Origin: Carcharhinus amblyrhynchos
Taxonomy: Eukaryota
NCBI GenBank assembly: GCA_965287045.1
Contig: OZ336897.1
Span: forward strand, 20,956,001-21,020,000
Reading direction: 5' to 3'
DNA length: 64,000 nucleotides
The notes under the pieces were generated by a model, which worked only from the letters and a program-made list of their open reading frames with translations, searched no databases and had not been told where the DNA came from. Below, in pieces: positions 1 through 64,000 of the stretch (position 1 is the first letter of the stretch; each line of letters opens with the position of its first letter). The translations under genes and the position numbers were made by a program.

Positions 1-91
1 AAAGACAATGCACAAAATACTCTTCAGATCTGGCAGCATCTCTGGAGCTAGAAACAGTTAATGCTTCAAGTTGATGACCTTTCATCAGAAC
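1..91 (-). mobile_element. Penelope-like terminal fragment with degenerate hammerhead core
   Basis: Minus strand reads CTGATGA-AAGGTCATCAACTT-GAAGC...cagagatgctgccagatctg; homologous to copies at about 7857 and 38630. Family call from recall. Confidence 0.55.
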
Positions 92-99
92 AAAATAGG

Positions 100-300
100 C
101 TCTCCAGTATCTCGGTGCAAGTCCCTTATCCCTTGTACTTTTCAAGTAAATCCGCTCCCCACCCACTCCAAGGCCTTGGCATCCTTCCTGTTGTATAGAA
201 TCCAGGACTGGACAAAATATTAAAGTTGAGGCCCAGTGATCAAAGTCTAGAACAACTTTGCTTTTATACTCTATATTGCTATCTGTGAAGTCCAGTTTCC
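100..300 (-). mobile_element. Degraded CR1 LINE fragment
   Basis: ccaggactggacaaaatattaaagttgaggcc resembles the reverse complement of the RPQLEYCVQFW region in the CR1 at 48960-49010. Confidence 0.45.
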
Positions 301-2099
301 ATTTGATTCAGTAGCCTTATCAATTTATCATAGAGCCTTCAAAGCTCTGTGTATGAAAATGGCCAATAAGAGGTAGGTTACTTAAATTTGAATCATGTTC
401 CCAACGACAACCTACGGAAGGTTTGCTTTTTACCATAAGAATAATTTTATGTCAATTCATTGAATGTTTAAGTTGTCACAGTGACAAAATATTTAAGCAA
501 CAAGACCATTAAACGTTTTACTGTAGCTATCTATTTCAAAATTGAACAGGAAGGGGTTACTAGTAAGCAATCACCCATTGAATTAATTAACTTGCAACTA
601 GCCAGATTATCTTTCCAAATGTCCTTTGAGAATTGTATGAGATGACAAAGCTGCCTTCATGTTTGTTTGATCACAATGTTTTCCTTTTTAGCAAGATGCT
701 AGTGACAGTTTCAAACAAGGCCTGTAAGGCAGTTTTCCCCCCACAAGTTGGACAATCATTTTATGGAGTGCTGCACCAATCAAAAGTAGCCCATATCATA
801 TTTGAACAGTTTTGTCCTTGATCAAACAAATAATTTTTCTTTCCTCAAGCTTACAAACAATTACTTTTTTCCATTTCTTTCATTCTCTTTGTGAAAGTAG
901 AGAGATTTTCACCTTCTACTCAAGGTGCTCCCATCCCTCCCCAATCAATTTTAAGTGCAGCCCCATGGGAGCCAGGTGCCTTGATACCTCAGCAAAGAGA
1001 TTTGTTCTCAAGTGAAGAGCTTGCTCATTCATGTGAAGCATCACAGTCAAATGCACACCCAGCAGCAAGCAGTGAATAATGCTCAAGAAGGGGAACACTT
1101 GCACCTCCTGCACCATAACTTGTGCCAAAATCCATTTTATGCATTTTAGCTGACTTCAGATTTTTTGCCATTTGCTTCCCCCACATCTTGCTTGTTCAAA
1201 TGACCAGGAGTGCTGGTAATTACCGACACACAGCACACACGCGGCTTTCGTGGTGAGGATGAAAATGCACAGCTGAACATTGGATTTTATCCAGCATGAA
1301 TATTCCAGCTTCAAGATCTGTGAAAGGGTCCTCATTGAACTAAATTTCTTAAAAAAACCTACACTGTTCAATATTACCTGTCCTATTCAATGCCTTCTTC
1401 AATGGTGCACTGGATTTCGGTGTTAGAGCTATTTATGATTACTCATTCCAGATTTTCTTAAAGAAATGTGTTTATTTCTACAGTTGATGTGTTGTTGCCA
1501 AGCCAACCCAGGATTGACTAATATTCCATTTATCACCCTGAAAAATGATATGGTCAATGGGTATGTTGACAAGTGCAATAATGTGTTCTGTACATTTCAG
1601 GAGTGTCGCTGATGGTACTTGGAGTTGAAAAAGGGTGGGGAACCTATGATTCATGTTCAGGTCCAAGGCCCCTGGCAGATGCCAAATTTTACAATGGATA
1701 AAGTTGGCTGAAATTTAAAAAAAAAGCAAAGGTTGCTCTGGCTTTTTTTCATTCTTGTGCAAAATCCAAGTTCAAACTATGAATTTGTGCCAGCAAAAGG
1801 AGGTTCATGCAGCAATAATGTACTCCAATCTATTGCTCAGCACACTTAAATATAAACAAGATGATAAAGTCCCCAATACTAGGATGAAACAGCGGTGACA
1901 AAAGGCCCAGAACATGTAGCACACTGGATTTAGAGATCCAGAACATCAACTTTTTGAAATAAACATTTGGGAATAGCCCCAACACTAGAATTCAGTTCAT
2001 CACTGAAGAAAGCATTGAATGGAACAGTTAGTCAACAGCCCAAGCATTTTTTTTTGAAGAAAATTAATCAATGAATTTCCCAACTTGCATTTTCCTGTC

Positions 2100-2173
2100 T
2101 AAGCCCTTTCACCATATTGAAGATTATTATTTACATGTAAGCCCTTTCACCACATTGAAGATTATTTACATGT
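2100..2173. repeat. Local tandem duplication, two copies of about 38 bp
   Basis: taagccctttcaccatattgaagattattatttacatg followed by taagccctttcaccacattgaagattatttacatgt. Confidence 0.9.
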
Positions 2174-4559
2174 TGACTGAAATTTGAGCGCTCATAGGAT
2201 AAAGTAGTTTCCGTAAGTAGATTTGTGTCATCTACAAACGAACCAACAACAAAATTTTAGAACTTTTTTTTGAACTAGAAACAACAAACTGACCACCATG
2301 TTCTGATGTCCACTTTTAAAACAATTACGCTGCCAGTCTTTACTGTTAAGGCTAAAACTAGTAAAATTTACTTACAAGTGATATTTAGACAGAAGCAGAC
2401 TTGCATAAAACTTAAGTCTTGGAGAAATATGTGACGCATAATTGTTGCAGTTCTTTCCAGAATCTTTCAATGGCATTTCTGATATTTCTTCAGCAATTAT
2501 CCCAACAGAACACCTTTATACTGCATCACATGCAACTTAGCTGTGACAGACTTCAAAATCAAATTATCATCTCTCAACATAATTTTTAGGATTTCAAGTT
2601 TTAATTTCCAAATTAAAAATACTATTCTTGGAATGGCAACCAATGAACAATCTGACACACACTGAAATTTCTTTCCTCCTTTATTCAAACTCAATTTCTG
2701 GTCACCCCACCTCATTGTCCTTTCTCTGCCTGAAGCTCCATTGAAATTCCAATATGGGGGAAACAATCAGACTGAAACATTCTTTGTTCTAAGCCAATGA
2801 AGAAGAGTTTCAAAATTACCTCATTTTGCATGCATACATATGTAAACATTTCAAAAGCTTGAGATAATTAACTGATAAATACAGGCATCATCACCACAGC
2901 CATGTGGTCTGTCTGTGAAAGTGGATTCCCCCACTTACATACAGTTTTATGTATTTTTTCCCCCAACACCAATTCAAAAGAATGCTCTCAGCCACAAAAA
3001 TTACATCTATAGAAATGTTTGTGATGAAACATGACAGAACTCTGCTTCAATTATTTGCTGTGAAAAAACACGGTACCTTGGATTTGGCATGATGATCAAT
3101 GGGGAGAAGGGCAAGCAGCAGAAACAGCAGAACAGTTGGTCAAGTCCTTGAGCTTCTCTCACAGTTACTCAAGGTGAGGGTGGAGAGGGGTTTGATAGAG
3201 AGTTGGCGATAAAAAGAGAAGCAGGGGTTGGCTTTGCTCACTAGAATGTTCCTCTTGAATGCAGTTTTGACTAAGGAAAGTGATGGTGCTTGATGTGGCC
3301 CAGCCAGAACTGTCTCCTTAAATAAACATCTCCTTAAAAGGTCACCCTCATTTTTCAACACTTGTGAACAAGAAATGTGAGTAATAATTAGTCACAGGTA
3401 AGTACTTCTGGTTGCTAAGCATGAGAAATTTTGCACCTTCTGGTCCTATGACATCATGCTTTATTCTGTTTCCAGGCCTGATCATTCACACAGTACGCAG
3501 ACCCTAGTATGTCCTGCTCATCTTTCAGTGTCAGCATCTTGGCCACCTTTATATGAGTGAGACACACTGATTATCAGTTACTTTTAAATTTCCAGCCATA
3601 CATGTGTCTTTGAAACCTCCATCTGAGGCGAGAAGAGGATCAGGATTGGAATGGATACTGTCGAAAATGGCAATAGAAGTGACCGCCATATTTATAATTG
3701 AGCTGAACTGTTGTTCTGGTACAACTCAAAACCTTTCAAAAAAATCTATAATATGGCACTAGCCCCCAAGAGGAGTCATGTTGCCATTGTTAGAAAGATT
3801 AGCTAACTTGCGGGACTACTTTGCGAGATGTACAGGAGACTAAAAAGAGCTTGATAAATTAGAGTTATTTTTCAAACGGTGGCAACAGACTTCACAATCT
3901 GAGACAGAGTTTCAGAAGGAAAAATGAACAGAGACAAGAAAGAAAAATCTGGAGACAACAGGAATATCTTAAGACACTACAAAAATCCTCGTTCTTTTCA
4001 TTTATCAGCAAAGTCATGAGACATTATCTAGTACATAGAAGTAAGCTGGAGTTAAGTGACAAAATATGCTGTCAGTACAATAGCAGCACTCTCAGAAGCA
4101 GGAAATGGAAATCTGCTGCCCACTCCCTCTCTGAAATGCAGTATGGCCTGGAAAGTTTCAGGACTATGGTAGGAAAAATTGGATTCTCTAATTGCTACAT
4201 CCTAAGAATGCACAGTAGCAATTCAGCAATATTTAGACAAGGGAAAGCAAATGGAAAACTAAAATAATGGTTCATTTGAAACAAAATTATCCCAGCCTTT
4301 TAGCCAGAAGGTTCACTCCTGAGCTAGTTTGTCAAAGTTGCTGTTACATTCTAATGTGAACGAAAATATCATCCTAATTTGTTTTAAAAAAGGAAGCATT
4401 AAGATAAAAAATCCAATGCGCATCATGAAGTCTGCAGTTACTGAGGTATTTCAGAATTCCCTTTGCCCTTTTTTATTGAAAACACGTTAAAAGAAATACA
4501 CCAATTTGCAATCTGGAAAAAACAGACCAGGTAAGCTTTGCAGTTTCAAACTTGCTATA

Positions 4560-5860
4560 TGGGAATTAAGTTGTGCAATATATTCTTCGAAGGAAAAGGC
4601 CATAAATATAAGTGACAGTGAGAACATTCCTAGTCAGTTTAACATCAGTGGCAAGTCAGGCTTTAAAAACAATATCAGGGAAAGGTAGCTGAAGCATTGT
4701 TTTGTCTGAGGGATATTGTGCTTCATTAATCCCGTTGAATGTTTTGATGAAGAAATAGAAAAGGCTGATGGAGTGAAGACTGCAAATGTTGTCTGCATGC
4801 ATTTCAAACAAGCATTTGGCTAACAAGATTATTGCACATGAAACACAAAGGTCAGTGTTGCCTCAGATAAAAAAATTGGCTCGAGGACAGATAATAATGA
4901 ATCATGGGTAAATGACTTTTCTTTTCCGAAACTGAAGGAGATAGACGGTCGTGTTCTCCAAGGGTCAGTACAAGGAGCACTGCTTTTTTTGAATACATGA
5001 TTTGGACAGAGTACAATGCCACAATAACACCAAACTTTGGGGTGTGGCAAACTATGGATGATACCACTTGACAAAGCTAGTAGAATAGCAGACATGAGGC
5101 AGATACAATTTAATATGGAAACATCTGAGGTGATGCATTTTGGCAGAAGAGATAGGAAAAGACAACGTATACTTTAGAGGCACATTTCCAAAGAGTATGC
5201 AGAGACAGAGGGCCGTGGGATTTCACATGCACAGATCTTTGAAGGTAAAAGGATGTAATGGAAGAGCAGTTAGCAAAGCATATGTAATCTTGCACTTCTT
5301 TATGAGGTATTGAGTATAAGTGGGGGGCTACAACCAGAGTATTGTATTGAGTTCTGATCATCCTTTTGGAAAGGATTTATAAATATCCTTGAGTGTGCAG
5401 AAGCATTTTCCAGAATGGTTCCAGGAGAAGGAATTTAGCTGCAAGATTAGTTGGAGGAAGCCAAGGTTGGTTAGGTTATGCTACTTGAAACAAAAGAGGT
5501 TGAGGGGAAATCACAGAAGTGCACAAGATTATGGCAGGTTTATATAGGGTAGAGAAAGAACAACTATTCCCATCAACTATGGTACAAGGAGCAGAGGATA
5601 CAGGTTTAAGGCTTTGGGGGGTGGGAGAAACTTTTAATAAACACAATTAAGTAGTAACAATCTGAAACTCACTATCTAGGAGGATAGTGGAAGCAGAAAT
5701 GGTCAAAAGGAAATCAGATTGGAACGCTAAGGAAATAAACCAGCAAGACTATGGGGAAAGAGCAGGAGAATGGGACTGATTAGATTTTTCTAGAGATCTG
5801 GCATATGGACATAATGGGTCATATGGCCTTTGGTGCCATAATTACACCATAATTCTATAA
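4560..5860 (+). mobile_element. Old 5'-truncated CR1 LINE (RT region to 3' tail)
   Basis: Decayed RT motifs (gttgtctgcatgcatttcaaacaagcattt, compare VVYLEFQKAF at about 24680) and a CR1-type 3' end ataatgggtcatatggcc...taattctat. Confidence 0.75.
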
Positions 5861-6099
5861 TCTTGAGGAGGCAGAACTAAGAGCTGCCTGTAGAATGCAG
5901 CTCTGAAGAATGGATTGATGAATAGACAGGAAAGATACAAACATTACACTGTCAATTTTTCAAACTATTTACTAGCATGAAAACTGCTACAACTGGCTTG
6001 ACAACTTTTCCCAAATAGCACAGCTATTTTTCATCTCTAACTTCCCGAAATAAAATTATAATGAAACACAGAGACATTAGAAGTTATGGTCTGCCTCAC

Positions 6100-6170
6100 C
6101 AGCGAGTGGAGAGAGTTTTCATAGTTAGGAGACGATGGGGTCCCTCCTGGTCTTGACCACTGGTTAGCAC
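6100..6170 (-). CDS. TCF12: TCF12/HEB coding exon (equivalent of exon 14), 71 bp
   Basis: Acceptor atgtAG, donor GTgagg. Translates (G)[23 protein letters not shown]; compare recalled human [25 protein letters not shown]. Confidence 0.95.
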
Positions 6171-7854
6171 CTACATAAAGAAAGTCCCAAAGTAAACTTA
6201 ATATGCAGTTAAAAGAATTATCAATTTGTACTTTTCAACAAAAGTACACATCTGTCAAATGTTTCTGTTTGGGAAGTGTTCAAATAATCTAAGTAAGATA
6301 GGTCATGCATTTCCTATGAAAAAAGTCAAACATTCAGATGAATCAAGGCTAACAACTCAAAAAGTTGAAGAATGTTGAAGACAAACCTTTACAAGGTACA
6401 ACATTACAATTAAGTACACTAAATGTGTAATAATGGGTTGGATTGGACTACCACTGTCCATCAATGGAGCAACTTTATAAACTTATTTGAACATAAAAAT
6501 CAAACAACAAGACCTAGCAACAAGACCATAAAAAACTACTTCAAAAAATGCATCGCGATCAGTTCGAATCTGGAGTCTGGTTTGCGTTCACTCTTTATAC
6601 TTAGATATTAGCAGAGATGAAAAGCCATCATTAAAAAGTTTCATAGAAAATATTTCTATTTTGCATCACACTTGAGATTTTTGCAGATTCTTTTTCTGTG
6701 AAATTACAAAATTAATGACTTCTTACAGAAGCAGAAAGTTACATTTCAAGTTTAAAATCTGAACCCCCTTTATCATTGTAGACCGTCATGAACATCTGCA
6801 TGAGCCTTTGGTGTATCTCAGCTATTCAGACACATGCCAATGTACGCAGTTGAACCTGGAACTCAAATCATTCCTTCAGTGGCCATGCCTTTCAATGTTT
6901 TCCCAGTTGCGACACCAGATCAACTGTTCTATTCAATTATTTTTGTTGTCTGCTCAGAAGTTGAACATTCATATTTCTAGAATGCGTTTATATACCAATT
7001 AAGTATCAACTGTGCAGATAATGAAAACATTGCAAGAAATTCAGTCCAAAACTTGGACATGGATCATCGGCGTCTCAAGGGTTCCCTGTATTGCCATGCT
7101 TCAGCATCAGTTGCCACAACTTTTTTGAGACCAAACCTGAACGGTGGAAGGGTACCCTCTCAAGTAAGTGTATCTGAAACAACTAGCTTCATTTTATGTC
7201 AAAGTAGGTCTGTAGTGGGACTTGTGCTAGGGAAGAATAAAATTACATCTCTGCTTTGGATAGTTAAAAATCAAACAAACATGATTTGTGGGTTTTAAGT
7301 ACAGTTCCTCTGAAAGTCAGTGTGTCAATAAGCTGGACTATATTTATTACAGATGTCACAAAGTAGACTCCCTGCTTAGTATTTTACTTGAATTAAAATT
7401 AATAATTTCCAGTTTGCAAACTAAATTACTGTACACAATTCATAGCCATTTTATTCAAATGCAGTTGGCCTGGGCTTAAATACCTTCAGACCAAATTTAC
7501 TGCAGTTTTAAAGGTGTTAATGGAAGTATCATGAAGATGGCAACTTGAAAATACATTTTAAATCAGTGCTCCTTCACTAAATAATTCAAAAGATAATGAA
7601 ATCAAAAATTCCAATTGAATTGTCATTTTGATTTAACTTTCTCCACTTCTGTGCTTTTGAAATTAAATCGCTCTCGATTTTGTTGTGACAGTGAAGGTAG
7701 AACTGTCAGCGTTCACCGTCATTACTCTAATGAAAGTGATAGAAACTCGGGACTAACGCTCAGTACGTAACTGCAAAGCAGATCTTCGTGTCGGAGCATC
7801 CAGCTCCTCCATAAGATGTGCTGCAGAGGTTCCCAGAGCTTCCAATCAAATGAT

Positions 7855-7945
7855 TTCTGATTAAAGATCATCGACCTGAAACCATAACTCAATTTTTCTC
7901 CTTCTCAGTGACCAGATCTGTTGAGTATTCCTAGCCTTTTCCATT
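7855..7945 (+). mobile_element. Penelope-like terminal fragment with degenerate hammerhead core
   Basis: CTGATTA-AAGATCATCGACCT-GAAAC...cagatctgttgagtattcctagc, homologous to 1-91. Confidence 0.55.
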
Positions 7946-8573
7946 TAAATCCATTTTAAACTGTTAGTTTCATCAAAAGCCTTTGAAAAGGGTTAAGACG
8001 TTGTTGAATAGGATGAACTAGGTTTAAAACAATGTACTAATTTCACAATTACCATTGAGCACCATGACTGACTCTTAAAAGATAATTTTACATTTATGGA
8101 CAAAATTCCCTCTAAGGTGCGTAGTCATGCAGCAATCTTAAGTTCATATGCAATCCATGCAGAAGTAGACACATGCTTGCACAGTTGCACCGAAAAAAAT
8201 TAACGGTACAGCACTTTTAATGAATTCACTGCATGCAACAAAAAAGAGATGCTGTTTGTGGAATGTCAAACATCTTCACAAGGATAAAATTACATAATAT
8301 AAAAAAACTTGTTACAAGTCTATTTTAACTTTATTTCAGGTTCTGTCATAACAATTAATTTGCCATCTGAAAAGCTGAATTAAATGTGAATGACTAACTG
8401 CTTCTAACCTCCTGGTTTCTTACCTGCCTGCGAAATTGACTGCTGCTGCATGTCAAGAATTCCCTTGACTTGGTTCCAGATTTAACTGTCACTAGGAAAG
8501 GGAAAATTCCCAGAAATCACTAGACCTTTACAGGTAATCCTCTTTGAGGTCAGCATGAATGTCCTCGCTCCAT

Positions 8574-8888
8574 TCATAGAATCCCTACAGTGCAGAAGGA
8601 GGCCATTTGGCTCATCCAGTCTGCACAAACCACAATCCCACTCGGCCTATCCCCGTGACCCCATTTATTTACCCTATTAATCTCCCTGGCACTAAGGGTG
8701 ATTTAGTAATGCCAATCAACCTAACCCGCACATCTTTGGACTATGGGAGGAAGCCGGACCACCCGGAGGAAACCCACACAGACACAGGGAGAATGTGAAA
8801 ACTCCACACAGACAGTGACCCAATCCAGAAATTGGAATCTGGGTCCCTGGCGCTGTGAGGCTGCACTATGCCAATGTGCCACCCTGCT
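8574..8888 (-). mobile_element. HE1-like tRNA-derived V-SINE, CR1-type tail
   Basis: tRNA-like head with A/B boxes, core gtcactgtctgtgtggagttt...tccggcttcctccc, tail ggcctccttctgcactgtagggattctatga. Confidence 0.9.
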
Positions 8889-9035
8889 AATTACAAAACC
8901 ACAGCCAATGTGCTTCAGCAGCACAGTGAAACAGAGCTAAATCCAATTGACAATTCAAAAAAGCACTTGGGCACAAGATGGCATTTCAAAAAAAAAACAA
9001 CTTTACAACAGTAGAGTTTGCTGAAACTCAAAATA

Positions 9036-9103
9036 GCAGCATGGTGGCGCAGCTGCCTCACAGTGCCAAGAATCTCCTGCACTGTGGGGATTCTATGGTT
9101 CTA
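9036..9103 (+). mobile_element. Internally deleted HE1-like SINE (head joined to tail)
   Basis: gcagcatggtggcgcagctgcctcacagtgcc joined almost directly to ctgcactgtggggattctatggttcta. Confidence 0.7.
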
Positions 9104-9903
9104 CGAAGATTCTCTTGCATATCCATCATCCTCTGCCTTCATTTTTTTTAAACAAGGGCACCATTCATATGTTTGCACCACAACTAGAAAGTGGAATGGA
9201 TCGCATTGATTCAAATTTAAAATGATTTTGTAAATTGTGAATGAAATGTTTTTTTGTAATGGTCCTCTTTTATGTCTATTCTTTAAACAATAGGGTGCAT
9301 TTATAAAGGAGACTTGTCTTGAATACCAACAATTTTGAAGTATTGCTTCTTTGCTTAGTCATTAGCAAATTACACCTGTGTAAACCTAGAGTTCTGTTCA
9401 GTAGAAATCATGAAATGGAATCTATACAAGGCAGTTTCATCTGCAATGCGACCCACTGAATCAAATGAGAGACTCATTAATCCCTCATTATACAATCCAA
9501 CAAGAAGTTTTCAGTGAGTGCTGGAAAAATTGCCTAAAGCAGCTGTTCAATGCCAGCTCGAAAGATGTTTATTGTCCGATGAAAATATCCAATTCTACAT
9601 AAGAGTAAATGCGCATGCAATTATGAACTTCTCTCAGCAACTGTAGCAGCGAATTCCAATTATTGTATAAAATATGTTAACTTGTTAAAATTAATATACT
9701 AATGCCCAATGAAAGTCATTTTCCCATTGTCTGATTCTGATTTCCAACTAAACTGACAAAAGTTTAGGAGTAAGTCACGCAAGAAGCAGCTATTTGAGTT
9801 GGATTCGGCATCTAATATTATTCACTAATGAATGGTAGGATGGTAGGAATTAACATCTTACCAATACAATGACAATCTTGGACCAGGACAAGCAGTTCAC
9901 CAT

Positions 9904-10219
9904 GGGCAGCACCGTGACACAGTGGTTAGGACTGCTGTCTTACAACACGAGGGATCCGGGTTCAATTCTGACCTCGGGTCACTATCTGTGTGGAGTTTGC
10001 ACATTGTCTCCGTATTTGCGTGGGTTTTCTCTGAGTGCTCCCACAGTCCAAAGATTTGTGGGTTAGGTTGATTGGCCATGCTAATTTAACCCTAGCGTCA
10101 GGGGGATTAGCAGAATAAATATATGAAGTTATGGGAATAGGCCCTGGATGGGATGTGGTTGGTGTGACTCAATGGACTGAACGGCCTCCTTCTGTACTAT
10201 AGGGATATTATGATTCTAT
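9904..10219 (+). mobile_element. HE1-like V-SINE, full length, CR1-type tail
   Basis: gggcagcaccgtgacacagtggttag head, V-type core, tail ggcctccttctgtactatagggatattatgattcta. Confidence 0.9.
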
Positions 10220-10384
10220 TATCAATACTATAGTAAATAGATCTGAAGAAACATTCTGGAGAAGTTGGGACTCTTCCTTGGGAAGAAAAGAGATTTTATC
10301 GAGGTATTCGAAATCATGAACATTTGCTAAAAGCTGATGTATATTGCAAGTGGACTTTCACTGGTCTAGTTATTATGCTGAGTG

Positions 10385-11104
10385 TATCAAAATAAAGGAG
10401 ATAGTCATCAACTTCAGAAAGCGTGGTGGAGGGCATGCCCGTCTACGTCAATGCGGATGAAGTAGAAATGGTCTAATTTAAGTTTTTAGGTATCCAGATC
10501 ACCAACAATCTGCCCTGGTCCCTCCATGTGGATGCTACTGTTAAAGAAAGCCCACTAATGCCTCTACTTTCTCAAAATACTAAGGACATTTGGCATGTCC
10601 ACTATAATTCTCATCAACTCCTTCAGATGCACCATAGAAAGCATTACTTTGAGTTATATTACAGCTTGATATGGCTCCTGCTCTGTTCAAGACCGCAAGA
10701 AACTACATAGGGTCGTGAATAAAGCCCAGTCCATCACTCAAACCAGCCTCTTATCCACTGACACTGTCTACACTTCCCGCTGCCTCAACAAAGCAGCCAG
10801 CAGAATCAAGGACCCCATGCACCCTACACATACTCTCTTCCACTTTCTTCTGTTGGGAAGATACAAAAGTCTGAGGACACATACTAAACAACTCAAAAAC
10901 AGCTGCCTTCCTGCTACCATCAGACTTTTGAATGGACCTACCTTGCATTAAGTTGAACTTTCCCTACACCCAAGCTGTGATTGTTAATACTACATTCTGA
11001 ACGCTTTCCTTCCCTATGTTGGTACGTTTTATCTGCACACTGTGTAAGAAACAATACTCTTGACTGTATACTAATATATGTGACAATAATAAATCAAGTC
11101 AAAT
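10385..11104 (+). mobile_element. Rex1/Babar-like LINE, 3' fragment
   Basis: Decayed C-terminal ORF (KAASRIKDPMHPTHTLFHFL...RYKSLRTHT) and tail tgtgacaataataaatcaagtcaaat; homologous to 59290-60215. Confidence 0.8.
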
Positions 11105-11790
11105 TTCATCTCCTGCAATATGATTTAAGAATACACCTCAGAATTCACGACAGTTGAGGAAGTGGAACTTCATGATTTTACCCATTTACCCTTAACTAGC
11201 AGTTTTAAAGAAAGAAAATCAGAGATTATTCGAATATATATACTTTATTTGCCAAGTTCATGATTACAAAGCATTAGTATGCCACACATCACCAGCAACT
11301 AGATTGAACACAACTTACGAAAACATGAAACACAACACGTTTTCATCATTAAAACTGGAAATTCCAGATCGTGCAGCCTAAGTAATCAACAATACATTTT
11401 ATTACTCCTTATAAAATAAAACCTAACAGTTTCAAAACTCTCTTCAGACGAGCAAGTGTGTGCATCCAAAAGCATAAACTCCAAGCACAGCAATCTTAAA
11501 ACTGTGTCCCAAAACAACAATTCTGCAGACTGTTCGCAAAGGATATCAAAATAATTTCAAAACTCAGTCAATTTTTAAGAATCACAATTTAATATCAAGC
11601 AATGCCAAAACAAATGCAAGATCTGAAAGCAATTCTCTTTTGCTGTTCAAGAAATATTCGCAAAGTGAAAACTTAATCTTAGTCATTGCAAATTTTGTGT
11701 CAGCAAATTCAAGATTGTTGTAGGCCCAGATTATAAACAAGCTTTGAGCTACATTTAGTTTCTCTAATATATAAGCAAGTCAAATCTTAC

Positions 11791-11869
11791 CAGATAAAGG
11801 TGATGGTGACCCAACTGGCGTTGATGGATTTGATGGGAAACTACTACTGGTGTGATCAGGCGAATAAAT
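11791..11869 (-). CDS. TCF12: TCF12/HEB coding exon (equivalent of exon 13), 79 bp
   Basis: Acceptor ttgcAG, donor G|GTaaga. Translates [26 protein letters not shown](G). Confidence 0.97.
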
Positions 11870-14309
11870 CTGCAAAAAAAAAGACCCTTTAGGAGGAAAA
11901 TTTTCATTCACATGTACTGCTTTCAAATGCTGGTTGGAAAAAAATTATCAACCCAGCTGGCAAAACTTGCAAGGAGCTACAGAATACAGAATGACAGATT
12001 AACTTCCCAAAGCCTATGTATAATGATGTGCCACTATCCAATGCAACAATTTCTCTAAATCTTAATCTTTAACATTGAGATCCTACAATGGCATAAAGGT
12101 GATCACCAAGCACCGCTCTCCCAGGTTTACACGAGCATTTGGTACCAATTTGCCCACACTTTGGAAAAATGAAATTGGTACTAAAGCAGATGCATACAAC
12201 ATGCCAATGTTATGGTAAGAGCATATTGAGCTTTGCATGCTCAGGATGGGGCTGGCAAAGGCACATTGCAGCATGATGTAAGCAATGGCCGAGGGGTACA
12301 TGGATCCAAATCAGTATGCTTCCATCACTGAACATAGGGTGGTGGGACCAGCAGCTCTCCAGAGTCAGGGCGCTTGCATTTGGGAGTGCCAAACTGCTTG
12401 CTATCACTGACAACTCTCTTCAAAGACATGGTAATAAATGAATTGAGAAAGTGGAAAAATTTTTCTTAAAGTCATTTTATACCAGCAATCGTGTTAGATG
12501 AACTATTCAAAGCATGTTCTGATAGTTTCTCAACTTTAACCTTAACTCTCAAGTGCCCTTGGACAACGGGGGGTGACCACTAAATGCTGACCAGTCAGTC
12601 ATGCCCATGTCCCACGAATGAATAAAAAAAACATACAATTAGCTTTCATTGAATCGCTGTGCAGGGAGGAAAGACAATCACCTGTGATCTAAATACCTCA
12701 TCAAATACACATCCTCTTGCAAGAAGCAAGACAGGACAAGATGGAGAATAAAGAACAAGCCTTTGGTACTTGGAATTCCTTTTGAAAAATACATATGCAT
12801 TCTGCCTTGTGAGAATATGACAATTATCTTTGTTGAAGGTTCAGGTACCTGCCTTGTTAGTAGGTTTAACAGAAACTTTGCATATTTTAGTTCATAAAAT
12901 TACCACAATATACATCATGTAACAACTTTTCTTGTGGGTTTTTTGCTCCATTAGACATCATACCAAAACTCAGGCAAGCAAAATGAGTTATTTTGTGAGC
13001 AAAGCATACACATTACTCATTAAAAACATTCGATCTCAGGCAGCAATTAACTGACAAATAAAGGATTTTGCCTTCCAGGTGTACTTCACCAAACTAGACA
13101 TTGTAGATTGTTCTTCCCAAGGAAAACAGCAATCTTAAAGAGTGCCAGAATACCAGTAGTGAAACAATTTTTTTTTCTTGTTCATATAACCTGTTGTCTT
13201 TGTGGATGGGTTTATTCAACTCACTTGTTTCGACTGAGTGTAATCTAAAAGGCGCAGAATTCATGAAGTCAGAAGATGTGCATACAATATTATACTCAAT
13301 TTCCTTTAGACAAGACATTCCAACTCAATAGTATTTAAGCACTCCAATAGTGAAATGACAAGAAGGGTTCAGAAAAGAGTTCCACTAAAAGATTAGTTCT
13401 CTATTGATTGTGTCTTGAATTCATGATAGATTTTTTTTCTTAAAAGGTTTACCACTTATTGGATCGATGATTTGGTGTAACATCGAGGGAGCTCTTCTAT
13501 ATACTGAATATATTTAGGACAGATCAGGTTATTGCATTGGTTTGAGACTTAAATAAAAGGAGGATTCTGTGAACATGGTTCTTGAATTTTTCCCTTTGCC
13601 TTTTCCCTGTAGATTTATTTGTTCTTGCAGCTTAGATCATTCTTATCACTTAGTTGTGACACCAAATGTCTTGGATTATGTATACACAAGCCCTGTCTAC
13701 AGAAAACACACAAGCCTCTCTTTATTACCTTAAAACTATTGGGATTACCCTATGCCTTCGCAGAATCTCTCAATTCTTGAGCAATGGAACATCGCAAGAC
13801 CTCACTGAGCCTTACTATTTGTTAATGAGCAAGTGAACATTTCTGGCAGTAGAAATCCTGGTAACCATCTCCTTGAAATTTAAAACAATGAAGTCGCTAA
13901 CCATTTAGTAAACTGTTACTTTAAATTACTTATTTGTTAGGTTTTCATAACTACCAGCCATACAAAAATGAAGTAGCTGATTTGAAACATAGTGGTTCCT
14001 CTCCCAAACCTGCATCTTGGAAATAGCGAACTGTCACAATATACATTTCAATACAAGTTGGGATAATGCAAGTACCCTTACAAACTTATGTCTTATTTGA
14101 TTTAAAGCATTAGCTAGCAGAGGAGAACAAGTTTAATGTTTGTTACAGCTCTTATAAAGATAAAATGTACAAAGGATAAAAAGGTGGATTTTAAAGGCTC
14201 AGGTATTTTCCGCAGGTTCTTCCAATTCCTGTATTCTTGCGATCCAGGGCTTTCTCCATTCACCCAAATGCACTGACTAATCTGAAGTAGCGTCTTGAAT
14301 TAGCCCTTC

Positions 14310-14456
14310 AGTTTTATTTGTTCATGGATGTGCGCATCACTGGCTGTGCCAGTGCTGACTGCCCATCCCTGAGGGCATTTAAGAATCAACCACATTGCTG
14401 TGAATCTGGAGTCACATGTAGGTCAGACCAGGTACAGATGACAGATTTCCTTCCCA
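14310..14456 (-). mobile_element. SINE 3' fragment (same family as 47075-47310)
   Basis: Reverse complement shares ggaaggaaatctg...tacatgtgactccag and the gggatgggca...gccagcca...cacatccatgaa tail. Confidence 0.65.
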
Positions 14457-15910
14457 AAATTTCACAAAAGCTTTATTGTGCTATTTTTATTGAATCTACA
14501 ATGTATTCTTACGCCAACATGGGTGTCCAAAGTTCTTCCAACTGTATAAATAAATAATGGTTAAACTCCATTATTATAATAAATATTTGATATGAAAAAC
14601 TTCAAAACTCTTGTTGGGAATCCAAGTGCTTGGAATTAGCATGACATGTTGAAAACAAACCTGAAGTTTTTGTTGCAGTACAAAGCTGTGGGCAAAACTT
14701 TAAAGCAATATTGTCTGGTAAACGTTCAGTAAAAACCATCAGAAATGGCACAAATGCTTAGATTTTAATCTGAGATCCACTACATTCTGCAGATTTTGAC
14801 TAGTTTTACAAAAATGTTGTACTCACAATGTGCTTTATTTAGGTTATAAAATATAATTTGTCTATTTATTTACTACTGAATATCCAAAGATTCATTTTTA
14901 ATAGACATGGAGGTCATAGATAACGTATGAAAAATGGCATGCAAAAATGTAGTTACAGTTGGACGGATAAAGAATAATTAGGATTCTGTATTAAAAGGGA
15001 ATTGCAATCAATTAAACACTGCTGAAAATTAAGTTTGGGGAGAAGACTCAAGAAAGAAGTATGGCAGTTTCATTTTGATGAGGTATTCTTGACATCAACT
15101 TCAAAGGAGAGGGATAGAGGAACAATAAATGCAGCTTTTCTTTTCACTTATCTCAAGTAACCAATTAATAAAAGGACCCACTTCAATTTGTCATTTTGAC
15201 TAGTGCTCAATGCAAACTACCAGGAAGGATAAAATTAAGACAACACAAAAAAGTAAATATTTGAAAAATGAAATACCATAGCTAACTGCAAGCTCACTTT
15301 GCTCCTTTCACAAAAATTGCTTTTGGTAATTAATTTCAGAAAAAAAGTACAAGATACGTGAATTAAAATGCAACACATGGAATTTCCCTAAAATTTATTG
15401 TGCATCTTCAGATAAGCCTTTAGTGTCAATGCAAGAACCAAGTGAACCATTCTATTTAAGTTGCCCTTTCAGTACCCAATTTCTCTCACTCGAGCATAAA
15501 ACCGTAATTTGATTGCTCCCACCTTCATCTTTATTTTTCACTGATGTTGATTTATGCTCTCTGGTCCGACTAAACTAAGCAAATTCTTGCACTACATCAC
15601 TTAATTATCCAAATTTATGAGGTCTCCTCAATCTTCTTTCTAGTCTGTAGTTTGCTTATCTAATCTTTCCTCATAATTCATTTCTTCTATAATTTTTAAA
15701 AAATCTGTCATGGGAAATGGCCTCATTTTGTCGCCAAACAGAATTATTATGGTGAAGCTGATTCCAAAGTATTTATTGGCCACTGGAGACAAGAAAATAA
15801 TTTCACATTCTTGGTCATCTGGCTACTGGTTCTCCTCGTATTAGTGTGAAATAAATTTATTGCGACATTTCCCAAGATGCCTCATCAGGCTTCAATCCAT
15901 TTTCAGTTTT

Positions 15911-16159
15911 TTTTATTAGTATCACAAGTAGGCTTTCATTAACACTGCAATAAAGTTACTTTGAAAATTCCCCAGTCACCATACTCACGTGCTTGTTTGG
16001 GTACATGAAGGGAAAGTTTTGCATGGTCAACACACCTAACCTGCACATTTTTCGGACTGTGGGAGGAAACATGCAGACTACACACAGATAGTGACCCAAG
16101 GAGGTAATTGAATCTGGGTCCCTGGCGCTGTAACGCAGCAGTGTTAACCACTGTGCCAC
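15911..16159 (-). mobile_element. V-SINE with HE1-type head/core and alternative tail
   Basis: Same head as the 9904 copy; tail aactttattgcagtgttaatgaaagcctacttgtgatactaataaa. Confidence 0.85.
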
Positions 16160-17148
16160 TTGCCTGCATCCTTCCTTTTTAAATCTACATGAATTGACCT
16201 GGTTTTAAAATACAAGCTTCAAATATAACTCAACCCTAAAGTCCTGTCCATGAAGCAAGAAATATCAATGATCCTGGTATTTGGCCAATGGGCCTGGCAT
16301 CAGAACGTAATCCAACATCCACCAGGCAGGAGATTGATCTAATAATACAATTCAGAGATACTTCAATCCATTTCCATTTTGAAGTGCGAAATCTCAATTT
16401 CGTACTTTCAGAAACTCAGTTTAGATTTAGTCCACAAAACCGCTAAGTAAAAATGGCAATTTACATTATTCTGGACAAAGGGTCAAATAGATGGTATAAT
16501 AATTTTGTAATTAAGCAGTAGTCAAACAGGATATTCAAGATGCTTGCATTGAGAAATAGCACACTAGAGTGTTTGTACTATAGGTACATGGATGTGCATC
16601 CTTCACAATCAACACATGTCTTTGCACATCTAAGATCCAAGATATCATGCATCTCTGATAATAATGTAAATATAGATGGCTTTTAGATTCAAGGCATTTA
16701 CTGAATCATCTAGGAATATCTAGAAGATAAACTGTTCCATAAAATTTGACATTATTACAAACAGCTAATTTCATAACATTCAAAAATCTGATCATACAGT
16801 CTTAAGCTTGTTTTTAAACTTTACAACTGCCATGTTTATACAGTCCATTAGGCTGGAACTTATTGATTTAGAATGGTGAAATGAAAATATCAGCTGAAGC
16901 CCAGGGGTCAGACGTTGATGTTCTGCAATTCTGTTCTTTTAACAACCACCAATACAAGTATTTACTTGCCTCAGTTTATTCACTCTCTGATCATGGATTC
17001 AACAGTAAATTACATAGATGGTTTACATAACATGATACTTTACAGGACAATATCCTTGATTCTCATCATAACTACACCACTCGAAAATATTAAAGGCAAA
17101 ACATTAGACTTGCTGCCCATGAAATAAAAGTGCAACAGACGTTACCAA

Positions 17149-18543
17149 CCCTAAACCGATTCATGGTTCGATGAAATTAAAAGCGCTACAGAGTGACCGA
17201 GCCATGTGGAGATAGGCTCACACTCAACTTGTCAGCCAGGGGCCTGGCCACTGCCTCCACCTCTGTCTAAAGTTCTGTGATGTGGAGATGCTGGCATTGG
17301 ACTGGGGTAAGCACAGTAAGAGGTCTTGCAACACAAGCCAACAGAAGAATTCCTGAAGACACAAACAGGTTGTCCTATCGATGATCAAGAACTCTGAGGG
17401 TAGCTTGAAGAATACAAACTAACAGATAGCGAAATCCAAGCATTAAATATCAGCTGGGTTTGATTTGGAAAATAACACTGCGGTATCCCAAAGGCAATCT
17501 TGCAAGTTATTTTACGATAGTGGACACAGCAACCATTGCTGAGTTTCTCTTTGGCTTGACGTAGTTCCAGGCTCGAGGGCTCAATTTGCTTAACACTCAA
17601 TTTCTACACTGAGCATGAAGCGAAGTGTGGACGTTTTTCATGTAGGGGTCAATGTGACACTGAAACCACTCCAAATCATCAGCAGATAAAATTCAATTAT
17701 TTTTCTAAATATTCCTTTATCAAATAACTTTGGCTCAACAGAATGAGGATGTAAATTCTTAAACATGCTCTCCAAAATTCAAATTTAACATCTCTAAAGT
17801 AAATTACTCCAGAAAGGCCTATACAGGCATCGTACATGGGACTCATGTTTTCTTTTGGAAATATGTGCATAAAAATGAATCAATTCTGTTTGGCAGAAAA
17901 TTACTTGCTGCAAAACATTAAATGTATTTTGCTCACTTAATTTAAAACACATGCTTTTTTTCACTTAAAATGTTGGTGTTACAAATTTAATGCTGAAGCA
18001 ATTGCATAAAGTCAAGAAAAACAGATGGACTGAAACAAGCGATCTGTACTCTACAGACTGCGATATGCACTGATAGAACAGATGGAATGCATAACCATCA
18101 GCTATGACAGAAATTATTGATGGAACGGCTTGGCTGGTCCTGCCGAGAAACACAGGATGACGGGATCATATTACTGCAGCAATCAAAGCCCACCCACTAG
18201 TGAGAGCGCACCTTTATGTCCTGGTCTTTCCCCCTCTAGACTATTTATAAAGCTTTCACACTACCTTACTTATTCAAACAATAATCTGAATAAAAGACTT
18301 TTGAATCTGGTGAAGAATTATTTCAGCAGTTCACATTCCTTCAATGGCTGGAACCTGGTGTTGTAAGATCTCTTACTATGCTTACCCCAGTCCAACGCTG
18401 GCATCTCTACATCATGGAACTTTACACAGAGGTGGAAGCAGTGGCCAGGCCCCTGGCTGAAAAGTTGAGTGAGAGCCTGTCTCCACATGGCTATGTCACC
18501 CTGCAGTGCTTTTAATGCCATAGAACCATTAACCGGTTTAGGG
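17149..18543. mobile_element. 1.4-kb element bounded by 186-bp inverted repeats; probable non-autonomous DNA transposon
   Basis: 17149-17334 aligns without gaps to the reverse complement of 18358-18543 (24 mismatches by hand count, about 87%); both ends begin CCCTAAACCG. Confidence 0.75.
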
Positions 18544-21484
18544 TGAAACTTGAATTCCCTCTGAGGAGTTTCACCTCCAAGGACTGTTGGCCAATCATAC
18601 AGTCTGCTGGCTAATCAAATAGCCTGCAGCTCTCTCAGCAGAGCAGAACCAGTGGGAACAATGACGACTGCTAGGACTACAAGCAGTCCCCAAAGAACCA
18701 ACGCCATGGACTCAAGACAAAGGTGGTGGTTTCGTTGGGCTAGGTTAGCAGGCCCGAGTGAAGAGCTGCAGTGGCAGGACTCGTGGGAGTGTTGTGTCCT
18801 TCACTGGGTACAAAGTGTCCAAAAAGGAAGTTGTTCCATCACCCTGTCCAAACATCTGCTAACAAAGCTGCCAGTGGGCATGTGGCAGATAAAATTCTAG
18901 CAACAATGGAAGGAAGCTTCAAAGTAGCCATTTAAGGGCCCATCTGAAGTAGGCAACTGATACCTCCCTCATCATGGGCAAAACTCCAGCAGCAGCAGGG
19001 GGAGGAAGGCAAATGAAGAGGGTGTGGATGTCAGCATTTATTACCAATTCCTCATTGCCCCCAAGGAGGTTATGGTGGCTTTAGGTTAGTTTGCAGTATA
19101 GTATACTTTGTACCAACTCAAACTGATGAGACAACCTTCTGAAGGCCGCTCAGATCTCTCTAGTCCATATCACTGGGGTCATTTTCTTAGTTGTAGTGCC
19201 ACTCTCACATCTGATACACCCAAGATCACATATCACTGATGCAAAAGTCCATCACTATGACTGCACCAGTTATTGCTTATTTTGTATCCACTCAACCATG
19301 CTTTACCTGACTTGAAAAAGTTTGATGCTGACTTTGAGAGGTTTCTCCATAGTGACATCACAACTCAAATATAATTTTATACTAAATTAACATAAACTTT
19401 GGATACTGATATAGTAGTTCCCATTTTAAGATCATGATACTGAAGTACGTTTCACTAAGCTGCCATATCTTCCATTCTCCATGATCGTTTTAATTTTTCT
19501 CACATATGCATGAATTGTCACTCAAGGTCAAGGTTTTTTCATTAACTCAAAGTTAATAAAAAAAATCCTAATTTATTAGCAGTCAGTCTTTAAGTATTTG
19601 AATGTCGCCGTTAGTTTTATCCTACATATCTAGATGCCGACATGACCGAGTCACTTTCTCTCAATTTGCCAAAGTGACAACCAATATTGAACCGTGTAAA
19701 CAGCAACAGTAAAATTAATTAGAAAAATCCTCGCTAATGGTTCAGAGAGTCACACAGATCAAGCAGGCTGCAGGATCCTTCCTCAGTCTATACGAGTACA
19801 GCCAGAGCCAGCAACAGGAGCATTAGAATCAGCTTTTGGAATTAGGAAAAAGGAAATAATTTAAAATTTCCTTTCCACATCACTATCTTTGTGGGTCATA
19901 AATCCTGGAGAGAGAGATAGCTTTAAAGAAGAAATCTTCCAGTGATCAACTGAAATGAATTGCATGACAAGTATGAAACCTTCAGTTCCAACGAACTAAA
20001 AGCAACATGTACAAAACATTGTTTAGTAGGCAACTGATACTCTTTAATGACAGAAAAAATGTACCATTTAACATCACAACTATATTTCACTGTCCACTCT
20101 CCACAAATTTCCAGTCTTTACATGAACCAGTCCAGGTTGGGAAACCTCCCAACTTCTAACAAGATCATTTTGTTGAATCATATCATCAAACAACCATCAA
20201 AAGGCATCTCTTGGTCTTCAGAGAAGTTCCAAATCCACCACCAGCAGTGAGATCCTCTCTGGGAAATTATCCTCCTGGCAAAGCCAGGGCAACTCATCCA
20301 GAGTTTTTAAGATTGCCATAGGATGTGTCTCTTCTACCCAAGTCCATCCCTACTCTCAACCCTGCTCTGGCAGCTCACAGAGAAATTGCAACTTCTCTGT
20401 GCTGATCACCTGCTGCAGCTTTTGGCTCTGTGCGAGACCCCTCTCTTTTTTGGTCTGTAAACTTGGACACTGACAGTCTATCTGCAGTTAGCTCAATTGC
20501 TTTTGCATTCAGGTGTGCACATTTTCACTTTCCTCCTAGTTTGCCTCACCCTGGGCCTCTCTGTTCCCTTGGTAACAATGCCATTGAGACTTCTGTCGAA
20601 CAGAATTCAGAGCAGATCACATGACTCGCTTCATTACCTTATTTTGTCTTGAATTAAAGAGACTGTACCAAAACATAATCATCTTATAAAACCTTACATT
20701 CATAATGTGTGCACACGTGAGGTTATCAGGCTTGGCTTTCACAGCCCACGAAGACTCGGTACCAAAGATCAAATGTCAATAATGATCATTTGGGCAAGGA
20801 AAGAAAGGATAACCAGTATCCTATTAAGCAATCGATATCTTCAGAGGGTGATGGGAAGAAATTCAGCCAGCAGCAAAAGGAAAATTAACAGTTCAAACGA
20901 AACAAATGAAAACAAAAGCTCAACTTTCAACTTTGCTTCTTAGATCAGGATTTTAATCTCAGCAAATTTCCAGACCTTAATGTGTACAGTCATAAGCACT
21001 AGTTTTGAAAACTTTAGCACTGGGAACAAAGAACTGCTTATGCACCATCATTTCTTACTTTGGAAACTGAGCTTACAAGGTAGCAATATAAATTTACTTT
21101 GAGGTAATATTTCATAAAAACACTCAGTGCATGATGAAAACTGTACAATTTAAAATCAACTTCACACAATATATAAAATTTAAATCTTGTATGAAGTTGA
21201 AATTGTACATTTCAAAATGAAAAGCTGTATACACTGCAAGTGATAGCATCTGTACTTATGTTGATTTAGTCAATGACTTACCAGGTTGCAACATTATCAG
21301 CATATTCAATAGGCTTCATTCAAAGACTTAATTTGTAATAACCCACATCCCCTTGCAAATGTTGCGAGCAGTAAATACCTAGCGAGTCCAAATCTAAAAA
21401 CATCACTAAATTAATTCTGTGTAAATGCCTCACATACTTGCCATTTATTTTAACAATATGATTTGAACAAAAATATCTTTTCAT

Positions 21485-21763
21485 TAAAGTTTACTTATTA
21501 GTCACAAGTAAGGCTTACATTAACATTGCAATGAAGTTATCGTGAAATTCCCCTAGTCGCCACACTCCAGCGTCTGTTTAGGTCAATGCAGCTAACCAGT
21601 ACATCTTTCAGACTGTTGGAGGAAACCAGAGCACCCATAGGAAACTCTCACAGACACGGGGAGAATGCACAGACTCCACACGGATAGCGACCCAAGCAGG
21701 AGGTCAGACCCTGGTCCCTGGTGTGAGGCAGCAGTGCTAACCACTGTGCTGCCGGTGTCGCCC
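21485..21763 (-). mobile_element. V-SINE with HE1-type head/core and alternative tail
   Basis: Head gggcgacaccggcagcacagtggttagcactgctgcctcac; tail aacttcattgcaatgttaatgtaagccttacttgtgactaataagtaaacttt. Confidence 0.85.
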
Positions 21764-22215
21764 ATAATACTGAACAGCATTTTATCAGCAAGCCTGCTCT
21801 CTCTGGCATATCATTTAACTTTAAAAATGCCACTCCTAGATCTTTCTGAGATAGAGTACAAAGCTTTGAAAAGAAGGCCTCCCAGACAACTGCAGCGCAT
21901 CAGAGCTTCAAAACTGAAACCCGATACTTATTTTTTCCTGAATTGTAACAACAGCTATCATTTTGGGATATGTACAGCTCAATATTTGTGCATATTTAAA
22001 TTCCATAACCCAAATATCAGAAGGTTTTAGTCTATCTGATGCAGCAAAACAGTTACCGCTTTTGGACAAGCTGTAATTCCAGGTTTTACTGCATCCTTGT
22101 TCACTGTACAGCCTATCAGCAAGTGCGAAGAAAGTTAATTTACTGAGTTAAAAGAGAACTCAAATTAAAATTAATAAAGGTACAATGAGAAAATGACACC
22201 AGAAATGTTCGTTAA

Positions 22216-22345
22216 CCCTTTGAGTACTGAATACCCCTTGCAGCTTTCAAAATGTGTGCATTTTCTATTATATTTGCAAATGCGCTTATTTAAATTCGAG
22301 ATGCTCTGAGTTTTGTGCAGAAATATCACTGCCGTTCTCAAAGGG
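22216..22345. mobile_element. piggyBac-type MITE, 130 bp
   Basis: TTAA|CCCTTTGAGTACTG ... CCGTTCTCAAAGGG|TTAA: TTAA on both sides, 9-bp perfect and 12/14 terminal inverted repeat starting CCC. Confidence 0.75.
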
Positions 22346-22526
22346 TTAAATTGGCATACAATAGTGTTGGTGATAACTTGAGGTCAGTATTTTAGGTAAA
22401 AATCAAATGTACCGAGTGATTTTTTTGGTTTCCCCACGAAATTATGCTACCTAACAGTTCTTTTAAATCTACTTTGGGTAAATGTAAGGTTTTAAAAGAT
22501 GCTAAAAGGTTTGATTCAGTACTCAC

Positions 22527-22591
22527 AGATGCCAAAGCTTTTCCAAGTGCATCACCTGTCTGTGAACCCCCAGCTGCATTTCCTCTGTTCC
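22527..22591 (-). CDS. TCF12: TCF12/HEB coding exon (equivalent of exon 12), 65 bp
   Basis: Acceptor gtatAG, donor GTgagt. Translates (G)NRGNAAGGSQTGDALGKALAS, the E-protein SQTGDALGKALAS motif at the start of AD2. Confidence 0.97.
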
Positions 22592-22824
22592 CTATACATA
22601 ATATAATTGGGAGCATAAAACACTTAGATTATTCAAAAGTTCAGCATTTTTCCTGCACTTGAATACAAATTTTGTTTCGTATATCCGCACATTTATTGCG
22701 CGATATGAAATTTATGGATTAATGTTAAAAAACAAAATTGCAATTTTGTAGTTGCAAATTTTTAATAACCAGCTGATTACTACTTTCCACTTGAACGTGG
22801 AAATTAATGTTTCTTATAACATAC

Positions 22825-22966
22825 CCAAAAGATTTTCTGATCCATTGACTGGTGGTGTGTGTGAGGCTGCAACATATGGGGAGCTGGTACTCCCTCGATG
22901 GAAGCTAGACATTGGGGGAAGACTGGGGTTGATGTCTGTAGGTGAAACTGAGTGTGGTGGATAGTT
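22825..22966 (-). CDS. TCF12: TCF12/HEB coding exon (equivalent of exon 11), 142 bp
   Basis: Acceptor ttatAG, donor G|GTatgt. Translates [47 protein letters not shown](G), containing the conserved LPPMSSFHR motif. Confidence 0.97.
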
Positions 22967-24240
22967 CTATAAAAATAAAAACACCAAATAACAGCCCTGG
23001 ATAAGTTAAGTAAATACAACAGAACCTGCTTAATATCGATCCCTAACTGGCACAAAAAGCTTATGTTAAGCTGCACTAAATCTGAACAAAACTTCATGGC
23101 ACATAAAAACCAAATATGTTTTTTATACCTTTAATGATACCTGATTGCATGATAAATACTCAAACCGTGTTCAAGCTACTTACTGGAAATAAAACTGCAC
23201 TCTATCATTCACTTTGCAAAACTGGCAGATCTTGATTTACAATCCGTAAGCCTACACACAGTGATATACTGATTAAGTTATAATGATACAGTTATGAGCG
23301 ATATAGTGAATTGAATCTAATTATGGTACATGGAAAGCTCCATGACCATAACCACATAATTATTTGTCAATCAGCACAACTCAAACAGGAAGCCTTGCTG
23401 AACTGAATTTAAAACACTAATTTAATGTTTTACACTGTTGTATGTTGATCACAGTTAAAACAATACAGAAAAACAATGCAGCAGTCCAGCTCCACCAACT
23501 ATGCTGAAATGGTGCAGGATGTGAATTGATCCCCAAAAGATATCACACAAGAAGTCTGCAATCAGGATTATTGGAATAGTATTCACCTTAGTGGGGCAAG
23601 GTCATCTTTTGTTATGTACAGTTATTAAAGTGGATTTTAATTATCATATAGGCCCAGCAAATCAAATTTGCCATAATAATGTAGAGAACAAGTTCATGGA
23701 ATACATGCAAGATAATTTTCTTGAACATGATGGCCAGGAACCAACCAGGAAACAGTTCTATTTAGACCCAATATTGTGTGATAGCAAGGATTTAATGAAG
23801 AATTTTGTTGAAAAGCAACATTTTGGAAATTGTGATAATAAGACAGAATTTTATATTGACTGAGTGTGCTTTACTTAAGACAAAACTAGGTTCTTAAGTC
23901 TGAACAAGGAAATCTGTATAGCTGTGAAAGATGAATTGACTTAAGGAAGGTTGGGAAACTAGATTAAAATCTAAAATGAAGGATAAGCAATGGCAAACAT
24001 TTAAAGAACTAACTAATAATCAGAAACAAACATAGCCCCCTGAAGAATAAAAAGATCATGGAAATGTAGTCCTACTGGAATAACAAGAAAAGTTTGAGTC
24101 AGTGTTAAGCTAAAGGAAGAGACATATTATGCTGCCAAAAAGAGCAGTAAGCCTGAGGATTGGGTGAGTTTTAGAAACCAGCAAATGATAAACTGACAAA
24201 GAAATAGGAGAAAATGAGACAAAACTAGCAAAATAAACAT

Positions 24241-25800
24241 GTTTTAGTGAGGAGCTGAAGGAAATCAGCGTCCAAGAAATGGTTTTGGGGAAAATTGATG
24301 GGATTGAAGGTGGATAAATCCACAGGTCCTGATAATCCTTATCCCACAGTACTTAAGGGAAGTGGCCCTGGAAATAGTACATCCATTGGTGGTTATTTTA
24401 CAAAATGTTTTGGACTCTGGAATAGTTCCTACAGATCAGACAGCAACTGATGTAAGCCCACTATTCAAAAAGGGAGGTAGAGAGAAAACAGGGAACCTAC
24501 CACTGGTATTGGGGAAGTTGCTAGATTGTTATCAAGGATTTCATAACTTGGCATTTGGAAGGCAGTGGTATAATCAGGTAAAGTCAGCATGGATTTATAA
24601 AAGGGAAATCATGCTTGGTGAATCGATTGGAATTTTTTGAGGATGTAACTAGTAGAGTTGACCAAAGAGAACCAGTGGATGTGGTTTATTTAGAATTTCA
24701 GAAGGCTTTCGGCAAGGTCTCACATAACAGACTATTATGTAAGGTTAAAGCACACGGGATTGCAAGTAATGCCTTGACATGGGTAGAAAGCTGGTTAATC
24801 AACAGGAAACAAAGATTTGGCATAAATGGGTCTTTTTCTGATTGGCAGTCAGTGACGAGTGGGGTTCCATAGGGATCTGTGCTGGGATCCCAACTGTTTA
24901 CATTTTTACGAATGATTTGGAAGAGGGAATTGAATGTGTTATCTCCAGATTTGCAGATGATACAAAGTTGGATAAGAAAATGAGCTGTGAGGAGGATGCA
25001 GAGATGCTTCAGCATGATTTGGACAAGGAAATGCAGATATATATGATGTTATCCATGTTGGTAGCAATAACAGGAAGACAGATTATTACTTGAAATGGGT
25101 GTAAATTGAGAAAGATGGATACTCAATGAGATCTTGCAGTCCTTGTGCATTGGTCGCTGAAAGTAAGTGTGCAGTTACAACACGCAGTAAAGGCGGCAAA
25201 TGGGGGTATGTTGGCCTTCATAGCGAGGGGGTTTGGGTATAGGGATAGGGATGTTTTGCTGCAATCGTCCAGGGCATTGGTGAGGACTCAACAAGAGGAG
25301 TGTGTGCAGTTTTGGTGTCCTTACCTGAGGAAAGATGTTCTTGCTACAGAGGGAGTACAGTGAAGATTTACCAGGTTGATTCCTGGCATGGCATGTCTGT
25401 CATATGAGGAGAGACTAAGTCAGTTAGGATTCCATTTACTGGAGTTGAGAAGAGGGGTAGATTCAGAAAGAATGTTCCCAATGGTGGGGGATTCCAGAAC
25501 TATGAGTCGTAGTTTGAGGGTAAGGAGTACTTTGAGAACTGAGGTGAGGAGAAATTTTTTGACCCAGAGGGTGGCAAATGTGTGGAATTCACTACCATTG
25601 AATGTAGTTCACACCAAAACATCGTGTGATTTCAAAAAGAAACTAGATATAGCTCTTGGGGGCTAAAGGGATCAAGGGATATGAGAGGAAAGGGAGGAAA
25701 TCAGGTCAATGAATTTAATGATCAGCCATGATCAAGATGAACGGCACAGCAGGCTCCAAGGGCCAAATGGCCTACACCTGCTTCTAGTTACTATATTTCT
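24241..25800 (+). mobile_element. CR1 LINE, 5'-truncated, frameshifted RT
   Basis: ORF pieces LEFFEDVTSRVDQREPVDVVYLEFQKAFGKVSHNRLL, VTSGVP, ISRFADDTKL, RRNFLTQRVANVWNSLP; tail ggccaaatggcctacacctgcttct. Confidence 0.92.
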
Positions 25801-26573
25801 AAAAGCACGAAAACAGATTAGGCAATCAGAAATTTTTGCAAGCAAATGTGGTTACCTTAGAGAACGAGAGAGGAAAAATTACAATGGCAAGTAAGGCAAT
25901 CAAACAAGTATTTTGTGTTTGTCTTCATGGAAGACCCCAAACAAATCAATCTGGAAATAGTCAGAGACTAATGGGCAAGTGAAAATGAGGAAACTAGGGA
26001 CATTAACAGTAAGGAAACAGCACTGGAAACATTAATGAGACTTAAAGTGAACAAATCCCACAGAACTGATGGCATACATACTAGTGTTTTAAAAGAGGTA
26101 GCTACAGAGACAATGGATGCATTGATGACGATCTTCCAGTATTGCCTCAATTCTAGAACAGTCCCCACAGATCTGAAGTAGAAAACGTAAACCCGATAGA
26201 AAGGAGAGAGAAAATTGAGAAAGAAGGCAGTTAGCATGAGATCAATTGTCAGGAAAACGCAAAAATCTATTATTAGGAACATGGTAACAAGGCACTTGGA
26301 AAATCATATGATTAAGCAGAGCCAAAAATGAACTTGTGAAAGGGAAATTGTGTTTGACAAATTTCTCAAGTGCTTCTGAGGAGATAACCAGTGGAGTGGG
26401 CAAGGAAATGTGGGATTTGAAATTTCAAAGAGCATTCAGCTGATGCCACGGAAGAGATTATGGCACAAAGTTAGGATCCATTAGATTAGGAACAACATAT
26501 TAGCCTTGACCAAGTACCAGCTGACAGAGAGAAAACAGATAGTAGAAATGCAGAGATCATTTTGGTGGTTGTG

Positions 26574-26763
26574 GATGTGCGGGGTGGGTTGATTGGCCAT
26601 GCTAAAAAAAATTGCCCCTTAAGAGTCCTGAGATGCGTAGGTTAGAGGGATTAGCAGCTAAATATGTAGGGATATGGGGTTAGGGCCTGGGTGGAACTGT
26701 GGTCGGTGCAGACTCAATGGGCCGAATGGCCCCCTTCTGTACTGTAGGGTTTCTATGATTCTA
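26574..26763 (+). mobile_element. 5'-truncated HE1-like SINE inside CR1
   Basis: gattggccatgctaa...gggccgaatggcccccttctgtactgtagggtttctatgattcta. Confidence 0.85.
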
Positions 26764-26953
26764 AGCTGCAACTAGCACAGTACCATGATAATCAGCATTT
26801 AGGCCTCAGTCAGCATCAACAACCGAAGCGGGAAGACAAAGTGAAATGTATCCCAGTTGTGTGAATACACAAAGCTAGGTGGGAAAATAAGCTATGAGGA
26901 GGATGCAAAGGGACAGCAAAGCAGTATAGACAGGTTAAATGTGTACACAAGAA

Positions 26954-28348
26954 CACAAACAGGAGTAGGCTATTTAAACCCTCCAGTTTGTTGCAACATT
27001 CAATGCAATCATAATTGACGTGTAATAATTCCAGATAGCCACCTTTTCCCATATCTGTTAACACCTTTAGATAACAAAAATCTATCAATCTCAGATTCAG
27101 AATTTGTAATTACATAGCATTAAGTACTGTTTGCAGAAGTTTTGAAATGGTCCCTGCACTCAGCATTTAGAAGCAGTTTCTAGCTTCATTCATAGAATAT
27201 CTGTCTCTAATGTTTAAGACTATGCCCAAGACTTCAAAATATAGTTCCAGATACAGTTTTTCTCCAACTACCATTTCCCAAGTAACTTGAAAACTTCAAA
27301 TCACCCTTTGAGTTTCTAAATTCCAACAAAGAAAACCTTAGTTTATGTAATGTAAATGCATCGGAAGCAGTTCAGAGAAGATTCATTAGATGAACATCTG
27401 AAACAAGCAGTTTATTTTATGAAGAGAGGCGACGCTTCTATCTGATAGAGCTTAGAAGAGTAAGAAGTGACTTGATTGAAACATAAAAGATCCTGAGGAG
27501 TTTTGAAAAGGTGGATGGAGGCAGGATTTTTGCTTTTTGTGGGAAAATCTGGAACTAGAAGTCATGGCTTAAAATTTAAAGTCGCCTATTTAAGACAGAG
27601 ATAAGGAAAATATTTCTCAGAGGGTTGAGTTTCTTGGCTTAGGAAGCAAAGTTGAGCAAGTCTTGGAACATCTTTTCTGAAAAAAGATAAATTAGCGATA
27701 AGCAAGAGCTGAAAGGTTATTGGGGGTAGGCAAGAATGTGAAGTTGTGGCTAAAATTAGGTCAGCCATGATCTTATTGAGTGGCAGAGCAGGCTTGAGGG
27801 GCCAAGTGGCCTACTTCTGCTCCAAATTCGTATGTAATCTCTCACTGCAATTTAACCCTTAGAATCTAGGTATATTTCTGGTAAGCCAACACTGCATCAC
27901 TCCAAGGATAATATATTCTTCCTGAAGTGTGGTGCCCAAAACTGTCAAAGTGCAGTCAAACTGGGGCTTGGTATATCTGAAGCATGATTTCAACCCTCTT
28001 GCGTTCTCATACTCCAGATAGAAAAGTCAGTATTCTGTTTTCCTTTTTGATTTTCTGCAGTATTCATATAGGATTTTAATGGTCTCTTTCCTGAACCTCA
28101 TTCTTTCATCCCTCCCTCACCCACATCTCTCTGAACCATTCAGAAAATATTCTATCTGTTTCAGATTCAAAGTGGACAATTTCAGGGGTATACAATTTTG
28201 CCCATTCATTTAAAAATTGAGCACGTGGATGGATTGTTTCAATCCACACTAGTTACATTGCCGGTTATCATTGACAAATTTGGATATGTTGCTTTCTATC
28301 CTATCATCTAAGCAGCTAACAAAATACAGCAAACAGTTGAGGCCTCAA
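26954..28348 (-). mobile_element. Antisense CR1 3' fragment with 9-bp TSD
   Basis: Begins with a reversed CR1 tail (caggagtaggctattt); flanked by ACACAAGAA at 26945-26953 and 28349-28357. Confidence 0.75.
27352..27830 (+). mobile_element. CR1 3' fragment with 8-bp TSD
   Basis: gcagttcagagaagattc...ggcagagcaggcttgaggggccaagtggcctacttctgctcc; flanked by TATGTAAT at 27344-27351 and 27831-27838. Confidence 0.8.
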
Positions 28349-30679
28349 ACACAAGAATGTGACAGACGGAGTACAAGGGGAAGTGTGAATTCTTCCACTT
28401 CGGGTGGGAAAAAAAAAATCAGAAGTAGAATAAGTAAATGCTGGTCACTTAGAGGGACCTGGGTGTCATTGTACACAGTAAGTTAACATGCGACTACAGA
28501 AAATAATCAGGAAAACAAAAGGTTACATTATATCATAGTCCCAATTCCTAATAAAGTGCAAGATTGAAGAAGCCATACTGCAATTGTCGAAGGCGTTGAT
28601 GAGACCTGCTTTGGAGTACTGTGCACAGATTTGGTCTCCTTACCAAAGGAGGGTACAATTGCCTTGAAGGTTCACTGGACTAAATTCTGGGACAAGAGGA
28701 CTGTCCTATGATGATAAATTGAGCACAATGGGCCTATAGTCTCACAACAATTTGGACGAATGTTGTGAGACTATACATTAAAAATGAAATTCTAAATGGG
28801 CTTGACAGAGTAGCATGGGAACACGTTACTCCTGACAGAGAAGTCTCAGAACAAGGGTAGGCCATTTAGGGTCGACATGAGGAGAAATTCTTCACTCAAA
28901 AGGCTATGGATCACTGAGCATCCATAATCCTCTGGAGAAGAGAATTTTTTTCATTTGAGTATATGAGACAAAAAGAAAACATATTTTTGGATACAAAAAT
29001 AGAGATCACAAAGAAAAGTGAGAGAAATATAAGATCAGCTATGATCTTACTGAAGCAGGCTTCAAAAGCTGTCTGGCCTTCTTCTGCTCCTATTTCTGAC
29101 TTTGTTTTGTTTTTAAACTTTCAACACCAGATTAGGTATTTTCGCCCCCACCTCCAGATGGCAAATGTAAATGCCAATTTTCTACTTTATTTTTAAAACT
29201 TCCCCAAAATCAAAAAGGACAAAATATTTTCTTCAATTGAAAACTTTGAAATGAACATGAAAAACGGTAGCATCAAAGTGGTACTAACATTTTCACCACA
29301 TGCACAAATCAAAAATGGATTTCACCATTATAAAACACATTCAAGTACTTTATGTAACTGAATGTCTGATATTTAACAGTCTTACTGGCTTGAGGTTGCA
29401 AGTCATTTATTTCATAATACTTAATAACCAAACAACATACACAAGAATTTCCAAAGAAAACTTAAAACATCCCCTTGTCCCAAAGCAGCTCATCAGGTAC
29501 TTAATCTGTTGAAATTACCATGTCAGAATTACCAATGATTAAATTAGCTGCCAGCAGCTTTTTTTTTATTCGCCCCAAATTGTTAAAAATAAGTTCGTGA
29601 AACACTTTTAATGAAGTCAAATTTCAAAACTGGATGCTTCCTAGATAAATTTAGGTTACAGCTTATTTTACCTGACTCAACCTTTGCCAATCACATTAGG
29701 GTTCTGAAACAGAGTGGGATGAATTTAAGCAGAGATTCCATTTTCATATCTGTGATCTCCATTCTGAAATAGGTGCCAAAAAACACATTTGTCCAGACAG
29801 TAAGTATGATAGGAAATATTATCACTACAGAAGCATATACGCTTCTCACTTTATTGCAATTCTCCAGGATTGCTTTAATTGACAAACAGCTGAAGGAAAC
29901 AAGATTCAAACCACAGCTATTTGCCTGTAGTATTGTAGAACTTTCCTGATCATTTGATTTAACTTAAATGATTCAAATAATCTGAAGACAAGCCTCATCT
30001 TTAAAACAAAAACCCATCTTCCTCAAGCTTGATAATTAACACCTTATTAATAGACATCTCACACGCATGTCAATTAATTTAACAAACATTTGCTGAGAAC
30101 TGGGCAGAATGGAGTTGCTCCTCCCAGTTACTCTTCCCATTCTACTTATTACTGTCCTGGAATACCATGTTCACATTAGAGCATGAGGTTTTCATCGTGA
30201 AATTTTCTCACAGAACTTAAGCGAAGAATTCAATATTGTTTTTATGACAGAGTGCATTACCAACATAACGGTACTTCAGTTTATCCAAAGCTCATCTGCT
30301 ATACCACATAATCCCACTCATTTAATCAACACTAACTGGCAGACTGTCAATGCCAGACATTTAAAATCCTTGTCATCCAGTTTAAACACCTTTATTGCAT
30401 CACCCCTCTTTTTGCTGCAACATCAACCAGCCTACAAATCACCCTCCCTCACTCTGCACCAGCTACAATTTACCAATTCTCCAGCCCTGGACTTTGGTTT
30501 TCATTCATTCTTGGATGTGAGTTTTGTTGACAGGGTTGGCATTTATTGTCCATCCCCAATTTCCCTCATGCACACAGTTCTCTTCATCCCACCATCAACA
30601 ACTATGCATTTAGCCTGGGCCGATACTCTCAAATTTCTTCTTCAAACACCTCTGTCACTCCACATATCTGCTTGACCGA

Positions 30680-31700
30680 TTGGGAAATTGCCCAGCCATG
30701 TTAGGTCTACAAAAAGCAGGCCAAATTACTGCCCCATCAGCGAACTTTCAATTATCAGCACAGTGATGGAAGGGGCCATCAACAGCACTAACTCAGCAAT
30801 AACTCAGGTTGAATTCTGTCAGTGCTACTTGGCTTCAGACTAAATTCTCCTTTGGTACAATCATGGACGAAAGGTTGGAACACACAAAAGAAGATGGATT
30901 TGACTGCCCTTGACATCAAGACATTTAACCAACTATCATTTCAAGTAGGTCCAACAAAAGTGAAGTCATTGGAACTGGAAAAAAATCTCCACAGGCTGGA
31001 GTCACCCTTAGTACAAAGGAAGATGGCTAAGATTCTTGCACATCAACTTTCAATGGTAGGGCTTCACTGTAAAAAGTTCCTCACAGCAGTGTCCTGGGCC
31101 CCACATCTTCAGATGTTTCATCAATGACCTTTTCGCATCCATAAGGTGGAGGGGGTGCCCTACCATTCACTTGGTTTAACTGGCACCCAATCTACCACCA
31201 ACGGGCACTACAGCTGGAAATGTAGAGCATTTACAAGATGAACCTGATAAACTTGCCACATTCCTCCCAAACTGGAGGACCCCACTAGCGAAACGGACAA
31301 GGACAACAGATAGATGGAAAATGTATCAGGCCCAAGCTGGCTGGGTGCATTGGCCATGCTAAATTCTCCCTCAGTGTACCCAAATGGGTGTCAGATTGTC
31401 GTGACTAGGAGATTTTCACAGTAACTTCATTGCAGTGTTAACGTAAGCCTACTTGTGACACAACTAAGTTAACTTCAAACCAAACACTCCAAGTCTCATG
31501 CCATGCTGGCGAGGAAAACCTATCAATTTTCCTTTATTGTTACTAGGTTAAAATCTTGGAACTCACTAAACACCACTGTGGGGATACTATCACCACACAA
31601 ACTGTAACAATTCAAAAGGGCAGTTCAATATCAAATCTTCTCAAGAACAATTAAGAGTGATGAATAAATAGATGCATGCAATGTTCACATCTTACTAACG
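30680..31700 (+). mobile_element. Degraded CR1/L2-clade LINE of a second family, interrupted by a SINE
   Basis: aattactgccccatcagc (NYRPIS-like), TALDIK motif in ORF 30822..31127; 3' part homologous to 54100-54330. Confidence 0.65.
31343..31476 (+). mobile_element. 3' half of alternative-tail V-SINE
   Basis: ttggccatgctaaattctccctc...aacttcattgcagtgttaacgtaagcctacttgtgaca. Confidence 0.8.
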
Positions 31701-31804
31701 TACAAATCATCCACCCATTCCCCCTACAAGTTACCTCTGACAAAAAACCCCTTCTACCAACTGTTCCTTTGACTTGGTGACTTATCTGCCATATTACATT
31801 TTGA

Positions 31805-32545
31805 TGAGTAGGCCATTCAATCCCTTAGATCATGGCTGATCTTGATCTTAACAAATTCGATTTACACACCTTGGTTCCACATCTCTTCATTCTCATACCT
31901 AACAGAAATGATCAATCTCAGCTTTGAAACTGTCCTCAACGACTATTATGAGGAAAGAGAATTATAGATTTCCATTTACCTTTTAAGTGAGGGCACGTTT
32001 CTTTCTTCCACCCAGAATAGGAAATAGTTTTGACTCCATCAAGTCTTTTAACCTCAAACATCTTAATTAGATAACCCTTAATCTTTCACATTTGAGGTAA
32101 TACATCCCAGTTCATTTATGCAACCCTATAGTTCTCTCTGCACTAGTTTTTAGCAATTCCTATGTAAAAACTCAAACTCTATTATCAGCAATTTGTAGCT
32201 TCTCACCATTTAGAAAATACTCAATTATTGGATGACTTCCCACTTCTCACACTGAACTCCACCCACTACAGTTTTTCCTAATCTATTGATCATTACCCGA
32301 AAGCATCTGCAGTACTCATTATGTCATTAGTGTCATCAGCTGAGTCACCAATAAATATTGTGAAAAGCAGAGAACCCAGTACAAATCTCTTGGAAGTTAC
32401 CATTATTTACATGCACCATTTGGAAACATAATCATTCACCCTACTGTTATCTTCCTCTTAACTAGTGCCAAAAAAAGATTGATTGCCCAAATTGCGCACA
32501 CTTCTCATTTTCACCATCTGTTCCATCACATCTAATGAAATACCT
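31805..32545 (-). mobile_element. Degraded CR1 LINE
   Basis: Reversed tail gagtaggccattcaatccctt...gatcatggctgatct and reversed RT motif gtgtcatcagc (ADDT). Confidence 0.6.
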
Positions 32546-32836
32546 TATGATTTTTTTTTTAAAAATGGGAATGCAAGTTGTAGTTAGAGTCAATCTACTG
32601 AACATAGGAGCCATCAGTCGGAATTTGGGGAATTCCCTTGCCTAAAATCCCACTGAATTAATTTATGTACCATTATTAAATGAGCAGACTAATCTCTTTG
32701 GTATATTTATATAGAGGTCAATGCCCTCGACATCTCACCCCCAAAAATGCAGCAGCAACACGAATCGTAACTAGCTTCTGACATTCTGTAGGACATGTAC
32801 AGGAACAATTAAGTGATTGACTCAACTTATCCTTAC

Positions 32837-32976
32837 CAAGCGATCATGTGTATGCAGACTGCTATAGCTGCTAGATTGAGAGACATGAGAGGAAGTGCTT
32901 CCCAACATTCCTCCATAACTTGGCTGGTGCATTCCATTTGATGAATTCCAAAGATCAGAAGAATTGTGATTTCCGT
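32837..32976 (-). CDS. TCF12: TCF12/HEB coding exon (equivalent of exon 10), 140 bp
   Basis: Acceptor tattAG, donor GTaagg. Translates (D)[46 protein letters not shown]; visible inside ORF 32822..33028. Confidence 0.97.
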
Positions 32977-33318
32977 CTAATAGAAGAGAAGGATATTTAA
33001 TTAATGAAATTGAACTGAGGAAATTCAAACAATTCCATTGAATATCTAATCCTATTCTTCACAGCTAAGAAAACACAAGTCACTGCATGCAATCAAGGCC
33101 TTCAAGGTCCATGAGCAACATAATAAATCTCAGCAGACCATGGGCAATCTTTGCAAAGTAACAAATTCATTACAAATAGTTATGAAACACTGCAGTTTTG
33201 TTTTAATAAAACTGAATCCTCCAAATTTCACTAAGTTTTAATTTATTTGGAAACAAACTCTGCAGATCACACAGAAGTAACAAGCAACATAGATCATATC
33301 CACCACATATTAGTGTTA

Positions 33319-33498
<180 letters not shown>

Positions 33499-33557
33499 CT
33501 ACAGAAAGGAAGAAAAATCAAAATAAATCAGTAAAATACTGCTTTTAGGTTTAAAAT

Positions 33558-33660
33558 CATCAAATCCCTGTAGTGCAGGAGGCCATTCAGCTCATCAAGC
33601 CTCCATTAACAATCTCACCCAGACCCTACCCCTGCAATCCCAGCTGGCGCACTATGCCAT
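33558..33660 (-). mobile_element. Internally deleted HE1-like SINE
   Basis: Reversed tail aatccctgtagtgcaggaggccattcag followed within 100 bp by reversed head gcgcactatgcca. Confidence 0.55.
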
Positions 33661-36600
33661 CCAAAATATTTACAGGTCTCTGCTTCAAATACAAGCAGTT
33701 GAAGATCAGAACAAAAGTCAAAACAGATGATAAAATGTTTCATTTATATAATTAGAGCAAATGTAAAAGATCAACTATAAAAAGTGATCATGTATTTTGC
33801 AAGTTTTGGTGGCCTACGGTTCAATTAAACATTAATTGCAAGTTTTGAATGTTTTTTTCATTTGTATCAGATTTAGCAAATGAACAAATTTCAGATAAAG
33901 GAAATTCTTGTACTCATGATACACAGGCAATGCAATGCATAATACTACTTAAAAACATTTCGGCATAATTTACCCAAAAGTAATCCATGCCTTGACCCTG
34001 CCACGATCTCATGTTTAATATCAAGCAATCTTCCAAAAATTCCTATTTATAATGGCAGGGGATTGCTTCAAAATAAAGCCAGGTAAAACATTCTCAGCTG
34101 GCTAGTAGCCAACTATCAGGTCAAGTTTATAAAGATTGGGGAAATAGGGAACCCACCCTTCCCTATCAAATCCAAACTGCAAGCTACAACATAAGCAGAT
34201 CTAGAGCAGAGCAGAAATAAATGAAATCAGTGTAACAGCACAACTCAGAGTTAGAAAAGATCTTTTTATCGTGTGTCACTTCAAATACATTGGCTTAAAA
34301 CACGTTTAGTGGCTTCTGTCTTTGTAGCACAAACAAACAGCATATGCCCAGGCTGTTGGTTAATCCATCACTGTCAACTAAAAACTGAAGAATAAAGGCA
34401 ACTTCACTGAGAAGATGTAGTTTGATCAATAGGAGAAAGCATTGGGTGTATATGTTACAAAATTTGAAATGTCAGCAGCAATGCATATATATTTTACATC
34501 AGAGATCACCAACAGGAGTGCTCTTGCATTTCCCCTCAGTTCAAATTTTACTTCAATGCCATATTTACAAACTAAAATCATAAACAAACAACTCATACAT
34601 GGCTGAAACCAGTTTTATACATTTCAAGTAATCTTGGCTCTAAATAACAGCATGAATATTTTGTGAGTAGCGTCTGTTTTTTTTCTACTTTCTTGCCTGT
34701 CCAAAATATGCATACCTCTCAGCTTTTACAAACAGAAATAACTGCTCAGTTATGAAACACACTAGTGCCAGCCTTGATTTTGGGATCAAAGGCTTTGTGC
34801 ACCAAACCATATTGATGTGGTCTCAATAATTTCATTAACTCCAGATGGAGAGTCAATAGTCAGCCAATGCCACAGAAAAAGCAAGTTTCTCAGAGTTACA
34901 ATCAGAACAGTCCACAAATTAGAAACAGATTCTTCATGTCATCTGATCTCCTGCACCAATTCCTGTTTTTAACAGGCTACTCTTGATGTTCATTTCACTA
35001 TCACTAAATAGAGAGCTTGAAACTATAAAGGCAAGCTGTTTTGTATATATGGTTATTTAAAGTTACAGATAAGTACTCCTCTGACAGCTCAGTGAATTTA
35101 TCCAGGGAATAGTTAATTCATCAAGATCCGAAAAGCCCAAGTTTAATGCTCAAACTGCATTGAATTGGATGAAATCAGCTGGGGAATTTAGTCAATACAA
35201 CAATGGATCCAAACTGGGGTCCACAGAGTCTTTGAGGGGTCTGCCAAATAATATGAAATGCAAGTTAAAAGGGAGGGAACTGATTGCAGTAACACATTTG
35301 TAGCACAGAGTGAAGTGCTCGTTTCACCTAGGACAACAGCAAGGGTAGACTTCACCTCTATATTCCTTCAAAAGGATTATAGCTATCATATTGGAAGCAA
35401 AGGCCGAATCACTAACCAGCTACTGATGGCAGCAGCCAAGCTCACAAAGCTCGGCTGTGATGACTCCTTCAGTTGTGTAGCCTGCTGACTCTATTGATCA
35501 AGATTCACACATGAAGGGTCACAAAGATACCAGATGACAACGAGTGCCTGTCAAAATACTTGAACAAAAATTCAGCCACTTCGCTGAAGGAAAAAAATTG
35601 GCAAGAAATTTGCAGATAACAAAATTCGACTAAATTACAGCTCAATAAATGATCCTTCCAGAAGTAATTATTCAAATATCCATGTGGAAACAAAATTGAG
35701 CAAAATTTTAATTCCTGAAACGTTTTTGTAACACAAATCTTTAATTCATGGGTTTACAAACTAGAACAGATTGAACAAATGAGCTTGTCATTCTTTGAAT
35801 AAGTACAATTTTCAACAGTATAGATCAAACCAGTATTGCACCTGATCCATCCATTCCCTTGCTGCTTTGATGTGCTGGTAGAAATGGACATAACCTTCAT
35901 GATGAAACATCAATAAAGCATATTGTAGACAACACGTCTGTCTGGCAAGAAGCAGAGCTCAATAGAATCTGAGAGCAGTCCACAGGAGTTACAGCAAAAA
36001 GCCAATAAAACTCATCTCCACTGACACACATGCTAACATCCCCACACCCTCCCCTAACAGTTTCTGAAAGGAAAGTGAGATTAATCCAAAAACAGAAGTG
36101 ACCTTCATTTATTGCTTACAACAAACTCTATAAGTCACAGAATAACTCTGAACTAAAGCAGCAATAGTACGCCTTCATTGTTTTAGTGAAAAGATTAAAT
36201 TTGAGCATTCATATATTTCATATCAAAAGTGTATTAATTTCAGTATAGATGAGTGTTCTTTAACTGAGAAATACCTTCATGAACAGCTGTAGTCAATGGA
36301 AATATTGACTCAGATCTGATGCAAGTTTCTGCTACAAGTAACCATCAAGTAATGAAAACCCAACTTACGTTAAAAATAAATCAGAAAGGCCAATTATTAT
36401 TTGAATCTAGTAGAAGCATCAGCTTTGCACTGCACTCATCTCGACAGCGTATGTTGAAATATGCACTTAATTATAAAATATTCCCCAAGCAAAATGGTCA
36501 CGCTTTAATAAAAGCTTTAAATACCAAACCAGAAATTACTAAAATCCCATGGTGAGAAAGCTTCACTTAATATCAATGCATGGATATTAAAATCCCACAA

Positions 36601-37294
36601 CTGGTCCCTTACAAATTTTAAGCTGAATGGGTGGAGCAGGGTGTTGGAAGAATGAAAGAGAAAAATGTTATTAATAAAACAATTTATCATAGGATTTGGG
36701 AGGACAATACCTGAATTCTGTCTCTACAATTTTTGACATAGAATGAAAATATGTCATTAAGACCTTTATTTCCCAAAATTTGACTATTTAACTTGGAAAA
36801 AGAAAAATCAGGAAGAATAAATGCCCAAATTTTAAGTCAAGAAATGGATCAAAGCACAGAGGAAGAGGAAAATAAGCAAATGTTTCATTTTGTGCACCTG
36901 CTGCTTGTTGATCTGGAAAACAGCATGGATCACAGAAGCCCAAGATCAGTCTCTACAAGTATCCATAAAGATAACGCTAAACTATTTAAAACAACAAGGA
37001 CAGAGCAAAGGTTGTGCTATTAACTTCACTTTGGCTATTTCCTGTTTTAGTATATTAGTCTTCATGTGTTTTTTTTGAAATGGATAGGACTTGTCTTTAC
37101 CACTACTAAGTATGAAAACAACAAACTTCAGTGCCTCTTGTGTGCCACATTTATGCAGTCAGAACAATTTATCCTTACATAGCTTTTCAAACACAAAAAC
37201 ATCACAAGATGCTTTACAAGAGCACTGAACAAAATTTGGTATCATGTCACAAACAAATATCAAGGAAGTTGACTCAAAGAGGAACCATGGTTCT

Positions 37295-37675
37295 GTTCAC
37301 TTTTGGGTCTGAAGGGTTGAAGTCTCATTCCAGGACTTGGGCACAGAAATCAAGACCGACACTCCAGTGCAATACTGAGGTCCTGCGCTGCGGGTGATAT
37401 CATCTTTCAGATAGGATGTTAAACCAAGGCTCCATCACTCCCCTCTCAAGTCAATGTAAATGTACCATGGCACTATTGTATAGGGGGAGTTATTGATCCC
37501 TTAATATAACACCACAAAAACAAATTACTGTCATTTATCACATTGCTACTTGTTGAAACTTCCTGTGCAAAAAAAATTTACGGTGCATCTGACATACACT
37601 TAAATTATTTCACTGGCTATAAAGTGCTTTGAGCCAGAGGCTGTGAAAAGGTGCCGTATACACACATCTTTGTTT
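37295..37675 (+). mobile_element. Deu-domain SINE (SacSINE1-like)
   Basis: gacactccagtgcaatactgagg...tcagataggatgttaaaccaaggc...ccatggcactatt...gtcatttatcacattgct...ggctataaagtgcttt resembles the recalled Deu-domain consensus. Confidence 0.7.
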
Positions 37676-38074
37676 TTCATTGTGAAGGAATGAAGGGGTG
37701 TCGAGAGGCAGAGCAGTTTACAGAGCAAATTCCACAACTTAGGGCTTGGCAGCTGAAGGCACAGCTACCATTGGTGAGGAAATGAAAACTAAAAGATGCA
37801 CACAAGTCCAGACTGAAATGTGCCAACTGCAATTAAAGCCAAAGTAGAAAATGATCCAGACAAATGTACGATTTTTCTGGAGTGGAAACTTGACAAACAC
37901 ATGGAAGGTTGAGAAATAAATAATTTCCTTATTAGCATTAGAATTTATAATGTTCCAAGTATATGTCAAAATAATGTAAAGGAGGTGTGATTGGAAGTGT
38001 GCTCCTTTTGTTTTAAGAGTTTTGTAATGAAGCATAAAGCAGAGCTGTGTATACTTGATACTTCATTGAAAATT

Positions 38075-38620
38075 ACGAATAGGAATAGATCATTCAGCTC
38101 CTTAATCCTTATCTTTCAATAAGATCATGGGTGATCTGTATCCGAACTCCATCCTCCTCCCACTTGGCCTTCATATTCCTTAATATCCCTAGCTAGCAAA
38201 AATCTTAACCTCAGATTCAATTAGCATCCACTGCTTTTTGTGGGAGGGAGCTTTATTCTTCTACCACTCTTGGCATGTAGAAGTACATCCAAATTTTTCT
38301 CCGGAACAGCCTGGCTCTGATTTCCTGCCCCTTGTCAGAGCCTAACATACCAGCAAATGAAAATTCTCTATCATATTGATTCCTTTCAAAACCCTAAGAA
38401 AATCTTCAGCCCTCTGTATCTCAGGAAAAAAAATATAAGTTTATGTAATCTCATACTTCAACCCTTGGAGCCCTGGCAACGTTCAGGTGAATCCACATTG
38501 CACCCCGCTTCTGGACAATTAAGTTTAAAAAGAGAGACATATTTATATTGTGCATTGACAGTTGGATTAAAACATGTCCAATGTGAATCAAAGTTGTCAA
38601 TGTGAATAAATTATAATATA
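38075..38620 (-). mobile_element. Degraded CR1 3' fragment
   Basis: Reversed tail aataggaatagatcattcagctcc...tcaataagatcatgggtgatctg, homologous to 48460-48540. Confidence 0.7.
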
Positions 38621-38629
38621 CCTTAAGCA

Positions 38630-38745
38630 AAAGCAAAATACTGAAGAGTCTGAAATAAAAACAAAGTGCTGGAAATACTCAGCAGGATCTGTGGAGAGAT
38701 AAAGAGAGTTAACATTTCAGATCAAAGGTCTTTCTTCAAAACAGA
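38630..38745 (-). mobile_element. Penelope-like terminal fragment with degenerate hammerhead core
   Basis: Plus strand tgctggaaatactcagcagg...tgtggagaga...gagttaacatttcag; minus strand TTGAAGA-AAGACCTTTGATCT-GAAAT-GTTAAC. Confidence 0.55.
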
Positions 38746-41700
38746 AGGGAGACAGAAATATAATACATTTTAGGCAAATGAAAGGGGTGGCGGGAAAAAT
38801 GGAAAGGAAAAGGGAAAGTCTGGGATCGGGTGGAGGTGTGAGAGAGATTACCCAACAAAAGATTTCATGGTACAAAAGACAAAGGCAGTGGCAATTGTTA
38901 TAATCTTTCTTATTCTTTTCCCATCAGTTCCATCACAACATGTTCCAAATGGAAGGTAATGCAATTATAATGACAGCTTTTGTGATTCAACAAGCAAAAG
39001 ATAGAGTATTCAATATGAAGATACTTTAGCCACTTAATTTTAAAATCAACTATCTCTAGGCTAAGTTTAGCCTAGCACAGGTTAGACACAGGGTTGAAGC
39101 TTATTGTATCCTGGCACAATCTGTATGCTAGCCAAACAAGTCTTAACAGTTTTTTTCCCTCACCAGTTATACTCAAAGGCTCAAGATTATGATTTAGACA
39201 AACTGAACAAAGATATGAGAAGTATTTGTGCTTATGGATTTTACCCCCAATTAGGAACTAAAAGATTGCTCAAATAATTTCTAAGACAGGCTACCTCCCA
39301 TCTGTTTAAGTGGAATTGAAATCCAGCTCACCCAATGGACAAGTAAAAAAAATTAAAACAAACCAATAAATGTTCTCCAATTCCTTTTATAACAAATTAA
39401 ATTTTAACCAAGCCAGCTTACAAAGCTTTCACGTATCTAGTTTTCAAATAATCAAGGTAGAAAATATAATTAAACACATTTAGAGCAGAGAAGGGGCTGT
39501 TCCGCCTATGGTGTTAGTGTTAGCTCTTTGCTGAAGTATCTAAAAATCACTTATCCCTGCTCTTTCCTCACAGCCTTGTATTGTTTTCTGCTTCTCCTCA
39601 ATCTTGTATTATTCTTTGCTTCAAATGTTTATCTCTAGCAATGAAAACTGGTCACACTACACTACTAAGTCTTTGAGTAATTGCTTCCTGCTTTAGTATC
39701 TCTACATTACCTGATCATTGCATATTAATCTATAATTTTGTTTGATTATTTTTATAAACATTTGAATTTCTTGTAGTTTTGTATAAATCACATCAAATTT
39801 TGTAGCTCAAGACCTTCAACTGAGTGCAATGGTGCAACAAGTTTAAGCTGTTAAATCATATAGATGGGAGCCGAAGAGCCACAGTATTTGTTAAAAGTTA
39901 ATTATGAGGTTAAAGTTTTTCTCTAAGCAGAACAATACATGCTAAAATGAGATTCTTGTTGCATTTAGATGGGGTAATTATAGTTGAAGAGAGGTGGATA
40001 AATATTCTAATTAGACTTTGTGCAAATCTATATCTCCATATGGCAACCCCAATATGCTAAATGCACACCACTGCATCACAGCTCTCTCTATAGGCATAAG
40101 GTAATCCATCATCTGGTACTGCAATGACCCTAGTCTTTACTGCATGGTAGCAATTTCACTGAAATACAAAGTCAATTATCTCCTACTTTGTAAATGTCAT
40201 GGCAGTGGGTCATTATCATTTACTTAAAAATCTGAATGAAATGGAAAACATACAAAGCCTGGAATGGCATTCAGATGGCTGAACTTCAAACTTTATAACC
40301 AACTTCAGTGTTGATCATCACCAAAACTGAATTTTTAATTGCCTGATTTTCCGGTTTTAAATGAAGCCAATGATAAAACACCTTGTCATAGCAAGATTTT
40401 GTTGGGGAGGAAAGAAAGGGCTAATCGGCAGGCGCATATATCCAAGCACAAAATACCCAGTAACAGCAGCTGTGGGGATGTCCATTGTCCAACACATCCC
40501 AACCCTCCTGCAAAAGAAAGGCTGTGTAAACATAATAATTAATTTGTAAAATATTGTGGAAATTGTAAACATGGGGCCCCAAAGCAACATGGTGAGTGAT
40601 CCTTCTTTGAAACACAAGTCAAATTGTAATGTTGGCTTTTGCTTAGGAAAACAAGAGATTAAAAGTTATCCTTGGAAGAAACAAATCATAATGAAGTTCC
40701 ATTATGTGGGACTCCCATTGTATATCTTGGGCTTCAAATCTAGAACCATGTCTGGAAATATACAGATTAACTCAACATACTGTTAATCTACTGGGTAAAA
40801 TTACTTTAAGTGAATACATTGCGATTAAATCATATTTGAACAGCAAAACTACAAATTTTAAATGTGATTTAACTTTGTGTCGTCTTAAAGTATACAGTTT
40901 GTAAATGATAGAGATAACGATTTAGGCCATACACCCCAATCCCCTATTCTTTCCCCCACTCCCACCATTACCATGGTTCCAAAAGTTATTTTCTGTGTTT
41001 TTTGGTGTGTACATTTTATAAAGGCATCGAAAATGTTGCAGGCTCTTATTTGGCTCAACCTCCTGTAATTAATTATTCGGAATTCACAGAGGATTTTTAG
41101 GGCATTGACGTTTACACTCAGGTCTCTGGCATAATTTATTATCTATTTACTCACTGTGCAAGCTCAGAAAGGTCACCTTTGACCTACTGCAGGCACATGC
41201 TATCAATTTTCTTTGGATTCCCTCAATAATATCCAACCCTACTATCCCTTACGAGCTGGAAATACTTAAAACATCAAAGCTGTGCTTTACTGCTTCAAGA
41301 ACAAAGAGCATGTTCTAATGGAACAATAATGCAAAACACAAAATTACATCAACTTTCTAAGTCTACTTACAAGCCCCAAGAATGCACAACACATACAAAC
41401 AACTGCAATTAAATGCCAACAAGCAACATTTTAAAGAATACTTCACAACCTCTTCACATTTATCAAAACTAACTGCATGCCAGACAAACTTACACTGCAT
41501 TTATTAAATCAATTTTAGTCTCTACATATTTAAATGATAAGGAATGATCCAAGTTAATAGAAAAATGGGCGCACAATTCAGGATAAAACTGGTTACAAGC
41601 ACGAAAATCAAAATCAGATTTTGAACTTTCCAGTTTAGCAGAGGTTCTGAAATTATTGACAATGCTGTATTTCCTCATTCACCTGACACACAATAATAAT

Positions 41701-42359
41701 ATTCTTGGGGGAAAAAAGTCTGATTGGTCACTTCCTACCAACACAATGCATCATGTTGCAGGATAAGGTGTAAAACTGTGTACAAAGTCCTGGGTTTCAA
41801 AGAGAATATCAGTGACATGACTGAGAATTAGATTTAACTCCCTGTAGGGTCAAGAATGCTCATTTGATTAGAAGCAGATGGAACAATATGAAAGCCAGCT
41901 CCTGGACCTCATCTTTAAACAGGAAATTCAGAGCTAACCAACTGGCTGTTCCTTAATTGTTCCCAGAGACTCATATTGCGCTTCTAACTATTTTTTTTGT
42001 TGGGAAAAAAGTCCTTCATCTTTGCATTTATGTTTGATCAATGATCACAAGTTAAAAACAAATGATTTGCACTAAAATCTATGTTGTAGTCAAAATGGGT
42101 TAAGGAAGAATTTACAGCATATTTTGTGACCATGTGCACTTGTGTAACTTTCATGCAGCATCAATAAATACACTAGATGCTCAAGAAACTCAAACACCAA
42201 TGACAAGTTTTTAAGAAATACAATTAAGTAGAATTCAAATGTTAGCTTTTTACATTAGAATTAGTTACAACTGCTGACAACTCTGTGACTGTCTATTGTG
42301 CCACTAATCATGTTATCCAATTACAACACAAATGTTACACAAAGGAAATCCACACTTAC

Positions 42360-42428
42360 CGTTTTCCTATTGTAATAATACATAAGTGAATTGCTGCCCA
42401 TTCCAGGCACAGTGTAAGCGCAATACAT
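42360..42428 (-). CDS. TCF12: HEBAlt alternative first coding exon (23-aa Alt domain)
   Basis: gccagcaacATG at 42428, 69 nt, then ACG|GTaagt donor in phase 0, compatible with the VYAPS exon. Translates MYCAYTVPGMGSNSLMYYYNRKT, nearly identical to the HEBAlt/E2-2Alt Alt domain. Lies between exon 8 and exon 9 equivalents as in mammals. Confidence 0.96.
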
Positions 42429-45400
42429 GTTGCTGGCTCAATCTAGTGCAGAGAGATCAGCAACTGTGCACTTCACAGTACAACACATTCAACTACACAG
42501 TTTCAGGCAGACTAATTCCTTAATCTTTCCACACATGGATCTACTCAGAAGGAACTTATGCAAAGTAGACTGAACCATTCTACTCAACAGCCAGGGGAGG
42601 GAAGTTGAGCTTTACTGGCTGCATTCCATATTCAGTATTCGAAGTGGACTTGTCATAGCAGACACACAATTAAACAGGAACATTGAAGTACAGCAGGAGA
42701 GAAAATAGTTGTTGCCAAAAAAGTATAATGGCTAACTATCTTTTCATACCCTTTATTTTCATCATTAGATTCATTTAATGAAGCAAAGGCTAAAATACCA
42801 CAAAAGCTAAATCTACATTTAATCCATTTGCTTTAATTAAATTAGCACACTTGTAGTAATAAAGACTTGGTCTAATACATTCTGGCAACACAGCCATCTG
42901 TCTCTGTCCCAAATTACCAAGTATGTAAATAAAGATATGAACAAAAGCATTTTACATGAGATAAAAAAGTGACCACTGTAAAACCATGGTACAGGGAAAC
43001 AGGAAACTACTCAAATAAAGCTGTATTCTCTATACTCATTATAACACATTTCCCAAGAGCCAAACATTTGATACTTGATAATGAGGCTCATGGTATAATG
43101 AAGGTCTGGTTGCTTTATATTAAGAGATAATATTACATTACAGTCTTACGAGAAGACAGTGCAATTAAAAAAAGTCCAGAAACATAAAATATAAAGTAAC
43201 TGGATTGTCCTGGACCATTGTGTCCACTTGAGTTTAGTCAAAATACATAAGATATTAAAGACATTTCAAAAGTACAAAATACACCCAAGTGGAGAAAAAG
43301 TAAAATTCATTAACACGCACACACAATCCTCACTCTGGTGAAAAAGCTTCAGAAGCAGCTGCAAAAGAACAATATACGTCAGGCTAATAAAACGCCAGGC
43401 AAAATGACGTGCAACTTCCTCCAGAGACCACGAGGACCTATTTTGGTCCTGTGAGGCCAGTGGAAAAGCTTTGATTTACAATTAACAATTCCATTCACTG
43501 AACCTTCTTATAAATGTTTTGTCTCTTCAGGCAGTGATATGTTAAAAAGGGCTTTAAATCTCCCCAAGTCTCCCTTGATATTTCCTCGATTCCATGAGAT
43601 AAAAAAACCGAACTGCTGCAAAGCATTGTATGTTCAGAAAATGGAAGGAAAGGACATTTTAATAGACACTAAAATTCTGTGCTTTAAGTAATTGTTTGTA
43701 TAGTTTTATTTGAAAGAAACAACATCCTTTACTTAACTAACACCTGTATTACAAATCAAAATTCTGGTATATCCACATTTTAAACTGAAGCAATCCAACT
43801 GAATGATACCTCTTAATTGGACAAAAATAACTCAAAACAACTATTTATCCCATTAACGTCATGGAAGTGCTAATCCTAGATCCTGCCTGCTGAACAAGTC
43901 AGCTGGAGATGATGATTTTAAACCTTTATTTCAGCCAGACGTGATTACTGGGCGAGACGCACAAAGTTACCTGATTTATTCCCATTTATGGCCTCTATAC
44001 TGTACGATGCAATGACATCAGCCATTCACAGTTTATTTAACAATTTTTTTTTAACAAAGATAGGATTTACAGCGGAAGGCAGTATTGGCATAGACATTTT
44101 TCACATTTTGCAGGGCTATCAAGCATTGTTACATCACATACAGCACAAAGGTTTATCTATTGTGTCTCCCAGCAAGCATCATTCTAAACCCAAAGGCCGC
44201 TGCATCCAAATGATGTTTCCATTCATAATCAAGCCATTCCATTCCACACCTCTGTGAAAAGCTAATAAATTTTGACCTATATTTTGTTCAGTGGAATGAA
44301 TCTCTTCACCAGGAATTGGGTCAAAGTGCCCAAGTAGACAGAAAATATATAAAGATCTTAAGGATCCTGCAAGTTAGGCTACTGATCCGATTAGCTGGGA
44401 TAAATTCAAAAGATGAAGATTAGACTTTTTCTAAATACACACATATATCCACAACACACACACTCATGACTAATAGACGTCTTCACACAAACAGAATTAC
44501 AAAATGCTTGATTACGTTTATGTTCTGGTTATTAATGGAACCCTATCTCATGATATTTCAAACCCACTTGACTTTGGAACACAATAAATATACTTGGGTA
44601 ACACTGAAGGAGGAATATATTCTATTGAATTGCATAATTTGGAATGTCCTACAAATTATACCTTTGTGTTCAAACAGGTTCTTTGATCATCCTTGGTTGC
44701 TACGTTTAATATTTTTCAAATACTGGGGTGGGAAGTAACCTACGAAGATTGTGTACATAACACCCCCTCTTACAAGGCCAAGCTTAATTCACTACATGCA
44801 AGAACAGCAAAAATGATGGCATATGAAGTGGGCTCCTATGTAACATGTCAGCTCTCGGATTATCTCAATTAGCTATTTTAGAGCTCTGGACAATAATTAC
44901 GAAATGGCAGAAGCAGTGGCAGGTGCATGGGCATCATTCCATTTATAAATGCATTGTGACAATTCAGTACAATGCTTCACCCTTAACAACTTAGCTGAAA
45001 AAAAGAGAAGTTATTGAAATCTATTTCCTACTTGTAATATTAGCAATTACAGGCACACATTCCCAAACAAAATCACAAAGCAAGCGTGTAATTTAAATGG
45101 GATGTGTATTTTCAAGATTAGATTGCAAATAAATAACTCAATATTGTTTGCTTTACTGCAACCTAGTTACCAGAACAATAAAAAACACTCTCCCCTAGCC
45201 CAAAACAGTTTGCTGAATTCTGTGGTCTTATGACATAGATTGTACTTGAGCACAAGTTTTTATTCTGCAACGTGATGCAATCGTCAGCAACATTATTCCA
45301 GATGCATCCATTTGAACGAGTTATGTTGCAGTTACAACTGGACAGCACAGGGAGAATGGCTGTCCCCCAATGTTCCGGAACATTCTTCTTCATGTTGCAC

Positions 45401-46184
45401 AGAAATAAAAATATTCTATTCTGTACCTATGGCCCCACTAAATAAGAAATTCTAAATTTCTAAATCTCACTTAATACATTCAAGTTTACTCGCTTGGCTT
45501 CAAAACAATCTGTATTTACTTCAGGTAATGCACAATTAGCAGGGAGGTCTAATATTGCTGGACTCAGCTTCTCGTTCAAACAGGTACAAAACCTCAGCTT
45601 AAGACTTAATTATATATAGCCTAATCAGCAGCTTTGGAGACAGCTCCAATGGTTCCTTTTAAATGCCAGAGCTGAAAAGTAAAGCTGAAAATTATACTGA
45701 AGTATGAACCTAGTATGAACAATTCTAGTCTTCAAGTACCAGTTTACAGTCCACTTTGGGTAATGAACAGAAGGCATTGTATTTCTGGAACTAAACTCAT
45801 TTGCTTCACTGCAACATTTGCCTTCACATAATCAACCATATGAACCTAGCAGTGAGAAGATACAGTTCAACAATCTCAGCATTTCCTTCTGTGTTATTTC
45901 ATTTTATGGGAATCATTGCTCAAGCACTGAAACCAAATCAGATGCAATTAAAGAATGTTTTGCTGAGAGTCTGAAGCACTTAATTTGTGGGGGTGAGTGC
46001 AGGGGGGTGGTCTGGATAATGCAAAGCAAAATGTTCTTAAAAATCTAAATCATGTTTTTTATACAAATATATATGTATGTAACAACGTTGAGAGCTGGAA
46101 ATAAACTTGCCATGTCCACATTGGCACTTGCCACCAAGTTATGTAATGGATTTAAAAGCGGCATAAACAAACTTAAAACACGTT

Positions 46185-46294
46185 GGGGGAGATCTTATCA
46201 CCCATTCATGCCATGCTCCCGCTGCACCAAAGATGCAGAATTTGACAAATAATGACAAAATCCCGCTGGCGTGAACAGTTGGAAAATTCCAGCC
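46185..46294. mobile_element. Short degraded MITE-like element
   Basis: Ends gggggagatctt ... ggaaaattccagcc, similar in style to 61360-61568. Confidence 0.4.
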
Positions 46295-47074
46295 GTTGTA
46301 CATAAGGTTTTATTAACTTTTTTTTAAAAAACTGACCACATAAGCTTGGCTCAAACAGTAAAGTAAAAATAAAAGAGCTGCAAATGATCGAAATAAAACA
46401 GCATCTGTTAAGAGGAAAGGCAGTTTATGATGCTTTAGGTTCTGAAGAATACACACACAATTCCACAGCCTAACAAAGCTTTTATGTTTTTTCAACATTT
46501 TGTTTCTTATTATAACTTCCGAAGCTAGCCACAAAGTAACACATTTTGACAGTTACATTGTGTTTCATGTTACATTTTACAAGTTGACGAACAGTTTACA
46601 ATCTTATTTTTTCCTGATTGCTATAAGCGGATTTGAATGCCAGGGTGAAAAGAGGAGAAAAAACAGAATTTTAAAAATCAAAAACTGCACAGTTGTGCTT
46701 CCATCTGGGTTTGGCTAATTCCAATACTGCAACAGAGTCATCATAGTATAAAACACTTTAAACAAAAAAAAGTGATGAACAAATACATATCGGTAATTAC
46801 ATTCAATCTGCTTATTCAGTATAACAGGCTGAAATTACAAAAATGGCATTTTAAATGTAGATGGATGGTGCAGTGAAACTGTAAATTCATACATCTTCCT
46901 CTTGCTTTATTGCTCAAACTTGCTCAAGTTTATAAAAATATATACACCAATAAAACAAAGATGAAATATTTTGCTAATTTTGTCCAGTGGTATCAACTTC
47001 AACGTGTGCAGTACAAGTTGTTGCACCTTTGGCGTAACAGTTATCCTGTTTTCAAATATATGGAAACACCAATT

Positions 47075-47310
47075 CAATAAAAATCTGGAATTAAAAGTCT
47101 CATGCTCATGAAACCATTGTCAATTGTTGTTAAAAACCCATCTGATTTATTAATGCCTTTTAGGAAAGGAAATCTGCCATCCTTGACCGGTCTGCTCTAC
47201 ATGTAACATGGGATTACAGCTATGCAGTTCATTCTCAAACGTCCTTTGAAATGGAGGATGGGCAATATACTCCGATCAAGCCAGCGACGCTCACATCCAA
47301 TGAATAAAAA
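47075..47310 (+). mobile_element. SINE with tail shared with the 53340-54330 LINE family
   Basis: aaaaacccatctg...taggaaaggaaatctgccatcctt...gccagcgacgctcacatccaatgaataaaaa. Confidence 0.65.
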
Positions 47311-47784
47311 CAAAACAGAACTCATTGTTGACCAAACTAAACATGAGCTTCAGACATTATAGAGACTCAGGATACTGCTGAATTGAAAAGGATCATAATC
47401 TCATCAACTGAGAATGTTTGGGAAATGAGCTAAAAAGGTACTGAAGGGAAATTACTGAAATAATGGTTATGTTGAAGATTTGAAATGCTAAGCATTATTT
47501 AGAAATTGAATTAGATAAAATATAACACTGCAATCTCAAATCACAATATCCTCAAATTAAAAGACTACACAATTAGCTTGTTGCAACACAATTATAATCT
47601 CCAAAATAACCAATTATGTTTATGTGTAAGCATCACTAAAATATGCACGAACTTCAATTTCTGAGAACATTATCTAACACCAGGGTTAATGAAAGTTAAA
47701 AAGGCACATGCATCACTAACTGTATAATTTTCAAGGAAACACAGAAACCATCTTCACAAACAACATGGGCTAAAACCAAATATC

Positions 47785-47897
47785 CTACCTACCTACATTA
47801 TAATAGCAACTACATTTCATAAAACTCAACTGGCTGTAAAGGGCTTGGGATGTCCGGTGGCTATGAATAATGCTATATAAATACAAGTCTTTTTTCT
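47785..47897 (+). mobile_element. Deu-SINE tail fragment
   Basis: tggctgtaaagggcttgggatgtcc...gctatataaatacaagtctttt, matching the 3' end of 37295-37675. Confidence 0.55.
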
Positions 47898-48450
47898 TTA
47901 TAGATACTGCCACCTGGTGTTGTATGTGAAGAAACTGCAGATTCTAACAGCTGCTAATACAGGAATTATTACTGTACAACAGAATATATGGATCAAGTTC
48001 AGTGCTATTCAGCAAATCTAATGAGGGTAATCAAATTACCAGCCGACCTCAAGGCAGTTTAAATCACTCTCCTACACAAATTTATGCCAGAAATCAAACA
48101 TTCACATTCCTATTTAAGTAGTTCCAAACAATTTTATTTTCCAGCCATCTTGCTGTGTTTCATGTTTCCAGTTTGATATTGGTATTCAGACCTGCATCTG
48201 CAGAGGTAGAAATCTCTTCAGGAGTCAAGATCAGCTGGAAAAACAGCCAGGGGAATTAATTGATGGAGGGGGAGAAATGGGAGTGAGAGGTGATGCTGAG
48301 GCTATGGGGAGAGGTGGAGGGGTGAAAAATTGCTTATGATGGGGGTGTTGCATGGCAGAGTCACAGAAGGATCAAGAGAAAGCTTGTGCAGGGGGCGCAG
48401 GGAAGGGAAACAGAGAACAAGTTCAGGTGGGCCACAGAAGGGGCAAGAGA

Positions 48451-50562
48451 ACATAAGAACATACGAAATAGGAGCAGGAGTAGGCCATCTAGCCCTTTGA
48501 GCCTGCCCCGCCATTCAATAAGATCATGGCTGATCTGTCGCTGCTCAGTTCCACTTTCCCGCCCTCTCCCCATAACCCTTAATCCCCTCTCTTATCAAAA
48601 ACCCATCAACCCACGTCTTAAAAATATTTAGCGAGGCAGCCTCCACCACTTCAACGGGCAGAGAATTCCAGAGATTCACCACCCTTTGAGTGAAGAAGTT
48701 CCTCCTCAACTCCGTTATCTTGAGGCTGTGCCCCCTAGTCCTACTGTCTTTTTTGAGCGGGAAGAGTCTCTCCACCTCTATCCTATCCATCCCATTCATC
48801 ATCTTATACGTCTCAATGAGATCTCCCCTCATTCTTCTAAACTCTAACGAGTACAAGCCTAGTTTATTCAGCCTCTCCTCATAGCTCAACCCCCTCAACT
48901 CCGGTATCAGCCTAGTAAACCTCCTCTGCACTCCCTCCACGGCCAAAATATCTTTGCGCAGGTGCGGCACCCAAAACTGCACACAGTACTCCAGCTGCGG
49001 CCTCACCAATGCCCTACTTTTTTTTCCATCCGGTCCTGGGGACTTGTCCACAATCAGCCCCTCCAGTCTGTCGAGCACCGCCTCTCTAGTAACAGTAATA
49101 TCATTAAGACCCTCCAGTCCTACCACCTTTCCATCGCTAACACCCGGCAAATTATTCACGTCCTCCTCCGTGAAGACAGAAACAAAAACGTTATTCAATA
49201 CCTTAGCCATATCCCCATCCCCTACCACTAGGTCCCCTTTCTCATCCTCTAAAGGACCAACGTTCACCCTAGCCAGCCTCTTCCTTTTTATATATTTATA
49301 AAAACTCTTGCTATCCTTTTTTATATTAAGCGCTAGCCCAGCTTCATAGTTTCTCCTACCCTTCTTTATCAACTTCTTTGTCAATTTTTGTTGACATTTA
49401 AACCTCTCCCAATCCTCTTCTCACCCACTACTCTTAGCTACTCTAAATTCCTCCACTTTTAATTTAACACTTTCCTTCACCTCCTTCGTTATCCACGGCT
49501 TATGACCTCTCCTCCTACTGTCCTTTTTGACCATCGGAATAAATTTCCGCTGAGCACCAAGAAAGATCTCCTTAAAGATCCTCCACTGCTCCTCAGCAGA
49601 CCCTCCCTCCAACGCGCTCCCCCAGTCAACATTCGCCAATTCTTCTCTCATCCTACCGTACTCCCCTCTATTCAAACAAAGGACGCGTGTCCAGGAACCC
49701 ACTTTCTCCTCCTCCATCTGCACCAGAAACTCCACCATACAATGATCACTCTCCCCAAGGGGATCTTTCACAGCAAGGTCCCTAATTCTACCCACCTCAT
49801 TACATAGCACGAGATCCAAGATAGCTCTCTCCCTCGTCGGCTCCAACACGCACTGTTCCAGGAGACTATCCCGGCAGCATTCCAAGAACTCCTCCTTGAG
49901 CCCACCGCGTCCAACATGGGTCGACCAATCAATATGCAGATTGAAATCCCCCATAACTACGGCCGTCCCATTCCTGCACGCCGCACTTATTTGCGCGTTA
50001 ACAGCCCGCCCCACCTCCAGATCATTATTCGGGGGCCTATAGACGACACCCACCAGCGTCTTCCTCCCTTTGCTGTTCCTAATCTCCACCCACAACGATT
50101 CCACGTTCTGCTCCTTGGCTCCAATATCATCCCTTGCTACCACCTTGATGCTATCCTTAATCAGCAGAGCTACGCCCCCCCCTTTTCCCTCCTGCCTATC
50201 CTTCCTAAACACTTGATAGCCCTGCACATTCAGCTCCCAGTCCCTGTCACCTTGCAGCCACGTCTCTGTAATGGCCACCAGATCGTATCCATTTGTGTCG
50301 ATCTGCGCCACCAGCTCATCCACTTTATTCGAATGCTTCGTGCATTCAGATAAAGCGCTTTCATCCCAGCCTTCACCTGGACCCTATTTGCCGTAACGCC
50401 ACCAACCATACTCACGCCCCCTACTCCCTCTATTATTGGGACATCCTCGGCCTCTTCCCTTACCTGTACCCTATCCTTAACTTCAGACCTCGTAATGTCA
50501 CCTACCCTCGCACCCCCCCCCCCCCCGCCAATTAGTTTAAAGCCCTGTCTACAGTCCTTGTG
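48451..50562 (-). mobile_element. Young, internally deleted CR1 LINE (ORF1 end, APE endonuclease, C-terminus and tail; RT missing)
   Basis: ORF 49421..50323 has APE motifs (AITETWL, GGGVALL, GVVYRPP, MGDFN, LDLVL, SDH). ORF 48545..49384 jumps from DKSPGPDG straight to RALVRPQLEYCVQFW. CpG-rich; 3' end in (gttcttat)-like microsatellite units. Confidence 0.95.
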
Positions 50563-52077
50563 GAGACTGTAGAAAAGATGAGATAGCATACATGAATGGC
50601 TGCAGAAGGGGCAAAAGGACAAGTGCGGGGTGGGGGGGGGGGTTGCGGAAGGGTGAGACAGCATGAACGAGGAGGGTGAGAGGAATGGGCAGTGCAGCAT
50701 ACACAGGTGAGGTGAAATTAGCAAGACAGCATTCGTGGGCAAGCCAAGGGACCAGAGAGGGAGGGAGCAGCATAAGTGGGACCATGTGTGAAGCGGGTGG
50801 AGAGAGACTGACTCCTTCTCCTGATTTAGCAAATTAGTCTGTACAAGCAAGAGGTGAGTTCATATGCCAATAGGGCAAATCAAAATCAAAATTATTAAGG
50901 TAAGCCATCAAGTTAAAATTATTTCAGTATAAATCAATTATTACCCAATTTTGATACAAATAAAACTCCAGCATACAGAAAATTGCTTGAAATTTCTAAG
51001 TTACAAAATAACCCTAGACCAGTGTTAAAAATACCATTTTTCAAGATAATTTACGTCTTAGATCAGATATCACCTTATTAGCTGTGTTGCTTACCGTGTG
51101 AAAGGCTACCTATCACAGATTTTACCTAGAGTCATTTCACATTCCGGTCCATTTGTTTGTCATACTTTCAGCACTGTATGAATTTCTACACAAGATCACA
51201 TTTTAAATTAAATAGTTAAGACTATTGTATAATCATTTCACTGTGCTTTGACCGGGAAAAGACAAGTCTGTCACTGCTTCATACTGCAACACCTCCAATT
51301 GACCAACACAAAGAAAAAAGCAAAATGAAAAGTTTGATTTAGCCTGTACATTTTGGACAAGCAAACAAAACCCTCACTTACTACGACGGTTCCTAGGAGA
51401 TAAACAACATAACATCTTAGTTGATCAGATGGAAACAACAGCATTTAAAAGACTGCAACTCGATACAGGATTTGTGGAATTCTGGTACCACCCAGCAAAA
51501 GACACCATTCTAACCACACATGTCATAACGCCAAAGTGACCAAACAAGCCAATTTCAGAAGTACATGCTTAAACCTTATTGTTATGATTGTATCTCAACA
51601 TAAAATCAAATTTAATTAAATACTGCACTTACTTGTAAGGGGTTACATCACCTTTACAGAAGTAAATCCACATAGAAACATGATCACACATCTATTTGAA
51701 TAGTTAATAGCATAAAGACAGCAATTTCTGATATCTGTTGTCCATAAGCACACATTTCAGTGAAATCACTGCAGCACTGAATTCTAACACATGTAGAAGT
51801 CTACGTTAACAAAGCTGCATGATTCCAGACGGTAAGGTGGTGCCACATCGAATTTCCAGTAGATGGCACTTTTACCAACAGGTTACAATGCGTTTTGAAT
51901 GTAAGTGGTTTGACAGACATGAAAACAATTCGTATGCGAATAATAAATACACCCAAAGACGTTCTAAACCTCAGTACCATCAATGGCAATTTGCCATTCT
52001 CCTGCCACTGATAGTTTCAGAAAACCAAACAAAGAAACCTGTGGAGCTCAAGTACCAATGACCGAAATTCACAGCTG

Positions 52078-52720
52078 TGTTCAGGTGTGCGTGTGCGTTC
52101 AGGTGTGCGTGTGCGTTCAGGTGCGCGTGTGCGTTCAGGTGCGCGTGTGCGTTCAGGTGCGCGTGTGCGTTCAGGTGCGCGTGTGCGTTCAGGTGCGCGT
52201 GTGCGTTCAGGTGCGCGCGCGTTCAGGTGTGTGTGTCTGAGTGCGCGCGCGCGCTCAGGTGTGTGCGTTCAGGCGTGCGCGCGCGCGCGTTCAGGCGTGT
52301 GTGTCTGCGTGCGCGTTCAGGTGCGCGTGTCTGCGTGCGCGTGTCTGCGTGCGCGCGTTCAGGTGCGCGCGTCTGCGCGCGCGCGCGCGTTCNNNNNNNN
52401 NNNNNNNNNNNNNNNNNNNNNNNNNNNNNNNNNNNNNNNNNNNNNNNNNNNNNNNNNNNNNNNNNNNNNNNNNNNNNNNNNNNNNNNNNNNNNNNNNNNN
52501 NNNNNNNNNNNNNNNNNNNNNNNNNNNNNNNNNNNNNNNNNNNNNNNNNNNNNNNNNNNNNNNNNNNNNNNNNNNNNNNNNNNNNNNNNNNNNNNNNNNN
52601 NNNNNNNNNNNNNNNNNNNNNNNCAGGTGTGTGTGTGTGTTCAGGTGTGTGTGTGTCTGTGTGTTCAGGTGTGTGTGTGTGTGTGTGTTTGTGTACACGT
52701 TTGTGTGTCTTCTGTGTGTG
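52078..52720. repeat. 18-bp-unit minisatellite (GTTCAGGTGCGCGTGTGC) decaying into (GT)n, spanning an assembly gap
   Basis: CAGGTG recurs at 18-bp spacing from 52082 to 52208, then irregularly; the same motif resumes at 52624 after the N run. Confidence 0.95.
52393..52623. other. Assembly gap, 231 N
   Basis: Run of N. Confidence 1.
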
Positions 52721-53339
52721 TTTGCAAGAGAGGAAGGGGAGAGGAAAGAGTGGTGTTGCTGGGAGTCTTTCAATCTACCCTCAACAGTTATATGTTCTTG
52801 AAACAAGATGCTAACTCAAATCAAGATAAAAGCACACAGTCCTTAAATCCCAACCTGCTACAAGATCCAACACAACAAAATTCTTGTTTGAATGACTTGT
52901 CAAAAATCGGATGACAATCTTCTTGTCAGTCACTGCCAGGGATACAGCCAGCACTTCTGGTTTCAAGCAAATTTTCTTCATATATTACATCAACTAATGT
53001 TGAAATGTCACATCCAGCTTCAAGAATATGTCTGCAGGAGACCTGCTTTTGAACATTGCTTTTTTCCACTAGATGTTTAAACCACTGCCAAAAAATGTAG
53101 ATATCTCAAAGGCCAATATTTATTTAGTCTTTTAACAGGTTTTCACCAAACTTAGTTTTTTTTACAAAAGTTGCACAAATAATGCCACCCCACAAAAAAA
53201 AACCAAATAACCAATGCCTACCATGGATTTTACCAGGGTCACTTGGCTCCAGAACTCAGCTATGGTCCACCCATGGGTAAAATCAACGAAATCCAAATCT
53301 GAGAATCCCAAAGGTGAGATGTGTGGCTACCCTTAATAT

Positions 53340-54330
53340 CAAGGCAATATTTTATGGATTGTGACCTCAAGGACTGAAGTCAATAGGAATCAAGTAACTG
53401 TTTCTCCAAAGGCTGGAGTCATATCTAACCCAATGATTAGTGGCAGCCAACCATCTCAGCTCCAGTACATAGCTGGAGGAATCAGTCACAGCAGGGCCCT
53501 GGGCCTAGCCATCTTTAACTGCTCCATAAATGTCCTTCTCTCGATCATCAAGTTAGAAGGCAGAATATTCACGGATTAACACAGCATTCAGTTCCATTCA
53601 CAACTTTTCAGACTATGAGGCAAACTATGTCTCTAAGCAGGAAAAATTACACAACATTCAGGCTTGGACTGATAAAGGACAACTAAGAACTGGGCCATAA
53701 AATTGCAATGCAATGACTATTGTCGCCAAACAAGTCCAACCACACAAGAAGGCAGAGGCTGAATATTCCTGGGGCAAATAACTCCGCTCAAATCTCCAAC
53801 ACCTTTCCCCCCATCTACAAGACATCAGTCAGGAGTGTGATGGAATACGTCCCACTTGCTTATTGCAGTTTCAATAATATTTAAGAAGTTCAACACCATC
53901 CAGGACATAGCAGCCTGCTTGATTAGCATTCCATCACAAGCCAAAACAATGTGCCTCAACCACAGAAGCACAGTTGCTGCAACATATACCATCTACAAAG
54001 TGTCCTGCGCCATCAACTACTCTGAAATAGAACCTTCCAAACCCACAACCTCCACCATTTGGATAGACAGGCGAGTGCTTGCCTGAATCACCACCACTTC
54101 CAAATTCCCTTCCAAGTCACAGAACATATTGACTTGGAAATGTACCGTCATTCCTTCTTTACAATTGGGCTCAAATCCTGAAACTCCCTTCCCAAAAAGG
54201 GCCTATAACACAGACTGCAGTGGTCCAAGAAGGGACCTCAGCATCGCCTCAAGGTCAATCATGGATGAACAATTAATACTGGCTGTGCCAGCAATGCTCA
54301 CAGCCCACCAACAAATCAAGAAAGCTAAAA
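53340..54330 (+). mobile_element. Degraded CR1/L2-clade LINE, second family
   Basis: RT-region remnants (cagggccctgggcctagccatctttaactgctccataaatg; gtcaggagtgtgatggaatac) and tail ctggctgtgccagcaatgctcaca. Confidence 0.65.
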
Positions 54331-55716
54331 TACCCAGTTTCACATTTGCTGATGAAACAATGCTCACATTTCCCTTCAAAATGTTTTGAAACCAATTATG
54401 ACACTGAACTGTAATAAATAAAATGTAAATTACTAACCCTATTTTTAGGCAATGCAAATTTTCCTGGCCTAGGGAATAATGATTGGAAGCTTTGTGTTTG
54501 TTCTGTTTATCAAGTAGCTATTCAGCCTCTAGTGGGCCAAGTGCTTATGCAAGCACGTCTTTTAACAGAGTCTGCAGCTGCAGTCAGGGCTTCCAGGTAG
54601 GCTGCAGGTTTTATACACAGCTGCCCACAGCTACGTTAACTACTGCAGTCCCATCTGCAACCAAGGTCATAATTTCCAGCATCAGGCTTAGTTTAAACAA
54701 AGACAATTCTTGCTGGATATCTCGTAAAAATTCAACGAATGCAGAGCAAAATGTGTCTTCATTTCCTTCAGCTTCTGTTACATGCCATGCATCGACTAGT
54801 CCATTCAGCATACATTCATCCAAGTACACCTGCATTCTTGTGTTAAGTGAAGCGCTGACAAATAAAAATCTTACAACCCTTTGCAAAACAAAGAAATCCT
54901 GCAAGTCAGTATCACTTTCTCTTTCACTCTTGCCTTTTTCACTAACAACTAAGCTTCCCTGGGCACCTCATGGTTTTTTTTAAACTTCATAGTCATTTAC
55001 AACTTTGTTGTTTTAAAGAATAAAGCACATTTAATGCTACAGAACACCCTGAAAGCAATAGATTATCAGAGCTATTAATGATTTTTTAACCAAACCCCAC
55101 CAACCTTTATTCTTCAAAGCATTTTATTCTCAAAGGATAAATTTCAGTGCAAAGAGGGATCAACAAACGAGTTGCTTGAAAGCCTTTCTGATGTAAGCCT
55201 GAAGTTAGGAAAGGCTTAATGAAGGCTTTAAAATCCACTAGGGCTTCACAATGAACATCTGACTTGGTGATTTATGCATATTAATAACCTCAGCCTACTG
55301 AGGCAATCTGAGTTGTACATGTCCTCAGAATCTTAATGTCTTCAGCTCCACTGGGATTATTACAAATGTAAATTTCTAAGATTCTGAGCTATTAATCTCT
55401 GTCTGTCCTCCTGTTCAGCAACATAATGACTAATTAAACATCAAAAGACCTGTACAGGCGATCTTCTTTGACAGCTTCTGTCCTAGATTCACTCCCAAGA
55501 GGGGACTCAAATGGCTGGGACAAGGGGCAAGATTGTACAAATAAGCCACATATCATCATTACTAAATCTAGCAACTAGACATTTGCTATCAATTTAAACA
55601 TTTCAAATTATTTCATTACCACTTTTCATTGTCATGTTCAAGGCATAAAATTCACAGAAACATTTAATCAAAAAGACAACATTATAGCACACATCCTGGC
55701 AGAAAACTATACTCAC

Positions 55717-55769
55717 AGATGAAGGCAAACCAGGAGGCACCTTTCTTACTTTCTTTGTCTGAGAGGGAT
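55717..55769 (-). CDS. TCF12: TCF12/HEB coding exon (equivalent of exon 8), 53 bp, second half of the NLS
   Basis: Acceptor gtgcAG, donor GTgagt. Translates (D)PSQTKKVRKVPPGLPSS, the E-protein KKVRKVPPGLPSS motif. Ends in phase 0. Confidence 0.97.
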
Positions 55770-57009
55770 CTGCACAGGATGAAATGTAAATTGTGATTGT
55801 GTAGTACTTTTTAAACAAAAAGAAAATAACTTATTTCCATTAATAATATTAACACTTTGGACATTGTCACATGCAAGAGCCTTGTACAGCCTTTTAACAT
55901 GGAAAATCATTCCAAGACATTTTTTAGAGACATGAGAATGGATACTTAGCTAAAATAGCAAAGTTTTATTGGTTGACTACAATGCATGACAGATTTCAAT
56001 ATATTGGAGGGTCTTAAAGGGGAGTGTATAAAAACGTCAGGAGGGAATTTTTAGCAGAGGAAAAGGGTGGATTCCACAAGAACCAAGCAGAATGAAAAGA
56101 GTATTTGGATGGCAGAACTTGTTCAAAGATAGTAAAGAGTTAAACAATGGGGAAGAATTTTAAATTTGGGGCATGGAAGGCCTGGAGCTCGTGTGATTAA
56201 GCAACCATCTACAGCCTCGCCTAAAACTCACAGGAGATTGGCCAATGCAGCCTTGTAGAACATAGTCATTTATCCCCCTCACCCATCACATTTCCTGAAA
56301 TGAAAAAAAATGTTGAAGGATACAGAACTGGCTCTTAGACATTTAGAAGGAAGAAGAAAATAAGTAATAACGGAGATGGAAGTGGGTGCAAGCAGGAGCC
56401 TGCAAAAAAACTGACACCAAAGTTTTGGCACCAACAGTGCAGGAGAATTGACACCAACCAAGGAATGCTGGCTAGCAGAAAAGGCAGCTACCCCACAGTT
56501 GGATGATGTTTCAGGCGCAGCTGATAATGCTGAGCAGGAGGAGGCTGTTTTAGCATCAAAGAGGTCAGAGATAGGGGTCCTTACTGACCTGAAAGAGAGT
56601 AGAGGTGAAGAACCACTAGGTGTTCAATTGAAAACTCAATTATTGAGTCATGAGGACGGACTGGGAGTCAGAATGGAACAAGCAACAAATCTGGAAGGGA
56701 AAACAGGCAACCAAAAGGACTGTTTTAAATCAGGCTAAGAGAATGAACCTTCAGCAAGTGCTAAGTGTTGACACAAAAAAGTTCATTGCAAAATAAAGAG
56801 GGCAGGGACAAGCAACAAGGGGAAAATGGGCAAGATGGATGGAGTGGAGATGATTATCCTCACATACACCTCAAGAATTCACTGGCTATGTTTTTGAGTG
56901 ATGAACTTAACGATATCAGATAATGCAAATGGGCTTGGATCGAAACAGCAGGGGTGGGAACAGGACGCAGAAGGAGAAGTTGAAATGCAGTTACTCCAAC
57001 AGTTTAAGG

Positions 57010-57345
57010 AGGGCGGGCGAGCGCGCGAGAGAGGGGGGGGGGGGGCGGGCGGGCGCGCGAGGGGGGGCGGGCGCGCGAGGGGGGGCGGGCGCGCGAGGGG
57101 GGGGCGGGCGCGCGAGGGGGGGGCGGGCGCGCGAGGGGGGGGCGGGCGCGCGAGGGGGGGCGGGCGCGAGAGGGAGGGCGGGCGCGAGAGGGAGGGCGAG
57201 CGCGAGAGAGGGGGCGGGCGCGAGAGGGAGGGCGGGCGCGAGAGGGAGGGCGAGCGCGAGAGAGAGAAAGAGAAAGAGAAAGAAAGGAAAGAGAAAGAGA
57301 AAAAAGAGAAAGAGAGAAAAAAATGAGGGGGAGAAAAAGAGAGCG
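57010..57345. repeat. GC-rich tandem repeat (GCGGGCGCGCGAGGGGGG)n followed by a polypurine (GA)-rich tract
   Basis: Direct inspection; accounts for the low-complexity ORFs between 56898 and 57417. Confidence 0.95.
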
Positions 57346-57569
57346 TGAGTGGTATTGACTGTTCTGTGATGCAACTCCAAATATCCCAAATCCTTTAACA
57401 CTCTTGGTTAGAAGCAAGCTATCATTCTCATCTGGATTCTAATTGATCTCGCACCATTGTCTGGTGATGGGAAAGGGCTTCAAACTTCTACCACCCAATG
57501 TGTGAAGAAGTATTTCCTAATTTTCCCCAGCATTCCATTGACCTTTTTTGATTTCCTATACCCATTTCT

Positions 57570-57870
57570 GATGCTGCTTCACAGCTCCAGGGTCCTGGGT
57601 TTGAATCTCAGTTCGGGTCACTGTCAATGTGGAGTTTGCACATTCTCTCAGTCTGTTTGGCGCTCCAGTTTCCTCCCACAGTCCAAAGATGTGCGGGCTA
57701 GGTTGACTGACCATTCTAAATTGCCCTTAGTGTGCTGGGATGCAGAGATTAGAGGGATTAGTGAGTAAATATGTTGGCATATGGGGATAGGGCCCGGGTG
57801 GGATTGTGGTTGGTGCAGACTCTATGGGCCGAATGGCCTCTTTCTGCACTGTAGGATTCGATTTCTATGA
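57570..57870 (+). mobile_element. HE1-like V-SINE, CR1-type tail
   Basis: tgctgcttcacagctccaggg...gtcactgtcaatgtggagtttgcac...gggccgaatggcctctttctgcactgtaggatt. Confidence 0.88.
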
Positions 57871-57879
57871 GTTGTATAC

Positions 57880-58780
57880 TGCCAATTAGAGTCCCCATAA
57901 TCCTTACTCTACCTCCTGCCACTCAACCAAATTTCTAACCAGGCCAATAATTCATCATCAATTTCATGAATTTCAACTTTAGCAAAGTCTCTTATGAGGG
58001 ACTTCATCAAATGCCTGCTGGAAGTCCAGACAGTTAACATGCACAGACATTTCTTGGTCAACCACGTCAGTCACTTTTTCAAATAAAAAGCTCAGTTTCA
58101 TCAAGCATCATGAACTTTTTCCATGCTGGCTCCCACTGATCAATTTCAGAGCTTCAGCCACCCTATACTTAATGATACTGTAGTAATTTCTCAAAATCAT
58201 TAGGTTCGTCTAGCTAGTCTAATTCCCTGGTTTCCCATTCTCACTTCCTTTAAATCATGGAGTGAAATGTGCAATTGTACAATGTAAAGAAATTTTGGAA
58301 GATGAAATTTAGGGCTTCTGCAATGTTTTCATCCACTTCCTTTAAATTCCCTGGAAATCATCTGGTTCTGGGAAATTTTCCCACTCTCTAGGATCTGTGT
58401 TATCTTTTGCTCTGCTTTTTCTTTTAGTTAACCCCTTATTGCTTCAGTTGTCCATGGTTTTTTCTGCCACATGGAGTTTTTGCCCTTTAGAGGAAAACTG
58501 GTTCTGTATCATGTAAAGTTAATTCTTGAACATCTCCCACAGATCTTGTGTGTCATTTTACTGGTCAACAGATTTGCCAACTTTACTGTGGGCAGCCTCA
58601 GATTCACTGCACCAAAGTCATTTTGAACCTTAACAGCTATTTCACATTTCTTTCTTTTAAACACAACAGATATCAATCATATCATGATTATCATTAGATA
58701 AATGCTTACAGTTAGATTGTTAAGGAAATTGGACTCATTACGTTACTAAATATAATATAGTCTGGCCAGTTGTTGACTCA
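57880..58780 (-). mobile_element. Highly degraded CR1 LINE
   Basis: Reversed RT motif tcaaatgcctgctggaagtccagaca (LDFQQAFD) at about 58007-58032; further CR1-like remnants flank it. Confidence 0.55.
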
Positions 58781-58799
58781 AGGGCATCCTTTGCCCTTT

Positions 58800-59050
58800 T
58801 AGAGCACAGATTGAGCTTTTTTTTCCCCTCAGAGGGTTGAAATGACATCCTACCTCAGAGGAAAATGGATGGGCAGTCAGTCAATATTGTTGAGTTAGAG
58901 GTGGATTGATTCCTTTGCCTAACAAGAATCTACGGCTATCAGGGATTGACAGGCATGTGGAATTCAAAACACAAATAGATCAGCCATGATCTTATCGAAT
59001 GGCAGAGCAGGCTTGAAGGCCCAAATGGCCAACTTCTACACCTGTTTCTA
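58800..59050 (+). mobile_element. CR1 3' end fragment
   Basis: agatcagccatgatcttatcgaatggcagagcaggcttgaaggcccaaatggcc tail. Confidence 0.75.
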
Positions 59051-59284
59051 ATGTTGCAGGAAACTACTCCAGACACAAAATAAATTGACTAATTCTTGAC
59101 GTGCTTGAATCTATTCACAATTTACATGAATGCCAAAACCTGCACGAAAACATGCACTTTACGACATGCTTGCCCATTCTCTCTATTTATACAATCTACA
59201 ACCTTAGACGCTGCTACCAGAGGCCTATACACAACTCACCGTGACAATAATAAACGTTCACGACTTCTTGGCATGACACCAAGT

Positions 59285-60215
59285 CTCCAATGCCTGTTTA
59301 CACAGCCCACGAGGCTGTGTTGTCAGCCCCCTACTTCACTCCTTATACACCCCTGACTTTGTGGCCAAATTCCCCTCCAATTCAATTTTAAAGTTTGCTG
59401 ACGACACCACCATAGTGGGTCAGATCTGAAACAATGATGAGACAGAGTATAGGAATGAGACAGAGAATCTGTTGAACTGGTGCAGCAACAATAATCTCTC
59501 CCTCAATGTCGACAAAACTAAGGAGATTCTCATTGACTTCAGGAAATGCAAAGAACATGCCCTGTCTATATCAACGGGAATGAAATAGAAAGCGTCAGGT
59601 TTTTAGGTGTCCAGATCACCAACACTGTACCCTGGTTCCCCCATGCCAACACTATTTTTAAGAAACCCCAGCAAAGCCATTACTTTCTCAATAGACTAAG
59701 GAAATTCGGCATGTCACCAGCTTTTACAGATGCACCATAGAAAGCATTCTTTCTGGTTGTATCACAGCTTGGTATCGTTCCTGCTCTGACCAAGACTGCA
59801 AGGAGCAACAAAAGGTCATGAATGTAGCCCAATCTATTGCGCATACCAGTCTCCCATCCATTAAATCTGTCTACTCTTCCTGCTGCCTCGGCAAAGCAGC
59901 CAGCATAATTAAGGACCCCGTGAACCCCGGACATTCTCTCTTCCACCTTCTTCCGTCGGGAAAAAAAATACAGAAGTCTGAGGTCATGTACCAACCAACT
60001 CGAGAACAGCTTCTTCACTGCTGCCGTCAGACTTTTGAATGGACTTACCTCACACTAAGTTGATCTTTCGCTACACCCTTGCTATGACAGTAGCACTATA
60101 TGTTACACTGTCTCAAAGCATTCTGTTCGTACAGAAGGAAATGTCTGTATTGCGTGCAAGAAACAGTACTTTTAAATCTGATAATACATGTGACAATAAT
60201 AAAGCAAATAAAATC
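59285..60215 (+). mobile_element. Rex1/Babar-like LINE, RT to 3' tail
   Basis: ggctgtgttgtcagccccctac (GCVxSPL), aagtttgctgacgacaccacc (KFADDTT), IIKDPVNPGHSLFHLLPSG, tail tgtgacaataataaagcaaat. Confidence 0.85.
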
Positions 60216-60229
60216 TCAGTATACATCTT

Positions 60230-60870
60230 TTCTTATCACTGAAATTATTTCATTCATAACCACAAAGGCAATTCCTCCCCACAACCATTTTCCCTATCTT
60301 TTCTGCAGACCTTATAATCTTGTATATTAAATTCTCAGTTGTGACCATCTTGCAACTATGTTTCAGTAACAGCTATCATGTCATATCATTTCAGTTGAAT
60401 CTGTAGCTGTAATTCTTCATCTAGTTTGTTCTTAATAAGCCAATAATCCAATGTTTCACTTACATTTCAGATTTCTCTTTGCTGGTTTAATTTAAACTTT
60501 TTGTTGATCCCTACCTATATTGCTCAAAATACAATTTCTGACTGTCAATCTGTTCTCTTCCTGTTGATTTGTTTATAAACCATTATTCATGCTACCTTTT
60601 CCACCAGAGTCTTCTCACCTACCCATTTACTTGTTTAAGAACTTACAACTATCCTATTTAACCTTTCCATTCTGAACCCGGTCTAGGTGGAGCCAATGAT
60701 TCAGTTCACTGTCCCAGTACTGGTGCCAGTGTTCAATGAAGCTCCACTCCCTTCCTTCAGCTACCTGCTTACTAACCTAACTGGTTAATGCCGGCATCAG
60801 CTTGCTTCTGTCAAGCAATAAACCCAGAGATTATAACCCTTCGGGTCCTATTCTTCAAGTTAGAGTCTCT
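60230..60870 (-). mobile_element. Degraded CR1 5' region (ORF1/endonuclease remnants)
   Basis: ctgtcccagtactggtgccagtg and accatcttgcaactatgtttcagtaacagctatc (reversed AVTET.L-like) resemble the CR1 ORF1/EN region. Confidence 0.45.
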
Positions 60871-61079
60871 GACTTCCCAGAAGCAACATCGAGGGAGAAA
60901 CAAATGATTTAAAATGAAGTGTGGATACTATGAAGAATGACCCAGGGACTAGATTAGGGAAGTAACCAGTTACATCATTCTATACATCCCTCAACTTGAA
61001 GACAATACCCAGCTCTTTCTGGTTTAGTTTCATTTTAAGATCCTAAATGGGTTCTCAAACTATAAATGTAAACACAAAC

Positions 61080-61215
61080 CAAGTGCTGATGTGTCGTGAA
61101 GCTGTCTTCTACGTGGATTTGTAGCGGTAAAAGGATAGTACACTGTTCCAGGTTTCCCTGAAGATGGTAGAGGTCCAGGACTGCCTATTTCCACGTCTGA
61201 TCGTAGAATGCTAGA
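61080..61215 (-). CDS. TCF12: TCF12/HEB coding exon (equivalent of human exon 7), 136 bp
   Basis: Acceptor ttgcAG, donor G|GTttgt. Translates [45 protein letters not shown](D), co-linear with HEB [46 protein letters not shown] (recalled). Ends in phase 1, matching the next exon. Confidence 0.95.
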
Positions 61216-61359
61216 CTGCAAAACAATGGAAAAAAATCAGTTAATTCTGCACCGAGTTATCCACCGAAGCGACAGATCTCAATTTTCAACCATGACTGAT
61301 CTGAAGGATTTCTCGTAAATAAACTGAAAAAATTTCCTCATTTTAGACAAATAAATAAT

Positions 61360-61568
61360 GGGCGGGATTTACTATGCAATCTGCCTCATGTTCCGTGGTG
61401 GTGAGAGATAGCCCAGCACTGGCCAGCATCAGGATCTTCTGGTTCCACTGCTGTCAATGGGGTTTCCTGGTGAATGAATCCCTTGCCACAAGGACACCTC
61501 GAGCAAGGTTGAGCTATTAGCAGGACTGGAAGATCTGGCTGAAGTGAGAAGCCAGGAAGTTGCAGCCG
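61360..61568. mobile_element. MITE-like element
   Basis: Starts gggcgggattt, ends aagttgcagcc; internal inverted pair gatcttctggttcc / ggactggaagatc. Confidence 0.45.
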
Positions 61569-62599
61569 TTAACTTTACCTTCAAGTATATGGCACTGTGA
61601 CACAGCAGTGCTAACCACTGTGCTGCTCCATGATAAAAGCAATTTTTAATTAATTAGATAAAAACTGAATTATGTCAATATCTAGTATATAAGAATCCTA
61701 ATGGTAAAGTAAAATGAAAATGCAAAAGCATTTCTAAATTTAGCAGACAATTCTCATACAGCTGTATTCTTGCTTAATCTAAAGATTAAAGTGCTGCAAC
61801 ATTAACCAAAGGTCAAAAATTGAGGCAAGGGTTGAACAATGATTTCATTAAATTTAAAAACATGAATTAGTCATGTTAAATGGCTTGGAGTTCTTTTTAA
61901 AACTAAGATCGCACACAGATAGAATTATAATCAAACTAAGCACAACTCACTGATCCTTTGTTTTAAACAGGATATAATCCGATAATGGGCACATAATGGG
62001 TAGCAACATGATGGAAATCCTGACAGTTGGATATCCTGTTTACGTACAGAATAAATTCCCAACTTTTTAAGTAATAGGCATGAGATTTTAACCTATCAAA
62101 ATGTTATCAGAAGCTTAACAAGATGTTTGGACTCATAACACCAACTTTCATTTAAAAAGTGGAGGAAATGCAGTGTTCCTATTTAGCAGCAGATGCTCAT
62201 TTCTTGTCATTACAAAAAGTCAGCCAAGTCAATTTTATTTTTATTGCCAATTTGATTATTCACTTGTATACTCAGTTTAAGATGAATATAAACTGGACAC
62301 AACACAAAAATACATTTTAGTTGAACACAGTGATGGTCTTTGACCCAGAAGCAGTAACAGGAACAAAATGTCATTACTTTAAAATGTTTGGGGAATCCAC
62401 AATTGTTTTAAAAATGTTTGAAAAGAACTTTTAAAAGATTGTATTTGCAAAGGGATCCATTATAATTTTTAGGTACCAAGAAATACTGATCCTTGTGACA
62501 TGGCAGTCTTTGAGCTGGAAGCAATGCCAGCCGGAAAGCAGTAAAAATATCAAGGCACACAGCAGACAGAAACAGAGGAGGGAGAAGGCAATCAACAAG

Positions 62600-62745
62600 T
62601 CATTTGATTTGCTTTATTATTGTCACATGTATTAACATAGAGTGAAAAATGTTGTTTCTTTTGTGCTATACAGACAAAACATACCATTCACAGAGAAGGA
62701 AATGAGAGAGTGCAGAATGCACCATTACAGTCAGAGCTAGGGTGT
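62600..62745 (-). mobile_element. Rex1-like LINE tail
   Basis: atttgatttgctttattattgtcacatgtattaac is the reverse complement of the tails at about 11070-11104 and 60180-60215. Confidence 0.8.
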
Positions 62746-64000
62746 TGCCTTGTCAACCAATGCTGAGACCTTCATGGCTCAAAGTTGTTCTCTAAAGCCA
62801 TCTGCAGACTCCCCAACTAAAGCTATGCTGCAGACAATGAGACATCACTGTTCAATAGCATAAGGGTAGCAAAGGCACATGGACAGAAGGCACAGAGGGA
62901 ATGCACAATGATGATTATTAGTTCATTTGTGTACAATGTGGCATGACTTCGTTGATCATTTGATTTGGGATGTCTATTTTGTGATGGCTTTTACTTTTCC
63001 GTTGTCACCAAGTGGACGCTATGATGTCAGTGACAGAGGAAAGGTAAGGAGTGCAGGACTGTTGATGAATGGGGAATTGAGAATATGGCTGCTGGTACTG
63101 CACTCAACTTCTTGCTTCAGCAGTTCTTCATAAACAACTGGGCAATTAGAGATTGTCTAGGCTGCTGCCTCCCTTCCTCGAGACTGCTGGTTCCCTTCCT
63201 TTAGATTGCCTCTTCATAACTGTGTAACAACTGTTCTGTTAGCAGGGCAGCATGCAGTTTTTGATCACAAAGTTATTGTTAAAAACGTTCATTAAAAATA
63301 TATAAATGCAGTTTTATGGTCAAAAGTAACCAACCATAGTGTTAAAATTATTATAGTTGAGGAGCAAAGCAGACTTTAGTCCAGGTTCTGTTTTTGAAAA
63401 AATTCTACTTCTTAACTCCAATCTGGAGAAATCTAACCAGATTTTAAAAAAACAATGAGTAATCAAATGACAAAAATTAGGTTGACTGGGATCCTCTCCA
63501 GTGTTTAGCCTTGAACAAGATTCTATTAAATCCATTGTACTAAACTGCACTGCTTCAAGTCTCAGCTAATGTGCTGAGTATTGATTTATTCGTTGAAAAA
63601 AGCCCAAAGCAACAAAAGAATGTAAAGAAAGAAACTAACAAATATCTGATTTCACAGCACCAACACTGATAGAAAAAAATTTGTAACTGAGCAACAAAAA
63701 CATCTGTAAAAATCACAATGCTTCAAAGCAATCTCTTGAAATTTTAATTATCATCTTTGACGCTAAAATGTCTTGCAGACTTGAGGAGATAATGACAGTC
63801 ATCCATCAACTGCATCCTGCCAGAGTAATCAGACTAATCTAGCCCACTGGAGAAAACGACAGCAACCTGGGGTACTGAGTAGTGAAGCACCACAACACAA
63901 TATGCAGATGCAAAATAGCTAACATTTGAGCTTAGCATTGTTTATGATGTACACCAACACAATGCTAATAAGCAACAAACAAGAAGAATAAAATCTAGTA

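What the first reader, a model, noticed from the sequence alone, without database searches (positions are those of the whole stretch)
42360..42428. Intact HEBAlt first exon in a shark-like genome, with an E2-2-like residue
Seen: ATG in a good context (gcaacATG), 23 codons MYCAYTVPGMGSNSLMYYYNRKT and a strong phase-0 GTAAGT donor in intron 8. It is too short for the ORF track. Established: mammalian TCF12 makes HEBAlt from an internal promoter with a 23-aa Alt domain, and TCF4 has a paralogous Alt exon. From recall, HEBAlt is MYCAYPVPGMGSNSLMYYYNGKT and E2-2Alt is MYCAYTIPGMGGNSLMYYYNGKA. Inference: this copy has T6 like E2-2 but V7/S12/T23 like HEB, so T6 may be ancestral; it keeps the YYY triplet and has R in place of the usual G21. 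The isoform would lack AD1 and the exon 7/8 NLS.
Basis: partly seen in the sequence, partly recalled or inferred. Interest (0 to 1): 0.7.

Follow-up and report, generated by a model that had tools for sequence, protein, structure and literature searches.

The report
Shark HEBAlt exon; fourth E-protein gene
This short exon is the ordinary shark counterpart of the alternative start of the blood-cell regulator TCF12 and is likely used to make the short HEBAlt protein; tracing it showed that cartilaginous fish also keep a fourth gene of this family, likely a survivor of the ancient genome doublings and predicted to make only the short form.

Summary
It is the HEBAlt first exon and is not new: database models of seven named cartilaginous fish start with it, all 8 with T6 and R21. 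Four sequencing runs show no change in it.

'T6 is ancestral' is not favoured. Bony-vertebrate TCF12 has P6 in 114 of 115 rows. Two hagfish genes and a fourth E-protein gene also have P6. T is never the cheaper ancestor in 105 topologies, but ties if TCF12 and TCF4 are sisters. R21 is a cartilaginous-fish TCF12 change.

The by-product matters more. Sharks, rays and chimaera keep a fourth E-protein gene, labelled 'TCF12-like'. It forms its own clade and, like TCF12, precedes a cingulin-type gene. None of its 35 database proteins has AD1 or the NLS; 20 start with an Alt exon, none with YYY. One review says this paralog was lost before jawed vertebrates diverged. Splicing and function were not shown here. 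The scan's notes showed no earlier report.

The parts
42360..42428 (-). Coding part of the TCF12 Alt first exon, 23 codons, with T6, YYY at 17-19 and R21
   Evidence: same 23 residues in database models of Scyliorhinus torazame, Heptranchias and Rhinoraja
42354..42359 (-). Phase-0 splice donor GTAAGT
   Evidence: same six bases behind the TCF4 Alt exon
42438..42440 (-). In-frame stop four codons before the ATG. All three in-frame AGs within 120 bases lie before a stop, so the exon cannot be an in-frame cassette
42557..42565 (-). Octamer-like 9-mer at -137, identical at -132 before the TCF4 Alt exon; candidate promoter element (the label octamer-like is recalled)
42593..42601 (-). C-rich 9-mer at -173, identical at -170 before the TCF4 Alt exon; candidate promoter element
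   Evidence: two such shared 9-mers in 3 of 2000 shuffles
61080..61215 (-). TCF12 exon 7, with the first basic NLS cluster; not in the Alt transcript
55717..55769 (-). TCF12 exon 8, with the second basic NLS cluster, ends in phase 0; not in the Alt transcript
33393..33498 (-). TCF12 exon 9, first exon shared by both isoforms
32837..32976 (-). TCF12 exon 10
   Evidence: 98% to shark TCF12
22825..22966 (-). TCF12 exon 11; later exons follow at about 22.5, 11.8 and 6.1 kb and below the window

Best explanation
The stretch is an intact 23-codon exon inside intron 8 of shark TCF12 that likely serves as an alternative first exon, spliced to exon 9 to give a HEBAlt protein predicted to lack AD1 and the nuclear localisation signal. 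Shown: the exon, its donor, its phase match with exon 9, the gene's identity, and conservation of exon and upstream bases. Inferred from mammals: transcription from an internal promoter just upstream; a roughly 509-residue Alt-AD2-bHLH product; weak activity raised by JAK-dependent phosphorylation of YYY; nuclear entry through a dimer partner. History (inferred): the Alt exon predates the hagfish/jawed-vertebrate split, likely with P6 and G21. TCF4 changed to T6; cartilaginous-fish TCF12 changed separately to T6 and to R21; TCF3 lost the exon; a fourth paralog kept only the Alt-type start.
For: Window gene falls in the cartilaginous-fish TCF12 clade, 100/100 (98% to Mustelus). Database models join this exon to exon 9 in 8 proteins of 7 named species, chimaera included, all with T6 and R21. 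No in-frame cassette use is possible. In run X3 no listed difference over 42312-42628 against 1.9% background (P about 0.002, stretch chosen after looking). Two 9-mers at matching distance before both the TCF12 and TCF4 Alt exons. P6 in 114 of 115 other TCF12 rows, 20 of 20 Alt-bearing proteins of the fourth gene and 8 of 8 hagfish proteins from two genes. A rabbitfish TCF12 has T6, so the one-base P-to-T change recurs. Mechanism in mammals: PMC9385190 (introduction and passages); PMC3137626 (passages).
Against: The database isoforms are computed models whose read support I could not see. If TCF12 and TCF4 are sisters, as PMC6433000 reports (passages), P6 and T6 tie in 15 of 15 topologies. The deep nodes of my tree are unsupported (TCF12+fourth 59/34; TCF4+TCF3 69/18). 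Chimaera TCF12 has G12 as well as T6, two TCF4-like residues. The start context is only adequate and upstream ATGs exist.
Confidence: 0.85

Rival explanations
1. One reading: T6 is the ancestral residue, kept by TCF4 and cartilaginous-fish TCF12; P6 arose separately elsewhere.
For: One step suffices if only TCF12 and TCF4 are counted; a tie in all 15 topologies with TCF12 and TCF4 as sisters, the arrangement given in PMC6433000. TCF4 has T6 in 14 of 14 named proteins and in this genome.
Against: T is cheaper in 0 of 105 topologies; P is cheaper for the TCF12 ancestor in 84. Both hagfish genes and the fourth paralog have P6. TCF12 and the fourth gene share a cingulin-type neighbour, which favours them as sisters.
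Confidence: 0.25
2. The fourth gene is not a survivor of the vertebrate genome doublings but an early segmental duplicate of TCF12 in the cartilaginous-fish stem.
For: A tree holding the fourth gene with cartilaginous-fish TCF12 is not rejected (p-AU 0.098). No bony-vertebrate protein above 92% identity to its bHLH exon stood among the 120 listed of 6023.
Against: It is as far from TCF12 (64%) as TCF4 (66%) and TCF3 (61%) are, while shark and seal TCF12 share 78%. The two neighbouring cingulin-type exons share only 32% and are the only two matches in the genome; mammals have two such genes (recalled). P6 would still be ancestral for TCF12 under this rival.
Confidence: 0.2
3. The exon is a conserved relic that sharks no longer transcribe.
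Against: 20 of 23 residues or more are kept between shark and chimaera; no base change in 4 runs whose flanks differ; spliced models in 7 named species.
Confidence: 0.04
4. T6 came into cartilaginous-fish TCF12 by gene conversion from TCF4.
For: Chimaera shares T6 and G12 with TCF4.
Against: The two exons lie on different large contigs and share 60 of 76 bases, with different T6 codons; V7 and T23 stay TCF12-like.
Confidence: 0.03

Closest known systems
HEBAlt, the Alt isoform of mammalian TCF12 (PMC9385190, PMC3346973)
   Same: [quoted passage not shown]
   Different: T6 for P and R21 for G. Expression, JAK dependence and T-cell role are untested in sharks.
Database models of shark, ray and chimaera TCF12 (XP_072326832.1, XP_067827619.1, XP_078283183.1, XP_007904707.1)
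   Same: Identical or near-identical Alt domain joined to exon 9, all with T6 and R21.
   Different: Mustelus has N12, chimaera G12, two rays S23.
E2-2Alt / TCF4-A (PMC3137626)
   Same: Paralogous Alt exon; this genome's copy (C1:52681141) equals the human/chimpanzee protein at all 23 residues; shares T6 and two upstream 9-mers.
   Different: I7, G12, G21, A23; another gene on another contig.
'Transcription factor 12-like' of cartilaginous fish (XP_042202572.1, XP_067832071.1, XP_051901791.1; own genome C534)
   Same: Starts with an Alt-type exon, then the exon 9-20 homologs and the bHLH.
   Different: Separate clade (100/100). No AD1- or NLS-bearing form in 35 proteins; P6, G21; YFY, YLC or YFC in place of YYY.

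Membership tests
HEBAlt (TCF12 Alt isoform) | Host gene is TCF12 | tested here: met
HEBAlt (TCF12 Alt isoform) | [quoted passage not shown] | tested here: met
   definition
HEBAlt (TCF12 Alt isoform) | YYY motif | tested here: met
HEBAlt (TCF12 Alt isoform) | Product lacks AD1 and the bipartite NLS | tested here: met
   these exons lie upstream of the Alt exon
HEBAlt (TCF12 Alt isoform) | Own start site upstream and splicing to exon 9 in this species | tested here: inconclusive
   cassette use excluded and candidate elements found; spliced models in relatives; no direct transcript evidence
HEBAlt (TCF12 Alt isoform) | JAK-dependent activity; pro-T-cell expression | not testable with these tools
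   mammalian data only
TCF4-A / E2-2Alt | Host gene is TCF4 | tested here: not met
   TCF4 and its own Alt exon are on C1
Fourth vertebrate E-protein ohnolog (C534 gene) | Distinct intron-bearing clade shared by sharks, rays and chimaera | tested here: met
Fourth vertebrate E-protein ohnolog (C534 gene) | Lies in a block paralogous to the TCF12 block | tested here: met
   one neighbouring gene pair, same strand and order; gene names recalled
Fourth vertebrate E-protein ohnolog (C534 gene) | Duplication predates the cartilaginous/bony fish split | tested here: inconclusive
   distances fit; AU test does not reject the alternative

The most novel reading that the evidence does not exclude
Cartilaginous fish keep the 'lost' fourth E-protein gene of the vertebrate genome doublings, sister to TCF12, as a gene reduced to the Alt form: no AD1, no NLS, and a changed tyrosine switch. 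The Alt exon is older than jawed vertebrates, and Alt-only E-protein genes arose at least twice more, in a teleost TCF12 duplicate and in a hagfish gene. The Alt isoform would then be an ancient module that can become a gene of its own.
Probability: 0.55. Interest if true: 0.55.

Novelty: new member of a known kind. Interest (0 to 1): 0.33.

Why it matters
The exon alone extends a known, conserved isoform to a group in which databases already model it; reviews cite fish, chicken, mouse and human (PMC3346973). The comparison it prompted matters more. It pushes the Alt domain back to hagfish, makes T6 more likely a recurrent change than a relic, and points to a fourth E-protein gene in cartilaginous fish, against the statement in PMC8199221 that one of four paralogs was lost before jawed vertebrates diverged. 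Natural Alt-only proteins with YFY, YLC or YFC would give ready variants for testing which tyrosine carries the HEBAlt phospho-switch.

Tried and rejected
RNA: no RNA holder was listed. Run X1, guessed to be RNA, gave short intron and repeat pieces and no exon cover. Neither says anything on expression.

TCF3: no Alt-like exon in 70 kb around its 16.5-kb intron 8 (best E 0.8 with a 48-sequence profile; 5 ATG-to-GT mini-exon candidates, none Alt-like).

Annelid lead: Lamellibrachia P0284 starts with an Alt-looking stretch before its exon-9 homolog, but 104 of 2000 shuffles score as high; rejected as evidence.

Teleost 'tcf12-like' genes as orthologs of the fourth gene: they group with teleost TCF12, 96/98; rejected.

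The 5' half of the fourth gene is not found in this assembly, so its Alt exon could not be read here. Finding AD1 exons at only three loci therefore does not test the Alt-only claim.

Pfam gave no family for the Alt domain or for the two cingulin-type exons; those names stay recalled.

Two papers recalled as relevant (the 2006 HEBAlt description, and a 2005 pufferfish E-protein survey that I recall naming an extra gene) are not held. The Simakov 2020 passages did not give the chromosome pairing.

Ten paper searches found no description of a shark HEBAlt or of a fourth E-protein gene; subscription journals are not covered. The supplement of PMC8199221 gave only 484 characters of text, so its tree's taxa were not seen and may bear on the claim. 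The PMC6433000 supplements name no shark or chimaera.

Full report
1. Observation. The exon is on the minus strand. 42428-42360 reads as the 23 residues quoted and is followed by GTAAGT. The host gene runs right to left: exon 7 at 61215-61080, exon 8 ending at 55717 in phase 0, exon 9 starting at 33498 in phase 0, exons 10 and 11 behind (numbering from PMC9385190). The peptide has two matches in the 2.92-Gb own genome, itself and a copy on C1. The C1 copy has the same donor and lies in TCF4. Four runs laid on 42150-42800 (at most three samples) differ at 15 listed flanking places and at none in the exon, so T6 and R21 are not errors.

2. First exon, not cassette. An in-frame stop stands four codons before the ATG, and the three in-frame AGs within 120 bases all lie before a stop. 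Two 9-mers occur at nearly the same distance before the TCF12 and TCF4 Alt exons (-173/-170 and -137/-132). Two such matches arose in 3 of 2000 shuffles and in 1 other of 594 real stretches. Word length and offset were chosen after I saw the motifs, so this is a candidate shared promoter signature only. The start context has A at -3 and T at +4, and 13 upstream ATGs lie within 400 bases; the start site is unknown.

3. Already annotated. An exon-10 search (120 listed of 745) and cluster look-ups gave 8 Alt-starting TCF12 proteins from Scyliorhinus torazame, Mustelus, Heptranchias, Mobula, Hemitrygon, Rhinoraja and Callorhinchus; 8 of 8 have T6 and R21. These are computed models; I did not see their read support. 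The window gene sits in their clade.

4. T6 and R21. Of 120 rows listed of 232, 115 are not cartilaginous fish (3 of them unnamed): 114 have P6 (Siganus has T) and 114 have G21 (Trichomycterus has S). TCF4 has T6 and G21 in 14 of 14 named proteins. A profile search gave 61 representatives, none with R21; two proved to be hagfish, Myxine and Eptatretus, both with P6 and YYY. R21 is therefore a shared change of cartilaginous-fish TCF12. For residue 6 I counted steps over all rooted topologies (Siganus, the teleost duplicates and TCF3 left out). With TCF12 and TCF4 alone T wins. With the fourth gene it ties, 3 of 3. With both hagfish genes P is cheaper in 72 of 105 for the TCF12/TCF4 ancestor and in 84 of 105 for the TCF12 ancestor; T is never cheaper. 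In the 15 topologies with TCF12 and TCF4 as sisters, the published view (PMC6433000), it ties. I put P-ancestral at about 0.7.

5. A fourth E-protein gene. A search of the own genome with a shark TCF12 protein found four intron-bearing loci: C28, C1, C26 (two bHLH exons, TCF3) and C534. The C534 bHLH exon retrieved 13 clusters at 96-100% identity from sharks, rays and chimaera, labelled 'TCF12-like' or similar (120 listed of 6023). With members of six of these clusters (one unrelated 55-residue member dropped) that is 35 proteins, at most 533 residues, 0 with the AD1 or NLS motif. Twenty, from 9 species, start with an Alt exon: P6 and G21 in 20 of 20, and YFY (14), YLC (4) or YFC (2) in place of YYY. 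The other 15 are partial or start further down.

6. Tree and synteny. In a careful tree of 24 of the 42 rows, with the Alt domain cut out, the fourth gene is a 100/100 clade. The deep nodes, (TCF12, fourth) and (TCF4, TCF3), are unsupported, and a union with cartilaginous-fish TCF12 is not rejected (p-AU 0.098). Identity to window TCF12 is 64%, against 66% for TCF4, 61% for TCF3 and 78% for seal TCF12. About 40 kb behind the C534 gene, on the same strand, lies a large exon whose only other match in the genome lies 76 kb behind TCF12, again on the same strand (32% identity). I recall these as cingulin and cingulin-like 1; no call names them. This fits two paralogous blocks. PMC8199221 (passages) says one of four paralogs was lost before jawed vertebrates diverged. 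PMC6433000 proposes that the lost copy was an E2A duplicate, and its supplements name no shark or chimaera. Eleven teleost 'tcf12-like' proteins and seven Myxine isoforms also lack AD1; the teleost ones group with teleost TCF12, so they are a separate case. TCF3 shows no Alt exon here.

7. Mechanism. Shown: anatomy, identity, conservation. Inferred from mammals: an internal promoter; an Alt-AD2-bHLH protein; activity raised about tenfold by a YYY phosphomimic and lowered by JAK inhibition (PMC9385190); nuclear entry through partners for NLS-less forms (PMC3137626). Whether T6 or R21 changes function is unknown. The fourth gene would, by the same logic, be a partner-dependent E protein with an altered switch; in two ray genera the last tyrosine, the one found phosphorylated in E2-2Alt, is cysteine.

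8. Papers seen: PMC9385190 (introduction, passages); PMC3346973, PMC3137626, PMC7269912 (passages); PMC8199221 (passages; supplement nearly without text); PMC6433000 (passages, supplement search); all others as search listings only.

9. Verdict. The exon is real and ordinary (about 0.15 alone), and the T6 inference is not favoured. The fourth, apparently Alt-only paralog and the hagfish Alt domains raise the overall interest to 0.33.

Noticed in passing
G000:C534:5148-13560 (+), L011-L012: 3' half of a fourth intron-bearing E-protein gene on an unplaced, GC-rich (53%) contig; orthologs in sharks, rays and chimaera are annotated without AD1 or NLS.
   Followed up: yes
L026:3196-4581 (C534:53196) and L050 (C28:20848786, minus): Two paralogous large exons, recalled as cingulin family, each downstream of an E-protein gene on the same strand.
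   Followed up: partly
L002:1501-1575 (C1:52681141): TCF4 Alt exon, equal to the human/chimpanzee protein at all 23 residues.
   Followed up: yes
G000:C26:21443034-21446325, L009: TCF3 with two tandem bHLH exons (E12/E47 arrangement) and no detectable Alt exon in intron 8.
   Followed up: partly
G000:C23:5829111-5829317 (minus), L013: Decayed E-protein bHLH in which two exons run together without an intron; looks like a processed pseudogene, nearer TCF4 by eye.
   Followed up: no
proteins P0309, P0310, P0321, P0328: Teleost TCF12 duplicates that also appear Alt-only, with a strongly changed Alt domain.
   Followed up: partly
proteins P0422, P0425-P0430 (Myxine), P0403 (Eptatretus): Hagfish E proteins with an Alt domain and intact YYY; all seven Myxine isoforms start with it.
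   Followed up: partly
protein P0284 (Lamellibrachia): Alt-looking N-terminus directly before the exon-9 homolog; not significant (104 of 2000 shuffles).
   Followed up: yes
proteins P0145-P0177: Many mammalian models extend the Alt domain by 31-38 residues upstream; the shark has an in-frame stop four codons up, so this extension is not shared.
   Followed up: no
window 33550-33650 and 38620-38720: High-copy repeats (depth in the hundreds to thousands in laid runs) beside exon 9 and inside intron 8.
   Followed up: no
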